A stretch of DNA of 64,000 nucleotides from Candidatus Moraniibacteriota bacterium. GTDB taxonomy: Bacteria; Patescibacteriota; Minisyncoccia; Moranbacterales; UBA2206. The stretch covers positions 8,594-72,593 of the forward strand of contig JBAQNU010000004.1 of NCBI GenBank assembly GCA_049304095.1. The letters are read 5' to 3'. Made by a program: the position numbers and the translations under genes. The notes under the pieces are model-generated. The model searched no databases. It was given only the letters and a program-made list of their open reading frames with translations, and was not told the origin of the DNA. Of the stretch, positions 1 to 64,000 are shown in pieces; position 1 is the stretch's first letter, and every line of letters starts with the position of its first letter.

Positions 1-1359
1 TATGACTCTAATTTGAAGGATTGCCTGGGTGATATAAAAAATTTATATACCAAATCCTTAGAGAATTCTCACACTAATTTCTATTTTTCACTATTGAGAT
101 TGTCCTTTCTGGGAAGATCTGCACAAACATTAAAAAGTATCATAGAAACAGGCATTGCGCTTAACTGCCTCTTTTTTGTCGTAGGCTTTTTCTTTTTCTA
201 TAAATTATTGCTTTTGCTCTATGAGGATCGCTTTCTCATTCTGGCTACCCTTTTTTGTGCGTCTGTTGCCGGAGGCGCCATCTCCAATACGATGTTTCTT
301 CGCCCCTATCAATTGCAATCGGCGATGCTTCTTATGCTGACATTTGTGATTGTAAAAATTATTGTTGAAAAAAAATTCACGCGAAAAATGTTTTGGACAC
401 TAGCTCTTTCCGTTTCTTTGGGATTACTTTCGGGATATTTCTCTATCATTTACATCATGCTCCTAATCTTGTTTATTTTATTTCATCATTTGCATCACAA
501 GGAGCGTGAAAAAATATCCTACTTCGGAGCTAGTTTTTTGACAGGAGCGATATTGACACCAATTTTGTATCCGAGATATTGGGTGGTTATCCTGCTGGGC
601 GCTAACCATGCCGGAGAAGCTTACACAAAAATGACATTCGGCTACTTTATTTCTCACCTGATTCCATCCACTCAACTTGTCTATAGATTTGTTTCTAGTT
701 ATGCTATCTATGGGCTGTCCCTTTTTCTATTACTTGTTATATTCAATGTACTTTTTATTTGGGCAAAAAGACAGAAGCTCGAAATCAACTATCTCGCCCT
801 AAATATTATCGTCATTGCTTTTCTATTTTCCGTGCTAACGATTTTGCTAGCACCTCTTCAAGCGATTCGCTATATTTTGCCCGTTTTTCCCCTACTAACC
901 TTGGCAATTCCATTGGGAATCGGTACTTTCAAAAATGATCTGCTAAAAAAAACCACTTTGTTTATTTTCATCATCCTATTCACACTCAATTGCTTTAATG
1001 ACAAAAAAATCAAGTACTTGTATGAAAACAAGGTGCCGGAAATTGATTTTTTAGCAGAAAGTGATGCTTCTGTTTGCATCTTGGGCGTGGCAAGCTGGAG
1101 ATTTTTAGAATGGACACCTTATGCCAAAGACGAACAAACATATCTATTCTTTCAAAAACCAGATGAATTTTTAAACTATATCAAAAACCACACTTCCACT
1201 CCCGGCTGTAACTATGCTATTATTGATACACTCTATGAAAAAGATAATCTTGAAGATATAAAAAATCACATAAGAAATAATTTCATTGTTTCCGACAGCC
1301 TTTTGACAGCTAAAGATGATGCGGTAGGGTTTGAGGTACTTAAATTACAATTAAAATAA
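1..1359 (+). CDS. 5'-partial polytopic membrane protein, GT-C-like glycosyltransferase candidate with C-terminal soluble domain
   Basis: Frame 1 is open to the window edge. There are at least 9 hydrophobic helices followed by a roughly 110-aa hydrophilic C-terminus. Context is a glycan locus. Confidence 0.5.
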   Translation, partial: YDSNLKDCLGDIKNLYTKSLENSHTNFYFSLLRLSFLGRSAQTLKSIIETGIALNCLFFVVGFFFFYKLLLLLYEDRFLILATLFCASVAGGAISNTMFLRPYQLQSAMLLMLTFVIVKIIVEKKFTRKMFWTLALSVSLGLLSGYFSIIYIMLLILFILFHHLHHKEREKISYFGASFLTGAILTPILYPRYWVVILLGANHAGEAYTKMTFGYFISHLIPSTQLVYRFVSSYAIYGLSLFLLLVIFNVLFIWAKRQKLEINYLALNIIVIAFLFSVLTILLAPLQAIRYILPVFPLLTLAIPLGIGTFKNDLLKKTTLFIFIILFTLNCFNDKKIKYLYENKVPEIDFLAESDASVCILGVASWRFLEWTPYAKDEQTYLFFQKPDEFLNYIKNHTSTPGCNYAIIDTLYEKDNLEDIKNHIRNNFIVSDSLLTAKDDAVGFEVLKLQLK

Positions 1360-1365
1360 TAACCT

Positions 1366-2337
1366 ATGAAAAAAGCGTTGATTACCGGGATACTTGGCCA
1401 AGATGGACCATATTTAGCTAAACTACTCCTGGAAAAAGATTATGAGGTCTATGGACTAATGCGGAGATATTCTTGTCCAAATTTTAGCAATACCGATTAT
1501 CTAGGTGTTACGGAAAAAATCAATTTTGTTTCCGGAGACTTGACGGATGAAGCTTCGATTATGCATATCATAAAAACCATCCGCCCGGACGAGGTATATA
1601 ATTTGGCGGCGCAATCTTTTGTCGGTTCTTCCTGGGAACAGTCAAAACTTACCACGGAAGTGAACGCACTTGGCGTGCTCTATTTGCTAAATGCAATCAA
1701 ATTTTTCTCACCCACCACAAGATTCTATCAAGCCTCTACTAGCGAGATGTTCGGCAACAGCCACGAAGAAGGCTTACAAAAAGAAGAAACTCCCTTTCAC
1801 CCCAGAAGTCCCTATGCGATAGCCAAGCTCTATGCCTATTGGATGACCATCAATTTCAAAGAAAGTTATGGCATGCATTGTTCTAATGGAATCCTATTTA
1901 ATCATGAGTCCCCTATCCGCGGAATAGAGTTTGTTACTCGCAAAATTTCTGATGGTGTAGTCAGAATAAAGTTGGGATTGGCAAATGAAATTCGCTTGGG
2001 CAATTTGGACAGTAAGCGAGATTGGGGTTTTGCCGGAGACTATGTTGAAGCAATGTGGCTGATGCTTCAGCAGGAAAAACCAGACAATTATATCGTCTCC
2101 ACCGGCGAAACACATTCGATCAGAGATTTTTTGGATCTCGCTTTCAATTGCGTGGGAATAACCGATTGGAAAGACTATGTCAAAATTGATCCCCGTTTCA
2201 AACGACCTGCTGAACTTTTTTCTCTGCACGGAACCAACAAAAAAGCGCAGGAAGTTTTGGGCTGGACACCAAAAGTGAAACTTGAAGAATTAGTAAAGAT
2301 GATGATGGACGCTGATCTAAAAAGATTGGAAAAATAA
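1366..2337 (+). CDS. gmd: GDP-mannose 4,6-dehydratase
   Basis: N-terminus ITGILGQDGPYLAKLLLEKDYEVYG (Rossmann GxxGxxG). Contains the SDR YxxxK motif (YAIAKLYAYW) and the NHESPIRG motif typical of Gmd. Confidence 0.9.
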   Translation: MKKALITGILGQDGPYLAKLLLEKDYEVYGLMRRYSCPNFSNTDYLGVTEKINFVSGDLTDEASIMHIIKTIRPDEVYNLAAQSFVGSSWEQSKLTTEVNALGVLYLLNAIKFFSPTTRFYQASTSEMFGNSHEEGLQKEETPFHPRSPYAIAKLYAYWMTINFKESYGMHCSNGILFNHESPIRGIEFVTRKISDGVVRIKLGLANEIRLGNLDSKRDWGFAGDYVEAMWLMLQQEKPDNYIVSTGETHSIRDFLDLAFNCVGITDWKDYVKIDPRFKRPAELFSLHGTNKKAQEVLGWTPKVKLEELVKMMMDADLKRLEK

Positions 2338-2338
2338 A

Positions 2339-3475
2339 ATGAAAAAGATTCTATTTTTATTCCCCCATTTTCTCTTGCCCGGTGGCGCGGCCAATTCCAC
2401 TGTTCGTTTTGCACGTGCGCTGAATGAAAAAGGTTATATTACTGAAATAATCTGCGCCGGAGCTAATCCTAATTTTCTCCAAGAAAACAAGGACTTGAAA
2501 TTTACAGTTCTTAATATCCCTGATAGTGGCACATTTTCCTATTGGGTTCTATTTCTTTTTTGGCAGATCAAGATCAACCATAAACTTTCACAATATCCTG
2601 ATTATATTTTCTTTCCCCAAGTGCTCCCTTCGAATTGGTGGGTCTGGTTTTTCAAACTGACACACAAAAATCAAAAGATTGTCTGGAATTGCAATGAACC
2701 AAGCGCCTTCATTCATTCAAAAACATGGATAAAAGCCATAAAAAATCCCCTGATGCGCGCCGGAGCCATTATTTTCAATCCTATTCTAAAAACAACGGAC
2801 ATCTATCTGGAAAAACAAAATAATTTTGTTTTTTGTAACAGTCGCTATTCCGCGTCTGATTATGAAAAAAGTTACCATAAAAAAGCTGACGCAGTTATTT
2901 ATCCGCCATCATACATCAAAACAGTTCCTTTGTCGGGAAATAAGCAAAACTATATTTTCACTGTCAGTCGCCTGTCGAAGTTCAAAAATGTCAATTTACT
3001 CGTCGAAGCATTTGCCAAAATAAGTGAAAAATTTCCAAACTACACATTGCTCATTGCTGGTGATGGAGAAGAAAAAGTAGCTCTACAAAAATTAGCAACT
3101 GACAAAAACCTCACCTCGCGCATCAAACTATTAGGCAAAGTTTCTGACGAAGATCTTTCACAGCTATACGCAAATGCCAGAGTGACGACGTTGTGCTCGA
3201 AAAATGAACCATTTGGACTTGTTCCGGTTGAATCGATGATGTATGGCACGCCAGTCATCGCCCACAAAAGTGGTGGGCCACTGGAAACAGTGCTTGACAC
3301 CAAAACTGGCTTTCTATATGCAACTACTGACGAGCTGGCGCTGTGCTTGGAGAAAATGCTAACATTGAATGATGAGAAATATGCTGAAATGCAAAAAGTG
3401 GCACAAATACAAGCAAAGGAATTTGATATCGCAAAATCAATGGAAAAATTAGAGGACGTTTTTAAAAAATTCTAG
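2339..3475 (+). CDS. GT4 (group 1) glycosyltransferase
   Basis: C-terminal EPFGLVPVESMMYGTPVIA motif (GT-B retaining family). One-nucleotide gap after gmd. Confidence 0.85.
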   Translation: MKKILFLFPHFLLPGGAANSTVRFARALNEKGYITEIICAGANPNFLQENKDLKFTVLNIPDSGTFSYWVLFLFWQIKINHKLSQYPDYIFFPQVLPSNWWVWFFKLTHKNQKIVWNCNEPSAFIHSKTWIKAIKNPLMRAGAIIFNPILKTTDIYLEKQNNFVFCNSRYSASDYEKSYHKKADAVIYPPSYIKTVPLSGNKQNYIFTVSRLSKFKNVNLLVEAFAKISEKFPNYTLLIAGDGEEKVALQKLATDKNLTSRIKLLGKVSDEDLSQLYANARVTTLCSKNEPFGLVPVESMMYGTPVIAHKSGGPLETVLDTKTGFLYATTDELALCLEKMLTLNDEKYAEMQKVAQIQAKEFDIAKSMEKLEDVFKKF

Positions 3476-3476
3476 T

Positions 3477-4286
3477 ATGAAACTATCCATAGTTACACCA
3501 AGTTATAACCAGGGCAAGTTTATCAAAAAAACATTCGAAAGTATTCTTGATCAAGCTATTGATTTTGAATTGGAATATATTTTGGTTGACGCTGTTTCCA
3601 CTGATGAAACGACAAAGATTATCGAGGAATTTATTCCCAAATTCAAGGCTAAAAATATTGAATTTATTTATATTTGCGAGAAAGACACAGGACAATCAAA
3701 CGCCATTAATAAAGGCTGGAAACTTGCAACGGGAGACATTCTAGCCTATCTTAATTCAGATGATTTCTATGAGCCAAACGTACTTCAAAAAATAATGAAC
3801 TATTTTATTCTCAACCCAAAAATTAAATGGGCTTATGGTGGGTGGAATTTTGTCAATAAAAATGGATTGCTGTATAAAAAAGTTCAGCCAACCATTTTTA
3901 AAAAACAAAGACTACTTGATTACTGCAATATCGGCCAGCCGAGTTGTTTTTTCAGAAAAGAATTATTAGAAAAATTTGGAATGCTTAATGAGGAATTGCA
4001 CCTAGCCATGGACTATGACCTATGGCTCAGATTTTCCACAAAATATCCTGCTGGAATTATGAGTTTTATCATTTCCAATATGCGTTATTATCCTGATGCA
4101 AAAAGTGGAGCAAAAACAATGGAGCATTTAAAAGAGGCTTTTGTACTATGTAAAAATTATTCGAAAATATTTTCTTGGCAGCGCTTTCGACAAATATTCT
4201 TTTTTATGCGTGGCTTTATGGTTGTTATTTCAAAAAAAGATATCACTAGGAGAGTGAACTCAATTAAGTCCATAAATCAAACTTAA
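3477..4286 (+). CDS. GT2 glycosyltransferase
   Basis: N-terminus LSIVTPSYNQGKFI plus a DAVSTDET(T) and NSDD (DxD-like) pattern of GT-A fold GT2 enzymes. Confidence 0.8.
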   Translation: MKLSIVTPSYNQGKFIKKTFESILDQAIDFELEYILVDAVSTDETTKIIEEFIPKFKAKNIEFIYICEKDTGQSNAINKGWKLATGDILAYLNSDDFYEPNVLQKIMNYFILNPKIKWAYGGWNFVNKNGLLYKKVQPTIFKKQRLLDYCNIGQPSCFFRKELLEKFGMLNEELHLAMDYDLWLRFSTKYPAGIMSFIISNMRYYPDAKSGAKTMEHLKEAFVLCKNYSKIFSWQRFRQIFFFMRGFMVVISKKDITRRVNSIKSINQT

Positions 4287-4294
4287 ACACGATT

Positions 4295-6418
4295 TTAACT
4301 TTGACACAAAACATAAGCCCCCGCCCTATATATTTCTCTGTCGCGACCCGAACAAACTCTATTGATTCCATACTTTGCCATTGAATCACCGGGAACTCTC
4401 AACTGCAGATAATTATTGTATACATATAATTCAGAAAAACTCGTGCTAACGGGCGTTTTTGGAGGTAGGGTATTTTTCGCATGATAATACACTCGAAACA
4501 AATCTCCGAAATATATAATATTTTGCAATTTAACTTCCCTGTCTTCACTTAATAGCGAAAGTGTTTTGGAAAGAGGAACTTTCCCAACATTTACAATAAA
4601 AAACGGCGCTGTCATGAAAAGCAAGCAAAGCACGAAAAAAAATCGATAGGCGGTATTCTCAATAATCTTCGCAAAATAAAAAATGGCCAAAATAATTCCG
4701 AAGAGGACAACGAGAATAAAAAGGAAATAATAAAATAACTCTATTTTATTAGCATAAAAGCTAACGTCCCTATCGATCTGGACAAAACTCATAATAAGCT
4801 TAAGTCCTAGACTGATTACGTCTTTCCTAAAAACACACAATAACAAAGCTCCCGCAAGCGATACCACAGAGAGCAATAATCTGTTTCTGAAAATATATTT
4901 AAATATGCTCCTTGCTATGGAGTCAAAATAGACAGCAACTAGTATTATTGAAAGTAGCGCCACAAACATATTATATTTTGGACTTCCAGACAAAACAATT
5001 GCCAGATCATTTTTATTTAGGTTAAGCGGATCGATAATAACAATGTAATAAATAGCCACAAATAACAGAATTGTTTTACCAAAGACAGAAGTCACTATCT
5101 CCTTAAGCTTCATTACTAAAATTAATAAAAAAGATAGAAAATAAAAACCATAGGCGCCCACATTGGTTATGGCCTGCAGTTTTCCTTTTAGGTATAAGTC
5201 CTTAAGGCTATTCATTTGATATGACTGAGCATGCATAGCTTTCACAGCCTGATCGCCCACCAACACCTGAGATGAGCCATTAGCATTAACAATTACACGA
5301 GTTGTCTTATCTGTCAGAGTACTAATCGTTGTTTCGTAGCCAAAAAAGCTCCTAATGGTATTTAGAAACATAAAACTAAAAGATTGCACCAACTCAAATG
5401 CACTAAAAAAAAGGCTTACACAGAATACAAGTAAGACTTGCTTGATTCTTTGCCAAAATGGTAGTTTTGAGAAAAAAAAGAGCGTTAGCAGAGAAAATAT
5501 TCCGATAAGAATTCCATGCATGTTCACGAAAGAATTCAATCCAAAAACAATACCCAATAGCACTTCTTTTTTTATGTCTCTATTTTTTTCCAAAATCAAC
5601 TCATATACAAGATAGATCCCGGCCAATGCAAAAAAATAGATGACAACCTCTTTATTGTTAAATATATAAAACCTTGTCATGTTCCAATAGAAAACGAAAA
5701 ATAGAAAAACAAGTATTCTAGACAAAAAAGGATCCTTTTTAAGTTCAATGGCAAGTCTGGAAACAACAAGTAGTAGCATTCCTATTAATAAATAATAATA
5801 ATACACGAAAAAAAAGCTAAATATAAAATAATTGCTCTCTTTCTGTCCAAGAAAAAACGAAGATGCCATAAAAGCCGGAATACCCGGGCGAATCATTTTA
5901 TTGTATGCGTATTGATTGGTGCCATTTAAAATAATTGCCCCTGACTCATACCAGCGAGCATCTTTACTTTGATACAATGCCTCACTTTGAGCAAAATACC
6001 AAGCTGAGTCATTTTCCGAGATAGGATAAACAAGCGCTTGAATAGAAAATATGATTGTAATCAACAGCACGATAGAATAAGCGCTATATTTTTTTATAGA
6101 AAAATCGTTTTTAATCGCCAGTGCGATACTTCGGTAAATATCACTGGCTTCTTTAATTTTATCTCGTGCAAAAAGTAATACGAAAAACCAAGCTGTCAAA
6201 AGGATAACTTCGTAAAAACTGCTACTTTTTTGAGGAAAAAACCAAATTAGATAATAGAAAAATAACCCACTTATTAATGGTCCGATTCCATAAGAAACAA
6301 GCAGTAGAAATGAGTTGCTGGTTTTTTCGTTCACTTTCCACTTCAACAAAAAAAGCCAAGTCAAATTAGCAGGAAGAACAAAAAATAATATTACTTTAAT
6401 AATACCCATATATAGCAA
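4295..6418 (-). CDS. large polytopic membrane protein (707 aa), GT-C-like / polymerase candidate
   Basis: More than 15 predicted TM helices with an ENDSAWY motif after an early TM. It is the last gene of a long minus-strand glycan operon. The C-terminal approximately 40 aa may be run-on. Confidence 0.55.
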   Translation of the reverse strand: MLYMGIIKVILFFVLPANLTWLFLLKWKVNEKTSNSFLLLVSYGIGPLISGLFFYYLIWFFPQKSSSFYEVILLTAWFFVLLFARDKIKEASDIYRSIALAIKNDFSIKKYSAYSIVLLITIIFSIQALVYPISENDSAWYFAQSEALYQSKDARWYESGAIILNGTNQYAYNKMIRPGIPAFMASSFFLGQKESNYFIFSFFFVYYYYLLIGMLLLVVSRLAIELKKDPFLSRILVFLFFVFYWNMTRFYIFNNKEVVIYFFALAGIYLVYELILEKNRDIKKEVLLGIVFGLNSFVNMHGILIGIFSLLTLFFFSKLPFWQRIKQVLLVFCVSLFFSAFELVQSFSFMFLNTIRSFFGYETTISTLTDKTTRVIVNANGSSQVLVGDQAVKAMHAQSYQMNSLKDLYLKGKLQAITNVGAYGFYFLSFLLILVMKLKEIVTSVFGKTILLFVAIYYIVIIDPLNLNKNDLAIVLSGSPKYNMFVALLSIILVAVYFDSIARSIFKYIFRNRLLLSVVSLAGALLLCVFRKDVISLGLKLIMSFVQIDRDVSFYANKIELFYYFLFILVVLFGIILAIFYFAKIIENTAYRFFFVLCLLFMTAPFFIVNVGKVPLSKTLSLLSEDREVKLQNIIYFGDLFRVYYHAKNTLPPKTPVSTSFSELYVYNNYLQLRVPGDSMAKYGINRVCSGRDREIYRAGAYVLCQS

Positions 6419-6430
6419 GATTTGTCTCTT

Positions 6431-7378
6431 TTATTTTAGTTTAATTTCGCAATATATGCAATCTCCCGATCTTCTATCGAAAAATTCATAAATTCTTAAT
6501 AAAATGGAGTAAAGGAGTTGTTTAGCCGCAGAAAAATCAAACTTAAAAGCCTCATTTGGCTTCCCTTTTTCGGATATTTTAAAATTTTTCTGAAGCAGAT
6601 ACCAGCCAGTTGGGGTGCAGGTAGAAAATTCAGTCATGACGAAACCGTACTTTTCGCACAAACTGGCTATGCCTTTTTTACTCAACAATGTTACGTGATA
6701 GGGCGTGTGCCAATTTATCCACCTAGCGCCATATTTTTTTCTGTATCGAGAATCAAAATTCGGCGTAGAAAAAATAATTCGGCCATTATTTTTTAAGCGT
6801 TTCTTGCAATTTTCAAAAAAATCATTTACATCATACTGATGTTCCAATGATTGCGCGGAAACAATATAGTCAAATTTATCCTTAATATCATTTAATTTGA
6901 TTGTTCCGTGAATCGCATTCAAATTATCTTTTTTTAATTTAGCAATCAAAGCTGCGTCAACCTCCAATCCGGTCCAATCTAAATTCTTGGCAGATGCGAC
7001 TTTTTTTAGTTTAGGAACGTAACCAGGACCTACTTCCAATACTTTTGAATTATCTTTAACATACTTAAGCAAGAACCTATTGCCCGCAAGCCATCCAACA
7101 ACCATTTCATCCAAGCCCATTTTCTCTAAAATCAATCCCAATTTATTTGGTCCAGCAGTTGGTTTATCCTTTTTTCCATAATACTTTCCATAAAGTTCGG
7201 CCAAGCTATCTTCTTGAATTTTATTCCCCAAGAAGGCCACATTACAATCATTGCAATAATAATATTCAAACAAATCTGGCTGTCCGAACCTGTCATCATA
7301 TTTCTGGATGAAAAACTCACTCTCAATTGATCCGCAAACTGGGCATTTTTTGTCTGAAACTTGCTTAAATTCTTCCAT
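6431..7378 (-). CDS. class I SAM-dependent methyltransferase with N-terminal zinc ribbon
   Basis: CPVCGS...CNDCN ribbon, then VLEVGPGYV (motif I) and a Rossmann methyltransferase core. Such genes are common in O-antigen clusters. Confidence 0.8.
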   Translation of the reverse strand: MEEFKQVSDKKCPVCGSIESEFFIQKYDDRFGQPDLFEYYYCNDCNVAFLGNKIQEDSLAELYGKYYGKKDKPTAGPNKLGLILEKMGLDEMVVGWLAGNRFLLKYVKDNSKVLEVGPGYVPKLKKVASAKNLDWTGLEVDAALIAKLKKDNLNAIHGTIKLNDIKDKFDYIVSAQSLEHQYDVNDFFENCKKRLKNNGRIIFSTPNFDSRYRKKYGARWINWHTPYHVTLLSKKGIASLCEKYGFVMTEFSTCTPTGWYLLQKNFKISEKGKPNEAFKFDFSAAKQLLYSILLRIYEFFDRRSGDCIYCEIKLK

Positions 7379-7399
7379 GGTTTTTTAGTTTTGTTAAGT

Positions 7400-8701
7400 T
7401 TATTTATTAGTCTTCGTGTAGCTCAATCTAATTATAAGTAAATTGAGAATAACGTAGAGACAGTAAGCCCACACGAAATAATTCAATGTTTTTGCGTCAG
7501 CCATAATCAAGACACTATAGATAGTAAAAAACAAAAGAGGGAGCCAGTAGGATATTTTTTTTAACCGCATATAGCTCTTTTCTATTGATGAAACTATGCT
7601 CCTATATAAACTGGTTATAATTTGCAAAAAGGCCGCAAAAGAGAAAATCAAGACATGGAGATTGTTAAATTGATATTTTGCGCCAAAAGCACTCATTATC
7701 GCGAAAGAAAACAGAAACATAAGCGCTGTTCCAGGAACCAGACTCAAAATCAACAACCTATCGACCTTTTTTATTATCACATCCTTATCTTCTATTTGAT
7801 TTATGGTGGGAGAAAAAACATTATCAAGTATTAAAATAATTTGACCAACGAAACCTGTCGTAGAAACAAGATAAGCGCTATAAATTCCAAGCTGCTCCAA
7901 ACCCAACGCTTTTCCAATAAAAATCCTGTCCATTGATACCATAACTATCCCTATTACCGTCAACACAATGGTTGCCCTGGAATATTTTATAATATTTTTG
8001 AATTTTTGCTTATCCCAACCAACCAACTGTCCGCTTATTTTTACAAAATAGATTATGCCTAGGCATAAATATCCCGCAATTAGAGAAAATATGTAATATT
8101 GATAGTTGCTTAATTTCAAAACAAAGAAAAAAAGCAAGAAAAAAAGCAAAATGATGATTCCTTCAATAATCTTCACTACCGATTGAAACTTAAAAAAATT
8201 AAAGCTCTTAATAAAACTGTCCAATAGAGATTTTAGATTTATTATAATTGCAAAAATGGTTGCCAACAAAAAAATATTTTTATCTACATGAAACAAGCCT
8301 GCTAGCTGAGAAGCGAAAAAAAGGAAAAATATGGATACACAAAAACTCGAACATAAAACAATGAAAAAAGAATTGGAAAGATACTGCCGCTTGTCTTCCA
8401 TTTCCTTGCTTGATGAAATATATTTTATCGAAGTTATATCCAATCCCAAAAGAATAAAAATAGATAGTATATTGACAATAATAAGCACTAAATTATATTT
8501 TCCATAACCAACTGGACCCAAAATTCTTCCCGCCAAAACATTTATTCCAAAAAGCATTAGCCCATTAAAAAATATTCCCAAAAATGACCAGGAAAGGTGC
8601 CCCAGGAAATCTCGCATAGTCGGACTCATCTCATGACCGAAGACCCACAAATGCACTGCTTCCAAAATTTCAAATATTTTATTTTTTGCGTGAAATAACA
8701 T
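7400..8701 (-). CDS. Wzx-like oligosaccharide flippase (MOP superfamily)
   Basis: 433 aa with about 12 TM helices and the typical polysaccharide-biosynthesis-protein layout. Sits in a GT operon. Confidence 0.7.
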   Translation of the reverse strand: MLFHAKNKIFEILEAVHLWVFGHEMSPTMRDFLGHLSWSFLGIFFNGLMLFGINVLAGRILGPVGYGKYNLVLIIVNILSIFILLGLDITSIKYISSSKEMEDKRQYLSNSFFIVLCSSFCVSIFFLFFASQLAGLFHVDKNIFLLATIFAIIINLKSLLDSFIKSFNFFKFQSVVKIIEGIIILLFFLLFFFVLKLSNYQYYIFSLIAGYLCLGIIYFVKISGQLVGWDKQKFKNIIKYSRATIVLTVIGIVMVSMDRIFIGKALGLEQLGIYSAYLVSTTGFVGQIILILDNVFSPTINQIEDKDVIIKKVDRLLILSLVPGTALMFLFSFAIMSAFGAKYQFNNLHVLIFSFAAFLQIITSLYRSIVSSIEKSYMRLKKISYWLPLLFFTIYSVLIMADAKTLNYFVWAYCLYVILNLLIIRLSYTKTNK

Positions 8702-8711
8702 AAATTATCAT

Positions 8712-9998
8712 TTAGTATTTACTGATTATCTCATAGATACCACCAGAAATTAGTCTGAGAACAATCACAACAGGCATTGTATCGCAATATGAAACTAATG
8801 ACCAGCCACATAGAGGCACGCCTATGAGGATAGGCATTGCATAGATCATGCTTACTGACTGTGGAAAAAAATAATCCCAAGCGCTATTTAGCTTAACGCT
8901 AATCCTTTTTATAAATTCCGGAAACAACATTGGGAGTGTTTTGTCTGGCATTATGACCAACACTGAAAATGACGAGGCAGTCCATAAAAATATCCAGCGC
9001 CCATAATCCCATCCTAAGATAAAAAGTGGAGCGGTCGCCATAAGCTGATAGACTAAAATACTGGAGATTCCTTCCCTTACGCAACTATCTGCACAAGCAC
9101 GCCTACGCATTGTCTTAATTTTACTAAAATTAGAAAGGAAAAAATATATCGAGAGAATAATAATAATCCACACGAGAGGTGCATAAAAACCATCATTGAA
9201 ATTTTCTAACGTTCGCAACGAAAAAGAAAGTCCTTGTTTTAATGAAAATGATAAGCCCTCTATTGCAGCTGGAACAACGTTATGATCTCCAGATTGAATG
9301 GGAAAGGAAATATTTTCCCACGACCTACATATCATTGACGAAATATTCATTGACCCTTTATAAAATAAACAAGCAAAAAAAGTTACTATAGCGGGAAATA
9401 ATTTTAACCCAGAAAAAAATACTGATTTCAAACTATTTCTTACTCCATCTATCTTGCTATGCGCGCTTAGAATAAGCATCGTAATTGGAAGACCAAAGAA
9501 ACCAATTGATTCGTGCATTAGCAATGCCACCATAAAAAGCAAATTCATTAGCAGGAGCTGCCCCCTTATTTTTTTTGTGGAGCAATGGATTGCCGCAATA
9601 AAAAAAAGTATTACTAAGACATCCTTTCTTACCCAAAAATCATTAATAATTGGCCCGCCAAGAAAAAAAACAAACGGTAACACCGTCAAAGAATAACCTT
9701 TTTTAATAAACGATTTTGCAAAAAAACCCGCCAACATCAAATAGGCAAAAAAACTCGTTGCCAATATTGCTCTATAGGGAGCGATATTGAAAAATATATA
9801 AGCTTTCAATATGATTTCCCCTGCTAGTCCCCTTCTCACAAAACCTCCTTCATAATTAATGAGCCATTCTGAGATTTGCCAGCTTTCTTTTGAATATCCT
9901 GTCCTAAGTTGTTTATAAAAATCTAGGCATAGAGCAATGGCAAGAAGAATATAAAATAAATAGAAATAAAAATATTTTTTTTGTAACAAAGCTTTCAT
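8712..9998 (-). CDS. polytopic membrane protein, Wzy/EpsG-like polymerase candidate
   Basis: 428 aa with about 10 TM helices, located between a flippase and a GT2. Confidence 0.5.
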   Translation of the reverse strand: MKALLQKKYFYFYLFYILLAIALCLDFYKQLRTGYSKESWQISEWLINYEGGFVRRGLAGEIILKAYIFFNIAPYRAILATSFFAYLMLAGFFAKSFIKKGYSLTVLPFVFFLGGPIINDFWVRKDVLVILFFIAAIHCSTKKIRGQLLLMNLLFMVALLMHESIGFFGLPITMLILSAHSKIDGVRNSLKSVFFSGLKLFPAIVTFFACLFYKGSMNISSMICRSWENISFPIQSGDHNVVPAAIEGLSFSLKQGLSFSLRTLENFNDGFYAPLVWIIIILSIYFFLSNFSKIKTMRRRACADSCVREGISSILVYQLMATAPLFILGWDYGRWIFLWTASSFSVLVIMPDKTLPMLFPEFIKRISVKLNSAWDYFFPQSVSMIYAMPILIGVPLCGWSLVSYCDTMPVVIVLRLISGGIYEIISKY

Positions 9999-10016
9999 AA
10001 AAAAATAATCTGCATT

Positions 10017-10748
10017 TTACCTTATTATTGGCGGTTTAAGTTTTAGTCGAAGAAAAAAATAGTGCAATAATACCTCAAGTGAATTTTTAATTGCTTTTTT
10101 GGAAACACTCGGCGATGGAGCCCTGTAGTGGATTGGGATCTCCGCGTAGCGACTATCGCGAAGCAAATAACGTAATTCCGTTTGATAAAAATGAGCTTTA
10201 GAAAGTAATCTATATGGGATAAATTTTTCAACTATGCCAGCATGAAATCCTTGAAAACCAGACGTCATATCATACATTTTAGTTCCCAATAGCATATTAG
10301 CCAGAATAGTGCCAGCCCTAGATAGGAATGTTCTTTTCCACGTGGAATCACAAATAGATCCTCCATTCATAAAGCAGCTACCAAAGGCACACTCATTTCC
10401 TTCATTTAGCACTCGCAGAAACATTGGAAGCGCTCTTGGATCATGCGACAGACCAGCATCCATCTCTATTATAATTGAATGGTTATTTTTTAATGCTTCC
10501 CTATAGCCTCGCATATACGCATCAACCACGTTCTTGTTTTCAGGTGCCCAAATCGTCACGAAACGTTCATCTGATGCCGACAAGTTATTACACAATTCCA
10601 GCGTATTGTCTTTTGACACTTCATCGACAACAAAATAAACCTTGCCACATTTGAGCATATTTAAAACTTCACTCAAAGAAGCAATAAAAAGATTGAATTC
10701 TTTTTGTTCATTTGCCATCGGCACTACCACCGCAAAATCAACCATCAT
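10017..10748 (-). CDS. GT2 polyprenyl-phosphate sugar synthase (DPM1/GtrB-like)
   Basis: VVVPMANE start and DAGLSHD (DxD). Soluble, short GT2. Overlaps the upstream GT-C gene by 4 nt. Confidence 0.75.
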   Translation of the reverse strand: MMVDFAVVVPMANEQKEFNLFIASLSEVLNMLKCGKVYFVVDEVSKDNTLELCNNLSASDERFVTIWAPENKNVVDAYMRGYREALKNNHSIIIEMDAGLSHDPRALPMFLRVLNEGNECAFGSCFMNGGSICDSTWKRTFLSRAGTILANMLLGTKMYDMTSGFQGFHAGIVEKFIPYRLLSKAHFYQTELRYLLRDSRYAEIPIHYRAPSPSVSKKAIKNSLEVLLHYFFLRLKLKPPIIR

Positions 10749-12331
10749 TCCGTTTTATTTTTATAATAAATAACGTACCCATCAAAACTTTTTCGCACAA
10801 AAGCATCACTTCCCAACAACTCCTTATCGGGAAAATTACTGAGAAAAGTTTTTTCCATTTTAGGGAAAAGGATTATAACATTAAATGTTTTATCCGTATT
10901 ATTTTCATATCTGTTTTTTCCATAAGCACTTCCAAACCCCATTATCAACTGCTTTTCAAAGTCAGAATATGATGCTTTCTTGTATACTGGATATACATAT
11001 AAACTCTTTCTGTCTAATTCATATCTAATATAATAATTGATTGAATCTGTCCATTCAGTATTTGCAGCCGGTTCGCCAACAATTAAAAAATTATCTTCCC
11101 TGGAAGTTTCCGACTTGATGATACTAGATATATTTCCGATATTCCTTCCCTCTTGCGCGAAATCTTGTGCGCCGCTAAAAGTGCTCCGCGCGTCGCCCAT
11201 GATGAAAAGCGCTGTCAAAATAAGCATGCCTGACCATATAATTTTATTGCCTTTTTTAATTTGTCCAAACAAATAAACAACCGCTAACGCATACGCTAGG
11301 GCGGCTGGCACCAAGTATCTTTCGAAAAATCCTGATTTTGCATAAAGAATAACTTGCGGTATTAAAATGGCCAAAAAAAGAGCTACTGGAAATATAAATT
11401 CCTTTAACACTTCTACTTTTTCGTTACGCGCCTTTATCCTCCAGATGAAAACGACTATCAGGACTACCTGCATAAAAACAATAATACTCGCGTGAACATT
11501 TTTTGCCAATTGCAAAAATGCCATAACATAGGATTTTAGATCAAAGCCATAGACTCCTGCATATCCCGTTCCGCCAGTCCCAATAAAAATTTTTATATAC
11601 AGTATGCACCCCGCAAAAACAACCGAAAGTGCGCCGATGCTCACGAGATTTTTTTTAATTGCGTCTCTCAATGAAAACTTATTTTTAAGCATTGAAAGAT
11701 AGACTGAAAACAAAATAAGTGCTGGCAAAAGAAGCAAGAAGCTTTCCTTCGACAGCGCCATAAAAGTTGCCATTGCGACAAACAACACCTTAAATGCTTT
11801 TTCTCTTTTTCCTGCAGTAATCTTAATTAACCCAAGAAAAAACAACGTCACGGACATCAAAAACATACCCAGTGTTTCGTTGGGTCCCAGTCGCCACCAG
11901 ATTGACGCCTGAGGACCAACAAGCACCAGAAAGGGAAATAGGCTCGATTCAATAAGAGAAAAACCCAGTAATTGCAAAAAACAAAAAAGGAAAAAAGAGG
12001 TGAAAATCGCAAGGCAAGCAGTATATACCGACCAAGTAGTAAAATTAGTGCTAAATATTTTTGTCTCTATCACTCGATGGATAAAATATAAAGGGCGAAA
12101 GCGATGAGTAGAAATCTGATCATTTTTCATCCATTTTCCTGCCACGGCAATGGTGCTTTCCGTTTTCAAATCGTTGTTTATCCGCACAATCTCATGATCA
12201 TCGGTCAGGTGATATCCAGAAGTGAGTGTGCCGGAAAAGCCCAAAAACGCCAGCCAGAAAATGGCAAAAAAAAGGAACGCCGCGTAGTAGTTTTTGTGTT
12301 TGATTTCCTTTAATTTCTTAATAATTTCCAT
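10745..12331 (-). CDS. GT-C fold membrane glycosyltransferase candidate (ArnT/PMT-like)
   Basis: First TM is followed by HLTDDHEIV (a DD/DE loop motif of GT-C enzymes). Has more than 10 TM helices and a C-terminal soluble domain. Confidence 0.6.
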   Translation of the reverse strand: MEIIKKLKEIKHKNYYAAFLFFAIFWLAFLGFSGTLTSGYHLTDDHEIVRINNDLKTESTIAVAGKWMKNDQISTHRFRPLYFIHRVIETKIFSTNFTTWSVYTACLAIFTSFFLFCFLQLLGFSLIESSLFPFLVLVGPQASIWWRLGPNETLGMFLMSVTLFFLGLIKITAGKREKAFKVLFVAMATFMALSKESFLLLLPALILFSVYLSMLKNKFSLRDAIKKNLVSIGALSVVFAGCILYIKIFIGTGGTGYAGVYGFDLKSYVMAFLQLAKNVHASIIVFMQVVLIVVFIWRIKARNEKVEVLKEFIFPVALFLAILIPQVILYAKSGFFERYLVPAALAYALAVVYLFGQIKKGNKIIWSGMLILTALFIMGDARSTFSGAQDFAQEGRNIGNISSIIKSETSREDNFLIVGEPAANTEWTDSINYYIRYELDRKSLYVYPVYKKASYSDFEKQLIMGFGSAYGKNRYENNTDKTFNVIILFPKMEKTFLSNFPDKELLGSDAFVRKSFDGYVIYYKNKTE

Positions 12332-12344
12332 AACTTTATAATCC

Positions 12345-12674
12345 TTATTTTAAAATCAAAATAATCGATGCCAGGCCCAAAAGAATTCCTAGGGATTGTT
12401 TCAATGTGATAGTCTCTTTGAAAAACAGCGCGCCGGTGGCGACCACAATCAGCATCACGCCAATGGTCATTATGGGACTGATTTTGCTCAAATCAAAAAT
12501 TTTGAGCACATAGGCATAGAGGCCAAAAGACACGACATAGAATAGTCCCCCGAGCACGAAAAACAAGAAAAAATCAAACTCTTTGAAAAAGGCGAACTGA
12601 CTGGATTTTTTGAGCATAATTTGCGCCAGGGCGCTGGTGATGATGCCGAGTGCGACAAGAAGATAGGCAAGCAT
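12345..12674 (-). CDS. 4-TM SMR/EamA-like small transporter (ArnE/ArnF- or GtrA-type lipid-linked sugar flippase candidate)
   Basis: 109 aa with four hydrophobic helices. Sandwiched between GT-C-like and GT2 genes. Confidence 0.55.
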   Translation of the reverse strand: MLAYLLVALGIITSALAQIMLKKSSQFAFFKEFDFFLFFVLGGLFYVVSFGLYAYVLKIFDLSKISPIMTIGVMLIVVATGALFFKETITLKQSLGILLGLASIILILK

Positions 12675-12692
12675 ATTTTTTATTTGAAAAAA

Positions 12693-13964
12693 TTATTTAA
12701 TTGTAATTGAATCTACTCCATAGAAGCGACTGGCGCCCAAGTGATTGTGGCGAGAAAGCGTTTCGCCGAGCAATTTTTCATTTTTAACCCTGCCAATTCG
12801 TTCCACCATAATATCTTTTTTATTATCCGCTTTTTGCGTTGAAATTGAGTTTTCTCTTTGAGCATATTCTTTTGCCAGCGCGTCAGACTCAACGAGCGTC
12901 TTTTGAACAGAGAAAGCTAGGACGGGGAAAATCGCAAGCACCAGCGCGTATTTTATTTTCCAAAAACTCGTCTGCAACAAAAATCGACTGGCAAAAATGA
13001 TGAGAAAAATACTGCTGAAAAAATAGGCGCGAGGTGGAAAATAGGGAAAAAAGATGCTCAAGGCGTCAAGCGCAATTGCCGTGACTAGCGCAATTTGCAT
13101 TACCCGGTCAATAACGATTCCCCTCTTTCTAAATAATAACCTATCTAAGAAATAGACGCAAAAAATAGCCCCTGCAATAATCCACAGCCAAGATTGATGT
13201 TCCGGCGCGCCGGGAATAAGTTTGGTCAGGTTATGAGAAATCGTGCCTGCGATTTTTTCAGTTTGCCCGTTAGTGCCAAATTTTATAAAATTACCCGGGG
13301 CAAGCAGTTGCACAGATAGTCCCCCGAAAACTCCCACGACACCAGAAATACTCCAATGCAAAAACAATTGTTTTTGTTTCCAAAAAACCAGACTGCCCAA
13401 AAAACTTAAAAACAAAATAATCGGCGCCAAAAGTTCGTGCGAATTGCCTGCGAAAAATCCAAGCAAAAACATGAGGCAAATCCCTCCGAGAGATTTTTTC
13501 AAAAATAGATCTTGCTTTTCAATGAGCAGTTTTTTATAGGGCCACAAAAACATAAGACCTAAAACAGCCATCCAAAGATAGACGACCGATCCGCACATCC
13601 AAAACAGCGTCTGATTGGGAGCGGGCAGGCAAAACCACAGCAAACTGAAAATTCCCAACAGTCCGACTGGTTTTAGTTTTTTTTCTTCGCTGGAGAAAAA
13701 ATATATCGCAACACCCAAAAGCACAAACATCAAAGCGTTGAAAATAGCAAAAATAGGCTTACCCCAAAGCACAAAAAGTTCGATGAGAAAATTAGCCACA
13801 CTGCGACCATTGAGGCCAAAATAGAAAGTGGGCAGTGACGCAAGTACGTCCGAAAAATGCTCGACTCTTTTTTCTCCGTAGGCAAAATAGAACGCCCAAT
13901 CATCTGACCAAATTGGCGTTCGTTTGTTGAGGAGATAAAATATTACAAAAACAGCAACAAGCAT
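12693..13964 (-). CDS. GT-C-like polytopic membrane protein
   Basis: SDDWAFYFAY motif after the first TM. The track ORF extends to 14093, but an internal ATG at 13964 avoids a 90-nt overlap with the upstream GT2. Confidence 0.55.
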   Translation of the reverse strand: MLVAVFVIFYLLNKRTPIWSDDWAFYFAYGEKRVEHFSDVLASLPTFYFGLNGRSVANFLIELFVLWGKPIFAIFNALMFVLLGVAIYFFSSEEKKLKPVGLLGIFSLLWFCLPAPNQTLFWMCGSVVYLWMAVLGLMFLWPYKKLLIEKQDLFLKKSLGGICLMFLLGFFAGNSHELLAPIILFLSFLGSLVFWKQKQLFLHWSISGVVGVFGGLSVQLLAPGNFIKFGTNGQTEKIAGTISHNLTKLIPGAPEHQSWLWIIAGAIFCVYFLDRLLFRKRGIVIDRVMQIALVTAIALDALSIFFPYFPPRAYFFSSIFLIIFASRFLLQTSFWKIKYALVLAIFPVLAFSVQKTLVESDALAKEYAQRENSISTQKADNKKDIMVERIGRVKNEKLLGETLSRHNHLGASRFYGVDSITIK

Positions 13965-14004
13965 CAGAAAAGAAACAAGTGCGTCGCTTTTTTTAAAAAA
14001 AGTT

Positions 14005-14937
14005 TTAATCACAATTCTTTTCCTTAATAATATAGTTCGGCCGGCCCTTGGCTTGCATAAACAGCTTTCCAATATATTCCCCCATAATACCAAAAGTAAT
14101 GAGTTGTATGCCAGACAAAAAGAGCACGCTCACGAGCACTGAAGTCCAACCGGAAAGCGCGCTGTCGGTGAAAATTTTGACATAGAGCGCATAGATTGCA
14201 TAGAGAAAAGCCAAAAAAGCAATTACAAAGCCAACTACTGTGGCCAAGCGAAGTGGTTTTACGCTAAAAGACGTGATGCCGGTGATGGCAAAGGAGATCA
14301 TTTTTTTCAAAGAATATTTGGTTTTGCCGGCAAAGCGCTCTTCCGGCGCATATTCAATGGCAAATTGGTCAAAACCAAGCCACGCCACAAGACCGCGCAA
14401 GAAAAAAGTATTTTCCTCAATTTTCAAAATAATCTCCACAATTTGGCGGTCGAGCAAACGAAAATCGGCCGCACCACGCGGAATGTTCACATCCGACAGT
14501 TTTGCCATGAGAGCATAGAACAATTTAGCAGTGCCTTTTTTGAAAAAAGACAGTTTTTGCGAATCTTGACGCACAGTATAGACGATTTTGAAACCTTCTT
14601 GCCATTTTTCTACTAACTTCGGAATTAGTTCCGGCGGGTGTTGCAAATCGCCGTCCATGGAAACCACGCAGTCTCCGCTGGCATAAGCGAGCCCGGCGCG
14701 CAAAGCATTTTGATGGCCGAAATTGCGCGAAAAAGACAGATATTTGATTTTTTCATTTTCCACGCTCAATTTTTTGATAAGCGAAAGCGTCTTGTCTTTT
14801 GAGCCATCATCAACAAAAATCACTTCATAATTTTCTATTGTCGCAAGCGCTTTTGTCAGGCGCCCATTTAATTCCAAAATATTTGGCTCTTCATTGAAAA
14901 TAGGCACGACAACGGATAGTTTGAAATTGTTGTTCAT
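14005..14937 (-). CDS. GT2 polyprenyl-phosphate glycosyltransferase (GtrB/ArnC-like) with C-terminal TM pair
   Basis: LSVVVPIFNEE, VFVDDGSKD and DGDLQHP motifs, plus two C-terminal TM helices typical of GtrB. Confidence 0.85.
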   Translation of the reverse strand: MNNNFKLSVVVPIFNEEPNILELNGRLTKALATIENYEVIFVDDGSKDKTLSLIKKLSVENEKIKYLSFSRNFGHQNALRAGLAYASGDCVVSMDGDLQHPPELIPKLVEKWQEGFKIVYTVRQDSQKLSFFKKGTAKLFYALMAKLSDVNIPRGAADFRLLDRQIVEIILKIEENTFFLRGLVAWLGFDQFAIEYAPEERFAGKTKYSLKKMISFAITGITSFSVKPLRLATVVGFVIAFLAFLYAIYALYVKIFTDSALSGWTSVLVSVLFLSGIQLITFGIMGEYIGKLFMQAKGRPNYIIKEKNCD

Positions 14938-14943
14938 TTTATT

Positions 14944-15120
14944 TAGGAGCTACGCATTTCCCCTCACAGCCATATTGACTAAAAAAATGACTCGAATGCT
15001 CTTTTTTCTTTTCAAAACTTTCCCTCATTCGACGGCATCCGGTGGAAAGTTTTGAAGAAAAAAGGCATTCTCAAACAGGATTTTTTTAGCCAATACGGCT
15101 GCTTCGGGCAAGTGCGTAAG
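14944..15120 (+). repeat. MITE-like structured intergenic repeat, copy 1
   Basis: About 175 bp. Outer imperfect inverted repeat cagccatattgactaaaaaaa / tttttttagccaatacggctg. Inner 13-bp hairpin ttcaaaactttcc-(17 nt)-ggaaagttttgaa. More than 90 percent identical to copies at 24988, 27165, 44568 and 47317. Confidence 0.9.
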
Positions 15121-15143
15121 ATACGTTATTATGTTAGATTATG

Positions 15144-16913
15144 TTATTGCATTTTTTCAAAATAGAATCCGGCGCCCAAATTTTGACTGTCAAACGCTTT
15201 GACTTCCGGCGAATAATAGGGCGTGCAGGGCAAGGGCAGGCTGCGACACTCATTATCATTTTTCGGTCGATAGACTGTGCTAATTTTGCCGTCTCTCGTC
15301 TTCATCTCTTTTTCATAAAACTGATTTGAATCGGTAAATGTGACATAGAAAACATTTTTAGGTTTTTTATTGATTCTTTCAATCGGACCCGCAATGATGA
15401 AAAGTTCGAAAGAAATAATCAGCACAAAGAAAATAACAAATCTAAGTGCATATTTATTCAGTACCCTATCTGCAATAGTAGCATAAATATCAACTAAAAA
15501 CAAACTGAAAATGGCGAGGCCGGAAGCAAAAAACATTATGAAAAACAAAAGGCTAAAGCGAATGTCTGGAGCGGAAAAAAACCAATATGCTAGATTCAAA
15601 ATCTGTACCAAGAACAACCAATAATACTTTTTTTGTTTTTTAAAGCTCAAAAAAAGATTAACCACCCAGACAATCAGCCCCGCAATAAACGGCATGGCGA
15701 CCAAATTTAAAAATAGGCGATCCGCCAAATTTCTTTTTAGCCAAGGCAAAAGCCAATAGAAAAGACCATTGTCCGCTGAGCTCATAAAATTTTCTCCTGG
15801 TAAGCGTGCCCAATAACGAATGGAATTATAGGCACCAAAAATTGCGCCTTCTGAGGCAGTCCAAGGAAAATTCGCGCGCAAAAAAGGCAAAGGAAAAAGC
15901 GGATAACCACTGGTTATTAAATTAGCGATAATGCTACCCAAAAAACCAAGAAATGGCAGAAAAAAAATCTTGCTTAAATTTTTCCAACTTACCAGTTTAT
16001 TCTTGATCAACAAATACAAAGAGAAAATTGCCACCATAAGCACGATTGCAGCAGCGTTTTGTTTCGACAGGTAGGCGGAAATGGAAAGCAAATTGATGGT
16101 AAAAAGAAATTCCAAAAGGGTACTTTTTTCATCAACCTCTCCACTCAAAAAATATTTCATTATTTCATTGATAATGATTGCGCCAAGAAACATCGGCAAA
16201 AGATCATAATATAGATTTGGAGCACTATTATAGGTGCCAAAATAATAAACAATGCTGGCCACAAGCAGTGGCACGACATAAGCAATCCGCCAAATTGTCA
16301 AACGCTTCTTCCCTTTTTCTGCAAGCATCAAAAAAACTTCCCAAATAAAATAGGCGCCAAAAGCAAAAAAGAATAGCCCTGGCATCACGAATGGGCTTTC
16401 ATTATCCCAAAGAGCATTATCGAACACAGCAGACAACTGCAAATAGCTTGAAAAACTTGCGAGACGAAAATGCAAATTAGCCAGTCCCGGCACCAACGGA
16501 TAGTGATTGAGCCAAGAAACGATGCCCATGTGATAGCCGGTCGTGTCCCCCTCTTTGGGAAATTTTTGTCCGCCAAGTGATGTAGATATGGTCAAAAGCA
16601 AAAGACTAATTACGAAAACAAGCAAAAATATCTGCTTGCGAGAAAAATCAATCGCCAAAAGCTTTGTTTTTTTTCTTGAAATAAAAAAAAGACTCAAAAG
16701 TCCAAAAAGCAAAACAAATAAAAGCACTGGTGTGTCAAATTTTCGAAAAAAAGACAAATAGCTAAGCGGAATGATTAAGGCGCTATAGCCCAAAAAAAAT
16801 AGCAGAACGGGATTTTCAACAACTCTTTTGTGCTTAAAAATTTTTCTGATTAGTTTTCCCCAACCAAAAAGCACGAGAAAAAACAAAATTATCGAACAAA
16901 AAATAAATAGCAT
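15144..16913 (-). CDS. polytopic membrane protein (589 aa), GT-C-like candidate
   Basis: More than 12 TM helices. Lies 4 nt downstream of a GtrB/GtrA fusion gene. Confidence 0.55.
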   Translation of the reverse strand: MLFIFCSIILFFLVLFGWGKLIRKIFKHKRVVENPVLLFFLGYSALIIPLSYLSFFRKFDTPVLLFVLLFGLLSLFFISRKKTKLLAIDFSRKQIFLLVFVISLLLLTISTSLGGQKFPKEGDTTGYHMGIVSWLNHYPLVPGLANLHFRLASFSSYLQLSAVFDNALWDNESPFVMPGLFFFAFGAYFIWEVFLMLAEKGKKRLTIWRIAYVVPLLVASIVYYFGTYNSAPNLYYDLLPMFLGAIIINEIMKYFLSGEVDEKSTLLEFLFTINLLSISAYLSKQNAAAIVLMVAIFSLYLLIKNKLVSWKNLSKIFFLPFLGFLGSIIANLITSGYPLFPLPFLRANFPWTASEGAIFGAYNSIRYWARLPGENFMSSADNGLFYWLLPWLKRNLADRLFLNLVAMPFIAGLIVWVVNLFLSFKKQKKYYWLFLVQILNLAYWFFSAPDIRFSLLFFIMFFASGLAIFSLFLVDIYATIADRVLNKYALRFVIFFVLIISFELFIIAGPIERINKKPKNVFYVTFTDSNQFYEKEMKTRDGKISTVYRPKNDNECRSLPLPCTPYYSPEVKAFDSQNLGAGFYFEKMQ

Positions 16914-16917
16914 TTTT

Positions 16918-18051
16918 TTAGTCCGCTTTGCGCTTATAAATTATCTCCTCCAATTTTTTCTTGAAAACCAATTTGTCATAACCGAAAAAATTAAGCACGA
17001 TGGCTAGGGCGACTCCGATGAGGGTGTTGGTCATATAGTCCACTCCGGACGACGCCAGGATAGGGAAAAGAATTAGTCTTGCTAGAAATGAAATTCCGGT
17101 GACAAGATGAAAATAGAAAAAAACTTTGAGAAAATTGCGCGTGGTTTCATATTTGTAGCGCCAAGTGATGAATGAGTGCAAAAATAGTCCCACCAGAACG
17201 CTCACTTCGATGCTTATAATATTAGCCACTTCCAAAAGACCACGCGTGTTGAAATTGCCATATTGCACTAATGCGTAGATGGCCAAAATTTGCGACAAGG
17301 CCACAAACACGCCATTGATGCCATATTTCACAAAATGGGCAAAGCCCGAAGTGTTATATTTAAAAATACACCAAAGAGCCCGCACACCGTCTTTCCAGCC
17401 AATATGCTTGCCTTCGTTATAGGTCCGGCCGTAATAGGAAATACCCACTTCATAGACCCGCACGTTTTTGGTGCGCGACAATTCCCCCACTTTGGCGGTG
17501 ATTTCCGGTTCAAAGCCAAACCGATTTTCTTCGATGGCAATTTGATCAAGCACGCTTTTGCGAAAAACCTTATAACAAGTTTCCATGTCAGTCAGATTCA
17601 AATCGGAAAAAACATTGGAAAGCAGTGTGAGAAATTTGTTCATCGTGGTGTGCCAGAAATAGAGAATGCGGTGCGATTGTCCGCCGATAAAACGCGAGCC
17701 AAAAACCACGTCAGCCTTTTCTTCCAAGATTGGCTTCAAAAGTTTGGGATATTCATTAGGGTCATATTCCAAATCAGCGTCTTGAATGATTACCAAGTCG
17801 CCAGTCGCTTTGCGAAATCCGGTGTTGAGCGCTCCGCCTTTGCCCTTGTTTTTGGCATGATAGAAAACGCGAATTTCCGGATCATTGATGTTTTTCAAAA
17901 TTTCACGCGTGCCATCCTTGGAACAGTCGTCCACCAAAATGAGCTCGCGCTCAGTGATTTTTTCCGGCAAAGTAACACTTTTGACAATTCCCACAATTTG
18001 GAGAATCGTCTTTTTTTCGTTGTAGATTGGGATGACGATGGATAGTTTCAT
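16918..18051 (-). CDS. GT2 polyprenyl-phosphate glycosyltransferase fused to a C-terminal GtrA-like membrane domain
   Basis: LSIVIPIYNE, LVDDCSKDGT and QDADLEYDP motifs, then four C-terminal TM helices (GtrA family pattern). Start placed at the internal MKLSIV. Confidence 0.8.
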   Translation of the reverse strand: MKLSIVIPIYNEKKTILQIVGIVKSVTLPEKITERELILVDDCSKDGTREILKNINDPEIRVFYHAKNKGKGGALNTGFRKATGDLVIIQDADLEYDPNEYPKLLKPILEEKADVVFGSRFIGGQSHRILYFWHTTMNKFLTLLSNVFSDLNLTDMETCYKVFRKSVLDQIAIEENRFGFEPEITAKVGELSRTKNVRVYEVGISYYGRTYNEGKHIGWKDGVRALWCIFKYNTSGFAHFVKYGINGVFVALSQILAIYALVQYGNFNTRGLLEVANIISIEVSVLVGLFLHSFITWRYKYETTRNFLKVFFYFHLVTGISFLARLILFPILASSGVDYMTNTLIGVALAIVLNFFGYDKLVFKKKLEEIIYKRKAD

Positions 18052-18070
18052 TTTTTGTATGGCGAAATGC

Positions 18071-18466
18071 TTAGAGATTTGCTTTTTCCTTGATTTTTCC
18101 GGCAATCAGATCAGCTATCTGCCAATACTGGACCAGTCTCGCATATAGCTCGTTGGCCATTTTTTCAGAATAGGTATGCACGGACAAGTTTCGATCATCG
18201 GTCATTGCCATACACTGCTCAATATTTTCCTCAGATAAATCTAAAATCACACGAATTTCCCGAAAGCAGGCCTTGGGAGAATTGCATTCAATTCCCTCAT
18301 ATTCCTTCAAATACATCTTCACCGTTTTCCAAAGCAATTCAAGGGAAAATTCATAGCGTTGAATTGTCGCATCACGATTGAGATCAGAAAATGGAGCATC
18401 CAATGCTTTTTTCCAAGCAATGAGTGCTTGCTCTAAATCAGAAAATTTTTCTTTTAGATAATCCAT
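18071..18466 (-). CDS. HEPN-domain nucleotidyltransferase substrate-binding protein (HI0074 family) toxin
   Basis: Typical HI0074-like sequence, 131 aa. Overlaps the partner MNT gene by 13 nt. Confidence 0.8.
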   Translation of the reverse strand: MDYLKEKFSDLEQALIAWKKALDAPFSDLNRDATIQRYEFSLELLWKTVKMYLKEYEGIECNSPKACFREIRVILDLSEENIEQCMAMTDDRNLSVHTYSEKMANELYARLVQYWQIADLIAGKIKEKANL

Positions 18467-18741
18467 ATTTTTGGTCCACCCATAACGCGCTCGCGAAATG
18501 GATCTTTAGTGTTATTGATATTAATTACATCGAATCTATAGGGCAAAGATGATTCGTCAAGGGCGTCTTTAATTTTGGAGATTGTCTTGTCTATTTCCTT
18601 TCTTTCACTGACAATCGCCAAGTCCACATCGTTGAATTTCGTGCCTTCCACGCTCGAGCCAAAAACAAAAACCCGCTCACCTTTTTCGAGTTGATGACTA
18701 AAAAGCTCTTTGATTTTGGCAATATATTTTTCCTCAAGCAT
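18454..18741 (-). CDS. minimal nucleotidyltransferase (MNT) antitoxin partner
   Basis: GSSVEGTKFNDVDLAIV, a polymerase-beta-type NTase motif (GS...DxD). Confidence 0.8.
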   Translation of the reverse strand: MLEEKYIAKIKELFSHQLEKGERVFVFGSSVEGTKFNDVDLAIVSERKEIDKTISKIKDALDESSLPYRFDVININNTKDPFRERVMGGPKIWII

Positions 18742-18794
18742 ATCCCTATCATAACCAATATTTCCGGTAAATGCAATAAAAGGCCACTATTCTC

Positions 18795-21305
18795 TCAATT
18801 TATTGGCAAATTTAGTGGTTTTTTCGAAAAATATATAGCAAATATTAGGATGATCAAGCTCAAAATCCCAAGCATCCTTCTAGTGTTTGATTTTGGTTCT
18901 GGCTTTTTATCACTACTACTTTCTTCTCCGGCTATTTGCTGCTGGGACTTGTTTTCTATTTGTCCGGCACTGAACGGATTTTCTTTGCTGGCAAGAAGTA
19001 GGTTATTTTCAACATTATCCTTATTGCTAAAACCCAATGAAGCCACTAAATTGGTTCCTAAATTTGTCTTTTTATTGTTATTTTTTTTATGATCAGAGTT
19101 TGAATCATCCGAATCATTAGAATCATCGTCTGAATCGCTAGTCTCTTCACCCAAAACACTTGTTTCGGCTTCAGTCTCCGTCACCTTCTCATCCGGATTA
19201 GTGACTTTGTCACCACTGATTTTTGCTTTTAGCGTTTCCGTGCTACCGACTGAAGCTGTGCCAATGAAAGTGGCAGTTGATTCTTTCGCGTCTCCCGAGC
19301 TGTCCTCAAAAATCTTCGTCGCTTCAATTTTATAATCCCCTGCTCCAGTGCCTTGAGTAATAATTTGATATTCCCCATCTTCTGGATTAGGAATGGAAAC
19401 AATTTCATTGTCCGTATTATAGCCGGTGTAATAGGCACCGTCGATTTGATTTTTAGTCGTGTTATGTTCAAAATCCTTTCCAACAATTTTTCCGCTAGGA
19501 GAAATAACTTGGACGTCGATGGGGGAAAAAATAAAGACCACAAATATATTATCAATAAAAGAGGCTGGCATTTCTTTGCTTGGAAGTTGCCCAGTTACAG
19601 CTTCAAAAATTTCATCGGCTCCTTTGGATGGAAGCTCTGTGTGTGCTAGCGCCAGTTCGATTTTCCGATCTTCAACAGCTCTCTCTCCGACTTCCAAGGG
19701 TAAGGTTAGTTGCGTCGATTCAAATGGAACAGTTCCGTCGCCATCGCCATAGCTCAATCCATGATCACCAGAAAGTGCGTCAAAATTTTCCGGCTTTCCG
19801 TGCGCCCAAAGAGAATTTTCGTCTATTGATGGCTTTCCTACTTTGATTTCACTAATTGTTTTGCTGTCATCCAGCTTACCAACAATATTGATAAATTCGA
19901 CGCTACTTAGCTTGTCCAAATTTTCAGGCAAGTTTAAATTTTCCAAAAAAGTATTTTTGGGATAATGACTATCATATTGACGCATCTCACCAGAATCAGC
20001 GCTCTTCAAATAATCATATGTCGGCAAAAGCTCCCTGACCGATTTCATTGGTAAATTATGCACATAATCAAAAATATCAACATAACCATTTTCTTGCGCC
20101 TCTTGTTTAAAAATTAATTTTGCAAACTCATTCAAGACACTTATCTTTGAAAAATTTACATAACCACCATCCCAAGTTAAATAATCTTCCGGCGCTCCAT
20201 TGTGTGGCGTGCCAACGGTAACTAGTTGGTCAATATCATTTTGATAATCAGCGGATTCGATATATTCACGCGCAAGCAATCCCCCCATCGAATGCGCTAC
20301 GAGATCAACTTTTGGCCAATTTTTATCCTCTCTTATCGCTTTTATCTTGGCTTGCAACAAATTGGCATTGTTCACATTACTATCGCGCCACTGATAGGGA
20401 AAAACAAATAGATCTTCGTTTTCCGTATAACCATTTTCTTCAAAGGTTTCCACTAAGTTATCATACATCTTGAAAATCGGATCTAGTTTCCATTCTCCGT
20501 TATTTGTCCATTGCCAAGAACCCAAGATTCCCGGGATAATAATCACGGGATCATGGAAATCTTCTTCTGTCAGCCAATCGGAAGCATCAACATCGCCATC
20601 CATTTTGTCATAATAACAACCACTTCCCTCATAGCATGTTTTTGGCGGTCCGTCGGCATCGCCCCACCAGTTATATTTGAAATTAACAGTTTTCGTGCCA
20701 TCAAAATTATTAAAAGCCACGTCCAACTGAGAGCTATTACTAAATTTTGAACGATTAACAATTACTTTTCCCGCACTGGCAGCGCTCGCATATATCGCGA
20801 CAACGTTATCATGGAAATTACAGCCCTGAGCGTCCAATGACCCACCATTTAAATGAATACCTCCTTGAAAATAGGCATTTGCCGTATTTAGAATGGAATT
20901 ATTTTGAATCATCCGAATGGACGCTCCGGCGCCACTGACATCCACATTTTTCATTATAACTTTTCCGCCAGTTTGAACTGTAATTGAATAATACCCTCGC
21001 GCATCAGCTGCTCTTCTCAGCTTAACGGGATTTTCGGACGTTCCGCCAATAACTATTTTCCCCTGAACATTTATATTGCTGGCACCATCAAAAGTTAGTG
21101 TTACGCCATTTCGAATAAACAGCGTCGCGCCCGCATTAATAGTTATACTTCTTGTGATCATTCTGTCAGTTAGCCATTCTTGGTCGGAAGCAATTATTTC
21201 GGAATCATCTGCTTGAGAATATTCAATCAGCGCTGAAAATGATATTGGAGTTAGCGTAAAAGCCAAAACAAGAAGCATTGCACTTGTTTTTTTGATTTTC
21301 GACAT
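18795..21305 (-). CDS. secreted right-handed beta-helix / alpha-beta-hydrolase lipase (GHSMGG) protein with acidic repeat linker and C-terminal TM anchor
   Basis: Signal peptide, then a pectate-lyase-like NxxG repeat region. Lipase nucleophile elbow VAHSMGGLLA, an Ig-like domain, a D/S-rich low-complexity stretch and a C-terminal TM helix. Confidence 0.75.
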   Translation of the reverse strand: MSKIKKTSAMLLVLAFTLTPISFSALIEYSQADDSEIIASDQEWLTDRMITRSITINAGATLFIRNGVTLTFDGASNINVQGKIVIGGTSENPVKLRRAADARGYYSITVQTGGKVIMKNVDVSGAGASIRMIQNNSILNTANAYFQGGIHLNGGSLDAQGCNFHDNVVAIYASAASAGKVIVNRSKFSNSSQLDVAFNNFDGTKTVNFKYNWWGDADGPPKTCYEGSGCYYDKMDGDVDASDWLTEEDFHDPVIIIPGILGSWQWTNNGEWKLDPIFKMYDNLVETFEENGYTENEDLFVFPYQWRDSNVNNANLLQAKIKAIREDKNWPKVDLVAHSMGGLLAREYIESADYQNDIDQLVTVGTPHNGAPEDYLTWDGGYVNFSKISVLNEFAKLIFKQEAQENGYVDIFDYVHNLPMKSVRELLPTYDYLKSADSGEMRQYDSHYPKNTFLENLNLPENLDKLSSVEFINIVGKLDDSKTISEIKVGKPSIDENSLWAHGKPENFDALSGDHGLSYGDGDGTVPFESTQLTLPLEVGERAVEDRKIELALAHTELPSKGADEIFEAVTGQLPSKEMPASFIDNIFVVFIFSPIDVQVISPSGKIVGKDFEHNTTKNQIDGAYYTGYNTDNEIVSIPNPEDGEYQIITQGTGAGDYKIEATKIFEDSSGDAKESTATFIGTASVGSTETLKAKISGDKVTNPDEKVTETEAETSVLGEETSDSDDDSNDSDDSNSDHKKNNNKKTNLGTNLVASLGFSNKDNVENNLLLASKENPFSAGQIENKSQQQIAGEESSSDKKPEPKSNTRRMLGILSLIILIFAIYFSKKPLNLPIN

Positions 21306-21310
21306 TGGTT

Positions 21311-21559
21311 TTATTTTTTTTGTTTTTTAATAAAAAATATTACAAGACCGACGAAAAAAAGTCCAAGATAAAATATAGCCGTTGTAGTCATCTGAGCTAG
21401 GTAAAAAAAGATACTAGCCAGCAACATAAAAATAGAAAACACCCAGTTTCTCTTAAGAATCATTGACAGCCCGATAGCAAAAATTAAAATTATTGCCAAA
21501 GAACCACCAAAAAGCAACGACCCCAAAAATGCATACTGACCAAAAAATCCATTAAACAT
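21311..21559 (-). CDS. small 2-TM membrane protein
   Basis: 82 aa and hydrophobic. The duplicated extended -10 promoter module lies 40 nt upstream. Confidence 0.4.
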   Translation of the reverse strand: MFNGFFGQYAFLGSLLFGGSLAIILIFAIGLSMILKRNWVFSIFMLLASIFFYLAQMTTTAIFYLGLFFVGLVIFFIKKQKK

Positions 21560-21600
21560 ATATTTTCATTTTTTAACTTTCATTTAACCCCCTATAAATA

Positions 21601-21645
21601 TTATACCACAAAAACAATTTTTGCCTATTTTTGTTAATTTTTTGA
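21601..21645 (-). promoter_or_regulatory. extended -10 promoter module (TGgTATAAT), copy A
   Basis: Minus strand reads acaaaaataggcaaaaattgtttttgtggtataatat. Thirty-six of its bases recur at 23437-23480. Confidence 0.5.
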
Positions 21646-21735
21646 TATTTTCCAATATCCGCCTTTATCAGGACCGATTCTTTCAAGCAATCCCCTTTCC
21701 TTGAGTTCGGCTATATTATTTCTAATATTTTTTAT
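21634..21735 (-). pseudogene. 3' remnant of an AlbA_2/HATPase_c_4-type regulator gene (C-terminal wHTH only)
   Basis: Minus strand translates to IKNIRNNIAELKERGLLERIGPDKGGYWKISKN*. This aligns with the C-terminus TIERWIKKLKEDGFVEFIGSSKSGGYFIKK* of 21992..23323. No upstream ORF is left. Confidence 0.45.
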
Positions 21736-21977
21736 TTACATTGAAATTCAGCTAGGAGTTTTTCAAATTTTTTAAGACTCTTCAGTTCTTTAAAGTCCCA
21801 TTTTTCTCTAAAAGCAAACCATTCCTTGGTTGGCGGAGTAGCAAATCTCAACTCGTTTATTGCCCATTGTTCATCGTCTTTGAAAATTTCAACCCTTCCA
21901 AAGCACCAATCTTGGTATTCTGGTTTTACATTCCAATATTCTTCAATGAAATTCAAAAAATACATATTTTTTAACAT
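21732..21977 (-). CDS. hypothetical small protein (81 aa)
   Basis: ORF only. Lies 14 nt downstream of the AlbA_2 gene. Confidence 0.4.
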   Translation of the reverse strand: MLKNMYFLNFIEEYWNVKPEYQDWCFGRVEIFKDDEQWAINELRFATPPTKEWFAFREKWDFKELKSLKKFEKLLAEFQCK

Positions 21978-21991
21978 TTAAGCAGTACGAC

Positions 21992-23323
21992 TTATTTCTT
22001 AATGAAGTATCCTCCCGACTTAGAGCTTCCAATAAATTCTACAAAACCATCTTCCTTTAATTTCTTGATCCACCTTTCAATTGTTTTTTGCGGAGCAATT
22101 CCGGCGCTCATCATTTGGTTGGTTCTTTTGCCTGGATTATTGGCAATGAAGTTTTTCAATTTATTTGCTCCCTCATTTGCTCCCTCATTTGCTCCCTCAT
22201 TTGCTCCCTCATTTTGTTTCCTTTTCTCAAAAGTAATCACAAAAGCACCGACTTTTTCTGAGAACTCGGGCAGTTTATTGCCGTTTTTTTCACACTCTTC
22301 AATTATTCTTTGAAAACCTGTGCCCCAATTTTCAACTAGCTCGATTTGATGAAAAATTTCCACCAGCTTTTTGTTTCTGGGAATAGATCTGTTTTCTGTG
22401 AGAATGCTTTTTGTATTGATTTCTTTCGGCAGAAGTCCCGGGCTCCAAATTTCCAGCGAATTGTCAAAAATCCTAATTTGAATATTTCCCGAATCATTAT
22501 AGTCCCGATGCATGAGAGCATTGATAACAGCTTCTCGGAGCGCCAAAAGCGGATAGTCCCAAATTTCATCTCGTTTCGGCTTTCCCGTGATGACAAATTC
22601 CCTGTTAATATGCCTTTTGATGAAATCCATAATCTGTTCAACGGCCTCGATGATGTTGCCATTAAACTCTTTTTCGTCTAAAAATTTAACCACGCTCTGG
22701 CCTTTGAATCTCGCGGCTCTCACAGTGGCGTTATAGATTTCAGTATTATTTTTCACAAAACAAAGATAACCGGCATTAGTAACTTTATTTTTAGTTGCCA
22801 GTCCAGTTTTTTTCAAAAAATCAATTGCGGATGTTGTCTTGAGCTTATAATATTCCTTGTTTACTTTTTCAATCAGTTTGTCATCAAATTCAATTGTCTT
22901 GAGTTCTTTGTCTTGATACATTTTGTCGAAATCCGACAAAGCATATCTTTTGATCAGCTCCCGCACTTCCGTTTGGGACATTTTCTGATTGGTTTTGCCT
23001 ACTCTGATATAGGCCCTCTCAAAGGCAAAGACTGGCTTGTTGTCAGACTCGGAAACTTCAATCTCCACGATTTCACCAAGACCAAATGTTTTCACATTGA
23101 TCGATGGATATAGAATCGGATCGGTATGATTTTTTACTTTATTAGCAAAATCTTCGATTGTTTTTTTCCCTAGCTGAAGCTCGTTGGCTGTGCCATCATC
23201 TTTCATGCCAATAATAACCTTGCCACCTTTTTTGTTGGCAAAAGCGCAAAGACTAACAATTGCCTCTTTCCATTCGGAAAAAGAGCTCTTAAGTTCTAAT
23301 TTTTCAGATTCTTTTAGTTGCAT
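21992..23323 (-). CDS. AlbA_2 (Schlafen-like) + HATPase_c_4 + C-terminal wHTH putative transcriptional regulator/ATPase
   Basis: N-terminal LELKSSF...ANKKGGKVIIGMKDDG AlbA_2 signature. The central ATPase-like region is followed by a (NEGA)x4 repeat and a winged HTH. Confidence 0.8.
   Translation of the reverse strand: MQLKESEKLELKSSFSEWKEAIVSLCAFANKKGGKVIIGMKDDGTANELQLGKKTIEDFANKVKNHTDPILYPSINVKTFGLGEIVEIEVSESDNKPVFAFERAYIRVGKTNQKMSQTEVRELIKRYALSDFDKMYQDKELKTIEFDDKLIEKVNKEYYKLKTTSAIDFLKKTGLATKNKVTNAGYLCFVKNNTEIYNATVRAARFKGQSVVKFLDEKEFNGNIIEAVEQIMDFIKRHINREFVITGKPKRDEIWDYPLLALREAVINALMHRDYNDSGNIQIRIFDNSLEIWSPGLLPKEINTKSILTENRSIPRNKKLVEIFHQIELVENWGTGFQRIIEECEKNGNKLPEFSEKVGAFVITFEKRKQNEGANEGANEGANEGANKLKNFIANNPGKRTNQMMSAGIAPQKTIERWIKKLKEDGFVEFIGSSKSGGYFIKK
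22163..22212. repeat. perfect 12-bp tandem repeat x4 (tttgctccctca) inside CDS, encoding (NEGA)4
   Basis: Read directly from the sequence. In-frame, in the linker between the ATPase and HTH domains. Confidence 0.9.
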
Positions 23324-23379
23324 ATTTTTTTATTTAGGCTGAAAAATAAGCTATTTTTCTTTATTCCTATGGGCTAATT

Positions 23380-23415
23380 ATAGACGATCATTAGACGATT
23401 ATTAGACGATTGTCA
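23380..23415. repeat. three tandem 11-bp direct repeats (tagacgatYat) in the 5' leader of the AlbA_2 gene
   Basis: tagacgatcat tagacgattat tagacgattgt, located between the promoter module and the start codon. Confidence 0.6.
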
Positions 23416-23436
23416 AATTTGTAAACTTGTTTTTTA

Positions 23437-23480
23437 TATTATACCACAAAAACATTTTTTGCCTATTTTTGTCCACTTGT
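23437..23480 (-). promoter_or_regulatory. extended -10 promoter module (TGgTATAAT), copy B, driving 21992..23323
   Basis: Thirty-six-base match to 21601-21645. On the plus strand a second TATAAT lies 6 nt before the ATG of 23495, which suggests a leaderless start. Confidence 0.5.
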
Positions 23481-23494
23481 AGTATAATTGACTC

Positions 23495-24982
23495 ATGATG
23501 AGATTGCGAAAAATACTTACTTTTTGTCAAAAGCCCGGCTTTTTGCTTGGTTTAATTTTAGCGGCCTTTTTTTTGAAAGGTCTGCTTTTAGTGTCGGCCT
23601 TTCCTATTTTTGGCGGACAAGACGAATCGCGGCACTATAACACCATTCAATATTTAGCTGAGCCGAAAGAAAAGACATGGCCCATCACAGTGCAGACCAA
23701 AGAGCAAGCTACGGCGCAAAAGGAAGCGCAGGACAAAGATGACCTCGCCACCTATCGTTATTCGCAGGAGATTCAAAATACCGCCATAGCCACCGACACG
23801 GACGCTCTGCGCGGAGATATTTTCAACACGATTGCTTTTTCCGAAAATTCCCAAGGCCTCAACGAAAACGAAATCAATGCGCATAGTTGGAAGGCCTACA
23901 ATTTCGTCTCCCCAGCGGACATGGTGAGTGGAACTGTGTTCTATCACAAACTCGGCACGCTTATTGAAAAAGCTTTTGCTGACCAAAGTATTTTAGTGCG
24001 TTTCTATTTGATCCGTATTTTTTCGGTCTTCTTGGGGATGCTAGTGATTCTTTTAGCATACCTCACTGCCAAAAAAATGGGCTTTTCGGCGCGCCACAGC
24101 CTCCTTCTCACTGCCATTATTTCTTTCCAACCCAAATTTTCTTTCTACTATTCCAACATCAACTATGACGTACTACTCATTTTAATGTTCGCGCTTTTCA
24201 CCTATGCCGGAATTTTGACCCTCAAAGATGGTCCGAACTGGAAAAATATGGCGCTCCTGGTTTTTTCCATTTTTGTAGCGAGAGAAACAAAAGCGACTGG
24301 AACAATCCTCTTGGTTGCTTTTATTTTTCTGCTGGCGTATTTATTCTATAAAAAATTCGAGGCTCGCGTGAAAAGCCAAGTTTCTCCCTATTCAATTTTA
24401 GCCATTACACTTTCTGTCGTGATCGCCTTTGCACTCATAACGCTTTCGCTTGATCTCACCAATTTGGGGAAAGTCATCACCGCTACTGGCGCTTATTTAG
24501 GAAAAAGTCTCACCTTGGGAAGATTGGCCCTTTCAGCGCGCACCTATTGGGGCACGCTCAGCTGGACCAACAGCTTCTTTATGGATTATATTATCAACTT
24601 CATCTGGCTCATTGAATTTTTCGCAATCATTGGACTGGGATTTTTCTTTTTTGGCAAAACTGAAAAGCCTAAATTTTTGCCAGAAAAAAAATATCTCACA
24701 TTTCTAGTTGGAATGATTGTTGCCCTGCAATTGGGCATTCGTGTGGCTGATTGGTCAATTTTTCAACAGCTAGGAAAACTGGAGATTGGCGCGCCGGGAC
24801 GCTATTTCTTGCCCAACCTAACCGCGCACATTATTTTAGTTTTTTCCGGTCTCGGGATGCTTTTCACACGCTTTAAAAAAGAAACTTATTTCGACAATTC
24901 ACTCCTCCTCGGCGCAATTTTGATGCTAGCTTTTTCACTCTATTTGATTTTTGATGTGATTATTTTTAGATTTTATTTATAA
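23495..24982 (+). CDS. GT-C-like polytopic membrane protein (DUF2142-like)
   Basis: First TM is followed by GGQDESRHY (DE motif). More than 10 TM helices. Confidence 0.55.
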   Translation: MMRLRKILTFCQKPGFLLGLILAAFFLKGLLLVSAFPIFGGQDESRHYNTIQYLAEPKEKTWPITVQTKEQATAQKEAQDKDDLATYRYSQEIQNTAIATDTDALRGDIFNTIAFSENSQGLNENEINAHSWKAYNFVSPADMVSGTVFYHKLGTLIEKAFADQSILVRFYLIRIFSVFLGMLVILLAYLTAKKMGFSARHSLLLTAIISFQPKFSFYYSNINYDVLLILMFALFTYAGILTLKDGPNWKNMALLVFSIFVARETKATGTILLVAFIFLLAYLFYKKFEARVKSQVSPYSILAITLSVVIAFALITLSLDLTNLGKVITATGAYLGKSLTLGRLALSARTYWGTLSWTNSFFMDYIINFIWLIEFFAIIGLGFFFFGKTEKPKFLPEKKYLTFLVGMIVALQLGIRVADWSIFQQLGKLEIGAPGRYFLPNLTAHIILVFSGLGMLFTRFKKETYFDNSLLLGAILMLAFSLYLIFDVIIFRFYL

Positions 24983-24987
24983 CAAGA

Positions 24988-25152
24988 CTCATGCATTTAC
25001 ACTAGCCGGTATTTTTCTAAAAAATAACTCGAACGCTCTTTTTTCTTTTCAAAACTTTCCCTCATTCGACGGCATCCGGTGGAAAGTTTTGAAGAAAAAA
25101 GGCATTCTCAGACAAGATTTTTTAGAAAAATACCGGCTGTGAAATGAAATAC
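24988..25152 (+). repeat. MITE-like structured intergenic repeat, copy 2
   Basis: Same core as copy 1. The outer arms differ but remain perfectly complementary (agccggtatttttctaaaaaa / ttttttagaaaaataccggct). Confidence 0.9.
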
Positions 25153-25169
25153 TTAATCGCTATATAATT

Positions 25170-25805
25170 ATGCAACTAAATTCTACCAAAAAAATATTCT
25201 TATCTATCTTGGCATTTTTTGTTTTGCTTATTTTCGCCAGATTTTTCACGCTATTGTCTTTTCCTGACTCACGCGTTGCCTTGCAAAAAGGCGCGCTCGC
25301 TAAGTTGGAACCGAAAAGTTCGCTCACCCAAGAATTCACAGCCAACCACGCGGGACTTGCCAAGATTGAAGTGCTACTGCGCACACCCGGCATTAAAAGT
25401 GAAAATGGCGACCGAGTGGAAGCCAAGTTGATGAGTGAAAATTGCGACCAAACGCTGCGCGCCGGCGAATTGGAAAAAGCCTTTCTTGCTTCGGAAAATC
25501 TCTATGAGTTTTCTTTTGCTCGCCTCCCCGATTCACTAGGAAAGGATTTTTGTCTCAAGTTGACTTTTCTACCTCAAAAAGACAGTGCCAAAAACATTCA
25601 AATTTTTACTATGAGTGAAGCCGAAAACCAGCCACTTTCCGTGCGCCCGGTTTATGTTAATCAATATTTTTGGCAAGATTTTGCCGAATTAGGCCAGCGC
25701 ATGTCTCAGTATAAGCCGTGGTTTTTGAAAGATATATTTTTGTTTTTGCTTGTTTTTGGCTTTTTATTTGTTTCGATTTTTATCCTTCTTTTGTTTATTT
25801 TATAA
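25170..25805 (+). CDS. hypothetical bitopic envelope protein (N- and C-terminal TM)
   Basis: 211 aa. An N-terminal anchor and a C-terminal TM flank a roughly 150-aa hydrophilic domain. Confidence 0.5.
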   Translation: MQLNSTKKIFLSILAFFVLLIFARFFTLLSFPDSRVALQKGALAKLEPKSSLTQEFTANHAGLAKIEVLLRTPGIKSENGDRVEAKLMSENCDQTLRAGELEKAFLASENLYEFSFARLPDSLGKDFCLKLTFLPQKDSAKNIQIFTMSEAENQPLSVRPVYVNQYFWQDFAELGQRMSQYKPWFLKDIFLFLLVFGFLFVSIFILLLFIL

Positions 25806-25823
25806 CCATAGTATAATTAAAAT

Positions 25824-27158
25824 ATGCTGGATTTTACTAAAAACACTACTCTTGAGCCAACTTGGCAAAAGCGTTATGAACGCTTGCGCGCGTTGCTCTA
25901 TGCACTGGCATTTGCCTGGGCGCTAGCTTTGGCCTATGGCCTCATTTTTCCAACGCTTGCTTTTGACTATTTTTTCAATCCCGATGCTTTTTCCAAGAAA
26001 AATACCATCCTTGATCCGCGTGACCAAAATAATGCGCCGTTGGAAAATGGCAAGCTAACCAAAGACAAAAAATTACTGATGGATACAGCTCTTTTGGGCA
26101 ATTTTTCTGACGCAACGCTTAGCATTACGGCGGGAAATGATGTTGATCTTTCTGGTTCAACTCTTTTGGCACACAAATCCTACCGCGCTTTTCTCTATCC
26201 CGTCGGTGATCCGGTCGGTTTTCGCGAAGGCAGTTTGCTTTTTTCGGCAGGTGATTTCTATCTCGTCTCCAATGGAGAAAGACGCCAATTCGCCTCACAA
26301 GATTTGGCCACTGAACTTGGCTTCACTCCAGACATGTTTTTGATGGTTGATGCTAATGAGTTGGATTATAACAAACAGGGTGAAAAAATAACCCAAACGA
26401 ATTATCCGGACGGAACAACTTTTGTGATTGAAGATACATATTATCAACTGAAAAATAATTTGCTCTATCCTTTCGTGAGCGCAGGCGCTTTTCTTTCTCG
26501 CTATGAAGCGCGAACGGCACTCAAAAAGGACCGGGACTTTTTGAGCAAATTTGAAGTGTCGCAGGAGCAACTTGGTTTGGCAGACGGAACACTAGCAGCG
26601 ATTGGCATTTCTGTCTATATCCTAAGCGCAGGCAAAAGCTACCCCGTTGCGAGTCCTCAAGTTTTTGAAGAGTTAGGCTATGATTGGAACGCGCTTTACG
26701 TTGCCAATTCGGAAGAGGTGGGAATCTATAAAAAACAAAAACAGTTTGGAGAAGGCTCCACGCATCCTGATGGCACTATTTTTCAAGACGAAAAGATTGA
26801 AACTTATTATTTAATCGAGAATGGAAAAAAGCGTCCACTACTTGGAACGCATCTAATTGCTTCCTATGCGACAAAAATCAAACCTGTAGTTGCAGACAGC
26901 ACTAGTCTCAACCAAACCGCTTCATGCTCTCTAAAAAAAGCCGCTTTTTGGCAAAAAAATACCTACACTTGTCGGATGCCACTCGCTCAAGTCGTCGCTC
27001 AAAAAGGCAATGATTATCAATTCCTGGGGCAATTCAATGCGACTGTGGCTATTGATCAAATTCATGCGAAGTTCCACACTGCCCTCAATTTCCAAAATGC
27101 CCGCAACTCACTCTCGCGCATAAAAAATTCCGCTATCACTTTGAATGTACCTAAATAA
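25824..27158 (+). CDS. hypothetical membrane-anchored protein with four ~45-aa internal repeats
   Basis: Repeats of pattern Y(Y/L)LxxNGxxRxxxSxxxxxxLGF, for example YLVSNGERRQFASQDLATELGF, YILSAGKSYPVASPQVFEELGY and YYLIENGKKRPLLGTHLIASYA. Confidence 0.5.
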   Translation: MLDFTKNTTLEPTWQKRYERLRALLYALAFAWALALAYGLIFPTLAFDYFFNPDAFSKKNTILDPRDQNNAPLENGKLTKDKKLLMDTALLGNFSDATLSITAGNDVDLSGSTLLAHKSYRAFLYPVGDPVGFREGSLLFSAGDFYLVSNGERRQFASQDLATELGFTPDMFLMVDANELDYNKQGEKITQTNYPDGTTFVIEDTYYQLKNNLLYPFVSAGAFLSRYEARTALKKDRDFLSKFEVSQEQLGLADGTLAAIGISVYILSAGKSYPVASPQVFEELGYDWNALYVANSEEVGIYKKQKQFGEGSTHPDGTIFQDEKIETYYLIENGKKRPLLGTHLIASYATKIKPVVADSTSLNQTASCSLKKAAFWQKNTYTCRMPLAQVVAQKGNDYQFLGQFNATVAIDQIHAKFHTALNFQNARNSLSRIKNSAITLNVPK

Positions 27159-27164
27159 ATAGAA

Positions 27165-27335
27165 TCGGTGCTTTTTTCCTCGCAGCCGCATTGACTAAAA
27201 AAATAACTCGAACGCTCTTTTTTCTTTTCAAAACTTTCCCTCCCTCGACGGCATCCGGTGGAAAGTTTTGAAGAAAAAAGGCATTCTCAAACAAGATTTT
27301 TTTAGCCAATACGGCTGACTCGGGAAAATGCGTAA
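27165..27335 (+). repeat. MITE-like structured intergenic repeat, copy 3
   Basis: Same element. The inner-loop variant is ctccctcgacgg. Confidence 0.9.
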
Positions 27336-27356
27336 TTTATAAAATTTACCTAAATT

Positions 27357-27764
27357 ATGAAAAAGATTTTCACTTTTAATTTCAATCGCAAGCAAGCGCT
27401 ACTGCTTGTCTATAAACTACTGCATGATCTCTCTTTTTTGCTATTCGTCATTTTCGCCGGACTGCTTTTGGCAGAGGCGGTGATACCTGGTCTTTTGTCC
27501 TTTCATTTGAGTATTCCCCTATTTGTTTTTTTGATGCTTTTCTCACTTGGCATAATCGGACAAATTGGCCGTAAATTTGATTTGCACTATCCACTTGTTT
27601 CCGTGCGCAAAAATAAATTTATGCCTTTTTTCGTGCTCATCATTATCCTCCTTTTAGGCGGTTCAATGCTAAAATTTTCTCTTTGGGAGAATTTGCTAAT
27701 CCTTTCGGGAACACTCTATCTACTTTTTCTTTTCTACCGCATCATGCTTAGAGCGCAACGCTGA
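27357..27764 (+). CDS. small polytopic membrane protein
   Basis: 135 aa with 4 hydrophobic helices. Converges on the pseudo-HtrA gene. Confidence 0.4.
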   Translation: MKKIFTFNFNRKQALLLVYKLLHDLSFLLFVIFAGLLLAEAVIPGLLSFHLSIPLFVFLMLFSLGIIGQIGRKFDLHYPLVSVRKNKFMPFFVLIIILLLGGSMLKFSLWENLLILSGTLYLLFLFYRIMLRAQR

Positions 27765-28893
27765 TAGTCATTTCTTGCGAGTTGCGCAAGACGGAAAGAT
27801 CGATTTGTTCGCCTTTTTTATGCTTGTATAATAAATCAGGCAAAGAATGCGTTTGGTCTATTTTCTCACCAGCCACAGCGATAATAATGTCGTTTAGTTT
27901 TAGTCCGGCTTTGGCAGCACTGGAGTTGGCAATAATGGCGAGACCTTGTTGCGCTGAAGGAGAATAGATAAGCGCGCCAGATTCTGTTGGCAAGCCATTC
28001 ACCAGTGCGTACGACTTAGTAATAGAACGATGGTAGATTCCCAAGATTGGATTAGTACCAAGCTCTTTGCGAATTTCCTTATCGAGCACCGTTTTGATTT
28101 TGTTGGCCGGGATTTGGAAATACACATTTTTGCCATCACGCACATTGGCGCCAGTGAGAGCAATCGCTTGACCGGAATAGTCCACAATCGGTCCGCCGAC
28201 ATAATTTTCTCCGCGACCGAGATCAGTTTCGAAAACGCCTTCCATTTTTTCTGAAGAAGCAATCGCATTTTCAGATAAATTGTATTCGTAGTTGAGATTG
28301 CCCAAAATTCCGGCAGCAAAAAAAGAATTATAGGCTCCAGAGTTGTTGCCAATAGCAATAATTTTTTGACCGGAAATGACATCGTCCGAATTGCCAAAAG
28401 AAATTGCCGGGAGATTACTAGCATTAATTTTCAAAAAAGCTAGGTTGCTATAGGAATCAGTGTCCACCAGCGTCGCGTCATAGACATTATTGTCACTGGT
28501 TATAACCTTATAGCTAGCATTTTCCAAAAAAACTGCACTAGCATAGGTCATGACGAGCCCATCGCTTGTCGCGATAAGTCCGGTGCCATTTTTGATTGTC
28601 ATTGACGCTGGCAATTTTTTGTCTGCAGACACACCCGTGGAAGAAATGATGTTTACCACCGAAGGAGCTACTTGACTGGCAATCTTGCTAACTGAAACAT
28701 CTTCTTTGACAAAGACTTGCTCGGTCTTGTTGATGATGGTCACGTCTTCCGAGGCTTTTTTGAAAAAAGTATATTTAGCAAAAAATTTGGTCGCCGCCAA
28801 ATGAGGGAAAATAAAACGATCAGCTACGACTCCACTAATCCCGGCCACAATGATGACGCCCAATACAAATAATAGTTGTTTTAGCTTACTCAT
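27748..28893 (-). CDS. HtrA/DegP-family paralogue with PDZ domain but all three catalytic residues replaced (pseudo-protease)
   Basis: The residues that align with the H, D and S of the neighbouring active HtrA are substituted. NKHVV becomes TYASAV, DIAVIKID becomes NLAFLKIN, and GNSGGP becomes ENYVGGP. Confidence 0.7.
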   Translation of the reverse strand: MSKLKQLLFVLGVIIVAGISGVVADRFIFPHLAATKFFAKYTFFKKASEDVTIINKTEQVFVKEDVSVSKIASQVAPSVVNIISSTGVSADKKLPASMTIKNGTGLIATSDGLVMTYASAVFLENASYKVITSDNNVYDATLVDTDSYSNLAFLKINASNLPAISFGNSDDVISGQKIIAIGNNSGAYNSFFAAGILGNLNYEYNLSENAIASSEKMEGVFETDLGRGENYVGGPIVDYSGQAIALTGANVRDGKNVYFQIPANKIKTVLDKEIRKELGTNPILGIYHRSITKSYALVNGLPTESGALIYSPSAQQGLAIIANSSAAKAGLKLNDIIIAVAGEKIDQTHSLPDLLYKHKKGEQIDLSVLRNSQEMTISVAL

Positions 28894-28917
28894 AAATTGA
28901 AATTATAACTTAAATTA

Positions 28918-29667
28918 TTAGATTACTGGGATCCATTTGGAAGTCAAAAGAATAATGAGAACCAGGAAAGAAAACAAAACTGCGCTAGAAATTGCCCTTT
29001 TTTGGCTTAGAATGTCCAGGAAATGACACTGGATGATGTCCCAGAGCATATAATAGAGTATAAGAGCAATTACGCCTGTGGTCAAATAGCCAAACGGCCA
29101 AAAAGTCATTGACCAAATTAGCTCCATCATGGCGAGACTAAGCAAAAAACTATATAGCCAAACAGTATTTCCTTGATCAGGACCGATAATGGAGAAATAT
29201 TGATAGCTAACGAAAAGTGTGATAAGAAAATAGGCTAGCATCAGCACATAGAGTGGAACCAGAAAATTCAAATACAGTCCATAGGCGCTGGCATAGGCAA
29301 AAAAAATCGTAGTTGAGGTGGCGGCCATATTCATCCCTCTGGCGGTTTGATCCTTCTCATATGCCCCCAAACGACTGGCGCCAAAAATAGCCAGATAATA
29401 CATTCCACTAGCGAGCAAAATAAAAGCTTGCTGTTCATAGAAAAGTCCGATGAGATAGAGCAAGGCCACGGAAGAAAGGGCGAAGAAAAAAGGCAAGACA
29501 GCAAACTTCCATTTTGTTCCAATATTTTTCCCTTCTCGCAGGGAAAACAACAACAAAAGAACGGTAATCGCAATCACCCAATTAGTCTCGCTGCGCACAA
29601 AAATTATCGCCTCAAGGCTCAAGAAAAACAGCAGGCTATAGAAAAATAAACGCAGCTTTAGAAACAT
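28918..29667 (-). CDS. polytopic membrane protein (249 aa)
   Basis: About 8 TM helices. Lies between the two HtrA genes, 1 nt from the upstream gene. Confidence 0.5.
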   Translation of the reverse strand: MFLKLRLFFYSLLFFLSLEAIIFVRSETNWVIAITVLLLLFSLREGKNIGTKWKFAVLPFFFALSSVALLYLIGLFYEQQAFILLASGMYYLAIFGASRLGAYEKDQTARGMNMAATSTTIFFAYASAYGLYLNFLVPLYVLMLAYFLITLFVSYQYFSIIGPDQGNTVWLYSFLLSLAMMELIWSMTFWPFGYLTTGVIALILYYMLWDIIQCHFLDILSQKRAISSAVLFSFLVLIILLTSKWIPVI

Positions 29668-29668
29668 A

Positions 29669-30970
29669 TTAATTTTTTCTTTCTTCCAATTTTACTTTAA
29701 CATCTTTTGCATCTCCTTTATGCCAAACCTTCAGAGTTGCTTCGTCGCCCACATTCAGCTTGGAGACTAAATTGACTAAACTATTTTTATCATCAATTTT
29801 TGTACTATTTATTTCCAAAATAACATCATTCTCTACGATCCCCGCTTTGTCCGCCGGAGAACCAGGAACAACCGCAAAATCAGTCATGGATTGCCCCCGC
29901 AAAACCAAAACACCATAATCAAAAGAAAGGTTAAGTTGTTTTTGTAGCACCGCATCAATGGGGATATAACGCACTCCAAGATAGGGCGTGGAAATTTTTC
30001 CCGTTTGTTTGACTTGATTGGTCACTTTTTTGACTTGCGCCGCTGGAATGGCAAAGCCGACGTTTTGCGCGCCCTGGGCCATTGCCACGTTGATGCCAAT
30101 CACATTTCCCGCAATATCCAACAGCGGTCCGCCAGAATTACCTGGATTAATTGCTGCGTCAGTCTGGATAATGTTGCTCAGCTGTTCACTTTCTCCTGAA
30201 TTTCCGCCAGCCGTTAGATTTCTTTTGAGACCGGAAATTATGCCTTTGCTCACTGTGTTAGAAAATTCTCCCAAAGAATTGCCAATTGCTACCACGGTCT
30301 GACCGATCTTCAAAGAATCCGAATCGCCAAAATTGAGCGTGGGAAAATTGGTTCCGTCAATTTTAATGACAGCAATATCATTCACAGGGTCTCGCGCCAA
30401 AACTTTAGCCACATATTCCTTGCCATCATTAGTCATCACCGTATAGTCCGCACTCGTATCGGAAACAACGTGCTTGTTGGTTACAATCATTCCGTCGGAT
30501 GTAATGATAAAGCCAGTTCCTCCGCCGATTTTTTCTTTTTGCGTTGCACCTCCGGCGGAATCATCCTGACCAGTCCCCATTCCGCTACCATCACCAAAAA
30601 AACCAAACGGATCAAAAAACCTGTTTTGCAATTTAGGAATATCTTTGCTGATTATAATGCTAACCACCGCCGGCGTCGATTTTTCCACCACATCAATCAC
30701 AGCCGAATCTTCTTCCACAATTTTCTCTCGCGAAACAGTCGAATCGTTTTTTGCCGCGCTTTTGCCAGCAGTTCCGAAAATTTCAGGCAACTTTTTCGAA
30801 AGACTGAGCGACAACTTATTGCCAAAGCCTCCCGCTACAAAGCCAAATAGCGCTCCAAAAGTAGCTGAAACGAACACAACTAGAAGTAGCGTAAAAATAA
30901 GATAGACTATCCGCGAACGTCCTTGTTTTTTTTCTATTGGTTTTTCTAATTTAATTTCTTCGTTTTCCAT
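29669..30970 (-). CDS. HtrA/DegP trypsin-like serine protease with PDZ domain
   Basis: TGFIITSDGMIVTNKHVV (His), DIAVIKID (Asp), GNSGGPLLD (Ser) and a C-terminal PDZ domain. N-terminal TM anchor. Confidence 0.85.
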   Translation of the reverse strand: MENEEIKLEKPIEKKQGRSRIVYLIFTLLLVVFVSATFGALFGFVAGGFGNKLSLSLSKKLPEIFGTAGKSAAKNDSTVSREKIVEEDSAVIDVVEKSTPAVVSIIISKDIPKLQNRFFDPFGFFGDGSGMGTGQDDSAGGATQKEKIGGGTGFIITSDGMIVTNKHVVSDTSADYTVMTNDGKEYVAKVLARDPVNDIAVIKIDGTNFPTLNFGDSDSLKIGQTVVAIGNSLGEFSNTVSKGIISGLKRNLTAGGNSGESEQLSNIIQTDAAINPGNSGGPLLDIAGNVIGINVAMAQGAQNVGFAIPAAQVKKVTNQVKQTGKISTPYLGVRYIPIDAVLQKQLNLSFDYGVLVLRGQSMTDFAVVPGSPADKAGIVENDVILEINSTKIDDKNSLVNLVSKLNVGDEATLKVWHKGDAKDVKVKLEERKN

Positions 30971-31060
30971 ATATTTAAGCGTTAATCATTTTTTGAAATT
31001 ATTATGGCTGCCCTTCTTTTGCAGAAGAGCAGAAAAATTTTTCCAAGCTACACTCTCTTT

Positions 31061-31243
31061 CTATTCTTCCATAGAAATTGCGCTCACTGGGCAACTATCG
31101 ATCACGTTTTGGCAATCACACTCACCGCAATCCTCCGCAATCACTTTGGATTTTCCGTCCTCAATTTTGAAAACTTCTGGACAAAGAGATTCGCAGGTTC
31201 CACAACCAATGCAAAGGTCTTCGTTGACTTTGGCTTTTGACAT
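31061..31243 (-). CDS. 4Fe-4S ferredoxin
   Basis: CIGCGTCESLCP ... CGECDCQ ... CP cysteine pattern, 60 aa. Confidence 0.8.
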   Translation of the reverse strand: MSKAKVNEDLCIGCGTCESLCPEVFKIEDGKSKVIAEDCGECDCQNVIDSCPVSAISMEE

Positions 31244-31273
31244 ATTATTTATTTTTAAAAATTAACTAATTAG

Positions 31274-32323
31274 CTAGAACAAAACAGAAATATCTCCGGG
31301 GGAATTTTTACTGAGGTTTTCTTCGAAATTTTTCAAATCCGCATTGCGAAATTCAACTTGCCCATTGTTTTTGTTCCAAAATAGGTCTTTGGCCAAAACA
31401 TGAATGTTCATTTTTTTCTCCGTCTCAAACAACCAATCGGAAAAATTCAATGTGCGCACGAAAATTTGCTTCAATTTGAGCTTGGGCACATCCCCTTCTG
31501 TCTTTTGATCCTCTACTAGAATAATGTGATAACCCAGTTGACTTTCGATAACATCACTCATGGCGCCTTTTTTCAGACTAAAAACAGTATTGGCAATTTC
31601 CGGCAGCATCTCTATTGCACTAAACCAACCCAGCTCGCCATCATTTTTCACACTCTCTCCCTCAGAATATTTTTTGACTGTTTCGGTGAAATCCTTTCCG
31701 CCTTTCAAATCCCCAAGCGCCGTCTCAATCTTATTTTTTGCCGTTTTAGTTTTCGCATCATTTTCACGCAAATTGGCCGACAGCTTTTCCCTGTACATAT
31801 CCGGCTTCACAATATTATTTTCAAAATCAGCGATTGTCCAGCCATAGAGCTTGGCCAAATTATTTTTGAGATATTCCTCGCTGTCATAGGCTTTCATCTG
31901 GCGAGAAACTTCTTGAGAAATGTCTTCCGCGCTCAATTTCAAACCTCTGCTCACAGCCTCGTTTTCGATTATCCGATTTTCAATCAACTTGTTTAGGATA
32001 TTTTTTTCCTTGATTTTTAGCCGTTTTTTTCCATCTTCGGTGGCAAAATCAACCCGCATACCAATATCAGAGAAATCCTGATGCTCATAGAACATACGCG
32101 CAGAATTAAGGCTATCTTTCAACTCAGCCATAGAGATGAAGTTCGCGCCCCAAAACGCTGCCGGATATGGCACATAGACAGCCGTTTTTTGCACGATTTT
32201 ATTTGTGCTGTCAAAAGCATAGAGTAAAACCGCGTTAGCTACTAAATATAGTCCGAGAAAAATGAGTAGGCCCCATAGGACCACTTGCACTTTTATTTTT
32301 TTCTCGTTTGATTTTTCTTGCAT
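31274..32323 (-). CDS. parvulin-type peptidyl-prolyl isomerase (PrsA/SurA-like foldase), membrane anchored
   Basis: N-terminal TM. Parvulin domain DGELGWFS...LGYHIILVED. Confidence 0.75.
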   Translation of the reverse strand: MQEKSNEKKIKVQVVLWGLLIFLGLYLVANAVLLYAFDSTNKIVQKTAVYVPYPAAFWGANFISMAELKDSLNSARMFYEHQDFSDIGMRVDFATEDGKKRLKIKEKNILNKLIENRIIENEAVSRGLKLSAEDISQEVSRQMKAYDSEEYLKNNLAKLYGWTIADFENNIVKPDMYREKLSANLRENDAKTKTAKNKIETALGDLKGGKDFTETVKKYSEGESVKNDGELGWFSAIEMLPEIANTVFSLKKGAMSDVIESQLGYHIILVEDQKTEGDVPKLKLKQIFVRTLNFSDWLFETEKKMNIHVLAKDLFWNKNNGQVEFRNADLKNFEENLSKNSPGDISVLF

Positions 32324-32343
32324 AATCGCAAATTACTAGCAAA

Positions 32344-32754
32344 TTAATATTTGAAAAAATAGTTCCACCATTTTTCCGGATTAGTTGTTTTGACTACCAG
32401 CTTTTGACTTTCTGGTGCTTGATTTTTTTCGTTATTAGTAGCGGCCTTCCCTGTTGGGCTGGATTTGACAATTACCACGTTTTCCTCGGGACTTTGCAAA
32501 TTCAATTTATCGCGAATCTCCTTTTCTTGATAATCCCGTCCTTCCAGATAGGTCAACTTATCCGCTAGGCGCGAATTATCCACCTGGATTTTTTTGGCCT
32601 CTTCTTCCAGCGCGCTAATTTCTTTTTGAATCTGTTTTTTGCGATAGGTCTCCTTGACGATTGCGAGAATAATGAAAACCAAAGCCACCAAGCCCAAAAA
32701 AACAATGAGCCGCACTAGCCACGAATTTTCCCTCGCCTCTTCTTTGTCTCGCAT
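32344..32754 (-). CDS. FtsB/DivIC-like septum formation initiator
   Basis: N-terminal TM, then a heptad coiled coil (IQKEISALEEEAKKIQVDNSRLADKLTYLE). Confidence 0.55.
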   Translation of the reverse strand: MRDKEEARENSWLVRLIVFLGLVALVFIILAIVKETYRKKQIQKEISALEEEAKKIQVDNSRLADKLTYLEGRDYQEKEIRDKLNLQSPEENVVIVKSSPTGKAATNNEKNQAPESQKLVVKTTNPEKWWNYFFKY

Positions 32755-32755
32755 A

Positions 32756-32875
32756 TTATTGTCCCAACATCGAAAGTGCCGGAGCGATTGTGAAGGCTAC
32801 CATAGATAATACGGCCAGGATGGAAATCACGACCCAAATCCGATATATTTTTTTGTTACGTTTTTTGAAACTCAT
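32756..32875 (-). CDS. unannotated 39-aa single-TM small protein
   Basis: MSFKKRNKKIYRIWVVISILAVLSMVAFTIAPALSMLGQ. Its stop is 1 nt before the ftsB-like start. It is below the size cutoff of the ORF track. Confidence 0.3.
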   Translation of the reverse strand: MSFKKRNKKIYRIWVVISILAVLSMVAFTIAPALSMLGQ

Positions 32876-32926
32876 AGAGAAATTATAGCAAATTAATAAC
32901 TAAAGGACAAATTTTTTATTTATATC

Positions 32927-33079
32927 CCCTTCTCCCTCCGGGAGAAGGTGGCCGAAGGCCGGATGAGGGAGCTTTCAATATCATCAACGTTTTAATTCAA
33001 CTGTTACATTTTCTTTTCATTAGTGAGAACCCTCACCTGTCACGTGCTCGTGACATCCTCTCCCGGAGGGCGAGGAGGA
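32927..33079. other. GC-rich multi-hairpin intergenic region (candidate structured RNA / terminators / palindromic elements)
   Basis: ccttctccc-tcc-gggagaagg (9-bp stem), ggcc-gaa-ggcc (UUCG tetraloop on the minus strand), gtcacg-tgct-cgtgac, and cctctcccggagggcgaggagg. Much higher GC than the surroundings. Confidence 0.5.
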
Positions 33080-33086
33080 ATTTTGC

Positions 33087-34958
33087 CTATTTTTTCAAAA
33101 CCGCCAAAAATGCCTCCGATGGAATAGCCACTTTTCCAATGTTTTTCATCTTCTTTTTGCCTTTTTTCTGCTTTTCCAAAAGCTTTCTTTTTCTGGTGAT
33201 GTCTCCGCCATAAAGGCCACTAGTCACATCTTTGCGAAAAGCTTTGACAGTTTCACGTGCCAAGACTTTTCCGCCAATCGCCGCTTGAATGGCTATTTGG
33301 AAATTTTGCCGTGGAATGGAATCTTTCAATTTTTCCACAATGCGCTTGCCTTCACTGAACGCCCAAATTTTTGGCACAATGCGCGAAAAAGCTTCCACTT
33401 TTTCCTCAGCAATTATAATATCTAATTTGATAAGTTCATTGGCCCGATAGTCAGAAAGTTCATAATTCATTGAAGCGTAACCGGAAGAAGCGCTTTTGAG
33501 ATCATCATGCAAATTTGTAATGACATCCGTCAACGGACAATCAAATTTCAAAATCATCCGTTCGCTGTTGAGATATTCCGTATCAAGATACTGCGCGCGC
33601 GTATTTCGCATCATTTCCATGATCACACCGAGATAGCTTGATGGCGAAACAATTTCTAGATGCACATAGGGCTCAAAAATCGCTTCAATGGCGGAAGGGT
33701 CGGGCAATTCTGAGGGCGAATAGACTTTCAGGCGCTGCTCATTACTTTTGCCAACCAATTGAATTTCATAGACCACGCCAGGAGTCGTTATGGTTGGGCT
33801 GAGTTCAAATTCCGCTTCCAGACGAGCTTGGATTATTTCCAGGTGAAGTAGGCCCAAAAATCCGCAACGAAAACCCCGGCCAAGCGCCAGATTGCTTTCT
33901 GGCTCAAAAACAAATGCCGCGTCGTTCAATTTCAACTTAGAAAGTGCGTCGCGCATTAAATTATAATCATCGCCAGAAGTGGGATAGAATGAAGCATAAA
34001 CCATTGGACTGACTTCGCGATACCCTGGCAATTTTTCGATTTGTTTTTCAAATTTCGATAGTGTGACAGTATCGCCCACCTTGCAAAATTCCACACTTTT
34101 GAATCCCGTTGCAATGTAGCCAATTTCGCCAACTTTTAGCTTCGCTGTTTTTTGAAAGGCAGGCTTGAAATAGCCCACCTCAATCACGTCACTCTTGGCA
34201 CCAGTCGCCAGCATCAAGATTTCTTCTTCGGCGGAAATTCCCCCGTCAATCACGCGCACATAGGCTAGCACTCCTTTATAGGTGTCGTATTTCGAATCAA
34301 AAACAAGCGCACGCAAAGGTTTCGTTTCATCTCCACTCGGCGCTGGCACAACCTCAACAATTCGCTCTAAAAGTTTGTCCACGCCTTCGCCGGTTTTTCC
34401 CGACACTTCCAAAATATCCTCCTCTTTGCAACCAATAATATGCATAATTTCCGCCTTGGTTTTTTCCACGTCAGCATTGGGCAAATCAATTTTATTGGCC
34501 ACGGGAATAATCGTCAAATTATGCTCAATCGCTTGATAGAGGTTAGCCAGCGTCTGTGCCTGCACACCTTTCGTCGCATCCACCAAAAGCACCGCCCCTT
34601 CCACCGCCGCGAGAGAACGCGAAACCTCATAACCAAAATCAACATGCCCAGGAGTATCTATTAAATTTAAAATGTATTTCTCTTGTCCCCTCTCCTTACC
34701 AAGGAGAGGGTTAGGGTGAGGTGAATTTTGTTTGGAATTTGTATCTTGTAACTTGGAATTTTCCGTATGATACTCCATACGGACCGGTTGCATCTTAATC
34801 GTAATCCCCCGCTCACGCTCAAGATCCATCTGATCGAGCAGTTGTTCTTTCATCTTGCGCATCTCAACCGTGCCGGTAATTTCCAGCATTCGATCGGCCA
34901 AGGTCGACTTTCCATGGTCGATGTGGGCAATTATACAGAAATTTCGAATATTTTTCAT
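33087..34958 (-). CDS. lepA: elongation factor 4 (LepA)
   Basis: AHIDHGKST, DTPGH and NKID GTPase motifs plus the LepA C-terminal domain. Carries a roughly 24-aa in-frame insertion relative to canonical LepA before the DTPGH motif. Confidence 0.95.
   Translation of the reverse strand: MKNIRNFCIIAHIDHGKSTLADRMLEITGTVEMRKMKEQLLDQMDLERERGITIKMQPVRMEYHTENSKLQDTNSKQNSPHPNPLLGKERGQEKYILNLIDTPGHVDFGYEVSRSLAAVEGAVLLVDATKGVQAQTLANLYQAIEHNLTIIPVANKIDLPNADVEKTKAEIMHIIGCKEEDILEVSGKTGEGVDKLLERIVEVVPAPSGDETKPLRALVFDSKYDTYKGVLAYVRVIDGGISAEEEILMLATGAKSDVIEVGYFKPAFQKTAKLKVGEIGYIATGFKSVEFCKVGDTVTLSKFEKQIEKLPGYREVSPMVYASFYPTSGDDYNLMRDALSKLKLNDAAFVFEPESNLALGRGFRCGFLGLLHLEIIQARLEAEFELSPTITTPGVVYEIQLVGKSNEQRLKVYSPSELPDPSAIEAIFEPYVHLEIVSPSSYLGVIMEMMRNTRAQYLDTEYLNSERMILKFDCPLTDVITNLHDDLKSASSGYASMNYELSDYRANELIKLDIIIAEEKVEAFSRIVPKIWAFSEGKRIVEKLKDSIPRQNFQIAIQAAIGGKVLARETVKAFRKDVTSGLYGGDITRKRKLLEKQKKGKKKMKNIGKVAIPSEAFLAVLKK
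34689..34709. repeat. perfect 9-bp GC-rich palindrome (cctctcctt-acc-aaggagagg) inside the lepA insertion
   Basis: Seen in the sequence. Encodes part of NSPHPNPLLGKERGQ, which has no equivalent in canonical LepA. Confidence 0.8.
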
Positions 34959-35181
34959 AAATTTAATTAACTAACTTCCTGATTTTAACCTATTTTCAGC
35001 CAAAAAGCAATGGCTAGAATTAAACTTGATTTTTACTTTATAAAAAGGAAAAAATATGCTACATTGAAAACATACTAAGATGCATTTAATATTCAAAAAT
35101 ATTTCACATAATCTGCAAATCTTTGTCATTATTAAACAAAAAGTTCGTATATAAACGAGTTTAGCTAAAACAAAAAAAATC

Positions 35182-35499
35182 ATGTTCACAATCACATTCC
35201 TGCGCCAATTTAGAATCGGAGAATATGCTATTTTTGATTTTAGCGTAGCATTTTTGGGATTAGCTGTTTTATCCCCTCTGCTTTCATGGTTATGCCGTAA
35301 ACTTTTTAAACTGGAAATTCCTAAAAAGAATTGGGTAATTTTGACTTTACCAATTGGGATTGCGACCCACCTCATCACCGGCCCAGTAACACCAATGACC
35401 AAAAATTTTCTTGATCCAACTGGACACTATTTTTTGAAAATTTTTATCCTGGCTTTGTTGTTTTTCGGACTGCAAAATATTAGGAAGGTTAAGACGTAA
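35182..35499 (+). CDS. small membrane protein
   Basis: 105 aa with 3 hydrophobic helices. Confidence 0.4.
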   Translation: MFTITFLRQFRIGEYAIFDFSVAFLGLAVLSPLLSWLCRKLFKLEIPKKNWVILTLPIGIATHLITGPVTPMTKNFLDPTGHYFLKIFILALLFFGLQNIRKVKT

Positions 35500-35509
35500 T
35501 CAAAAAAAA

Positions 35510-35788
35510 ATGCAAACATTCACTGAAAAAGTCTACGCGGTCGTGAAAAGAATTCCCAAGGGGACGGTTTTGAGCTATTCCCAAGTTGCCGCCTTGGCGG
35601 GCAGTCCCAAAGCTTGGCGCTCTGTAGGCACAATTCTCAACAAAAATGTTGATCCGAGAATTCCCTGTCATCGCGTGATTCGCACAGATGGAACGGCTGG
35701 CGGCTATAACCGTGGCGCAAAAAAGAAAGCCGAAATCCTCAAGGAAGAAGGCTTGTCCTTTTTTGCTCGCAAATATGAAAATATTTAG
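35510..35788 (+). CDS. MGMT-family DNA-binding domain protein (O6-alkylguanine-DNA alkyltransferase-like, PCHRV active-site motif)
   Basis: VYAVVKRIPKGTVLSYSQVA...RIPCHRVI. Only 92 aa and standalone. Confidence 0.75.
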   Translation: MQTFTEKVYAVVKRIPKGTVLSYSQVAALAGSPKAWRSVGTILNKNVDPRIPCHRVIRTDGTAGGYNRGAKKKAEILKEEGLSFFARKYENI

Positions 35789-37169
35789 TTACACCATAGA
35801 AGCAAAGCATCAAAAAATCATCATTTTTTTGACGATGTTCTTTTTCTTGGCCTGGAAATTCACGAGTCTCACTTTTCGTTTTGGCGACAGCAACGCCTAT
35901 TTCTATATGGCTGACCAATTTTCGAAAGGTATACTCCCCTATCGCGACTATTTCTTGGCTGACCCTCCAGTTATGATTATGTTTTTGGGCAGTCTAAAAT
36001 TATTCATAGGGAAAAACATTATCCTGCTCCAAGCCGTTCCGTTTCTCTTGGAAGTTGCCAGCGCCGGATTGCTCTATTTGATTTTAAAAAAAGAGAAAAA
36101 CCCACTCGCTTTTCTGGCGCCTCTTTTCTATCTATTTTCTTTTTCCGTCCTCGCCACTTCCGATTTTCTCACTGGCGTTCAATTGGTCAATCTTTTTTCG
36201 CTTAGTGCTTTCTACTTCTATCAAAAAACTCAGCTTAAGACTTCCGGCTTCTTTTGGGGCTTGGCAATCCTCACCAAACTCTATGCACTTTTTTTACTTT
36301 TGGGCTTTCTTTTTTTTCTACTCAGTCAAAAAAAATTCAGGGCTATTTTTTCTCTGTGCCTTGGTGCAGTTTTCGCCGCCCTTCTTTTTCTCTTTCCTTT
36401 TCTAATTCTGGCACCACGAGAAACTTTTGACTATTTGATTTTGCATCATTTCAATCGTCCGGGAGGTGGAAATCGCTCGGCTGTTTTTTTCTTTTTTTTC
36501 CAAAAAGAATGGCTTTTGCTTTTGCTAGCTATCGCTGGACTAGTGCACAGCAAAAAATGGTCGCTGGGTTTGCCACTCGCTACTTTTTTTGTTTTTCTGC
36601 TTTTCTTCCAAGATCTCTACTATACCTATTTTGCTGCTCTATTGCCGTTTTCCATTCTTTTAGCAATTATCTTTCTCGCGTCAATCTTTGAAAGTCCGCG
36701 TTTTTCCAAATTCTTTTCCGCGCTAGTTTTTCTCTATTTGCTTTTTCTGCTCCTCGGCACTGGCAGCTATCAAGAAAACCATCTGCCCTTCGGTCAGTTT
36801 TCCAATACCCAAGAGATCGCCAACTATCTCTCTACGCAAGAAAAGCGACCCCTCTATGGTTCGCACGAAGTCGCTCCGCTTATTGCTCTTCTTTCGGGAA
36901 ATAATTTGCTAGAAAACTACATCGACACCAATCCGCAAACTTTTGGCTCAGGGGCAAATAATAAAGAAGGGATTAGTCAGCAAGTGCTGGAAAAAAACGC
37001 CTACCTGATTGCCCGCATCGCTAGAAGACCGGAATATGGCCCCGAAGACATCGGCACGGAAGGTTATTTTTCCGAAAATTTATTTCGAACTAACTGTCAC
37101 GAACTAAAAACCTTTCCCAGTCCGTCAAAAGAATGGGACAATTTGATCATCATCTACGTTTGCTCTTAA
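35775..37169 (+). CDS. GT-C-like polytopic membrane protein
   Basis: More than 10 TM helices. The internal ATG at 35775 is used as the start (14-nt overlap with the MGMT-like gene). Hydrophilic C-terminus. Confidence 0.5.
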   Translation: MKIFSYTIEAKHQKIIIFLTMFFFLAWKFTSLTFRFGDSNAYFYMADQFSKGILPYRDYFLADPPVMIMFLGSLKLFIGKNIILLQAVPFLLEVASAGLLYLILKKEKNPLAFLAPLFYLFSFSVLATSDFLTGVQLVNLFSLSAFYFYQKTQLKTSGFFWGLAILTKLYALFLLLGFLFFLLSQKKFRAIFSLCLGAVFAALLFLFPFLILAPRETFDYLILHHFNRPGGGNRSAVFFFFFQKEWLLLLLAIAGLVHSKKWSLGLPLATFFVFLLFFQDLYYTYFAALLPFSILLAIIFLASIFESPRFSKFFSALVFLYLLFLLLGTGSYQENHLPFGQFSNTQEIANYLSTQEKRPLYGSHEVAPLIALLSGNNLLENYIDTNPQTFGSGANNKEGISQQVLEKNAYLIARIARRPEYGPEDIGTEGYFSENLFRTNCHELKTFPSPSKEWDNLIIIYVCS

Positions 37170-37222
37170 ATAAAAGTGTCGCTATTTTCCAAATATTGCC
37201 ATAGTCAAAAAATAAATCACAA

Positions 37223-37265
37223 AAAAAGAGACTCTTACAATTCAGATTCTCTTTTTATCTTTTTT
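37223..37265. terminator. bidirectional intrinsic terminator between convergent genes
   Basis: aaaaagagactct-tacaattc-agattctcttttt. The 13-bp stem is flanked by A-run and T-run sequence. Confidence 0.55.
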
Positions 37266-37322
37266 GACATTTTAAAATTTAGATTTGATTTGAAATTTGA
37301 AATTTAGCCTTTGAATTTTTAT

Positions 37323-38990
37323 TTATACTCCACTCACTTCACCGGTATTTTCGGTGATGGTTTTTTTGGCCTTGAACATTTTTCTAGTTAGGGAATTTTT
37401 AAAACCCCAGTATTCTTCTAGCCCGAGAACGTGGCAGATTGCCAGGAATATGAGAATGCCAACTAATCCAGAAATGATTAGTTGAAAAAATACACCTAAA
37501 AATGTATCCATATCCACTAGACCAGCAACGATATATTTGGTCATTTGCAAACCCATGCCAGAAAAGATTGCCGCAAGAGCAATCTGCCCAATTGATTTCA
37601 CAATCTTTTTATCACCTAAATCATCAAACTTGGAGCGCAGGGCAAAAAACAAAAGTAGCATTTGAACAATGCTAGTGAGAGAAAAAGCCATCGCCAGACC
37701 TTGAATTTCATACCTACCAATCAAAAACAAAACAGCGGCAATATTGATTATTTCACTAAAGATAGCGATATAGAAAGGCGTCTTGGTGTTGTGGATGGCA
37801 TAGAAAGAACGCGTGAGCAAAGGAACAACACTTTGAGCAAAAAGACTAAGCGTGAACCATTTCAAACATTCGTAGGTTAGGATTGTGTCCTCCCAGTCAA
37901 ACTTTCCCGCTCCCAACGTTACACGAACAATCTGTGCTCGCAAAAGCAAAATGAAAATGCTAAGCGGAATGACAAAAAACATGATCTGGCAAAACGTCTC
38001 GGCAAAAGTTTTAGCAAAACCCTGTCTTTTTTCCGTCGCCCAAAAAGCAGACAGTGTGGGAAAGGCAGCAATGGAAAATGAAACACCAAAAATTCCCAGT
38101 GGCACGCTTTGCAAATTTTGAGCAAAGTTGAAAATAGCTAAACTTCCAGCAGCTAGCGTTGAAGCAAAAATTGTAATTATGAAAAGGTTTGCTTGGGACA
38201 CAGCGATTCCCAACGTGCGCGGAATCATCAGTTTCAGGATATGCCGGATATCTTTATTGAAAAAATATTTACGAATAGCAAAGCTATGCCTAAAGCCAAG
38301 ATTTCTCGCCGCAGGATATTGCACAAGCATGTGCAAAAATGCACCAAAAACCACGCCCCAAGCCAGGCCAATCGGACCCCAAAATTTTACAAAAAAAATG
38401 ACACCAAAAATAATGCCTAAATTATAGAAAATAGGGGCAAAAGAATAGACCAAAAAGCGCTTAAAAGACGTCAGTATCCCCCCAAAAATGCCACTGATTC
38501 CCAAAAATACCGGACTAAGAAACATTATCCGCGTGAACATTACGACTTGCGCCATTTTTTCCGCCGGAAAACCTGGCGTGATTATTTTCATGAGATAGGG
38601 AGCGAAAAAACAAAAAATCAAAGAAAGTGCAATCACGAAAGTCAACGCCAAATTCATCACACCATTGGCCGCTTCCCAAGCTTCCTTGTCTTTTTTTTGA
38701 CTAATGAGCCCCGTAAAAACTGGAATGAACGCGGCACTGAGCGCACCCAGAATGAGAATGTTATAGATTAAATCCGGAACACGAAAAGCGGCATAATAGA
38801 TATCAAGCGTGTCTCCAGCGCCAAAAGACGCCGCTAAAAAACGATCGCGAATCAGTCCGAGAATTCGGCTCGCCAAACCAGCAATGGTGATTATGAATGC
38901 AGCGGAAATAATGGAGTTTGATGGACTTGAATCCAAAAGCAATTTATTGCTAAATAGTTTTTTAATCATAGTGTTATTGATTTTTTCCAA
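37323..38990 (-). CDS. murJ: lipid II flippase MurJ (MviN)
   Basis: 555 aa with 14 TM helices and the N-terminal GLIRDRFLAASFGAGDTLDIYYAAFRVPDL signature of MurJ. Confidence 0.85.
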   Translation of the reverse strand: MEKINNTMIKKLFSNKLLLDSSPSNSIISAAFIITIAGLASRILGLIRDRFLAASFGAGDTLDIYYAAFRVPDLIYNILILGALSAAFIPVFTGLISQKKDKEAWEAANGVMNLALTFVIALSLIFCFFAPYLMKIITPGFPAEKMAQVVMFTRIMFLSPVFLGISGIFGGILTSFKRFLVYSFAPIFYNLGIIFGVIFFVKFWGPIGLAWGVVFGAFLHMLVQYPAARNLGFRHSFAIRKYFFNKDIRHILKLMIPRTLGIAVSQANLFIITIFASTLAAGSLAIFNFAQNLQSVPLGIFGVSFSIAAFPTLSAFWATEKRQGFAKTFAETFCQIMFFVIPLSIFILLLRAQIVRVTLGAGKFDWEDTILTYECLKWFTLSLFAQSVVPLLTRSFYAIHNTKTPFYIAIFSEIINIAAVLFLIGRYEIQGLAMAFSLTSIVQMLLLFFALRSKFDDLGDKKIVKSIGQIALAAIFSGMGLQMTKYIVAGLVDMDTFLGVFFQLIISGLVGILIFLAICHVLGLEEYWGFKNSLTRKMFKAKKTITENTGEVSGV

Positions 38991-41553
38991 ACGCTACGCC
39001 AATAAATTTATCCGTATTGAGCCTATCTTCCCATTTAATCCCCTCTGAGCTAGCTATATTTTCAGGATATTGCCAAATAATTTTATAACTCTCCGGATAG
39101 GTCACAACGGAAGAAATGGCACTGCCCAGACTGCCGGATTGTTTTTGAAAAAGGATTGAATAGGCATCAGCTGGATTGGCCGTGAGATTAGTGTCTAGCT
39201 TGAATGGCAATAGATAGGAATAGGTAATTGTCGTGGACTCTTGCGGACTGACATAGACCCAGTTGGCAAAAACCGTTTTTCCTGAGTCTTCATAGATCTT
39301 TGTTCCGCTCGCACTATCAATCTCAGCTGAATCATCTTCCATGCCAACTTGCGGGTCATGCTTGAAACCAAGTGATTGATAATCCAGTGGCGGAGAATTA
39401 AATTCTTTGGTTTGACCAGAAACACTAATCAGCTTTGCCCCTTTAGGCACATAGACGCGCATATAGTCAGCGTTCACCTTATTCCACCAATCATAGGGCG
39501 TATTACCTCCATTATGATGCCTGGTTATGGCTACGGTGTCAATAATCGAACCATCCGATTGAATCTGGGCTTTATGCGAGATAGTCTCATCAATCACGCC
39601 GTCTGTTTTGTAGCCATTAATATTGGTGTTAATCACCGATAAATAGTCTTTTCGTGTGTCCAAAACCTCTCCCGACCAACCGTTTTCGGAAATGATTTTT
39701 TCAATCGCATAATTCTTCGAATAAATCAAAATCTGCTTTTCATTGAGGCTAGTGAGAAGCACATCCATCGTTTTTGTCAGGTCAGTAATGCCCCGCGCAT
39801 TAAAAATACGATCGAGAATCAGCGGAGCCAAATCAGCCAAAACTTTCTTGGGTTGATTCAACTCCTTGTCATAATTCACTTCCACTTCCGTTTGAATATT
39901 TTCCAAAAAATTATCTTTGTCAATCGTCAAGTTGTATTCCGGCATTTCAATCGGACCAGTAATTTCCAAGAGTTTTTGCATCACAGTTGGCGTCATCGTG
40001 ATCACACCATCCACTGTTGGGCCACCAGTTTTTTCATAGAACCAAGAAGCTTTTTCAGCCGAAGTGGGAAAATCAGGAAACCAATTGCTGTCATGTAAAC
40101 TCCAAGTGGCGCTGATTTTTTGAATCGGAGCAGGCGGAATAATTTTTTCTCGCAGTTGTCCATCGGGATTAAAAATGCCATCCACAAAGAAATTTTTAAT
40201 GTTGCCATTGAAGATATCCAAAACGGCGTAGGTACCAATAAATCCCCCTGTCGCTCGCATCTCTTGGTTATTTTGAAATAAAAACAAATATTTTCGCGGA
40301 CCATTTCCCCCAAAAACATCAGTGAGAATTTTTTCTTCTTCTGAAAAGCCAGTCATAAATTGATTAATTTCGGGCAATTTTTGCTTGAGGTCGGCAAAGC
40401 GCGACCGCTCATTTTCCGGAATATCCTCCAGATTAATCTTGTCTAAATTATCCTCCAAGTCATTCAAAGCCAGCGAAATTTCTTCAATGTTTTTATTGGA
40501 GTCTTCAAAAATTTTCAAAAAAGAAATTGATTCGCCCTCTTTTAGCGGATTTTTGATTTGATTGAGGATGGAAAGTGTATCACTGGCCAACTCTCCAATT
40601 CTCGAGATGTCCTTGCCAGCTTCAGCCAGATGGGACCCAGTAGAAAGCTTCGAAAGATAGGGCACAAAACGAGAAGCTTCGACAAGAATTTTTCCTAGAC
40701 CATCGACATTTTCCTGGATAGCGCTGAAACGCTCATAAGCCTCATCAAAACTGAGCGAAGCTTTTTCGAAATTACGACTCTTGATTTCGTCTTTCGCTTG
40801 CGTCAGGTTGGCATAGGCCAACTTGCCGTTTTCAATCGCTAACCCCCGCACATTCAAACTGCGATAGAAAAAGCTGACACCGAAAATGAGCAAAAATATC
40901 GCGGCAGTATAGGCAAAAAAAGCAAAAGAATAGTGTTTGCGATCTTTTTTTTCAAAATAGCGATAGCTTTTTTGCGCTTTGAGCTTTTTTCCAAAATTCA
41001 AAATTAGCGCCAATCTTTCCTGCAATTCTTTTTGTCTATTCTCCCAAAAAACCGCTCGGCGTCTTTTGCGTTCAACTCTTTTGGCTTTTTTCTCCAGTTT
41101 TTTGCGTTCCTTGGCGCTGCGCCTCTTCTCCAATTGCTCTCGTTGTTTTTCTTGCAAAAGAAACGCTGTCCGACTGCGCACTTCTCGTTCCTTTTGCCGT
41201 TCTTCTCGCGCTCTATTTTTTTGAGCTAAAAGCTTGTCATTAGCTTCCTTTTCTCGACTAGCCGTTTCTTTCCAAAGCAGTGCTTTTTGAAAATCTTCCC
41301 AATCGCGTCGACTTTTTTCCGCTTGAATAAAACTTTGAAAGCGCCTTTTTTCATCTTCCACAGGATCAGCTTGACGCACGTCGTGCAACGTGCAACAACC
41401 CAGATTCTTTTTTATTTTCGGAACAAATCGAGCAGTACTCCTAGCAGCAGTTCTAATACTTTTTATTTTTTCCAAATCCAACTGACCGTGTGCATCCACC
41501 GGTCTAACATCAAACATCTGAGGCAAAATTTTATTCTTCACGTTCTTTGCCAT
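38974..41553 (-). CDS. DUF4012-like large bitopic envelope protein with ~190-aa K/R/E-rich N-terminal cytoplasmic extension
   Basis: Charged coiled-coil N-terminus, a single TM, then a 640-aa extracytoplasmic domain (NNQEMRATGGFIGTYAV). Confidence 0.6.
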   Translation of the reverse strand: MAKNVKNKILPQMFDVRPVDAHGQLDLEKIKSIRTAARSTARFVPKIKKNLGCCTLHDVRQADPVEDEKRRFQSFIQAEKSRRDWEDFQKALLWKETASREKEANDKLLAQKNRAREERQKEREVRSRTAFLLQEKQREQLEKRRSAKERKKLEKKAKRVERKRRRAVFWENRQKELQERLALILNFGKKLKAQKSYRYFEKKDRKHYSFAFFAYTAAIFLLIFGVSFFYRSLNVRGLAIENGKLAYANLTQAKDEIKSRNFEKASLSFDEAYERFSAIQENVDGLGKILVEASRFVPYLSKLSTGSHLAEAGKDISRIGELASDTLSILNQIKNPLKEGESISFLKIFEDSNKNIEEISLALNDLEDNLDKINLEDIPENERSRFADLKQKLPEINQFMTGFSEEEKILTDVFGGNGPRKYLFLFQNNQEMRATGGFIGTYAVLDIFNGNIKNFFVDGIFNPDGQLREKIIPPAPIQKISATWSLHDSNWFPDFPTSAEKASWFYEKTGGPTVDGVITMTPTVMQKLLEITGPIEMPEYNLTIDKDNFLENIQTEVEVNYDKELNQPKKVLADLAPLILDRIFNARGITDLTKTMDVLLTSLNEKQILIYSKNYAIEKIISENGWSGEVLDTRKDYLSVINTNINGYKTDGVIDETISHKAQIQSDGSIIDTVAITRHHNGGNTPYDWWNKVNADYMRVYVPKGAKLISVSGQTKEFNSPPLDYQSLGFKHDPQVGMEDDSAEIDSASGTKIYEDSGKTVFANWVYVSPQESTTITYSYLLPFKLDTNLTANPADAYSILFQKQSGSLGSAISSVVTYPESYKIIWQYPENIASSEGIKWEDRLNTDKFIGVAFGKNQ

Positions 41554-42685
41554 TTTTGTTTTCTAAACTATTTTCATAAACCTCCAATGTTTCTCGAGCC
41601 ATTTTTTTCCAACTATATTTTCGGATTTGCTGATAGCCTTTTTTAATTAAACTGGCACGTAATTTTTCATTTTCCAGCACTTCTTCGATTGCTGTAGCCA
41701 TCTTCTTCACCTCTTTTCCGACGAAAAAGTGTGCACTATCCCCCAAAATTTCTTGCATACAAGGATGATTAGAGGAAACGATCGGCACACCTTTGGCCAT
41801 TGCTTCCAGTGGTGGCAACCCAAAGCCTTCATAGAGTGAGGGGAAAACATAGGCGCAGGCGTGATGTTGCAAAATATCCAAATGATGATCCGGCACATAA
41901 CCGGGGAAAATAATTTTTTTGATTTTTCGTTCTGCCACGAGGGCTATCAAGCGCTGATAGAAATAGTCTTTTTTGCCCACCAGCACCAGAGATAGTTCTT
42001 TTTGTGTTTTTTTCAAGCCTTCAAAAGCCTCCACCAATCGTTCCAAATTTTTGTGCGGATAGGCGTTTCCCACATAAATGATATATGGTTTTATTATAGC
42101 ATAATCGGCCAAAATTTCCTCGTCCTTGTTGGGACTGAGCATGCAAAAATCTTCGCAAGCTTCATAGGTAACGACTATCTTATCCTTCGTGATTTCCTTG
42201 TAATTATCTAAAATGTCATTTTTAGTAAAATTGGAAACAGTAATAATTTTTTCCGAGCGCCTAATGGCAAAACTAATCACCCAACGATAAGCAAAAAACT
42301 TAAGCCGATAAAACAGCGGATGGAGTGTGCTGTTTTTGGTGGTGGGAAAATGAATCAAAATCAAATCATGCACGGTCACTAAAAATTTTCGACCATAGAA
42401 AAGTGGCACATTGAAATGAGGAAAATGCATTAAATCCAAGTCATATTTTCGTAAAAGTCGCGGAAAAAGCAGTTGCTCGGAAAAAGAATACCACGCATAA
42501 TGGGCTAAAACTTTTTGAAAATTCTTATTTTGTGGCACATAATCATCAAAATTTTCTTTTTTTAAAAAGATAAAATATTGATTGACTGTGTCGATTCGCT
42601 CCAAATTTTCGATCAATTTTTGCGTATAGCGCCCCAGTCCCTTGCCAATCGGACCAAAAAAACGCGCGTCAATGCCAATTTTCAT
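41531..42685 (-). CDS. GT4 glycosyltransferase
   Basis: MKIGIDARFF ... EGFGLPPLEAMAKGVPIV. Confidence 0.85.
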   Translation of the reverse strand: MKIGIDARFFGPIGKGLGRYTQKLIENLERIDTVNQYFIFLKKENFDDYVPQNKNFQKVLAHYAWYSFSEQLLFPRLLRKYDLDLMHFPHFNVPLFYGRKFLVTVHDLILIHFPTTKNSTLHPLFYRLKFFAYRWVISFAIRRSEKIITVSNFTKNDILDNYKEITKDKIVVTYEACEDFCMLSPNKDEEILADYAIIKPYIIYVGNAYPHKNLERLVEAFEGLKKTQKELSLVLVGKKDYFYQRLIALVAERKIKKIIFPGYVPDHHLDILQHHACAYVFPSLYEGFGLPPLEAMAKGVPIVSSNHPCMQEILGDSAHFFVGKEVKKMATAIEEVLENEKLRASLIKKGYQQIRKYSWKKMARETLEVYENSLENKNGKEREE

Positions 42686-42776
42686 AAAATTTTTCTACCC
42701 TGTCTACCGACAGACAGGCGAATTAGATACTAACAATGAACAGTTTTATTATATCACCTTTTATTAGAATAAAAAA

Positions 42777-43940
42777 CTAATTAGCCAGCAATTTGAGAGT
42801 TTTTTTAGCCGTTTTTTCCCAAGAAAATTGTTTGGCTCTTTCCAGCCCCACTGCGATTAATTTTTCACGTAACGCGCGATTTTCCAAAATTTGCTCCATC
42901 GCGCGAGCAATTTCTCCCGGCTGATCGGGATCAATAAGCATCCCCGCCTCAGCGCAAATTTCCGGCAATGATGAATTGTTTGAAGTGATTACCGGCACGC
43001 CACATTGCATTGCTTCTAGCGGTGGAAAACCAAAACCTTCAAAAAAAGATGGGTAGACAAATAGCGTTGCCAGATTATAGACATAGACTTTGTCCTCATT
43101 GGAAATAAAGCCTGGTAAAATAATCTTTTCTTTAAATTTAGAATTGGCAATTTCACGAAAAATCTCCCCGTCAAGCCAACCATTCGAACCGGCAATCACC
43201 AGCTTATATTTCAAAAGTTCCAAATTATTGCTTTTTTGGGCAAACTCTTGCAACTGCGAGTAGGCACGAACGAGTCCGCTGATATTTTTTCTTGGCTCAA
43301 TTGTGCCAAGATAAAGAATAAATTTAAATGGCAAATTATATTTTTCCTTAACTCTAATTAAATTTTCATCATTGCGATCAATGAAACGAAAATTAGCCGC
43401 AACGGCGCTATGAATCCAGACTGCTTTTTGTTCCTCTAGTCCATAGAAATTGACAACATCGCGCCAAGAAGATTGCGACACGGAGATTATTCGGTCCGCC
43501 CGTTCACACAGTTTTTTAGAATTAATAAATATATGCCAAAAACGCCGCTTCCAAGAAAAATACTCGGGATAACGTTCAAAAGATAGGTCGTGAATGGTGG
43601 CGAGCATTTTCACTTGCGCACTTACTGCGCCAAAAATAATATTAGGCAAGAAGACCACGTCCGCTCCCCCAACCAGTTTGTCAATTTTGGGCCAACTAAA
43701 ATACCAAAAAGAAAAATTCAAAAGTTTATTCGGCAAGCGAATTTTTTTCACCGTCACATTGGAATATTTTTCAAACATCCCAAAATCAAACGCCGGCTTT
43801 TTCCAGGAGTTAAAAAATAGCACATACTCGTTAGTGTGATCAATCTCAAAAATGTGCAAAAGCAATTCTTGAGTATATTCCTCCACGCCCGTTCTTCTTC
43901 CCTCCATTAGACACCGAACATCAATGCAGATTCTTGCCAT
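42777..43940 (-). CDS. GT4 glycosyltransferase
   Basis: EGFGFPPLEAMQCGVPVI C-terminal GT-B motif. Confidence 0.85.
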   Translation of the reverse strand: MARICIDVRCLMEGRRTGVEEYTQELLLHIFEIDHTNEYVLFFNSWKKPAFDFGMFEKYSNVTVKKIRLPNKLLNFSFWYFSWPKIDKLVGGADVVFLPNIIFGAVSAQVKMLATIHDLSFERYPEYFSWKRRFWHIFINSKKLCERADRIISVSQSSWRDVVNFYGLEEQKAVWIHSAVAANFRFIDRNDENLIRVKEKYNLPFKFILYLGTIEPRKNISGLVRAYSQLQEFAQKSNNLELLKYKLVIAGSNGWLDGEIFREIANSKFKEKIILPGFISNEDKVYVYNLATLFVYPSFFEGFGFPPLEAMQCGVPVITSNNSSLPEICAEAGMLIDPDQPGEIARAMEQILENRALREKLIAVGLERAKQFSWEKTAKKTLKLLAN

Positions 43941-43951
43941 AGACTTTTAGC

Positions 43952-44554
43952 TCACTCGAGATAATGCTTAAAAAGAATTCCAAAAAAAGCCAGGAAAATA
44001 GCAGAGCAAAAAATAACTACCACTGCGACAGGATTAACCTCTCTCACCCTAGTTACTGAATCACCAGAAACAATTTCAAACCACGTCGCCTCTTTTTGAT
44101 CTTGGTTAAGTTTTGCAATATTTTGAGAAATCACCTTGGAAACTGAACTAGCAAGACTTTTGGCCAAAGCTTCACTGGGAACAGAAAAACTGACCGCCAC
44201 TAGCTGTGCTGATCTTTTCTCTGCCACAATACTGCTCATCAATTTTTTCAGACTATAGTCAGAAACATCGATTCCGGAATTGACATAGATATCTTCTTCT
44301 GTTCTTGGGCTTTTGAGCCATTCCACAATTGTTTCAGCGAATTTTTCATCCGCTTGCAAACGATAGAAATCATCATATTCATAGTTATCCGAAACTTGCG
44401 CGCCCGAACGGGTAATATTCAATGTGAGCGAGGTGTCAAAAGAAACAGGACGAAAAAACACATAGACCAATCCAGTAACGACAATCAATCCAAAAATTGC
44501 AAGAAATAATTTGAACTGTTTTTTGATGATTAGAAAATATTCTTTCAGTTCCAT
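43952..44554 (-). CDS. Wzz-like polysaccharide co-polymerase / chain-length determinant (bitopic)
   Basis: N-terminal TM, periplasmic domain and C-terminal TM, in an EPS operon. Start placed at MELKEY because the track ATG lies inside repeat copy 4. Confidence 0.45.
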   Translation of the reverse strand: MELKEYFLIIKKQFKLFLAIFGLIVVTGLVYVFFRPVSFDTSLTLNITRSGAQVSDNYEYDDFYRLQADEKFAETIVEWLKSPRTEEDIYVNSGIDVSDYSLKKLMSSIVAEKRSAQLVAVSFSVPSEALAKSLASSVSKVISQNIAKLNQDQKEATWFEIVSGDSVTRVREVNPVAVVVIFCSAIFLAFFGILFKHYLE

Positions 44555-44567
44555 AGTTTTTTTATTA

Positions 44568-44746
44568 TAGGAGTTACGCATTTCACCTCACAGCCATATT
44601 GACTAAAAAAATAACTCGAACGCTCTTTTTTCTTTTCAAAACTTTCCCTCACTCGACGGCATCCAATGGAAAGTTTTGAAGAAAAAAGGCATTCTCAAAC
44701 AGGATTTTTTTAGCCAATACGGCTGATTCGGATAAATGCGTAAGTC
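44568..44746 (+). repeat. MITE-like structured intergenic repeat, copy 4
   Basis: Same element. Sits intra-operonic between a GT4 gene and the Wzz-like gene. Confidence 0.9.
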
Positions 44747-44754
44747 GTGTGCTA

Positions 44755-45879
44755 CTAATTAATTTGGCATGCTCGCGCTTCCAGATGTTTATTTAATTCT
44801 TCTTCAATATATTTTTTAACTTTCTCTTTGAAAAAAATCTTATCAAATTTTCGCACACTTTCCCTGATATAATCTGGGTCATAATCGGCACTGCGGAATT
44901 TCTTGACCGCAGAAATTATATCCTCGGCAGTTTGTTTATCGAAAAAAATACCAGATTTCCCCTCTTCCATATGTTCCAAGATGTCCCCGCCTCGATAAGC
45001 AATAAGTGGCCGACCTGAGGCCATTGCTTCAATCGCCACGATACCAAAATCCTCCTCCTGGGGAAAAACAAAAGCTTGACAATTGGCATAATACTGCGCC
45101 AATTTTTCTTCTGGAACACGTCCTAAAAATTCGATATTTGGCTTGGCCATTTTTTTAAGCCTATTCAGTTCTGGTCCGCGACCGATAATTTTGAGTGGCA
45201 ATCCCAATTGATTAAAAGCTTGGATGGCGATATCAAAACGCTTATAGGCAATCACACGCCCAACCATTAAAAAATAATTCTGACTCTTGTCTCCGCTGGC
45301 AATGTGAAAATTGTCGATATTCACCGGCGGATGGATAACCAAACTGTCTTTTCGATAATATTTTTGGATTCTTCTGGCGACAAATTTGGAATTAGCAATT
45401 ATCTTGTCCACTCTTTCCGCACTAATCTTATCCCAGATGCGGATATAGTTCATGAAAAAAGGCACCAGCTTTTTGACAAAATGTGGAAAATAGAAATCAC
45501 TAGTATATTTTTGACAATCATCCCAAGCATAACGCATTGGGGTGTGAATATAGCTGACGTGCAGTGTTTCCGGTCCGGTGATGATCCCCTTGGCATAGCT
45601 TGAAGAGTCAGAAAGCACAATGTCATAGGCGGAAAAATCAAACTGCTCAATCGCCGCCGGCATCAATTGCGGAAAAATACGATGACGATTTTTGACAAAT
45701 GGTAAGCGTTGCAAAAAAGACGTGCGGATATCTTTGCCAGCAAAAACTCCGTGCATTAATTTTTCGTCGTAGACTAATGTATAGATGGGGGCATCAGGGA
45801 AAAGTTCGCAAAAACATTCCAACACTCTTTCCGCGCCACCATATTGAACCAGATAATCATGTACGAGAGCAATTTTCAT
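44755..45879 (-). CDS. GT4 glycosyltransferase
   Basis: MKIALVHDYLVQYGGAERV (GT4 N-terminus) and a C-terminal GT-B motif. Confidence 0.85.
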   Translation of the reverse strand: MKIALVHDYLVQYGGAERVLECFCELFPDAPIYTLVYDEKLMHGVFAGKDIRTSFLQRLPFVKNRHRIFPQLMPAAIEQFDFSAYDIVLSDSSSYAKGIITGPETLHVSYIHTPMRYAWDDCQKYTSDFYFPHFVKKLVPFFMNYIRIWDKISAERVDKIIANSKFVARRIQKYYRKDSLVIHPPVNIDNFHIASGDKSQNYFLMVGRVIAYKRFDIAIQAFNQLGLPLKIIGRGPELNRLKKMAKPNIEFLGRVPEEKLAQYYANCQAFVFPQEEDFGIVAIEAMASGRPLIAYRGGDILEHMEEGKSGIFFDKQTAEDIISAVKKFRSADYDPDYIRESVRKFDKIFFKEKVKKYIEEELNKHLEARACQIN

Positions 45880-45880
45880 A

Positions 45881-47293
45881 CTAATTTCTTCTTTTATGGA
45901 ATAACACGCCAATGGTTTTGAGGCAAATAATCACATCCAGCATAAGCGACCAATTCTCAATGTAATAGAGATCCAATTTATACTCATCTTCAAAATCCAA
46001 ATCCGATCGCCCGGAAACCTGCGCCATTCCGGACACGCCGGGTTTGATGGTAAGCAGTCTCCTGTGATAGTCCATATATTTTTCAATTTCTCGCTCTTGA
46101 TGCGGCCGCGGACCGATGAGACTCATCGAACCGAAAAGCACGTTGAACAATTGTGGCAGTTCATCAATAGAATATCTTTCAATGAATGTTCCCACGCGAG
46201 TTTTTCGTGGATCATTTTTAATTTTATAGAGCGGACCGCGACGGACGCTTTGTTTTTCAATCAGTTCATGCTCAAACTGCAAAGCTTCTTTCAGCTTTGG
46301 ATTTTCCTTGGAAATACAAAATTCATTTTTGAAATAGCGGAATTTGTAGACAAAAAATTTCTTTCCATCTGCTCCAATGCGTTCATTTTTATAGATAATC
46401 GGCCCCTCGCTATCCAGCCTCACTGCAATGGCGGTTGCTAGAAGAATGGGTGAAGTCAAAATAATTCCACAAACAGAAAAAAACAAGTCAAAAATTCTTT
46501 TGGCAATCCGGCCCCAGCCGTCTAGTGGCGTATTTTTAATTTCAATCAAAGGCTCGCCGTGAAACACGCCGATCTCAAATTTTGAGGTTTGCAACCCAGT
46601 GGGAATATATTTATAGACCACGTTGTGAATCGCACAATAGTCAATCAATTTTTCCTGTTCATCATCGGTAATAGATGATTCGCACAAAATTATCTCATCA
46701 ATCCCCCGCTCTTCTTTGATTTTCTTGATCACTTTGAGATGCGCCGTGTCAATCTGATCAATTATTTTATAACCCAAGTTTTTATTTCTATCAATTGTGT
46801 GAGCAATAATATCCAACTTGGCATTTTTGCCAATCAGCAGCACCCGATGAACACCAATGCCCCGGTTACGCAAAAACCATTTTTGCACCATCTGCAAGAT
46901 ATATCTGGCAATGACAACATAGGCCACCGCCAAAAACCAGGCGGCGAGAATTATGAAGCGAGAAGAAAACCACTCTCTTTTGAGAAAGATTGCAACAATA
47001 ATAATAACCAGGCCAATGGAAGTTGCACCAAAGACTTTGAGCATTTCTTTCCAAAATTTTCGCGTAACTCGATTATCATAGAGCCCTTCAATCGCATAAA
47101 TAATCAGAAATAACGGGGTAATGCTCAAAACTATTTTGACGTATTGTTGCAAGGGAAAGGAATATAGTTTCGGTTGAAGCGCAACAATACTGGGAACATT
47201 GCGAACCAAAAAAGCCGTGAGGGCCGCAAGCACAATCATTGCAAAATCAACAGGAACTTGCACGGCACTGAATAATAATTCCGATTTTTTCAT
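45881..47293 (-). CDS. undecaprenyl-phosphate sugar phosphotransferase (WbaP/WcaJ-like bacterial sugar transferase)
   Basis: N-terminal TM helices, then a C-terminal catalytic domain containing [21 protein letters not shown]. Confidence 0.9.
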
Positions 47294-47316
47294 TAGTTTA
47301 TTTTTAATACTAATAT

Positions 47317-47495
47317 GACTTACACATTTTCTCGAATCAGCCGTATTGGCTAAAAAAATCCTGTTTGAGCATGCCTTTTTTCTTCAAAACTTTCCATTGG
47401 ATGCCGTCGAATGAGGGAAAGTTTTGAAAAGAAAAAAGAGCGTTCGAGTTATTTTTTTAGTCAATATGGTTGTGAGGGGAAATGTGTAACTCCTA
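47317..47495 (-). repeat. MITE-like structured intergenic repeat, copy 5 (inverted orientation)
   Basis: Reverse complement of the consensus. Lies 16 nt from the 3' end of rnpB. Confidence 0.9.
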
Positions 47496-47510
47496 GCTAA
47501 ATCAAACATT

Positions 47511-47862
47511 GATCAAAGCAAATCTATAAGCCGGATTCTGTTGAAAATAGTAATTTATCTAGCGCCGACGTTACCGTCGGAGTCAAGCGGCACTTCCTGT
47601 ATTTAGCTAAAAACACAGGACACGACCTTGCATTCAGATAAGGATTTAGCCGTTTCACCCCCAAGGTTACCCTTGGGATTCACCCCAACGTAACGCCGGG
47701 GTGCTCTTTTCATTGCTGAAAAAAGCGTCTCTGCTCGCACCTCGCGGATCACTCCGTATGGGTATTACCCATTACCTTTCCCCCGACGTGACGTCGGGGA
47801 TGAATGTCCGGACTTTCCTCCCCGACGAATCGTCGGGGCTACTATTCAATTTGCTTTGATAA
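47511..47862 (-). ncRNA. rnpB: RNase P RNA, bacterial type A
   Basis: Minus strand carries the P4 strands GGAGGAAAGUCCGGAC (CR-I) and ACAGAAUCCGGCUUAUAG. P1 pairs AUCAAAGCAAAUU with AGAUUUGCUUUGAU. P3 hairpin CCCCGACGAUUCGUCGGGG. A GGGGUGAAACGG CR-II-like motif is present. Confidence 0.8.
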
Positions 47863-47926
47863 ATGGCCAATTTAAGCCAATATTTATCAAAATGCACCAC
47901 TGCATCCTTATTTAATCCTAGCACAT

Positions 47927-50536
47927 TTAGAGCAAATTATCAAGTAGCTCTGTTTGAATTTTCAACTTATCACTATATTCGACTAGCTTTACCTTATTAT
48001 TTGCAATGATTTCCTTTGGAGCACTTTTAACAAACTTCTTATTTCTAAGCAGTGTTTCGGTTTTTGCGATCAAATTTTTCAAATTTTCTATTTCTTTTTC
48101 CAGTCTCGCCTTTTCTTTTTCCACATCAACGAAGTCTGAGATTGCCAAAGTCAGCTTGATATTTTTTCCAGCAATCACAATACCTCTGGATTCGATTTTT
48201 GAGACTATATCAATTTTTATCCGCGCTAATTTTTCCAACACTTCTTTGTTTTCTATTTTTTTAGCGTAGACTTGGATTGTTTTTCCTGGATCAATGCGAT
48301 AGCTTGTGCGGATATTTCTAATCTTAGTTACTATTTGTTGGAAGTGTGCGAAATCCACTTGGGATTTTTTATCCAAAAGCTTCTTGTCCGCCACTGGCCA
48401 TTTTTCAACCATCAAAATACGCTTACTATTATACATATCTTGCCAAATTTTTTCTGTCACAAATGGCGCGAATGGGTGGGATAATTTCAAAATTTTATCA
48501 AGAACGTAGCCAAGCACTTTCGAATTCTTTTCGATTTTATTTATCTCAAGATACCAATCGGCAAAATCATTCCAAATAAATTTCTCGAGTGTCTCGCCTG
48601 CCAATGAAAATTTATATTCATTGAGGTTTTTGGTGATTTCTTCAATGGCTTTTCCAAGTTGAGTGACAATCCATTTGTCCGAAAGTGATTTCAAGTCTTT
48701 TTTACCAATGCTTTCAATCAAAGAAAATTTGCTGTCCGCGTGATCGCAGTAGCGATAAATGTTCCAGAGTTTAGTGACAAAATTTCGGTAACTGGAAATT
48801 TTTTCTTCGGAAAGTCGCATATCATTTCCCGGTGTTGAACCGATGAGAAGTGACAGTCGCACAGCGTCAGTGCCAAATTTTTCAATCATATCCACAGGAT
48901 TAATGCCATTACCTTTCGACTTGGACATTTTTTTGCCAAATTGATCCAGGACCATTCCGTGTAAATAGACATTTTCAAAAGGAATCTCATTCATCGCAAA
49001 CAGCGACATCATAATCATCCGCGAAACCCATAGCGTCAAAATTTCATAACCAGTTTCCAAAACTTGCGTTGGATGAAATTTGGCCAAATCCCCTGTCTTT
49101 TTTTCATTCTTAATATTTGTTGGCCAGCCTAGCGTTGAAAATGACCACATTCCCGAAGAAAACCAGGTATCAAAAGTGTCTGGGTCTTTTGTCCAGCCCT
49201 TGCCTTTTGGCGCTTTTTCGCCGACGAATATTTCTTTTTTATCACCTTCTCCTTTATACCAAACAGGAAATTCATGCCCAAACCAAATTTGACGAGAGAT
49301 ACACCAATCATGCAACTTAGTCATCCAATCAATGTAGCGTTTCGTGAAGCGAAAAGGGTGAAATTTAATTTTGCCATTCTTCGCCACTTCGAGTGCTTTT
49401 TCTTTAAGTGATTTTCCACCAAAACGTTTCAGTTTTTTGTCCACCGCCAAAAACCATTGTTCAGAAGGAATTGGTTCGATTGTAGTTCCGCAACGATAAC
49501 ATGTTGCCAGATTATGTTTATAGCCCTCCTCGACATGATCAATAAGCCCCATCTTTTCCATATCCGCTACAATTGCCTTTCTCGCTTCTGTCGTCGTCAT
49601 GCCAGCATATTTTCCGCAATTAGCCATCATTTTTCCGTCCTCATTGATAATTTGTTTCATGGCGATGTTGTGACGCTGGGAAATTGCATAGTCCGTAAAA
49701 TCATGCGCCGGAGTAACCTTAATTGCTCCGCTACCAAATTTAGGATCCACTTCTTTATCCGCCACAACAACAATTTCAAATTCTCCCAACACTCCGGGAA
49801 TCATAAATTTCTTACCCACCATTTTCGCATAACGCTTGTCGCCAGGATAGACTGCCACAGCCGTGTCACCAAGTTTCGTTTCCGGTCGCGAAGTCGCCAA
49901 AACAAACGGACCGTATTTAATCCAATACAATTTTCCAATTTCTTCCTTATACTCCACTTCGTCATCCGCCAAAGTGGATTTGCAACGCGGACACCAATTC
50001 ACAATTCTTTTTCCGCGATAAACCAACCCTTCGGCGTGCATATCCAAAAACATTTTCGTCACCGCCTTTTGCCTCTGGGCGTCTAACGTGAAAGCTTCAC
50101 GTGACCAATCAAAAGAGCCTCCCATTTTGCGCGCTTGTTTCAAGATCGTCGCCTGAGTCACTCGCAAAAATTTCCACACTTCTTCCAAAAATTTTTCCCG
50201 ACCCAAATCATGGCGAGTCAGTCCTTGTTCTTTGAGTAGCTTTTTCTCTACCACGTTTTGCGTGGCAATTGAAGCATGATCAGTTCCAGGAAGGTAGAGC
50301 GCCCGATATCCTTTCATGCGATGAAAGCGAATAAGCAAATCTTCAATGGCAATAATCGAAGCGTGCCCAAGATGCAGTTTGTCCGTAATATTCGGTGGCG
50401 GAAGAATAATCGTGTATGGTTTGGCATTTTTCGGCAACTTCAAATTATCCGGATTAAATTTTCCGCTCTTTTCCCAAAGCGCATAAATCTTGTCTTCATA
50501 TTTTTGGGGTTCGTAGGTTTTTGGGATTTCTTTCAT
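47927..50536 (-). CDS. valS: valyl-tRNA synthetase
   Basis: HLGHASIIAIEDLLIRFHRMKGY (HIGH), KMSKSKGN, 869 aa, plus a C-terminal coiled coil. Confidence 0.95.
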   Translation of the reverse strand: MKEIPKTYEPQKYEDKIYALWEKSGKFNPDNLKLPKNAKPYTIILPPPNITDKLHLGHASIIAIEDLLIRFHRMKGYRALYLPGTDHASIATQNVVEKKLLKEQGLTRHDLGREKFLEEVWKFLRVTQATILKQARKMGGSFDWSREAFTLDAQRQKAVTKMFLDMHAEGLVYRGKRIVNWCPRCKSTLADDEVEYKEEIGKLYWIKYGPFVLATSRPETKLGDTAVAVYPGDKRYAKMVGKKFMIPGVLGEFEIVVVADKEVDPKFGSGAIKVTPAHDFTDYAISQRHNIAMKQIINEDGKMMANCGKYAGMTTTEARKAIVADMEKMGLIDHVEEGYKHNLATCYRCGTTIEPIPSEQWFLAVDKKLKRFGGKSLKEKALEVAKNGKIKFHPFRFTKRYIDWMTKLHDWCISRQIWFGHEFPVWYKGEGDKKEIFVGEKAPKGKGWTKDPDTFDTWFSSGMWSFSTLGWPTNIKNEKKTGDLAKFHPTQVLETGYEILTLWVSRMIMMSLFAMNEIPFENVYLHGMVLDQFGKKMSKSKGNGINPVDMIEKFGTDAVRLSLLIGSTPGNDMRLSEEKISSYRNFVTKLWNIYRYCDHADSKFSLIESIGKKDLKSLSDKWIVTQLGKAIEEITKNLNEYKFSLAGETLEKFIWNDFADWYLEINKIEKNSKVLGYVLDKILKLSHPFAPFVTEKIWQDMYNSKRILMVEKWPVADKKLLDKKSQVDFAHFQQIVTKIRNIRTSYRIDPGKTIQVYAKKIENKEVLEKLARIKIDIVSKIESRGIVIAGKNIKLTLAISDFVDVEKEKARLEKEIENLKNLIAKTETLLRNKKFVKSAPKEIIANNKVKLVEYSDKLKIQTELLDNLL

Positions 50537-50569
50537 TTGTATATATTAAAAAGGTTTTTTATAGATTCT

Positions 50570-50598
50570 GGAGCGTGCTTTGATTCGAAGCACGCTCC
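50570..50598. terminator. GC-rich hairpin (11-bp stem) downstream of the zinc-ribbon gene / upstream of valS
   Basis: ggagcgtgctt-tgattcg-aagcacgctcc. Confidence 0.4.
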
Positions 50599-50607
50599 AT
50601 GATAAAC

Positions 50608-50853
50608 CTAAACGGTAAATGGCTGCGCTATTGTTTTGAAAAAAGCTCTCTCTCCTTCCGTAGAGACATTTTTTGCCAAAAGATACAGCCGTCCACAATT
50701 TTGGCAAGTTGGAGAAGAATAATAAATTCTCCCTTGATAATAACTGCTCACTTTCTTGGTGACTTTTCCTCCGCAGTCATGACAAATATTGTCAAGAAGT
50801 GGGGTATGTTTGGCAACATATCCATCCAAACAATCCTTCATGCAATTAAACAT
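50608..50853 (-). CDS. small zinc-ribbon protein (CxxC...CxxC)
   Basis: CHDCGG ... CQNCG, 81 aa. Confidence 0.4.
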   Translation of the reverse strand: MFNCMKDCLDGYVAKHTPLLDNICHDCGGKVTKKVSSYYQGRIYYSSPTCQNCGRLYLLAKNVSTEGERAFFKTIAQPFTV

Positions 50854-50879
50854 TACGCACCTCCTTTTGGTTTGAATTC

Positions 50880-53237
50880 TTATTTCCTAACTTCAACTTT
50901 CAATTCCTTTTCTAACTTCAAAACTATCTTTTCCATCACCGCATCAATTTCGACGCTTTCCAGTGTTCGGTCTTTCGCACTCATTTCAATTCTAATCGCC
51001 ATACTATTTTTTGCTTCGAAACGATCAAATAGTAAAACATTATTCACCAATTCTCCACCATTTTTTTTGACCAATACTTCAATTTCTGAATATTTCACAA
51101 CATTAGGAACAATCATAGAAATATCGCGCGAAACAACTGGGAACTTATTGATTGGCTTGTATTCTAGGATATTTCTAGCAACATCTCGCAGTGTTTCCAG
51201 ATTTATTTCTGCTACCACCAAGCGCTTGGAAATTTTATAACTTGCGAGCACGGATTGATTGACTTCGCCAATAAAGCCGACGACTTTTTCACCTGCAATA
51301 ATTTTAGCCGCTCTTCCTTGATTCATAATCGTTCCAGGTTTTTCGATTTCCAAAAATTCCACACTTTTAATATTAAACGCTTCAAGCAAATCCTCCATTG
51401 CGCCTTTCAAGTTATAAAATGTTTCTGAATTACCATCACGCCCCAAGACTTTTGCCAAAATCAAATTGTGTTCTTCGACTGGTTCATTATTTTTCAATGT
51501 GTAACATTTTCCGATTTCAAAAATACTAACTTCCGAAAAATTCTTGAGATTCTCTCGGACATTTTTTAAAATATTTGGCACCATATAGGCTCGCACAAAT
51601 TCTTGTTCGGGATTCATCGGATTAGCCAGTTGCAAATGATCACTCGCAGAAAGACCGGTTTTTTTCAGATCATCCGCACCATAGAAAGAATAATTATAGA
51701 CCTCATCGAAGCCAAGACCAGTGAGCACATCCTGCATTCTTCTTTCAAAGAAAACCTGCTCATTCAGTTTTGCTGGCAAAACTTCCGCGAGCATTGGCCT
51801 TGGAGCAATTTTTTCATAACCCCAAATGCGTCCGATATCTTCAATCAAATCTTCCTGCGTTCGCAAGTCTAGGCGGTAGGTTGGAATTTGGCACTCAATT
51901 AATTTGGCTTTCTTTGTCCTGATGCCTAACAAATTCAATATATTCAGCAATTCTTTCTCCGGCACTTTCTCGCCCAAAAGCTGATTAACATATGCTAAAT
52001 CTAATTTTACTGTCCAAGGACTAATTTTTTTGGGATAAATATCAACGATTCCCTCTACTTTTCCGTCAGCAATATGTTCCAAGATTTCAATCACCCGAAC
52101 CATCGCCTTTTCAGTCAGATTTGGATCAAGATCTTTTTCAAAGCGATAGGATGAATCCGTATTGAGTCCCAATGCCGTTCTTGTCCTTCGAATATTCACC
52201 GCATCAAAACTGGCCGCCTCAAGCACAATCGTTTTGGTATTTTCGTTTATCCCAGAATCCTTTCCACCCATAATCCCAGCCAGTACTAGTGGCGTTTTTC
52301 CGTTTGTAATGAGTAGGTTGTTTTCTGACAGCTTAATTTCAGTATCATCCAAAAGTGTCATCTTCTCATCTTTTACGGCCCCACGAACCACTATCTGACA
52401 TTTCTTATTAGCATCTTGAATTAAATCACAATCAAAAGCGTGCAATGGTTGCCCGAGTTCCAGCATCACATAATTCGTTGCGTCAACAACATTATTAATT
52501 GGTCGCAATCCGCAAATTTCTAGTCGCTCTTTCAGCCATTTTGGCGACTCTTTGATTGTAATATTTTCCATCACCGTTCCAATATATCTTTTGCATAAAT
52601 CATTATCTTTGATTTCCACTTTTAGTTTCTGGCTTTTTTTAGTAGGCAAAACTAATTCGTCAAAAGCATAATCATATTTTCTTTTTTCCAAAATAGACAA
52701 TTCTCTCGCTACTCCCACATGACTCAAAATATCATGCGCACGATCAGGTAAAACTTTAATTTCCAATGTAATATCATCATTTCCGCCCAGATATTTTTCC
52801 ACTGACTCGCCAACCTTCGCTTTCTTATCCAAAATCAAGATTCCCGCATGATCACTGCCAAGACCCAATTCATCTTGGGCGCATAACATTCCAAAAGATT
52901 TCACTCCGCGAATTTCTGCTTCTTTAATCTCAAAATTTCCAGGAAGAATTGTACCGATTGTCGCCACGGGTACTTTTTGACCGACGGCGATATTTGATGC
53001 ACCACAGACGATCTGCAATTCTTTTTTGTCAATATCAACACAAGCGATCTGCAATTTATCTGCGTTCGGATGTTTTGTGATTTCTAAAATTTCACCAGCA
53101 ACTACGCCGTCAAAATTGGAATTATTTTTCTCCAATCCTTCAATCTCAAACGAATGCATTGTCAAAAGCTCCGCCGCTTTTTCGGGAGATAATTTTGTTC
53201 CGCTTAATTCTTTCAACCAATTATAGCTGTACTTCAT
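50880..53237 (-). CDS. pheT: phenylalanyl-tRNA synthetase beta subunit
   Basis: MKYSYNWLKE N-terminus, B3/4 and B5 domains, 785 aa. Confidence 0.95.
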   Translation of the reverse strand: MKYSYNWLKELSGTKLSPEKAAELLTMHSFEIEGLEKNNSNFDGVVAGEILEITKHPNADKLQIACVDIDKKELQIVCGASNIAVGQKVPVATIGTILPGNFEIKEAEIRGVKSFGMLCAQDELGLGSDHAGILILDKKAKVGESVEKYLGGNDDITLEIKVLPDRAHDILSHVGVARELSILEKRKYDYAFDELVLPTKKSQKLKVEIKDNDLCKRYIGTVMENITIKESPKWLKERLEICGLRPINNVVDATNYVMLELGQPLHAFDCDLIQDANKKCQIVVRGAVKDEKMTLLDDTEIKLSENNLLITNGKTPLVLAGIMGGKDSGINENTKTIVLEAASFDAVNIRRTRTALGLNTDSSYRFEKDLDPNLTEKAMVRVIEILEHIADGKVEGIVDIYPKKISPWTVKLDLAYVNQLLGEKVPEKELLNILNLLGIRTKKAKLIECQIPTYRLDLRTQEDLIEDIGRIWGYEKIAPRPMLAEVLPAKLNEQVFFERRMQDVLTGLGFDEVYNYSFYGADDLKKTGLSASDHLQLANPMNPEQEFVRAYMVPNILKNVRENLKNFSEVSIFEIGKCYTLKNNEPVEEHNLILAKVLGRDGNSETFYNLKGAMEDLLEAFNIKSVEFLEIEKPGTIMNQGRAAKIIAGEKVVGFIGEVNQSVLASYKISKRLVVAEINLETLRDVARNILEYKPINKFPVVSRDISMIVPNVVKYSEIEVLVKKNGGELVNNVLLFDRFEAKNSMAIRIEMSAKDRTLESVEIDAVMEKIVLKLEKELKVEVRK

Positions 53238-53961
53238 TTTGATTTTGAGTTAATTGTTGTTCTTTGAAAAACTTTAAGTATTTCACAAGCAAAACTGCTG
53301 AGATAATTAAATATAAAATATCACTTCCGATGTATGCATAAAGTCCTTTTTTGTCTGCTTGAGCAAAAAACTGAAAAAAAACAAATAAGAAGGTTATTGA
53401 AAAATACACAATTGGAATATTATATAATTTTCTAGATAAATTAAAAACTGGTACAAGCAAGATACTAATTGCTAAAATAATCCATGGCAAAGTAAGTATG
53501 CTCACCATAGGGCCACCAGACTCGCCAAAAGTACCATAAATAAGCATGTACAATATTCTCGCAAAAATAATAATATTCACGATAAAATAGCCATAAATAA
53601 CAAAGATGCTACTGGAGATTTTTTTTACTTCCCTATCCTTAAGAATAATATTATCAGCTACATTTGAGTTGTCTTTAGTGCTATTTTCAATAATTTTTGC
53701 TGTTTTTTTGAGTGTATAAAAAAAATAAAATAAGGAAATTATTACTGAGAATGGAATAAATAGTACAATAGAAAATCCTTGCAAAATATAGTCACCGAAA
53801 AACAAAGGACAAACTGAAAGAATGAGACCAATGCCTAAAACAACAAACGGTGCCGTATTTATCATCCGCTCATTTTTGTTGGCATAAAAAATTCCAGATA
53901 GTATCGACAAAATAATTGCGATAGAAACAGGGTTGCAAAACACTAAAATATTACTATCCAT
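53221..53961 (-). CDS. polytopic membrane protein inserted between pheS and pheT
   Basis: 246 aa with 7 to 8 TM helices. Overlaps the pheT start by 17 nt. Confidence 0.5.
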   Translation of the reverse strand: MDSNILVFCNPVSIAIILSILSGIFYANKNERMINTAPFVVLGIGLILSVCPLFFGDYILQGFSIVLFIPFSVIISLFYFFYTLKKTAKIIENSTKDNSNVADNIILKDREVKKISSSIFVIYGYFIVNIIIFARILYMLIYGTFGESGGPMVSILTLPWIILAISILLVPVFNLSRKLYNIPIVYFSITFLFVFFQFFAQADKKGLYAYIGSDILYLIISAVLLVKYLKFFKEQQLTQNQNEVQL

Positions 53962-53981
53962 TTTTTAAATAATTAAACTAA

Positions 53982-55013
53982 TTAAAATTGCCTAATAAAC
54001 CTCAAATCCCCGCCGTGGAAAAGCCTACAATCATCAATCTTATATTTCATCATCGCGAGGCGTTCGAGGCCAAAGCCCCAAGCAAAGCCGGTGTATTGAT
54101 TGCGCCTGTATCCGACTGCTTCAAAAACATTTTGATTAACCATCCCCGCTCCACCCAGCTCTAGCCATTTATTGTATTTGCAAGCTCGGCAACCTTTTCC
54201 ACCACAAACAGTGCAAGAAATATCAAATTCAAAACTAGGCTCAGTGAAAGGAAAATAGCTTGGTCGCAAACGCACTTTGATTTCGCGTCCAAAAAACTGC
54301 GAGAAAAAATCTTCCGCTACTTGCTTTAGATGTCCAACATTGATGTTTTCTCCAACTACCAATGCTTCAAATTGATAGAAAGTATGATCATGAGTCGTGT
54401 CGGTTGCTTCACGGCGAAAACATTTTCCCGGCACAATAATCCGCAAGGGTGGTTTGTGTTTTTCCATATACTTCGCTTGCACAGCCGAAGTCTGAGAACG
54501 CATTGCCAAGCTTTCTTTGTTTTTTTTATTTTTCAACCAAAACGTATCTTGCAAATCACGCGCGGGATGATCAGCAGGCATGTTGAGTGCATCAAAGTTG
54601 TAGAACTCGGTTTCGATTTCCGGTCCGTCCGCAATTTCAAATCCCATGCCCGTGAAAATATCTTCGATATCTCTTCGCACAATTGAAATTGGATTGAGGT
54701 GACCGACACTTCGTCTTTTGCCTGGAATCGTCACATCAATTTTTTCCTTTTCCGCGTTTGGCCCGGTCTTTGACAAATCGGCTTTTTTTCCGTTGATAAT
54801 GTCGAGAATTTCTAGCTTAGTTTTATTAGCCAACTCGCCAATTTGCTTTCTCTCCTCTGGCGCCAAATTTTTCAAATTCTTGAGAAATCCGACAAATTCG
54901 CTTTTCCTTCCTAGATACTTTTTTTCCAACTCAAAAAGCGCGTCACTATTTTTGACTTTCTCAATTTCTTCCAAAACTTGCTTTTTCACCTCTTCAATTT
55001 TCGCTTTTAGCAT
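53982..55013 (-). CDS. pheS: phenylalanyl-tRNA synthetase alpha subunit
   Basis: Class II motifs FRREATDTTHDHTFYQFE, GLERLAMMKY and FPFTEPSFEFDI. Confidence 0.95.
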   Translation of the reverse strand: MLKAKIEEVKKQVLEEIEKVKNSDALFELEKKYLGRKSEFVGFLKNLKNLAPEERKQIGELANKTKLEILDIINGKKADLSKTGPNAEKEKIDVTIPGKRRSVGHLNPISIVRRDIEDIFTGMGFEIADGPEIETEFYNFDALNMPADHPARDLQDTFWLKNKKNKESLAMRSQTSAVQAKYMEKHKPPLRIIVPGKCFRREATDTTHDHTFYQFEALVVGENINVGHLKQVAEDFFSQFFGREIKVRLRPSYFPFTEPSFEFDISCTVCGGKGCRACKYNKWLELGGAGMVNQNVFEAVGYRRNQYTGFAWGFGLERLAMMKYKIDDCRLFHGGDLRFIRQF

Positions 55014-55035
55014 ACTATTATTCTAGCCTCAAAGG

Positions 55036-55078
55036 TTAAAAAAGTCAAAAAATAAGGGCACCTGATGATTTGGTGCCC
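55036..55078 (-). terminator. intrinsic terminator
   Basis: Minus strand reads gggcacc-aaatcatca-ggtgccc followed by uuauuuuuugacuuuuuu. Confidence 0.6.
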
Positions 55079-55095
55079 GTTCTGACTTCGCAGAG

Positions 55096-55302
55096 TTAAA
55101 ATTCTTCATGAAGAAGATCATCTTTTGGCGGCAACCAAAAAAGAATCCTAGTCGCCACGACCAACAGACAACTCCTCATTTCTGCGCCTGAAAACTGAGC
55201 CCAGAATACAAGATAAATAATTACTCCGTAGCAAATGTAAGTTCGTTCATTTAGTAGAAAATTTGCCAATACGGGCTTCCAGAAATCAGCTGTTATCGTC
55301 AT
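55096..55302 (-). CDS. small membrane protein
   Basis: 68 aa and hydrophobic. Overlaps the upstream small ORF by 17 nt. Confidence 0.3.
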   Translation of the reverse strand: MTITADFWKPVLANFLLNERTYICYGVIIYLVFWAQFSGAEMRSCLLVVATRILFWLPPKDDLLHEEF

Positions 55303-55483
55303 AGTCCTTCCCCTTTATTTTTGAAGGATAAATTCTAACAACCATCCAAATTACCAGCAGTGCAAAAATGCCGCTGATCATCTCGCCCCAGAAAAAATAC
55401 AAGGCAACAGCAAGCACAATGCCGAATAAAAAAATACTGCTTCTTTTATAGAAAACGATGTTGCGCCAAATTTTTTTTGCCAA
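55286..55483 (-). CDS. small 2-TM membrane protein
   Basis: 65 aa. Two hydrophobic helices with a charged tail. Confidence 0.3.
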   Translation of the reverse strand: MAKKIWRNIVFYKRSSIFLFGIVLAVALYFFWGEMISGIFALLVIWMVVRIYPSKIKGKDYDDNS

Positions 55484-55566
55484 CTTTTAACTCCTTTCCC
55501 TTAAATTAAAGAACGAAAGCCATTTCTACAAAATGCATAAAATAGCAAAAATATCTCCAAGCTTTC

Positions 55567-55842
55567 CTATACTCCCATTTTTTCTTTGGCCAATCTGTAT
55601 TGTTCTTCCGAAATCTGTCCACTCTTTCGCATCATTTCCATCGCGCCGAGAAGTTTATCTTTATTTTCCGGTTTCATCACCTCTTGCAACATCTTGGCTT
55701 TTTCCTGCGGACTCATCCGCTCCATCTTTTTCATCGCCAGACGTTGCAGCATATTCATCTTTGGAGAATTATCTGCTTTCACAGCATTATTAGCTTGAGT
55801 TGCATTTGATTTTTGATTGTTATTTTTGAATGGATTCCACAT
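55567..55842 (-). CDS. hypothetical small hydrophilic protein
   Basis: 91 aa, K/E/M-rich. Lies downstream of secF. Confidence 0.35.
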   Translation of the reverse strand: MWNPFKNNNQKSNATQANNAVKADNSPKMNMLQRLAMKKMERMSPQEKAKMLQEVMKPENKDKLLGAMEMMRKSGQISEEQYRLAKEKMGV

Positions 55843-55889
55843 AGTAAATGAAAAATGTAAAAATCAAAATGAAAAATTATTTTGAAATT

Positions 55890-56786
55890 TTATTTTTTAA
55901 TTTGTAAATTATAGCTAGTTACTAATAATGCCGACGCGATGAAAATCGATGAATAAGTTCCAAATGTTATGCCAACCAAAAGCGCCAGGGAAAAATATTT
56001 AATCGATTCTCCACCAAAAACATAGATGGCGAGTAGCGTGATAATCACCGTTAGCGAAGTGTTAATTGAACGCACCAAAGTTTCATTGAGACTGCGATTC
56101 ACAATTTCAGGAAATTTTTCTTTGGACGAACTGCGTTGCAGATTTTCGCGTGTGCGATCATAAACCACAATCGTATCATGCACCGAAAAACCCAAAATTG
56201 TGAGGAGCGCTGCCACAAACGGCACACCCACTTCTACTCCCCAAAAATGCCCCAAAACCGAAAAGGCGCCAACCGTTATGAGAACGTCATGCATAAGTGC
56301 AACTACCGCTCCAGCGCCATACTTCCAAGACGCGACCGGATGAGACACGCGCCGAAAAGCCCAAGCGATATAAGCCATAATACCAACAATTGCCCAAATA
56401 ATGGCCATAAGCGATTTGGTTTTGAGCTCTTGTGAAACCGAGGCATTGGCATAATCAGTGCGTAAATTTTGTGAGTCAGGATATTTTTCCGCTAAAGTAG
56501 CTGTCACTTTTTGATTAGTTTTATCATCCTCGGAAGCATAGCGAATAAGCACGGAATTATTGCCGGTTGATTGCAAAGTTAAACTCTTGAGGTTTAAATC
56601 TTTCAGCGAGGCTTCTAGCTCAGCATTTACTGGTAAAGTATTGGCAAATTTCACCTCCATCAAAGTTCCTCCGGTAAAATCAATCCCGTATTTTAGCCCC
56701 CAAGTAAAAAGCGCCATAACACTAAGCACTGTAAGTGTGATGGAAAAAATATAGGCGTATTTGGTTTTGGAAATAATATTGAACAT
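55890..56786 (-). CDS. secF: protein translocase subunit SecF
   Basis: GIDFTGGTLMEV and six TM helices, 298 aa. Confidence 0.9.
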   Translation of the reverse strand: MFNIISKTKYAYIFSITLTVLSVMALFTWGLKYGIDFTGGTLMEVKFANTLPVNAELEASLKDLNLKSLTLQSTGNNSVLIRYASEDDKTNQKVTATLAEKYPDSQNLRTDYANASVSQELKTKSLMAIIWAIVGIMAYIAWAFRRVSHPVASWKYGAGAVVALMHDVLITVGAFSVLGHFWGVEVGVPFVAALLTILGFSVHDTIVVYDRTRENLQRSSSKEKFPEIVNRSLNETLVRSINTSLTVIITLLAIYVFGGESIKYFSLALLVGITFGTYSSIFIASALLVTSYNLQIKK

Positions 56787-56792
56787 AGATTT

Positions 56793-58475
56793 TTATAATT
56801 CATTTTTCTTAGCCCCTATGAGCCACATCTTATCTTCAATCCACGGGCCCAGGATAAATCGCAAAATTGTTCGCGTAATCACAACCGCTGTAAACATTGA
56901 GGCAAGCACTCCAATGACGAGCGTGACAGCAAAACCTTTCACAAACCCTGTTCCCATTTCCACCAAAATTAGCGCCGTGATGATTGACGACATATTGCCA
57001 TCCAAAATGGAAGTCCAGGCACGCTTGAAACCCTCTTCAATCGCACTCAAAATATTGCGACCTTTCCGTACTTCCTCTTTAGTCCTCTCAAAAATCAAAA
57101 TGTTCGCATCAACTGCCATTCCGATTGAGAGTACAAACCCAGCAATGCCAGGAAGAGTTAAGGTAATCTGCCACGGGGTAAAACCAGATAGCTTGAAAAT
57201 TGAAATCATCAGTGCAGAATAGATCAAAAGTGAAAAAGATGCGATTAATCCCAAGAAACGATAATAGATAAGCATAAAAATGATCACCAAAATCAACCCA
57301 ATCATTCCCGCTTTCAAACTCTTTTCCAGGGAAACTTGCCCTAAAGTTGCTTCCACGGATTGCTGACCGACCAAACTGATTGGCACAGGAAGCGCTCCTT
57401 CATTAAGTCTTTTAACCAAAGTTTTCGCTTCTTCCACAGTATAGTTTCCAGTAACGACCGCTTCACCATTCAAAATTTCGCTCTGCACGGTTGGCGCGGT
57501 AATAATTTCTCCATCCAAATAAATTGCTACTCGTTTCCCAATATTTTTTTTAGTAATTTCTGCAAACAGTCTCGTTCCTTCATCATCAAATTTTAGTGAT
57601 ACTTCCGGCTCAGATAGTCCTTGACTCTTAAATTGGACCGATGCACTTTTTAGATTTTTGCCAGTCAGCCCAGTTTCCGCCCAAGTGATTTGCGGCTGAG
57701 GTTGGGCTGTTTTCATAATTAAAATGTGCGCGCTTTTGAATTCTTGCTCATCTCCTTCTCCACGAATTTCAATTTTTTTGACAATATGCCAACCAAATTG
57801 AGATTCCACTAATTTTGAATAAACTTCTCCATCTTTGAGGTTCGAATCAAAAATTGCCGCTTCATATTCCGGCACGAAAGAGCCTTTCTTTTGAAAATCA
57901 TACACCCCGCCGTTATCTTTTGATCCTGGATCTTGACTATTGTCCTTAGCTAGCTGGGCAAAGTCCGCACCAGCCAAAGCTTTTTTTAAAATATCTTCCG
58001 CCTTAGCCTTAGCATCTGCATTCATTTTATCCAATTGATCTTGGGGAATTTGTTCCGGAGTGGCTTGACTCTCTTCTTTGAATTCCAAAAATGGCGTCTC
58101 GCTGATCATTTTTTTGGCTTCATTGATATCTTTCACTCCAGCCAGCTCCACCACTAAGCGCTGTTCTCCGCCTGATTTCGTTGTGTAGACAACTGGTTCA
58201 GCCACACCGAAAGCGTTCACACGCCGTTCAATTACATCCTGCACTGCTTGCATCGCATCCCCAACTTGAGAACTTTCCACTTGGCTCGTGTCCGCCTTGT
58301 ACTCCAGATGAATTCCGCCTTGCAAATCCAATCCAAGATTGATTTTTGGCTTATTTAGGACAGAAAAAAGACTCGGTATTTTTTGAACCGCTTGGGGATA
58401 TGCAATAAGCCCGGCAACAACAGCCAAAACAATTACAAGGCTAAATTTAAGACGTAGCTTCTGTCTATTGCTCAT
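56793..58475 (-). CDS. secD: protein translocase subunit SecD
   Basis: LGLDLQGGIHLEY, a large periplasmic domain and a C-terminal 6-TM bundle. Confidence 0.9.
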   Translation of the reverse strand: MSNRQKLRLKFSLVIVLAVVAGLIAYPQAVQKIPSLFSVLNKPKINLGLDLQGGIHLEYKADTSQVESSQVGDAMQAVQDVIERRVNAFGVAEPVVYTTKSGGEQRLVVELAGVKDINEAKKMISETPFLEFKEESQATPEQIPQDQLDKMNADAKAKAEDILKKALAGADFAQLAKDNSQDPGSKDNGGVYDFQKKGSFVPEYEAAIFDSNLKDGEVYSKLVESQFGWHIVKKIEIRGEGDEQEFKSAHILIMKTAQPQPQITWAETGLTGKNLKSASVQFKSQGLSEPEVSLKFDDEGTRLFAEITKKNIGKRVAIYLDGEIITAPTVQSEILNGEAVVTGNYTVEEAKTLVKRLNEGALPVPISLVGQQSVEATLGQVSLEKSLKAGMIGLILVIIFMLIYYRFLGLIASFSLLIYSALMISIFKLSGFTPWQITLTLPGIAGFVLSIGMAVDANILIFERTKEEVRKGRNILSAIEEGFKRAWTSILDGNMSSIITALILVEMGTGFVKGFAVTLVIGVLASMFTAVVITRTILRFILGPWIEDKMWLIGAKKNEL

Positions 58476-58480
58476 AAATT

Positions 58481-58978
58481 CTATTCTACCTGAATCTGAG
58501 AGTTTGGCAAATGTGAGACCAAAAACCGATTGGCTTTTTCCAACACTTTTTTAGAATTAAGATTGGTCACGCGATTGTAAGCCTGAGAGTATTCCATCCA
58601 AATATAATTTCTGTGCTCGTGCGATAAAACGATCTCCAGCTTTTGTGTTTCAGCCAAATAATAGAGCACTTTTTTGAAAATCCACCAACCACGCCTAGCC
58701 TTTAATCGCTTTTCCTTCTCTTCTCTTTTGGCAATATAAAAATATTTCTCTTGTCCTAAAAAACCGGGGATGATTTTCAAATCAGTGAGCGCCGTCTCTT
58801 CGCTAGATTCTCGCCGTAGCGTTTCCTCATCACTCTCTGCATTTTCACTATGACCTTTCACAAAACCCCAATGTCCTCCAAGATATTGCAAAAGCAAGAA
58901 TTTAATTTTCTCGCCTTCTCGCCGGAAAACCACCGCGCCAATTGATTTTTCAAAACTTAGGATTTTATTCATTGTCAT
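58481..58978 (-). CDS. NUDIX hydrolase
   Basis: GHWGFVKGHSENAESDEETLRRESSEETAL, a degenerate NUDIX box. Confidence 0.6.
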   Translation of the reverse strand: MTMNKILSFEKSIGAVVFRREGEKIKFLLLQYLGGHWGFVKGHSENAESDEETLRRESSEETALTDLKIIPGFLGQEKYFYIAKREEKEKRLKARRGWWIFKKVLYYLAETQKLEIVLSHEHRNYIWMEYSQAYNRVTNLNSKKVLEKANRFLVSHLPNSQIQVE

Positions 58979-59451
58979 TTGAAATTATTCACTATTTCTA
59001 AATTATACTTCAGAATTCCCGGTGTTTTTTCACAACTAAACAAAAATCTTCCTCGGAATCTCTCCCCTGCTAAAAATAACGGGAGCCACAGCCTGTCATC
59101 CGGCCACATTTTGTCATATGGAATATGATCAATTTCAAACCATTGCGGTCTCATTTCATTTGTTTCCTTTGGCATTCCACTGAAATTTTGCGTATGAAAA
59201 ACATGCACCTCGAGAATTTCCGAATTGCCTTGAAATTCAAAATCCAGAACTCCTCTTTTTTCCAAATTCTCGACAATCACGCTTGATTCTTCCTGCATCT
59301 CTCTTCTTGCCGCTTGCTCTATTGTTTCTCCGAAGTCCAACTTTCCACCAAATCCATTCCATTTACCCGCGCCAAAGCCATATTTTTTCATCCCTAAAAG
59401 GATCTGATTATCTTTCCTTAACAGGCATAGGGTTAGAATCTTTTTGGCCAT
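58975..59451 (-). CDS. NUDIX hydrolase (MutT-like)
   Basis: GKWNGFGGKLDFGETIEQAARREMQEESS, a canonical GX5EX7REUXEEXGU box. Confidence 0.75.
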   Translation of the reverse strand: MAKKILTLCLLRKDNQILLGMKKYGFGAGKWNGFGGKLDFGETIEQAARREMQEESSVIVENLEKRGVLDFEFQGNSEILEVHVFHTQNFSGMPKETNEMRPQWFEIDHIPYDKMWPDDRLWLPLFLAGERFRGRFLFSCEKTPGILKYNLEIVNNFK

Positions 59452-59454
59452 CTT

Positions 59455-62094
59455 TTATTTCCCACAACACTTTTTATACTTTTTACCCGACCCGCATGGA
59501 CAAGGATTATTGCGACCAATTTTGTCATCATTAATAATTGGTTTTTGCTTAGGTGCTTCGCGAACTTCTCCGTCTTGAATTTCTCTCGCTGCTGAAAAAG
59601 ATTCCGCTTCTTGAGCACCGCTAAAATTGAGATTTTTTTCTGGCATGGCTGATTGAGACTGAACCACTGGAGTAGCGGACACTCGAAAAATTGTCCGCGC
59701 AATTGTTGATTTCACATTGCCCATTAAATAGGAAAACATTGAAAAGGCCTCCCGTTTATATTCCACCAATGGATCGCGCTGACCATAACCACGAAGACCA
59801 ATGCCTTCACGCAAATAATCAATCTCATCCAGGTGCGCCATCCACATCACATCAATAGTTTGTAGTGCAATATTTTTCTCCACCGCGCGCATATTCGCCT
59901 CACCAAATTCCAATTCTTTTTTATTATAGATTTCCTTGGCAATGCCGGCCAGATATTCCGTCACGCTACCGATAATCTCGGCCATATTTTTTACCTTATC
60001 CTCAGAAATTTCCTTAATTTTATTTTCTGCTTCTTGAGTAATTGGCATTATTTGCTTGACATTTTCGATGATTTTTTCGCTCTCCAAATTTCCCTCTTCT
60101 GCGGTGATGCTCGTTGACACGGCAGTTTCAATTTCTTCTCGAATATCTTCCAAAATTTCTGGTTTGAGATTGATTGCTTCCAAGGTCGCCCGCCTTTTTT
60201 TGTAGACCACTTCGCGTTGTTTATTCATCACATCGTCATAATCCAAGATGTGTTTGCGAATATCAAAATTAAAACCTTCAATTTTCGACTGCGCATTTTC
60301 GATTGTTTTGGAAATAATCCCATTTTGAATTGGCTGATCTTCAGGAAGGCCGAGTTTTGTCATGAGGCTAATTAGATTGTCCCCGCCAAAACGGCGCATC
60401 AATTCATCCTCCAGAGAAACAAAAAATTGAGAAGCGCCCGGGTCACCCTGGCGACCGGCGCGACCGCGCAGCTGGTTGTCAATGCGACGCGCTTCATGAC
60501 GTTCTGTGCCAAGAATAAATAGTCCGCCCAGCTCTCGCACGCCTTCACCGAGTTTTATGTCTGTTCCGCGTCCAGCCATGTTGGTGGCAATTGTGACTGA
60601 GCCAAAATGTCCGGCTTTGGCCACAATCTGCGCTTCACGCTCATGATTTTTAGCATTAAGCACTTCATGCGCTACGCCTGATTTCAAAAGGAGCATACTC
60701 AAATATTCTGACTTTTCCACCGCAACTGTTCCCACCAGAATCGGTTGCCCGGCGCCACCTACTTCTTTAATTTTTTCCACAATGGCATTGAACTTGCCTT
60801 TTTCTGATTTATACACGACATCTGGAATGTCTTTTCTGATTGCGGGTTTATTAGTGGGAATTTCAATCACATCCATTTTATACACCTTGAAAAATTCTTC
60901 CGCCGAGGTGCTAGCTGTTCCTGTCATACCGGAAATTTTCTTATACATGCGAAAATAGTTCTGAAATGTGATGGTGGCTAAAGTTTTGGATTCTTTTTGC
61001 ACGTGCACATGTTCTTTTGCTTCAATTGCTTGATGCAACCCTTCGCTATAGCGCCGTCCCGGCATGAGGCGTCCCGTGAAATCGTCCACAATAATCACCT
61101 CACCGTCCTTTACCACATAATCGCGGTCGAGTTGAAAAATCACTTGAGCTTTCAGGGCTTGTTCCAAATGATGCACATAGTTGATTTTTCCTGCTTCATA
61201 AATATTGCCCACACCCAGCCATGATTCAATTTTTCCAATGCCACTTTCTGTGATTGTGACGGTTTTGGTTTTTTCTTCCACCATATAATCCTCTTCTCTT
61301 TTTAGCCTAGGAATAAGCGCCGCAAATTGTTCATACATCTTAGTCGACTCGCTGTCCGGAGCAGAAATAATGAGCGGCGTTCGCGCTTCATCAATCAGAA
61401 TCGAATCCACTTCATCAACAATCACATAATTCAAATCGCGCTGAACCATATGCTCTAAGGTCGGCACCATATTGTCGCGCAAATAATCGAAACCAAATTC
61501 ATTATTTGTACCATAAGTAATGTCCGCCGCGTAAGCTTCACGACGTGAGATTGGCACCAAATTTTCCATTTCCACACTCACTTCATCGTCATCTTCAACT
61601 TTCGGCTGATACATATATGAAGCGTCGTGAATGATGCAAGCGGTCGAGATTCCCAAGAAATGTAAAATTCCACCCATCCAATTGCAGTCGCGTCTTGCCA
61701 AATAATCATTAACTGTCACCAGGTGCACGCCTTTTTCGGTGAGCGCATTAAGATACATCGGCAAAAGCGAGGTATGTGTTTTTCCTTCACCCGTTTTCAT
61801 CTCTGCAATTTTGCCTTGATGCAAAACGATTCCACCCATCATCTGAACGTCAAACAAGCGCTTTCCATCCACCCGCTTCACCGTTTCCCGCACAACCGCA
61901 AAGGCTTCCGGCAAAAGCTCGTCAAGCGCTTCTTTTTCGGCAATGCGTTTTTTGAATTCATCTGTTTTTGAGCGCAACTGATCGTCAGATAATTTGATCA
62001 TCTGTTCTTCCAGGGCGTTTATTTTTTCTACGATTGGTTCCAATTTTCCAATCTCCCGTTCATTCGAACCGAATATTTTTTTGAGAATTGACAT
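59455..62094 (-). CDS. secA: preprotein translocase ATPase SecA
   Basis: 879 aa with DEAD-like motor motifs and a C-terminal zinc finger CPCGSGKKYKKCCG. Confidence 0.95.
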   Translation of the reverse strand: MSILKKIFGSNEREIGKLEPIVEKINALEEQMIKLSDDQLRSKTDEFKKRIAEKEALDELLPEAFAVVRETVKRVDGKRLFDVQMMGGIVLHQGKIAEMKTGEGKTHTSLLPMYLNALTEKGVHLVTVNDYLARRDCNWMGGILHFLGISTACIIHDASYMYQPKVEDDDEVSVEMENLVPISRREAYAADITYGTNNEFGFDYLRDNMVPTLEHMVQRDLNYVIVDEVDSILIDEARTPLIISAPDSESTKMYEQFAALIPRLKREEDYMVEEKTKTVTITESGIGKIESWLGVGNIYEAGKINYVHHLEQALKAQVIFQLDRDYVVKDGEVIIVDDFTGRLMPGRRYSEGLHQAIEAKEHVHVQKESKTLATITFQNYFRMYKKISGMTGTASTSAEEFFKVYKMDVIEIPTNKPAIRKDIPDVVYKSEKGKFNAIVEKIKEVGGAGQPILVGTVAVEKSEYLSMLLLKSGVAHEVLNAKNHEREAQIVAKAGHFGSVTIATNMAGRGTDIKLGEGVRELGGLFILGTERHEARRIDNQLRGRAGRQGDPGASQFFVSLEDELMRRFGGDNLISLMTKLGLPEDQPIQNGIISKTIENAQSKIEGFNFDIRKHILDYDDVMNKQREVVYKKRRATLEAINLKPEILEDIREEIETAVSTSITAEEGNLESEKIIENVKQIMPITQEAENKIKEISEDKVKNMAEIIGSVTEYLAGIAKEIYNKKELEFGEANMRAVEKNIALQTIDVMWMAHLDEIDYLREGIGLRGYGQRDPLVEYKREAFSMFSYLMGNVKSTIARTIFRVSATPVVQSQSAMPEKNLNFSGAQEAESFSAAREIQDGEVREAPKQKPIINDDKIGRNNPCPCGSGKKYKKCCGK

Positions 62095-62099
62095 AAATA

Positions 62100-63311
62100 T
62101 TAACTAATTTTAAGTTTTCTAAACTCCCGCTTCCCCGCTTTCAGAATTTTTCCATTAAAGCTCTTGTCCAATTTTAACTGCCAATCACGCATTACGTCAT
62201 TATCCACCTTTATTCCGCCTTGGTCAACCTTGCGCCGAGCGTCAGCTTTACTAGTCGCTAATTTGTTTTTTACGAGCACATCAATCAAAAATTCCCCGGC
62301 AGAAACTTTAATTTCCAAAATATCTGCTGGCAATTCTTTTTTGGAGAAAACTTGCTCAAAATGCGCTTGGGCCTTTTTGGCCGCAGCTTCACCTTTGATA
62401 ATTTTCACGATTTCATAGGCCATTTTTTTCTTGAAAATCATTGGGTTTTCGCCTTTTTCCATTGCCAATTTCATTTTTTCAATTTCCTTCATAGAAACTG
62501 ATGTCAAAAGCTCAAAACCAACTAAAATATGCTTGTCAGAATAGGACATGGCTTTGCCAAACATATCCTGCGGACTGTCGGCCAGGTTGATTCCATTGCC
62601 TTTGGTTTTGCTCATTGTGCGACCGTCTGGCGCGTCCATCATTTTGTTGGTGCGCACAAATTTTTCCTTGCCTAGATAACTTTTGATGAGATCGCGTCCG
62701 ACCAGCATATTGAAAGTTTGATCGGTTCCACCAATTTCCATGTCCACCTCCATTGCCACCCCGTCATAGCCTTGCATCAAAGGATAGATAAATTCATGCA
62801 GGCGAATTGGGTCACCATCTTTCATTCGACGCTCAAACATATCCCGCTCCAGCATTCGTTGCACGGTAATAGTTGACATCAATTTTATGAGATCATTCAG
62901 TTTCAATTTGGAAAGCCACTTATAATTTCTCTCAAACCTCACGGGATTTTCTCCGCCAAAATCAATCAGTTGCGCAGCTTGTTTTTTCCAGCTAGACATA
63001 TTGTTTTCAATCTCCTCATCAGTGAGCATTTTTCTGGTCGTATCTTTGTCTGGGTCACCCACTTTCGCTGTGTAATCCCCAACCAAAAAAATCACCTCAT
63101 GTCCCAATTTTTGCAAAATTCCCAAAGCGCGAATGCCCATGGCATGACCCACATGCAGGTGTGGTCCAGTCGGATCAAAACCTTCATAAATTTTCAAGCG
63201 CTCTCCTGACATTAATTTTTTGCGAAAAGCATCTTTGGAAGGATAAATCGCTTCCACTCCCCGCTCCAAAAATTCATCGATTAGTTTTTTGTCTTTTAGT
63301 ACCTTTGGCAT
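62100..63311 (-). CDS. tyrS: tyrosyl-tRNA synthetase
   Basis: GFDPTGPHLHVGH (HIGH), LVGDYTAKVGDP, MSKTKGN and a C-terminal S4 domain. Confidence 0.9.
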   Translation of the reverse strand: MPKVLKDKKLIDEFLERGVEAIYPSKDAFRKKLMSGERLKIYEGFDPTGPHLHVGHAMGIRALGILQKLGHEVIFLVGDYTAKVGDPDKDTTRKMLTDEEIENNMSSWKKQAAQLIDFGGENPVRFERNYKWLSKLKLNDLIKLMSTITVQRMLERDMFERRMKDGDPIRLHEFIYPLMQGYDGVAMEVDMEIGGTDQTFNMLVGRDLIKSYLGKEKFVRTNKMMDAPDGRTMSKTKGNGINLADSPQDMFGKAMSYSDKHILVGFELLTSVSMKEIEKMKLAMEKGENPMIFKKKMAYEIVKIIKGEAAAKKAQAHFEQVFSKKELPADILEIKVSAGEFLIDVLVKNKLATSKADARRKVDQGGIKVDNDVMRDWQLKLDKSFNGKILKAGKREFRKLKIS

Positions 63312-63427
63312 AAATTTTAGCTAATATAAATTAGTTTCCCTGTGAACACGCTCTATTGCTCCAGGGCTTGTCCTCTCACTTTTTAGTCAATTGTATTATA
63401 GAAGAATGGGAGAATAAAATCAAACCA

Positions 63428-63459
63428 ACAAAAAACCGGCCTCATGACGTCAAGGTCGG
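63428..63459 (-). terminator. candidate terminator (palindrome around TGACGTCA followed by T-run) after the response regulator gene
   Basis: Minus strand reads ccgaccttgacgtcatgaggccgg then uuuuuuguugg. Confidence 0.35.
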
Positions 63460-63489
63460 ATAGAAAAAGCTTGATGCTTTCAGCGTTGT

Positions 63490-63861
63490 TTAATTTTTTG
63501 CTAATATTTTTTTTACTTTTTCCGCTAATTCCGTTGGTGTGATTTTCGTTTTTATAAAAAAAGAGCTCACGCCCATCTTTTCAATCCGCTTTTGCGTCGC
63601 ATCATCTACCGAAGCTGAAATTACTACAATCGGCATATTTTGCGTTTTTTGATCATTTTTCAACTTAGCAATCATTTCCTCACCTCCCATTGCCGGCATT
63701 ACAATGTCTGTTATGAGCAAATCAAAACCACCGTTCAGCGCTTCCTTGATTCCCCAAGCACCATTTTTTGCTACTGTCACCTCAAAACCGGCGCGCTTTA
63801 GGCTGTCGCTAAACATTTCCACAAAAATCTCTTCGTCTTCAATCAATAAAATCCGAGACAT
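63490..63861 (-). CDS. single-domain response regulator (CheY-like receiver)
   Basis: MSRILLIEDEE, phospho-acceptor D in LLITDIVMP, and K in the beta5 region, 123 aa. Confidence 0.85.
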   Translation of the reverse strand: MSRILLIEDEEIFVEMFSDSLKRAGFEVTVAKNGAWGIKEALNGGFDLLITDIVMPAMGGEEMIAKLKNDQKTQNMPIVVISASVDDATQKRIEKMGVSSFFIKTKITPTELAEKVKKILAKN

Positions 63862-64000
63862 AGGCTTTTTGTAAGTTGATTTAGTTTTCTCCTCTGGTTC
63901 AATTATAGACTATCCCAAAAAACCTCGCAAGTACTTGGATAGTTCAGCTATTTTAATCCGCTCCTGCACCATCGTATCACGATCTCTCACTGTCACCGCC

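What the first reader, a model, noticed from the sequence alone, without database searches (positions are those of the whole stretch)
34660..34770. In-frame GC-rich palindromic insertion inside lepA (RPE-like)
LepA carries about 24 extra residues (…TENSKLQDTNSKQNSPHPNPLLGKERGQEK…) between the G2 region and DTPGH. The coding DNA contains a perfect 9-bp inverted repeat, cctctcctt-acc-aaggagagg, at 34689-34709, in a locally GC-rich patch. A closely related palindrome, ccttctccc-tcc-gggagaagg, lies in the intergenic region just downstream of lepA at 32929-32949. This resembles Rickettsia palindromic elements, which insert in-frame into conserved genes.
Basis: partly seen in the sequence, partly recalled or inferred. 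Interest (0 to 1): 0.6.

Follow-up and report, generated by a model that had tools for sequence, protein, structure and literature searches.

The report
Triplex-motif repeat inserted in-frame in lepA
The palindrome inside lepA is real: it is a 37-base copy of a known, widespread bacterial repeat (BoxC / PIT / triplex motif) that sits in-frame in a surface loop of the protein, a location not reported for this repeat in the papers I could search.

Summary
The lepA gene of this Candidatus Moraniibacteriota (CPR) genome carries about 29 extra codons in the beta-hairpin turn between the G2 motif and DTPGH. These codons contain a perfect 10-bp stem with a 3-nt loop.

The RPE label does not hold. The hairpin plus its flank (window 34686-34722) is a 37-nt three-block motif: CCCTCTCCTT-ACC-AAGGAGAGGG-TTA-GGGTGAGGT. 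That makes it a variant of the BoxC / PIT / "TM" intrastrand-triplex repeat of E. coli (Holder et al. 2015).

- Two more copies lie just downstream of the lepA stop codon.
- The same 37-mer occurs in more than 120 metagenome contigs (GC 32-64%), about 13 times per E. coli genome, and on plasmids of Azospirillum, Sinorhizobium and Nostoc.
- About a quarter of the metagenome copies are in-frame inside housekeeping genes (ValRS, PNPase, UvrA, UvrC, MurB, MurC, AtpG, DHFR and others).
- In lepA the element occurs only in scattered Moranbacteria lineages. Sister genes that are 86-92% identical differ by exactly 42 nt.
- The element's codons are far more conserved than the rest of the gene (81% vs 48% synonymous identity).
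- All three blocks co-vary.

The family is known. The in-frame position and the CPR host appear to be new. How the element moves remains unknown.

The parts
33087..34958 (-). lepA (elongation factor 4), 623 aa, host gene
   Evidence: ORF list. It is 100% identical to a protein named translation elongation factor 4 from Candidatus Moraniibacteriota. PDB LepA matches at E 1e-63.
34677..34769 (-). Whole in-frame insert, codons H64-K94, placed in the turn of a beta-hairpin of the G domain
   Evidence: Alignment of 120 orthologues and 80 species representatives. HMMER splits the alignment to E. coli and A. aeolicus LepA exactly here. The AlphaFold model has strands 59-64 and 94-101, with residues 67-91 at pLDDT below 50 and no secondary structure.
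34686..34722 (+). 37-nt triplex-motif (BoxC/PIT/TM-type) element. On the + strand: block 1 CCCTCTCCTT 34688-34697, loop ACC 34698-34700, block 2 AAGGAGAGGG 34701-34710, loop TTA 34711-34713, block 3 GGGTGAGGT 34714-34722. The C-rich complement is the lepA sense strand and encodes S-PHPNPLLGKERG.
   Evidence: My own motif finder gave 0 G/C-rich hits in 20 shuffles. Edges come from base frequencies over 127 copies. BLAST to E. coli gave 86-89% identity over 95% of the query. The published consensus is in PMC4666352.
34728..34755 (-). Degenerate heptanucleotide array (CAAGTTA CAAGATA CAAATTC CAAACAA) forming the 5' half of the insert (NSKLQDTNSKQN)
   Evidence: Read directly from the sequence. 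TRF does not score it in the window. It does find clean period-7 arrays at the same lepA site in relatives, including the unit CAAGATA in L013.
34762..34783 (-). Junction hairpin TCCGTATG-GAGTAT-CATACGGA. The first 8 nt of the insert are the reverse complement of the lepA codons just upstream.
   Evidence: Perfect 8-bp stem. It is predicted in the RNA fold.
32928..32969 (+). Intergenic triplex-motif copy: block 1 CCTTCTCCC, loop TCC, block 2 GGGAGAAGG, loop 2 TGGCCGAAGGCC (a mini-hairpin), block 3 GGATGAGGG
   Evidence: Motif finder, 0 mismatches in all three blocks. Hairpin list.
33030..33076 (-). Intergenic triplex-motif copy in the opposite orientation, 11 nt after the lepA stop codon: block 1 TCCTCGCCC (one mismatch), loop TCC, block 2 GGGAGAGGA, loop 2 an 18-nt hairpin, block 3 GGTGAGGG. 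Together with 32928-32969 it forms an inverted pair.
   Evidence: 26-nt inverted arms at 32925-32950 and 33054-33079, 81% complementary. Blocks read by hand. DNA fold z-score -4.6.

Best explanation
The palindrome in lepA is a 37-nt copy of the BoxC / PIT / 'TM' family, a G/C-rich repeat able to form an intrastrand triplex. It is embedded in-frame in the DNA that encodes the turn of a beta-hairpin in the LepA G domain.

**Shown**
- The element has a pyrimidine block, a complementary purine block and a mirror-image G-rich third block.
- It belongs to a family spread across many bacterial groups, with sharp 37-nt edges.
- Its C-rich strand is the sense strand. Both reading frames seen in genes on this strand are free of stop codons and give Pro/Leu/Lys/Glu/Gly-rich peptides (PHPNPLL.KER. 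or TSPQPSP..GEG).
- The insert falls in a region the model predicts to be disordered, between two conserved strands.
- The DNA of the element is kept much more tightly than synonymous sites in the rest of the gene.

**Inferred**
- The element arrived at the DNA level, by an unknown mechanism with no target-site duplication. It survives only where the addition is a multiple of three and the loop tolerates extra residues.
- The tight DNA conservation and three-way co-variation reflect a constraint on nucleic-acid structure, copy correction between elements, or repeated re-insertion.
- The same loop is a hotspot. In other lineages it holds a TM in the opposite orientation, other G/C-rich palindromes, heptamer tandem arrays and a whole PDDEXK_3 domain. 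In this genome a TM and a decayed heptamer array lie side by side.
For: **Family identity**
- Three-block architecture, with 0 G/C-rich hits in shuffles.
- 86-89% identity to E. coli copies, median 13 places per genome.
- The E. coli phnE-phnD spacer reads CCCTCTCCC-TGTG-GGGAGAGGG-CCG-GGGTGAGGG and, on the other strand, CCCTCTCCC-TTGA-GGGAGAGGG-TTA-GGGTGAGGG. Both match the published TM_ECO consensus.
- The window copy differs from that consensus at the ninth position of all three blocks together (C-G*G becomes T-A*T).

**Spread**
- More than 120 metagenome stretches with unrelated flanks, 3 viral contigs and 90 plasmid records.

**Third block is a real feature**
- 235 of 476 G/C-rich pyrimidine/purine hairpins have a mirror third block downstream, against 41 and 29 in two controls. 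Many subfamilies co-vary in all three blocks.

**In-frame copies**
- 35 of 132 copies lie in long ORFs, 31 of them on the C-rich strand.
- Pfam domains span the insert in ValRS, UvrC, Mur ligase, AtpG, MurB, RsmA, DHFR and PPDK. In PNPase and UvrA the domain match lies to one side of it.

**lepA specifics**
- All 7 orthologues with DNA available keep the palindrome with the same codons.
- Synonymous codon identity is 0.81 in the core against 0.48 in the rest of lepA; nucleotide identity is 0.89 against 0.72.
- TM-bearing genes sit in at least 7 separate places on the tree.
- Sister genes at 92% and 86% DNA identity differ by a clean 42 nt.
- L084 carries the CCTTCTCC / GGAGAAGG / GGATGAGG subfamily, and L089 carries a TM in the opposite orientation at the same site.
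- The loop location is supported.
Against: - The strict published regular expression (CCCTCNCCC...GGGNGAGGG...GGGNGAGGG) is not matched, so this is a variant.
- Triplex formation was not tested for this variant. Even for the E. coli motif it was seen only in isolated single strands, not in duplex DNA or in vivo (PMC4666352).
- Only three copies are visible in 64 kb, and the whole genome was not available.
- No mobilising enzyme was found.
- The lepA copies share a fixed 42-nt length and similar tails after the 37-mer. That fits one old insertion with many losses, or spread by recombination, as well as it fits repeated insertion.
- The pairwise codon statistics are not phylogenetically independent.
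- Nothing shows that the insert is translated rather than removed.
Confidence: 0.85

Rival explanations
1. It is a member of the Rickettsia palindromic element (RPE) families, or a direct analogue specific to CPR bacteria.
For: It is palindromic, in-frame, in a conserved housekeeping gene and in a surface loop, with other copies in spacers. This matches what is reported for RPEs (PMC3184786).
Against: - It is 37 nt, not about 105-146 bp.
- It is not lineage-specific: the same sequence is in E. coli, Azospirillum, Nostoc and metagenome contigs of 32-64% GC.
- It has a third mirror block, a feature the sources I read do not describe for RPEs.
Confidence: 0.03
2. It is a REP/REPIN-type element mobilised by a RAYT (IS200/IS605-like HUH transposase). 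The flank next to the hairpin would be the transposase guide or cleavage sequence rather than a triplex strand.
For: - The size of 20-40 nt fits, and it is a G/C-rich hairpin with a conserved flank on one side only.
- Copies often occur as inverted pairs, in the window at 32928-33076 and in L126 and L135.
- No target-site duplication was found, as expected for IS200/IS605-type single-strand transposition.
Against: - REP families are species- or genus-specific and tied to a local RAYT gene. This sequence is nearly identical across distant groups.
- Holder et al. found no transposase or integrase remnants near E. coli copies.
- No IS200-like hit in the window, though the test was weak.
- The flank co-varies with the purine arm as a mirror repeat over 8-9 positions. 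The triplex model predicts this directly; a short guide tetranucleotide would not explain 8-9 co-varying positions.
Confidence: 0.1
3. The insert is an old, vertically inherited protein feature of a Moranbacteria LepA subgroup. The palindrome would be a by-product of the peptide P-L-L-x-K-E-R.
For: The position, reading frame and 42-nt length are the same in all simple cases, and the tails after the core are similar.
Against: - The same amino acids could be written with many codon combinations (Leu has 6 codons, Pro 4, Arg 6), yet the same ones are used: 0.81 against 0.48 synonymous identity.
- The identical 37-mer is found in non-coding DNA and in a dozen unrelated proteins, in two different frames.
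- Its distribution on the LepA tree is patchy, with close sister genes lacking it.
- Most Patescibacteria have no insert.
Confidence: 0.02
4. It is a functional RNA hairpin within the lepA mRNA, for example a translational pause or a regulatory stem that hides the internal AAGGAG, selected for that role.
For: - The stem is predicted in the RNA fold, with z = -3.1 for the 131-nt region.
- The 3' arm AAGGAGAGG resembles a Shine-Dalgarno sequence.
- Some spacer copies sit 5-15 nt before a start codon.
Against: - Enrichment in front of start codons is weak: 17 against 9 of 128.
- PIT elements showed no promoter or terminator activity in E. coli (PMC4666352).
- No Rfam family matches.
- The conserved third block has no role in a simple hairpin. 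[quoted passage not shown]
Confidence: 0.05

Closest known systems
BoxC / PIT (potential intrastrand triplex) element / TM_ECO of E. coli and other Proteobacteria (Holder et al. 2015, NAR 43:10126, PMC4666352; that paper cites earlier work from the 1990s and by Maher and colleagues in 2000)
   Same: - 37 nt long.
- A 9-10 nt pyrimidine block, a 3-6 nt loop, a complementary purine block, a 3-nt loop (TTA, the paper's 'type A') and a mirror G-rich block.
- 86-89% sequence identity.
- Dispersed, in many copies, sometimes as inverted pairs.
- No transposase nearby and no target-site duplication.
   Different: - The ninth triad is T-A*T instead of C-G*G, so the strict consensus is not matched.
- The host is a CPR bacterium. 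The paper reports TM_ECO itself only in 262 proteobacterial genomes, plus related G/C-rich motifs in cyanobacteria.
- The lepA copy is inside a gene and in-frame, whereas the paper states that TM_ECO is always intergenic in E. coli K-12.
- The two spacer copies have hairpins of 12 and 18 nt in loop 2.
Rickettsia palindromic elements (RPE; Ogata et al. 2000, as cited in PMC3184786)
   Same: A palindromic repeat found in-frame inside conserved protein genes as well as in spacers, and tolerated because it lands on the protein surface.
   Different: RPEs are about 105-146 bp and restricted to Rickettsia. The sources I read do not describe a triplex-type third block for them. There is no sequence relationship that I could test.
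REP / REPIN elements with RAYT transposases (Bertels and Rainey 2011, PMC3116915; Nunvar et al. 2010)
   Same: A short G/C-rich hairpin with a conserved flank. Inverted pairs are common. They are normally extragenic.
   Different: REP families are specific to a genome and linked to a RAYT gene. This element is nearly identical across distant groups, and no RAYT was seen.
Other repeats reported inside protein genes (the BRE repeat of Bordetella; RUP, BOX and SPRITE of pneumococcus; reviewed in PMC3184786)
   Same: Small repeats fused to or embedded in open reading frames.
   Different: They have different sequences and sizes. Apart from the BRE inserts, the gene-internal examples that review gives are disruptions or terminal extensions rather than in-frame additions to a loop in essential genes.

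Membership tests
BoxC / PIT / TM (G/C-rich intrastrand triplex motif) | Three consecutive blocks: a pyrimidine block, a complementary purine block after a 3-6 nt loop, and a third G-rich block that mirrors the purine block (G*G, A*A or T*A triads) with at most one mismatch | tested here: met
   Window 34688-34722 has 9 of 9 valid triads, with a tenth position mismatched. Window 32928-32969 has 9 of 9. There were 0 G/C-rich hits in 20 shuffles.
BoxC / PIT / TM (G/C-rich intrastrand triplex motif) | Match to the published TM_ECO pattern CCCTCNCCC-N3-6-GGGNGAGGG-N3-GGGNGAGGG | tested here: not met
   The window has CCCTCTCCT / AGGAGAGGG / GGGTGAGGT. The ninth position differs in all three blocks in a coordinated way (read). 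Overall identity to E. coli copies is still 86-89%. I therefore file it as a variant, not as TM_ECO itself.
BoxC / PIT / TM (G/C-rich intrastrand triplex motif) | Dispersed, multi-copy, with highly conserved stems and variable loops | tested here: met
   More than 120 metagenome stretches, with loop 1 variable (ATA, GGA, GGT, AGT and others) and edges fixed. Only 3 copies could be counted in this genome, because only 64 kb was available.
BoxC / PIT / TM (G/C-rich intrastrand triplex motif) | Intergenic location (stated for E. coli K-12) | tested here: not met
   The lepA copy is inside the coding sequence, as are 35 of 132 metagenome copies. The two copies after the lepA stop codon are intergenic.
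BoxC / PIT / TM (G/C-rich intrastrand triplex motif) | The isolated G-rich strand folds into a stable triplex (CD / NMR) | not testable with these tools
   The only indirect support is three-way co-variation across subfamilies.
Rickettsia palindromic elements (RPE) | Length about 105-146 bp, Rickettsia-specific families | tested here: not met
   The unit is 37 nt. The host is Moraniibacteriota, and the sequence is also in E. coli, Azospirillum and Nostoc.
Rickettsia palindromic elements (RPE) | In-frame insertion in conserved genes at surface positions | tested here: met
Rickettsia palindromic elements (RPE) | Sequence similarity to RPE consensus sequences | not tested
REP / REPIN with RAYT | A RAYT (Y1 HUH transposase) gene in the genome, typically flanked by REPs | tested here: inconclusive
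Only 64 kb was searched.
REP / REPIN with RAYT | A family specific to a species or genus | tested here: not met
   Near-identical copies occur across contigs of 32-64% GC and in several bacterial groups.
MITE | Terminal inverted repeats plus a target-site duplication | tested here: not met
   No convincing duplication of 3-6 nt at any offset among 127 copies: short matches were only modestly above expectation and inconsistent in register. The element is a single hairpin plus a one-sided flank.

The most novel reading that the evidence does not exclude
TM/BoxC elements may be an active mobile element found across many bacterial groups, with an as yet unknown mobilising activity, that repeatedly targets the same short stretches of DNA encoding beta-hairpin turns in essential genes (lepA, valS, uvrC, pnp and others). 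The lepA loop would then have been hit independently several times in Moranbacteria: by different subfamilies, in both orientations, and with filled and empty sites in sister genomes. The element's triplex or hairpin structure might also seed further local instability, such as the heptamer arrays and the capture of a PDDEXK_3 domain.
Probability: 0.25. Interest if true: 0.8.

Novelty: new variant of a known kind. Interest (0 to 1): 0.55.

Why it matters
The BoxC/PIT/TM motif has been known since the 1990s, but neither its function nor its way of spreading is known. In E. coli it was described as strictly intergenic.

This case adds three things:
- **Natural filled and empty sites.** The same 37-mer sits in-frame in essential genes of CPR bacteria and is present or absent between close relatives. 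This gives filled-versus-empty pairs on a conserved, alignable background, which is what is needed to work out the insertion mechanism.
- **Support for the triplex model.** The three-way co-variation across subfamilies is comparative evidence that the triplex-type architecture, not just the hairpin, is what is preserved.
- **A practical signature.** The peptides PHPNPLL.KER. and TSPQPSP..GEG. mark this DNA element in predicted proteins and explain part of the length variation of CPR housekeeping proteins.

Tried and rejected
- **Rfam.** Nothing matches the element. The CCCCGACG palindromes at 47781-47838 turned out to be helices of RNase P RNA.
- **Portable Shine-Dalgarno idea.** Enrichment before start codons is only 17 against 9 of 128 copies, so I did not pursue it.
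- **Target-site duplication.** No convincing one at any offset for 3-6 nt. Comparing filled and empty lepA sites did not reveal one either.
- **TRF on the window insert.** No array scored, so the heptamer reading for the window rests on inspection plus the clean arrays in relatives.
- **IS200 TnpA tblastn against the window.** No hit; a weak test.
- **Isolated phage genomes.** Only 3 weak records.
- **Literature.** Searches for CPR in-frame palindromic insertions found nothing relevant.
- **Missing DNA.** No DNA was available for two TM-bearing orthologues, P0040 and P0009.
- **Assembly artefact.** I judged this unlikely: the exact protein cluster has 24 member sequences on 4 contigs, and related copies come from independent assemblies.
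Full report
**1. The observation**

lepA lies at 33087-34958 on the minus strand and encodes 623 residues. The protein is 100% identical to a database entry named translation elongation factor 4 of a Candidatus Moraniibacteriota bacterium, a member of the Candidate Phyla Radiation.

Between VRMEY and YILNLIDTPGH it carries HTENSKLQDTNSKQNSPHPNPLLGKERGQEK. The DNA contains a perfect inverted repeat, CCCTCTCCTT-ACC-AAGGAGAGGG, at 34688-34710. No dinucleotide shuffle of the window gave even a 3-mismatch match.

The insert as a whole is not G/C-rich. 60-nt windows across it read 32-42% GC, which is lower than most of lepA. Only the 37-nt core is G/C-rich (57% by my count).

**2. Distribution among LepA orthologues**

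I aligned 120 orthologues that are 71-100% identical and read the same region in 80 species-representative genomes.

- The usual state in Patescibacteria is 2-6 residues between the two strands, for example NYKEYILNL.
- The closest species representative, L004 (91% identical), has no insert.
- The site is a hotspot. Different lineages carry the PHPNPLL.KER. peptide (P0001, 3, 9, 17, 21, 30, 34, 40, 47), N/S/K/Q-rich peptides, other Pro/Gly-rich peptides (RPDYGTPPL.TGEGE, PTGRQAGQ), or a whole PDDEXK_3 domain (P0002 and P0116).

HMMER alignment to the solved LepA structures breaks exactly at residues 67-91. An AlphaFold model built on 40 orthologues has strands at 59-64 and 94-101. Residues 67-91 between them have pLDDT below 50 and no secondary structure. 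The insert therefore extends the turn of a beta-hairpin in the G domain.

**3. The palindrome is a DNA feature, not a by-product of the peptide**

I obtained DNA for seven lepA genes with the PHPNPLL.KER. insert. All keep CCTCTCCTT-nnn-AAGGAGAGG with the same codons.

| Measure | Element core | Rest of lepA | Source |
|---|---|---|---|
| Same codon where the amino acid is identical | 81% | 48% | |
| Nucleotide identity | 0.89 | 0.72 | |

The Fisher p-value for the codon comparison is 2e-18, but the pairs are not independent.

**4. What the element is**

A degenerate pattern built from the lepA copies hit 3 viral contigs. These contigs range from 32% to 64% GC, and their flanks are unrelated.

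Base frequencies over 127 distinct copies give sharp edges and a 37-nt unit: ACCT-CAYCCNRAY-CCTCTCCTT-NNN-AAGGAGAGG-GRR.

BLAST of the 38-mer found it in the following places:
- on plasmids and secondary replicons of Azospirillum, Sinorhizobium, Rhizobium, Nostoc, Pseudanabaena, Aeromonas and Acinetobacter;
- in 5401 of 5426 complete E. coli genomes, with a median of 13 places per genome, and 86-89% identity over 95% of the query in 4652 of them.

The E. coli phnE-phnD spacer holds two such copies. They fit the consensus CCCTCNCCC-N3-6-GGGNGAGGG-N3-GGGNGAGGG. Holder et al. (PMC4666352) give this consensus for TM_ECO, the motif earlier called BoxC or PIT element. According to that paper:
- there are 23 copies in K-12, all intergenic;
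- there are 3610 copies in 262 proteobacterial genomes;
- related G/C-rich motifs abound in cyanobacteria;
- no transposase is associated with the motif, and loci carrying it are unusually variable between strains.

**5. The window copy has the same architecture**

Read on the + strand, the copy in lepA is:

| Part | Sequence | Coordinates |
|---|---|---|
| Block 1 | CCCTCTCCTT | 34688-34697 |
| Loop 1 | ACC | 34698-34700 |
| Block 2 | AAGGAGAGGG | 34701-34710 |
| Loop 2 | TTA (the paper's type A loop) | 34711-34713 |
| Block 3 | GGGTGAGGT | 34714-34722 |

Block 3 mirrors block 2 with G*G, A*A and T*A triads at 9 of 9 positions. Compared with TM_ECO, the ninth position is changed in all three blocks together: C-G*G becomes T-A*T.

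My finder reports two G/C-rich motifs in the window and none in 20 shuffles.

A third copy lies on the other strand at 33030-33076, 11 nt after the lepA stop codon. It has one mismatch in block 1 and an 18-nt hairpin in loop 2 (read; inverted arms). These two copies form an inverted pair like the 'palindromic TM' arrangement described for E. coli.

**6. Three-way co-variation**

Of these, 235 have a mirror third block (at most 1 mismatch) within 2-20 nt downstream. The direct-order control gave 41 and the upstream control gave 29.

Subfamilies that my search pattern did not select change all three blocks coherently. Examples:
- CCTTCTCCT / AGGAGAAGG / GGATGAGGT
- CCCCTTCCT / AGGAAGGGG / GGGGATGGT
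- CCCCCTCCT / AGGAGGGGG / GGGGGTGGT
- TCTCCTTCC / GGAAGGAGA / AGAGGATGG

This is comparative support for the triplex-type layout being the conserved unit.

**7. In-frame copies are a general phenomenon**

Of 132 metagenome copies, 35 lie in stop-free stretches of at least 150 codons, with at least 40 codons on each side. In 31 of those the C-rich strand is the sense strand. Only two frames were seen on that strand: PHPNPLL.KER. and TSPQPSP..GEG..

Pfam confirms ten host proteins:

| Host protein | Locus |
|---|---|
| Class I tRNA synthetase (ValRS) | L187 |
| PNPase | L177 |
| UvrC | L134 |
| UvrA | L166 |
| Mur ligase | L190 |
| ATP synthase gamma | L188 |
| MurB | L200 |
| RsmA/KsgA | L130 |
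| DHFR | L192 |
| PPDK-type enzyme | L106 |

In most of these the domain match runs across the insert. In PNPase and UvrA the match lies to one side of it.

The ValRS host is again Moraniibacteriota. In ValRS the loop VWYK..EIYVG behaves like the lepA loop. Some orthologues carry the TM peptide, and others carry RPDYGTPPL.TGEGE or N/S/K/Q-rich peptides. The window's own valS (47930-50536, minus strand) has no TM.

**8. One insertion or several?**

On a neighbour-joining tree built with the insert masked, the TM-bearing LepA sequences fall in at least seven separate places, each with insert-free neighbours.

- L084 (with TM) and L214 (without) are 92% identical in DNA and differ by a clean 42 nt. 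L085 and L215 (86% identical) differ in the same way.
- L084 carries the CCTTCTCC / GGAGAAGG / GGATGAGG subfamily, which differs from the window copy at one position in each of the three blocks.
- L089 carries a TM_ECO-like copy in the opposite orientation at the same site.

These points favour at least two or three independent events, or copy correction between elements.

Against that, the simple cases share the same codon position, the same 42-nt length and similar two-codon tails. That is what a single old insertion with repeated loss, or spread by recombination, would leave. I found no target-site duplication. I cannot settle this question with the data at hand.

**9. The 5' half of the window insert**

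The part encoding NSKLQDTNSKQN reads as four degenerate heptamers: CAAGTTA CAAGATA CAAATTC CAAACAA (34728-34755). TRF does not score it.

TRF does find clean period-7 arrays at the same lepA site in relatives:
- AAATTTC x4.9 in L005
- CAAGATA x4.4 in L013
- AATTTTC and AAATCCG in L025
- AAAATCC in L038

The window insert is therefore composite: a decayed heptamer array followed by a TM.

At its 5' junction, the first eight bases of the insert (CATACGGA) are the reverse complement of the lepA codons just upstream (TCCGTATG), giving a perfect 8-bp hairpin at 34762-34783.

**10. Mechanism**

Shown:
- the family assignment, the architecture and the edges of the unit;
- the in-frame position in a region predicted to be disordered;
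- nucleotide-level conservation beyond what coding requires;
- the bias towards the C-rich strand as sense strand;
- the recurrence in other essential genes.

Inferred:
- insertion happens at the DNA level, and selection keeps only additions that are multiples of three in tolerant loops;
- the element is tolerated as coding sequence because the frames used on its C-rich strand lack stop codons and encode flexible, hydrophilic peptides;
- the structure of the element, or exchange between copies, keeps its sequence.

Unknown: what moves it.

The REP/RAYT-type route (single-strand hairpin recognition by an HUH transposase) is the most concrete rival. It deserves a genome-wide test.

**11. Novelty**

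The repeat family is known. In the literature I could search I did not find it described in CPR bacteria, or as an in-frame insert in protein genes, or as a recurrent occupant of the same loops. The key paper states the opposite for E. coli, where the motif is always intergenic. I therefore rate this a new variant of a known kind, of moderate interest.

Noticed in passing
L001 1166-1759 (protein P0002); also P0116: A complete PDDEXK_3 (PF13366, GxxExxY-type nuclease) domain of about 150 residues is inserted in-frame at exactly the same lepA loop. P0002 is otherwise 98% identical in protein to the window's LepA (83% in DNA). P0012 and P0056 carry what look like remnants of its flanks.
   Followed up: partly
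L005 230-263, L013 2693-2723, L025 2697-2759, L026 2687-2738, L038 2697-2728 (lepA hotspot in relatives): Clean heptanucleotide tandem arrays (period 7, 4-5 copies) sit in-frame in the lepA loop. In L005 the array appears to extend the native ATTTTAAATTTA (ILNL) sequence. A repeat period that is not a multiple of three inside an essential gene is unusual.
   Followed up: partly
L032 2230-2500: Upstream of lepA in a distant patescibacterial genome there are two TM copies, one with a second palindrome (CCTGCCTGCGCAGGCAGG) nested in it. There is also a 45-nt duplicate of the lepA 5' end (ATGAATAAAATTAGAAATTTCTGCATCATCGCGCATATCGATCAC) followed by G/C-rich sequence before the real start codon.
   Followed up: no
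window 34762-34783: A perfect 8-bp hairpin, TCCGTATG-GAGTAT-CATACGGA, spans the 5' junction of the insert. The first insert codons (His-Thr-Glu) are the reverse complement of the Arg-Met codons of lepA. YH(T/S/A) starts many of the N/S/K/Q-type inserts in other orthologues, which hints at a fold-back origin.
   Followed up: no
window 47511-47857 (-): Bacterial RNase P RNA class A (134 bits). The G/C-rich palindromes CCCCGACG-nnn-CGTCGGGG at 47781-47799 and 47820-47838 are helices of this RNA, not repeat elements.
   Followed up: yes
window 47930-50536 (-) and proteins P0121-P0240: valS of this genome lies in the window. Its loop VWYK..EIFVG is a second insertion hotspot in Patescibacteria. Orthologues carry the TM peptide TSPQPSPYKGEG (P0121, P0137, P0139, P0142), RPDYGTPPL.TGEGE (P0175, P0177; the same peptide as in LepA P0043 and P0074) or KSQIPISNEIPNSKSQ-type peptides. 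The window copy has none of these.
   Followed up: partly
L126 6900-7750, L137 800-1560, L171, L158: Some metagenome contigs hold arrays of 3-4 TM copies. In these, the CCCTCTCC subfamily alternates with inverted copies of the CCTTCTCC subfamily at a spacing of about 110 nt, resembling REPIN-like doublets.
   Followed up: no
L133, L135, L175, L204 (metagenome loci); L089 1510-1590: A longer 'closed' form of the element has both flanks: ACCTCACCC ... hairpin ... GGGTGAGGT. It often has a GCC-TTCG-GGC mini-hairpin in the second loop, and a GGCC-GAAG-GCC mini-hairpin occupies the same loop at window 32949-32960.
   Followed up: no
L001 205-1008, L002 187-1002, L089 504-1319, L214 310-1131: In several relatives a tyrosine recombinase (Phage_integrase family) gene lies immediately upstream of lepA. 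The ORF list for the stretch just upstream of lepA in the window (34971-35500) shows no gene of that size.
   Followed up: no
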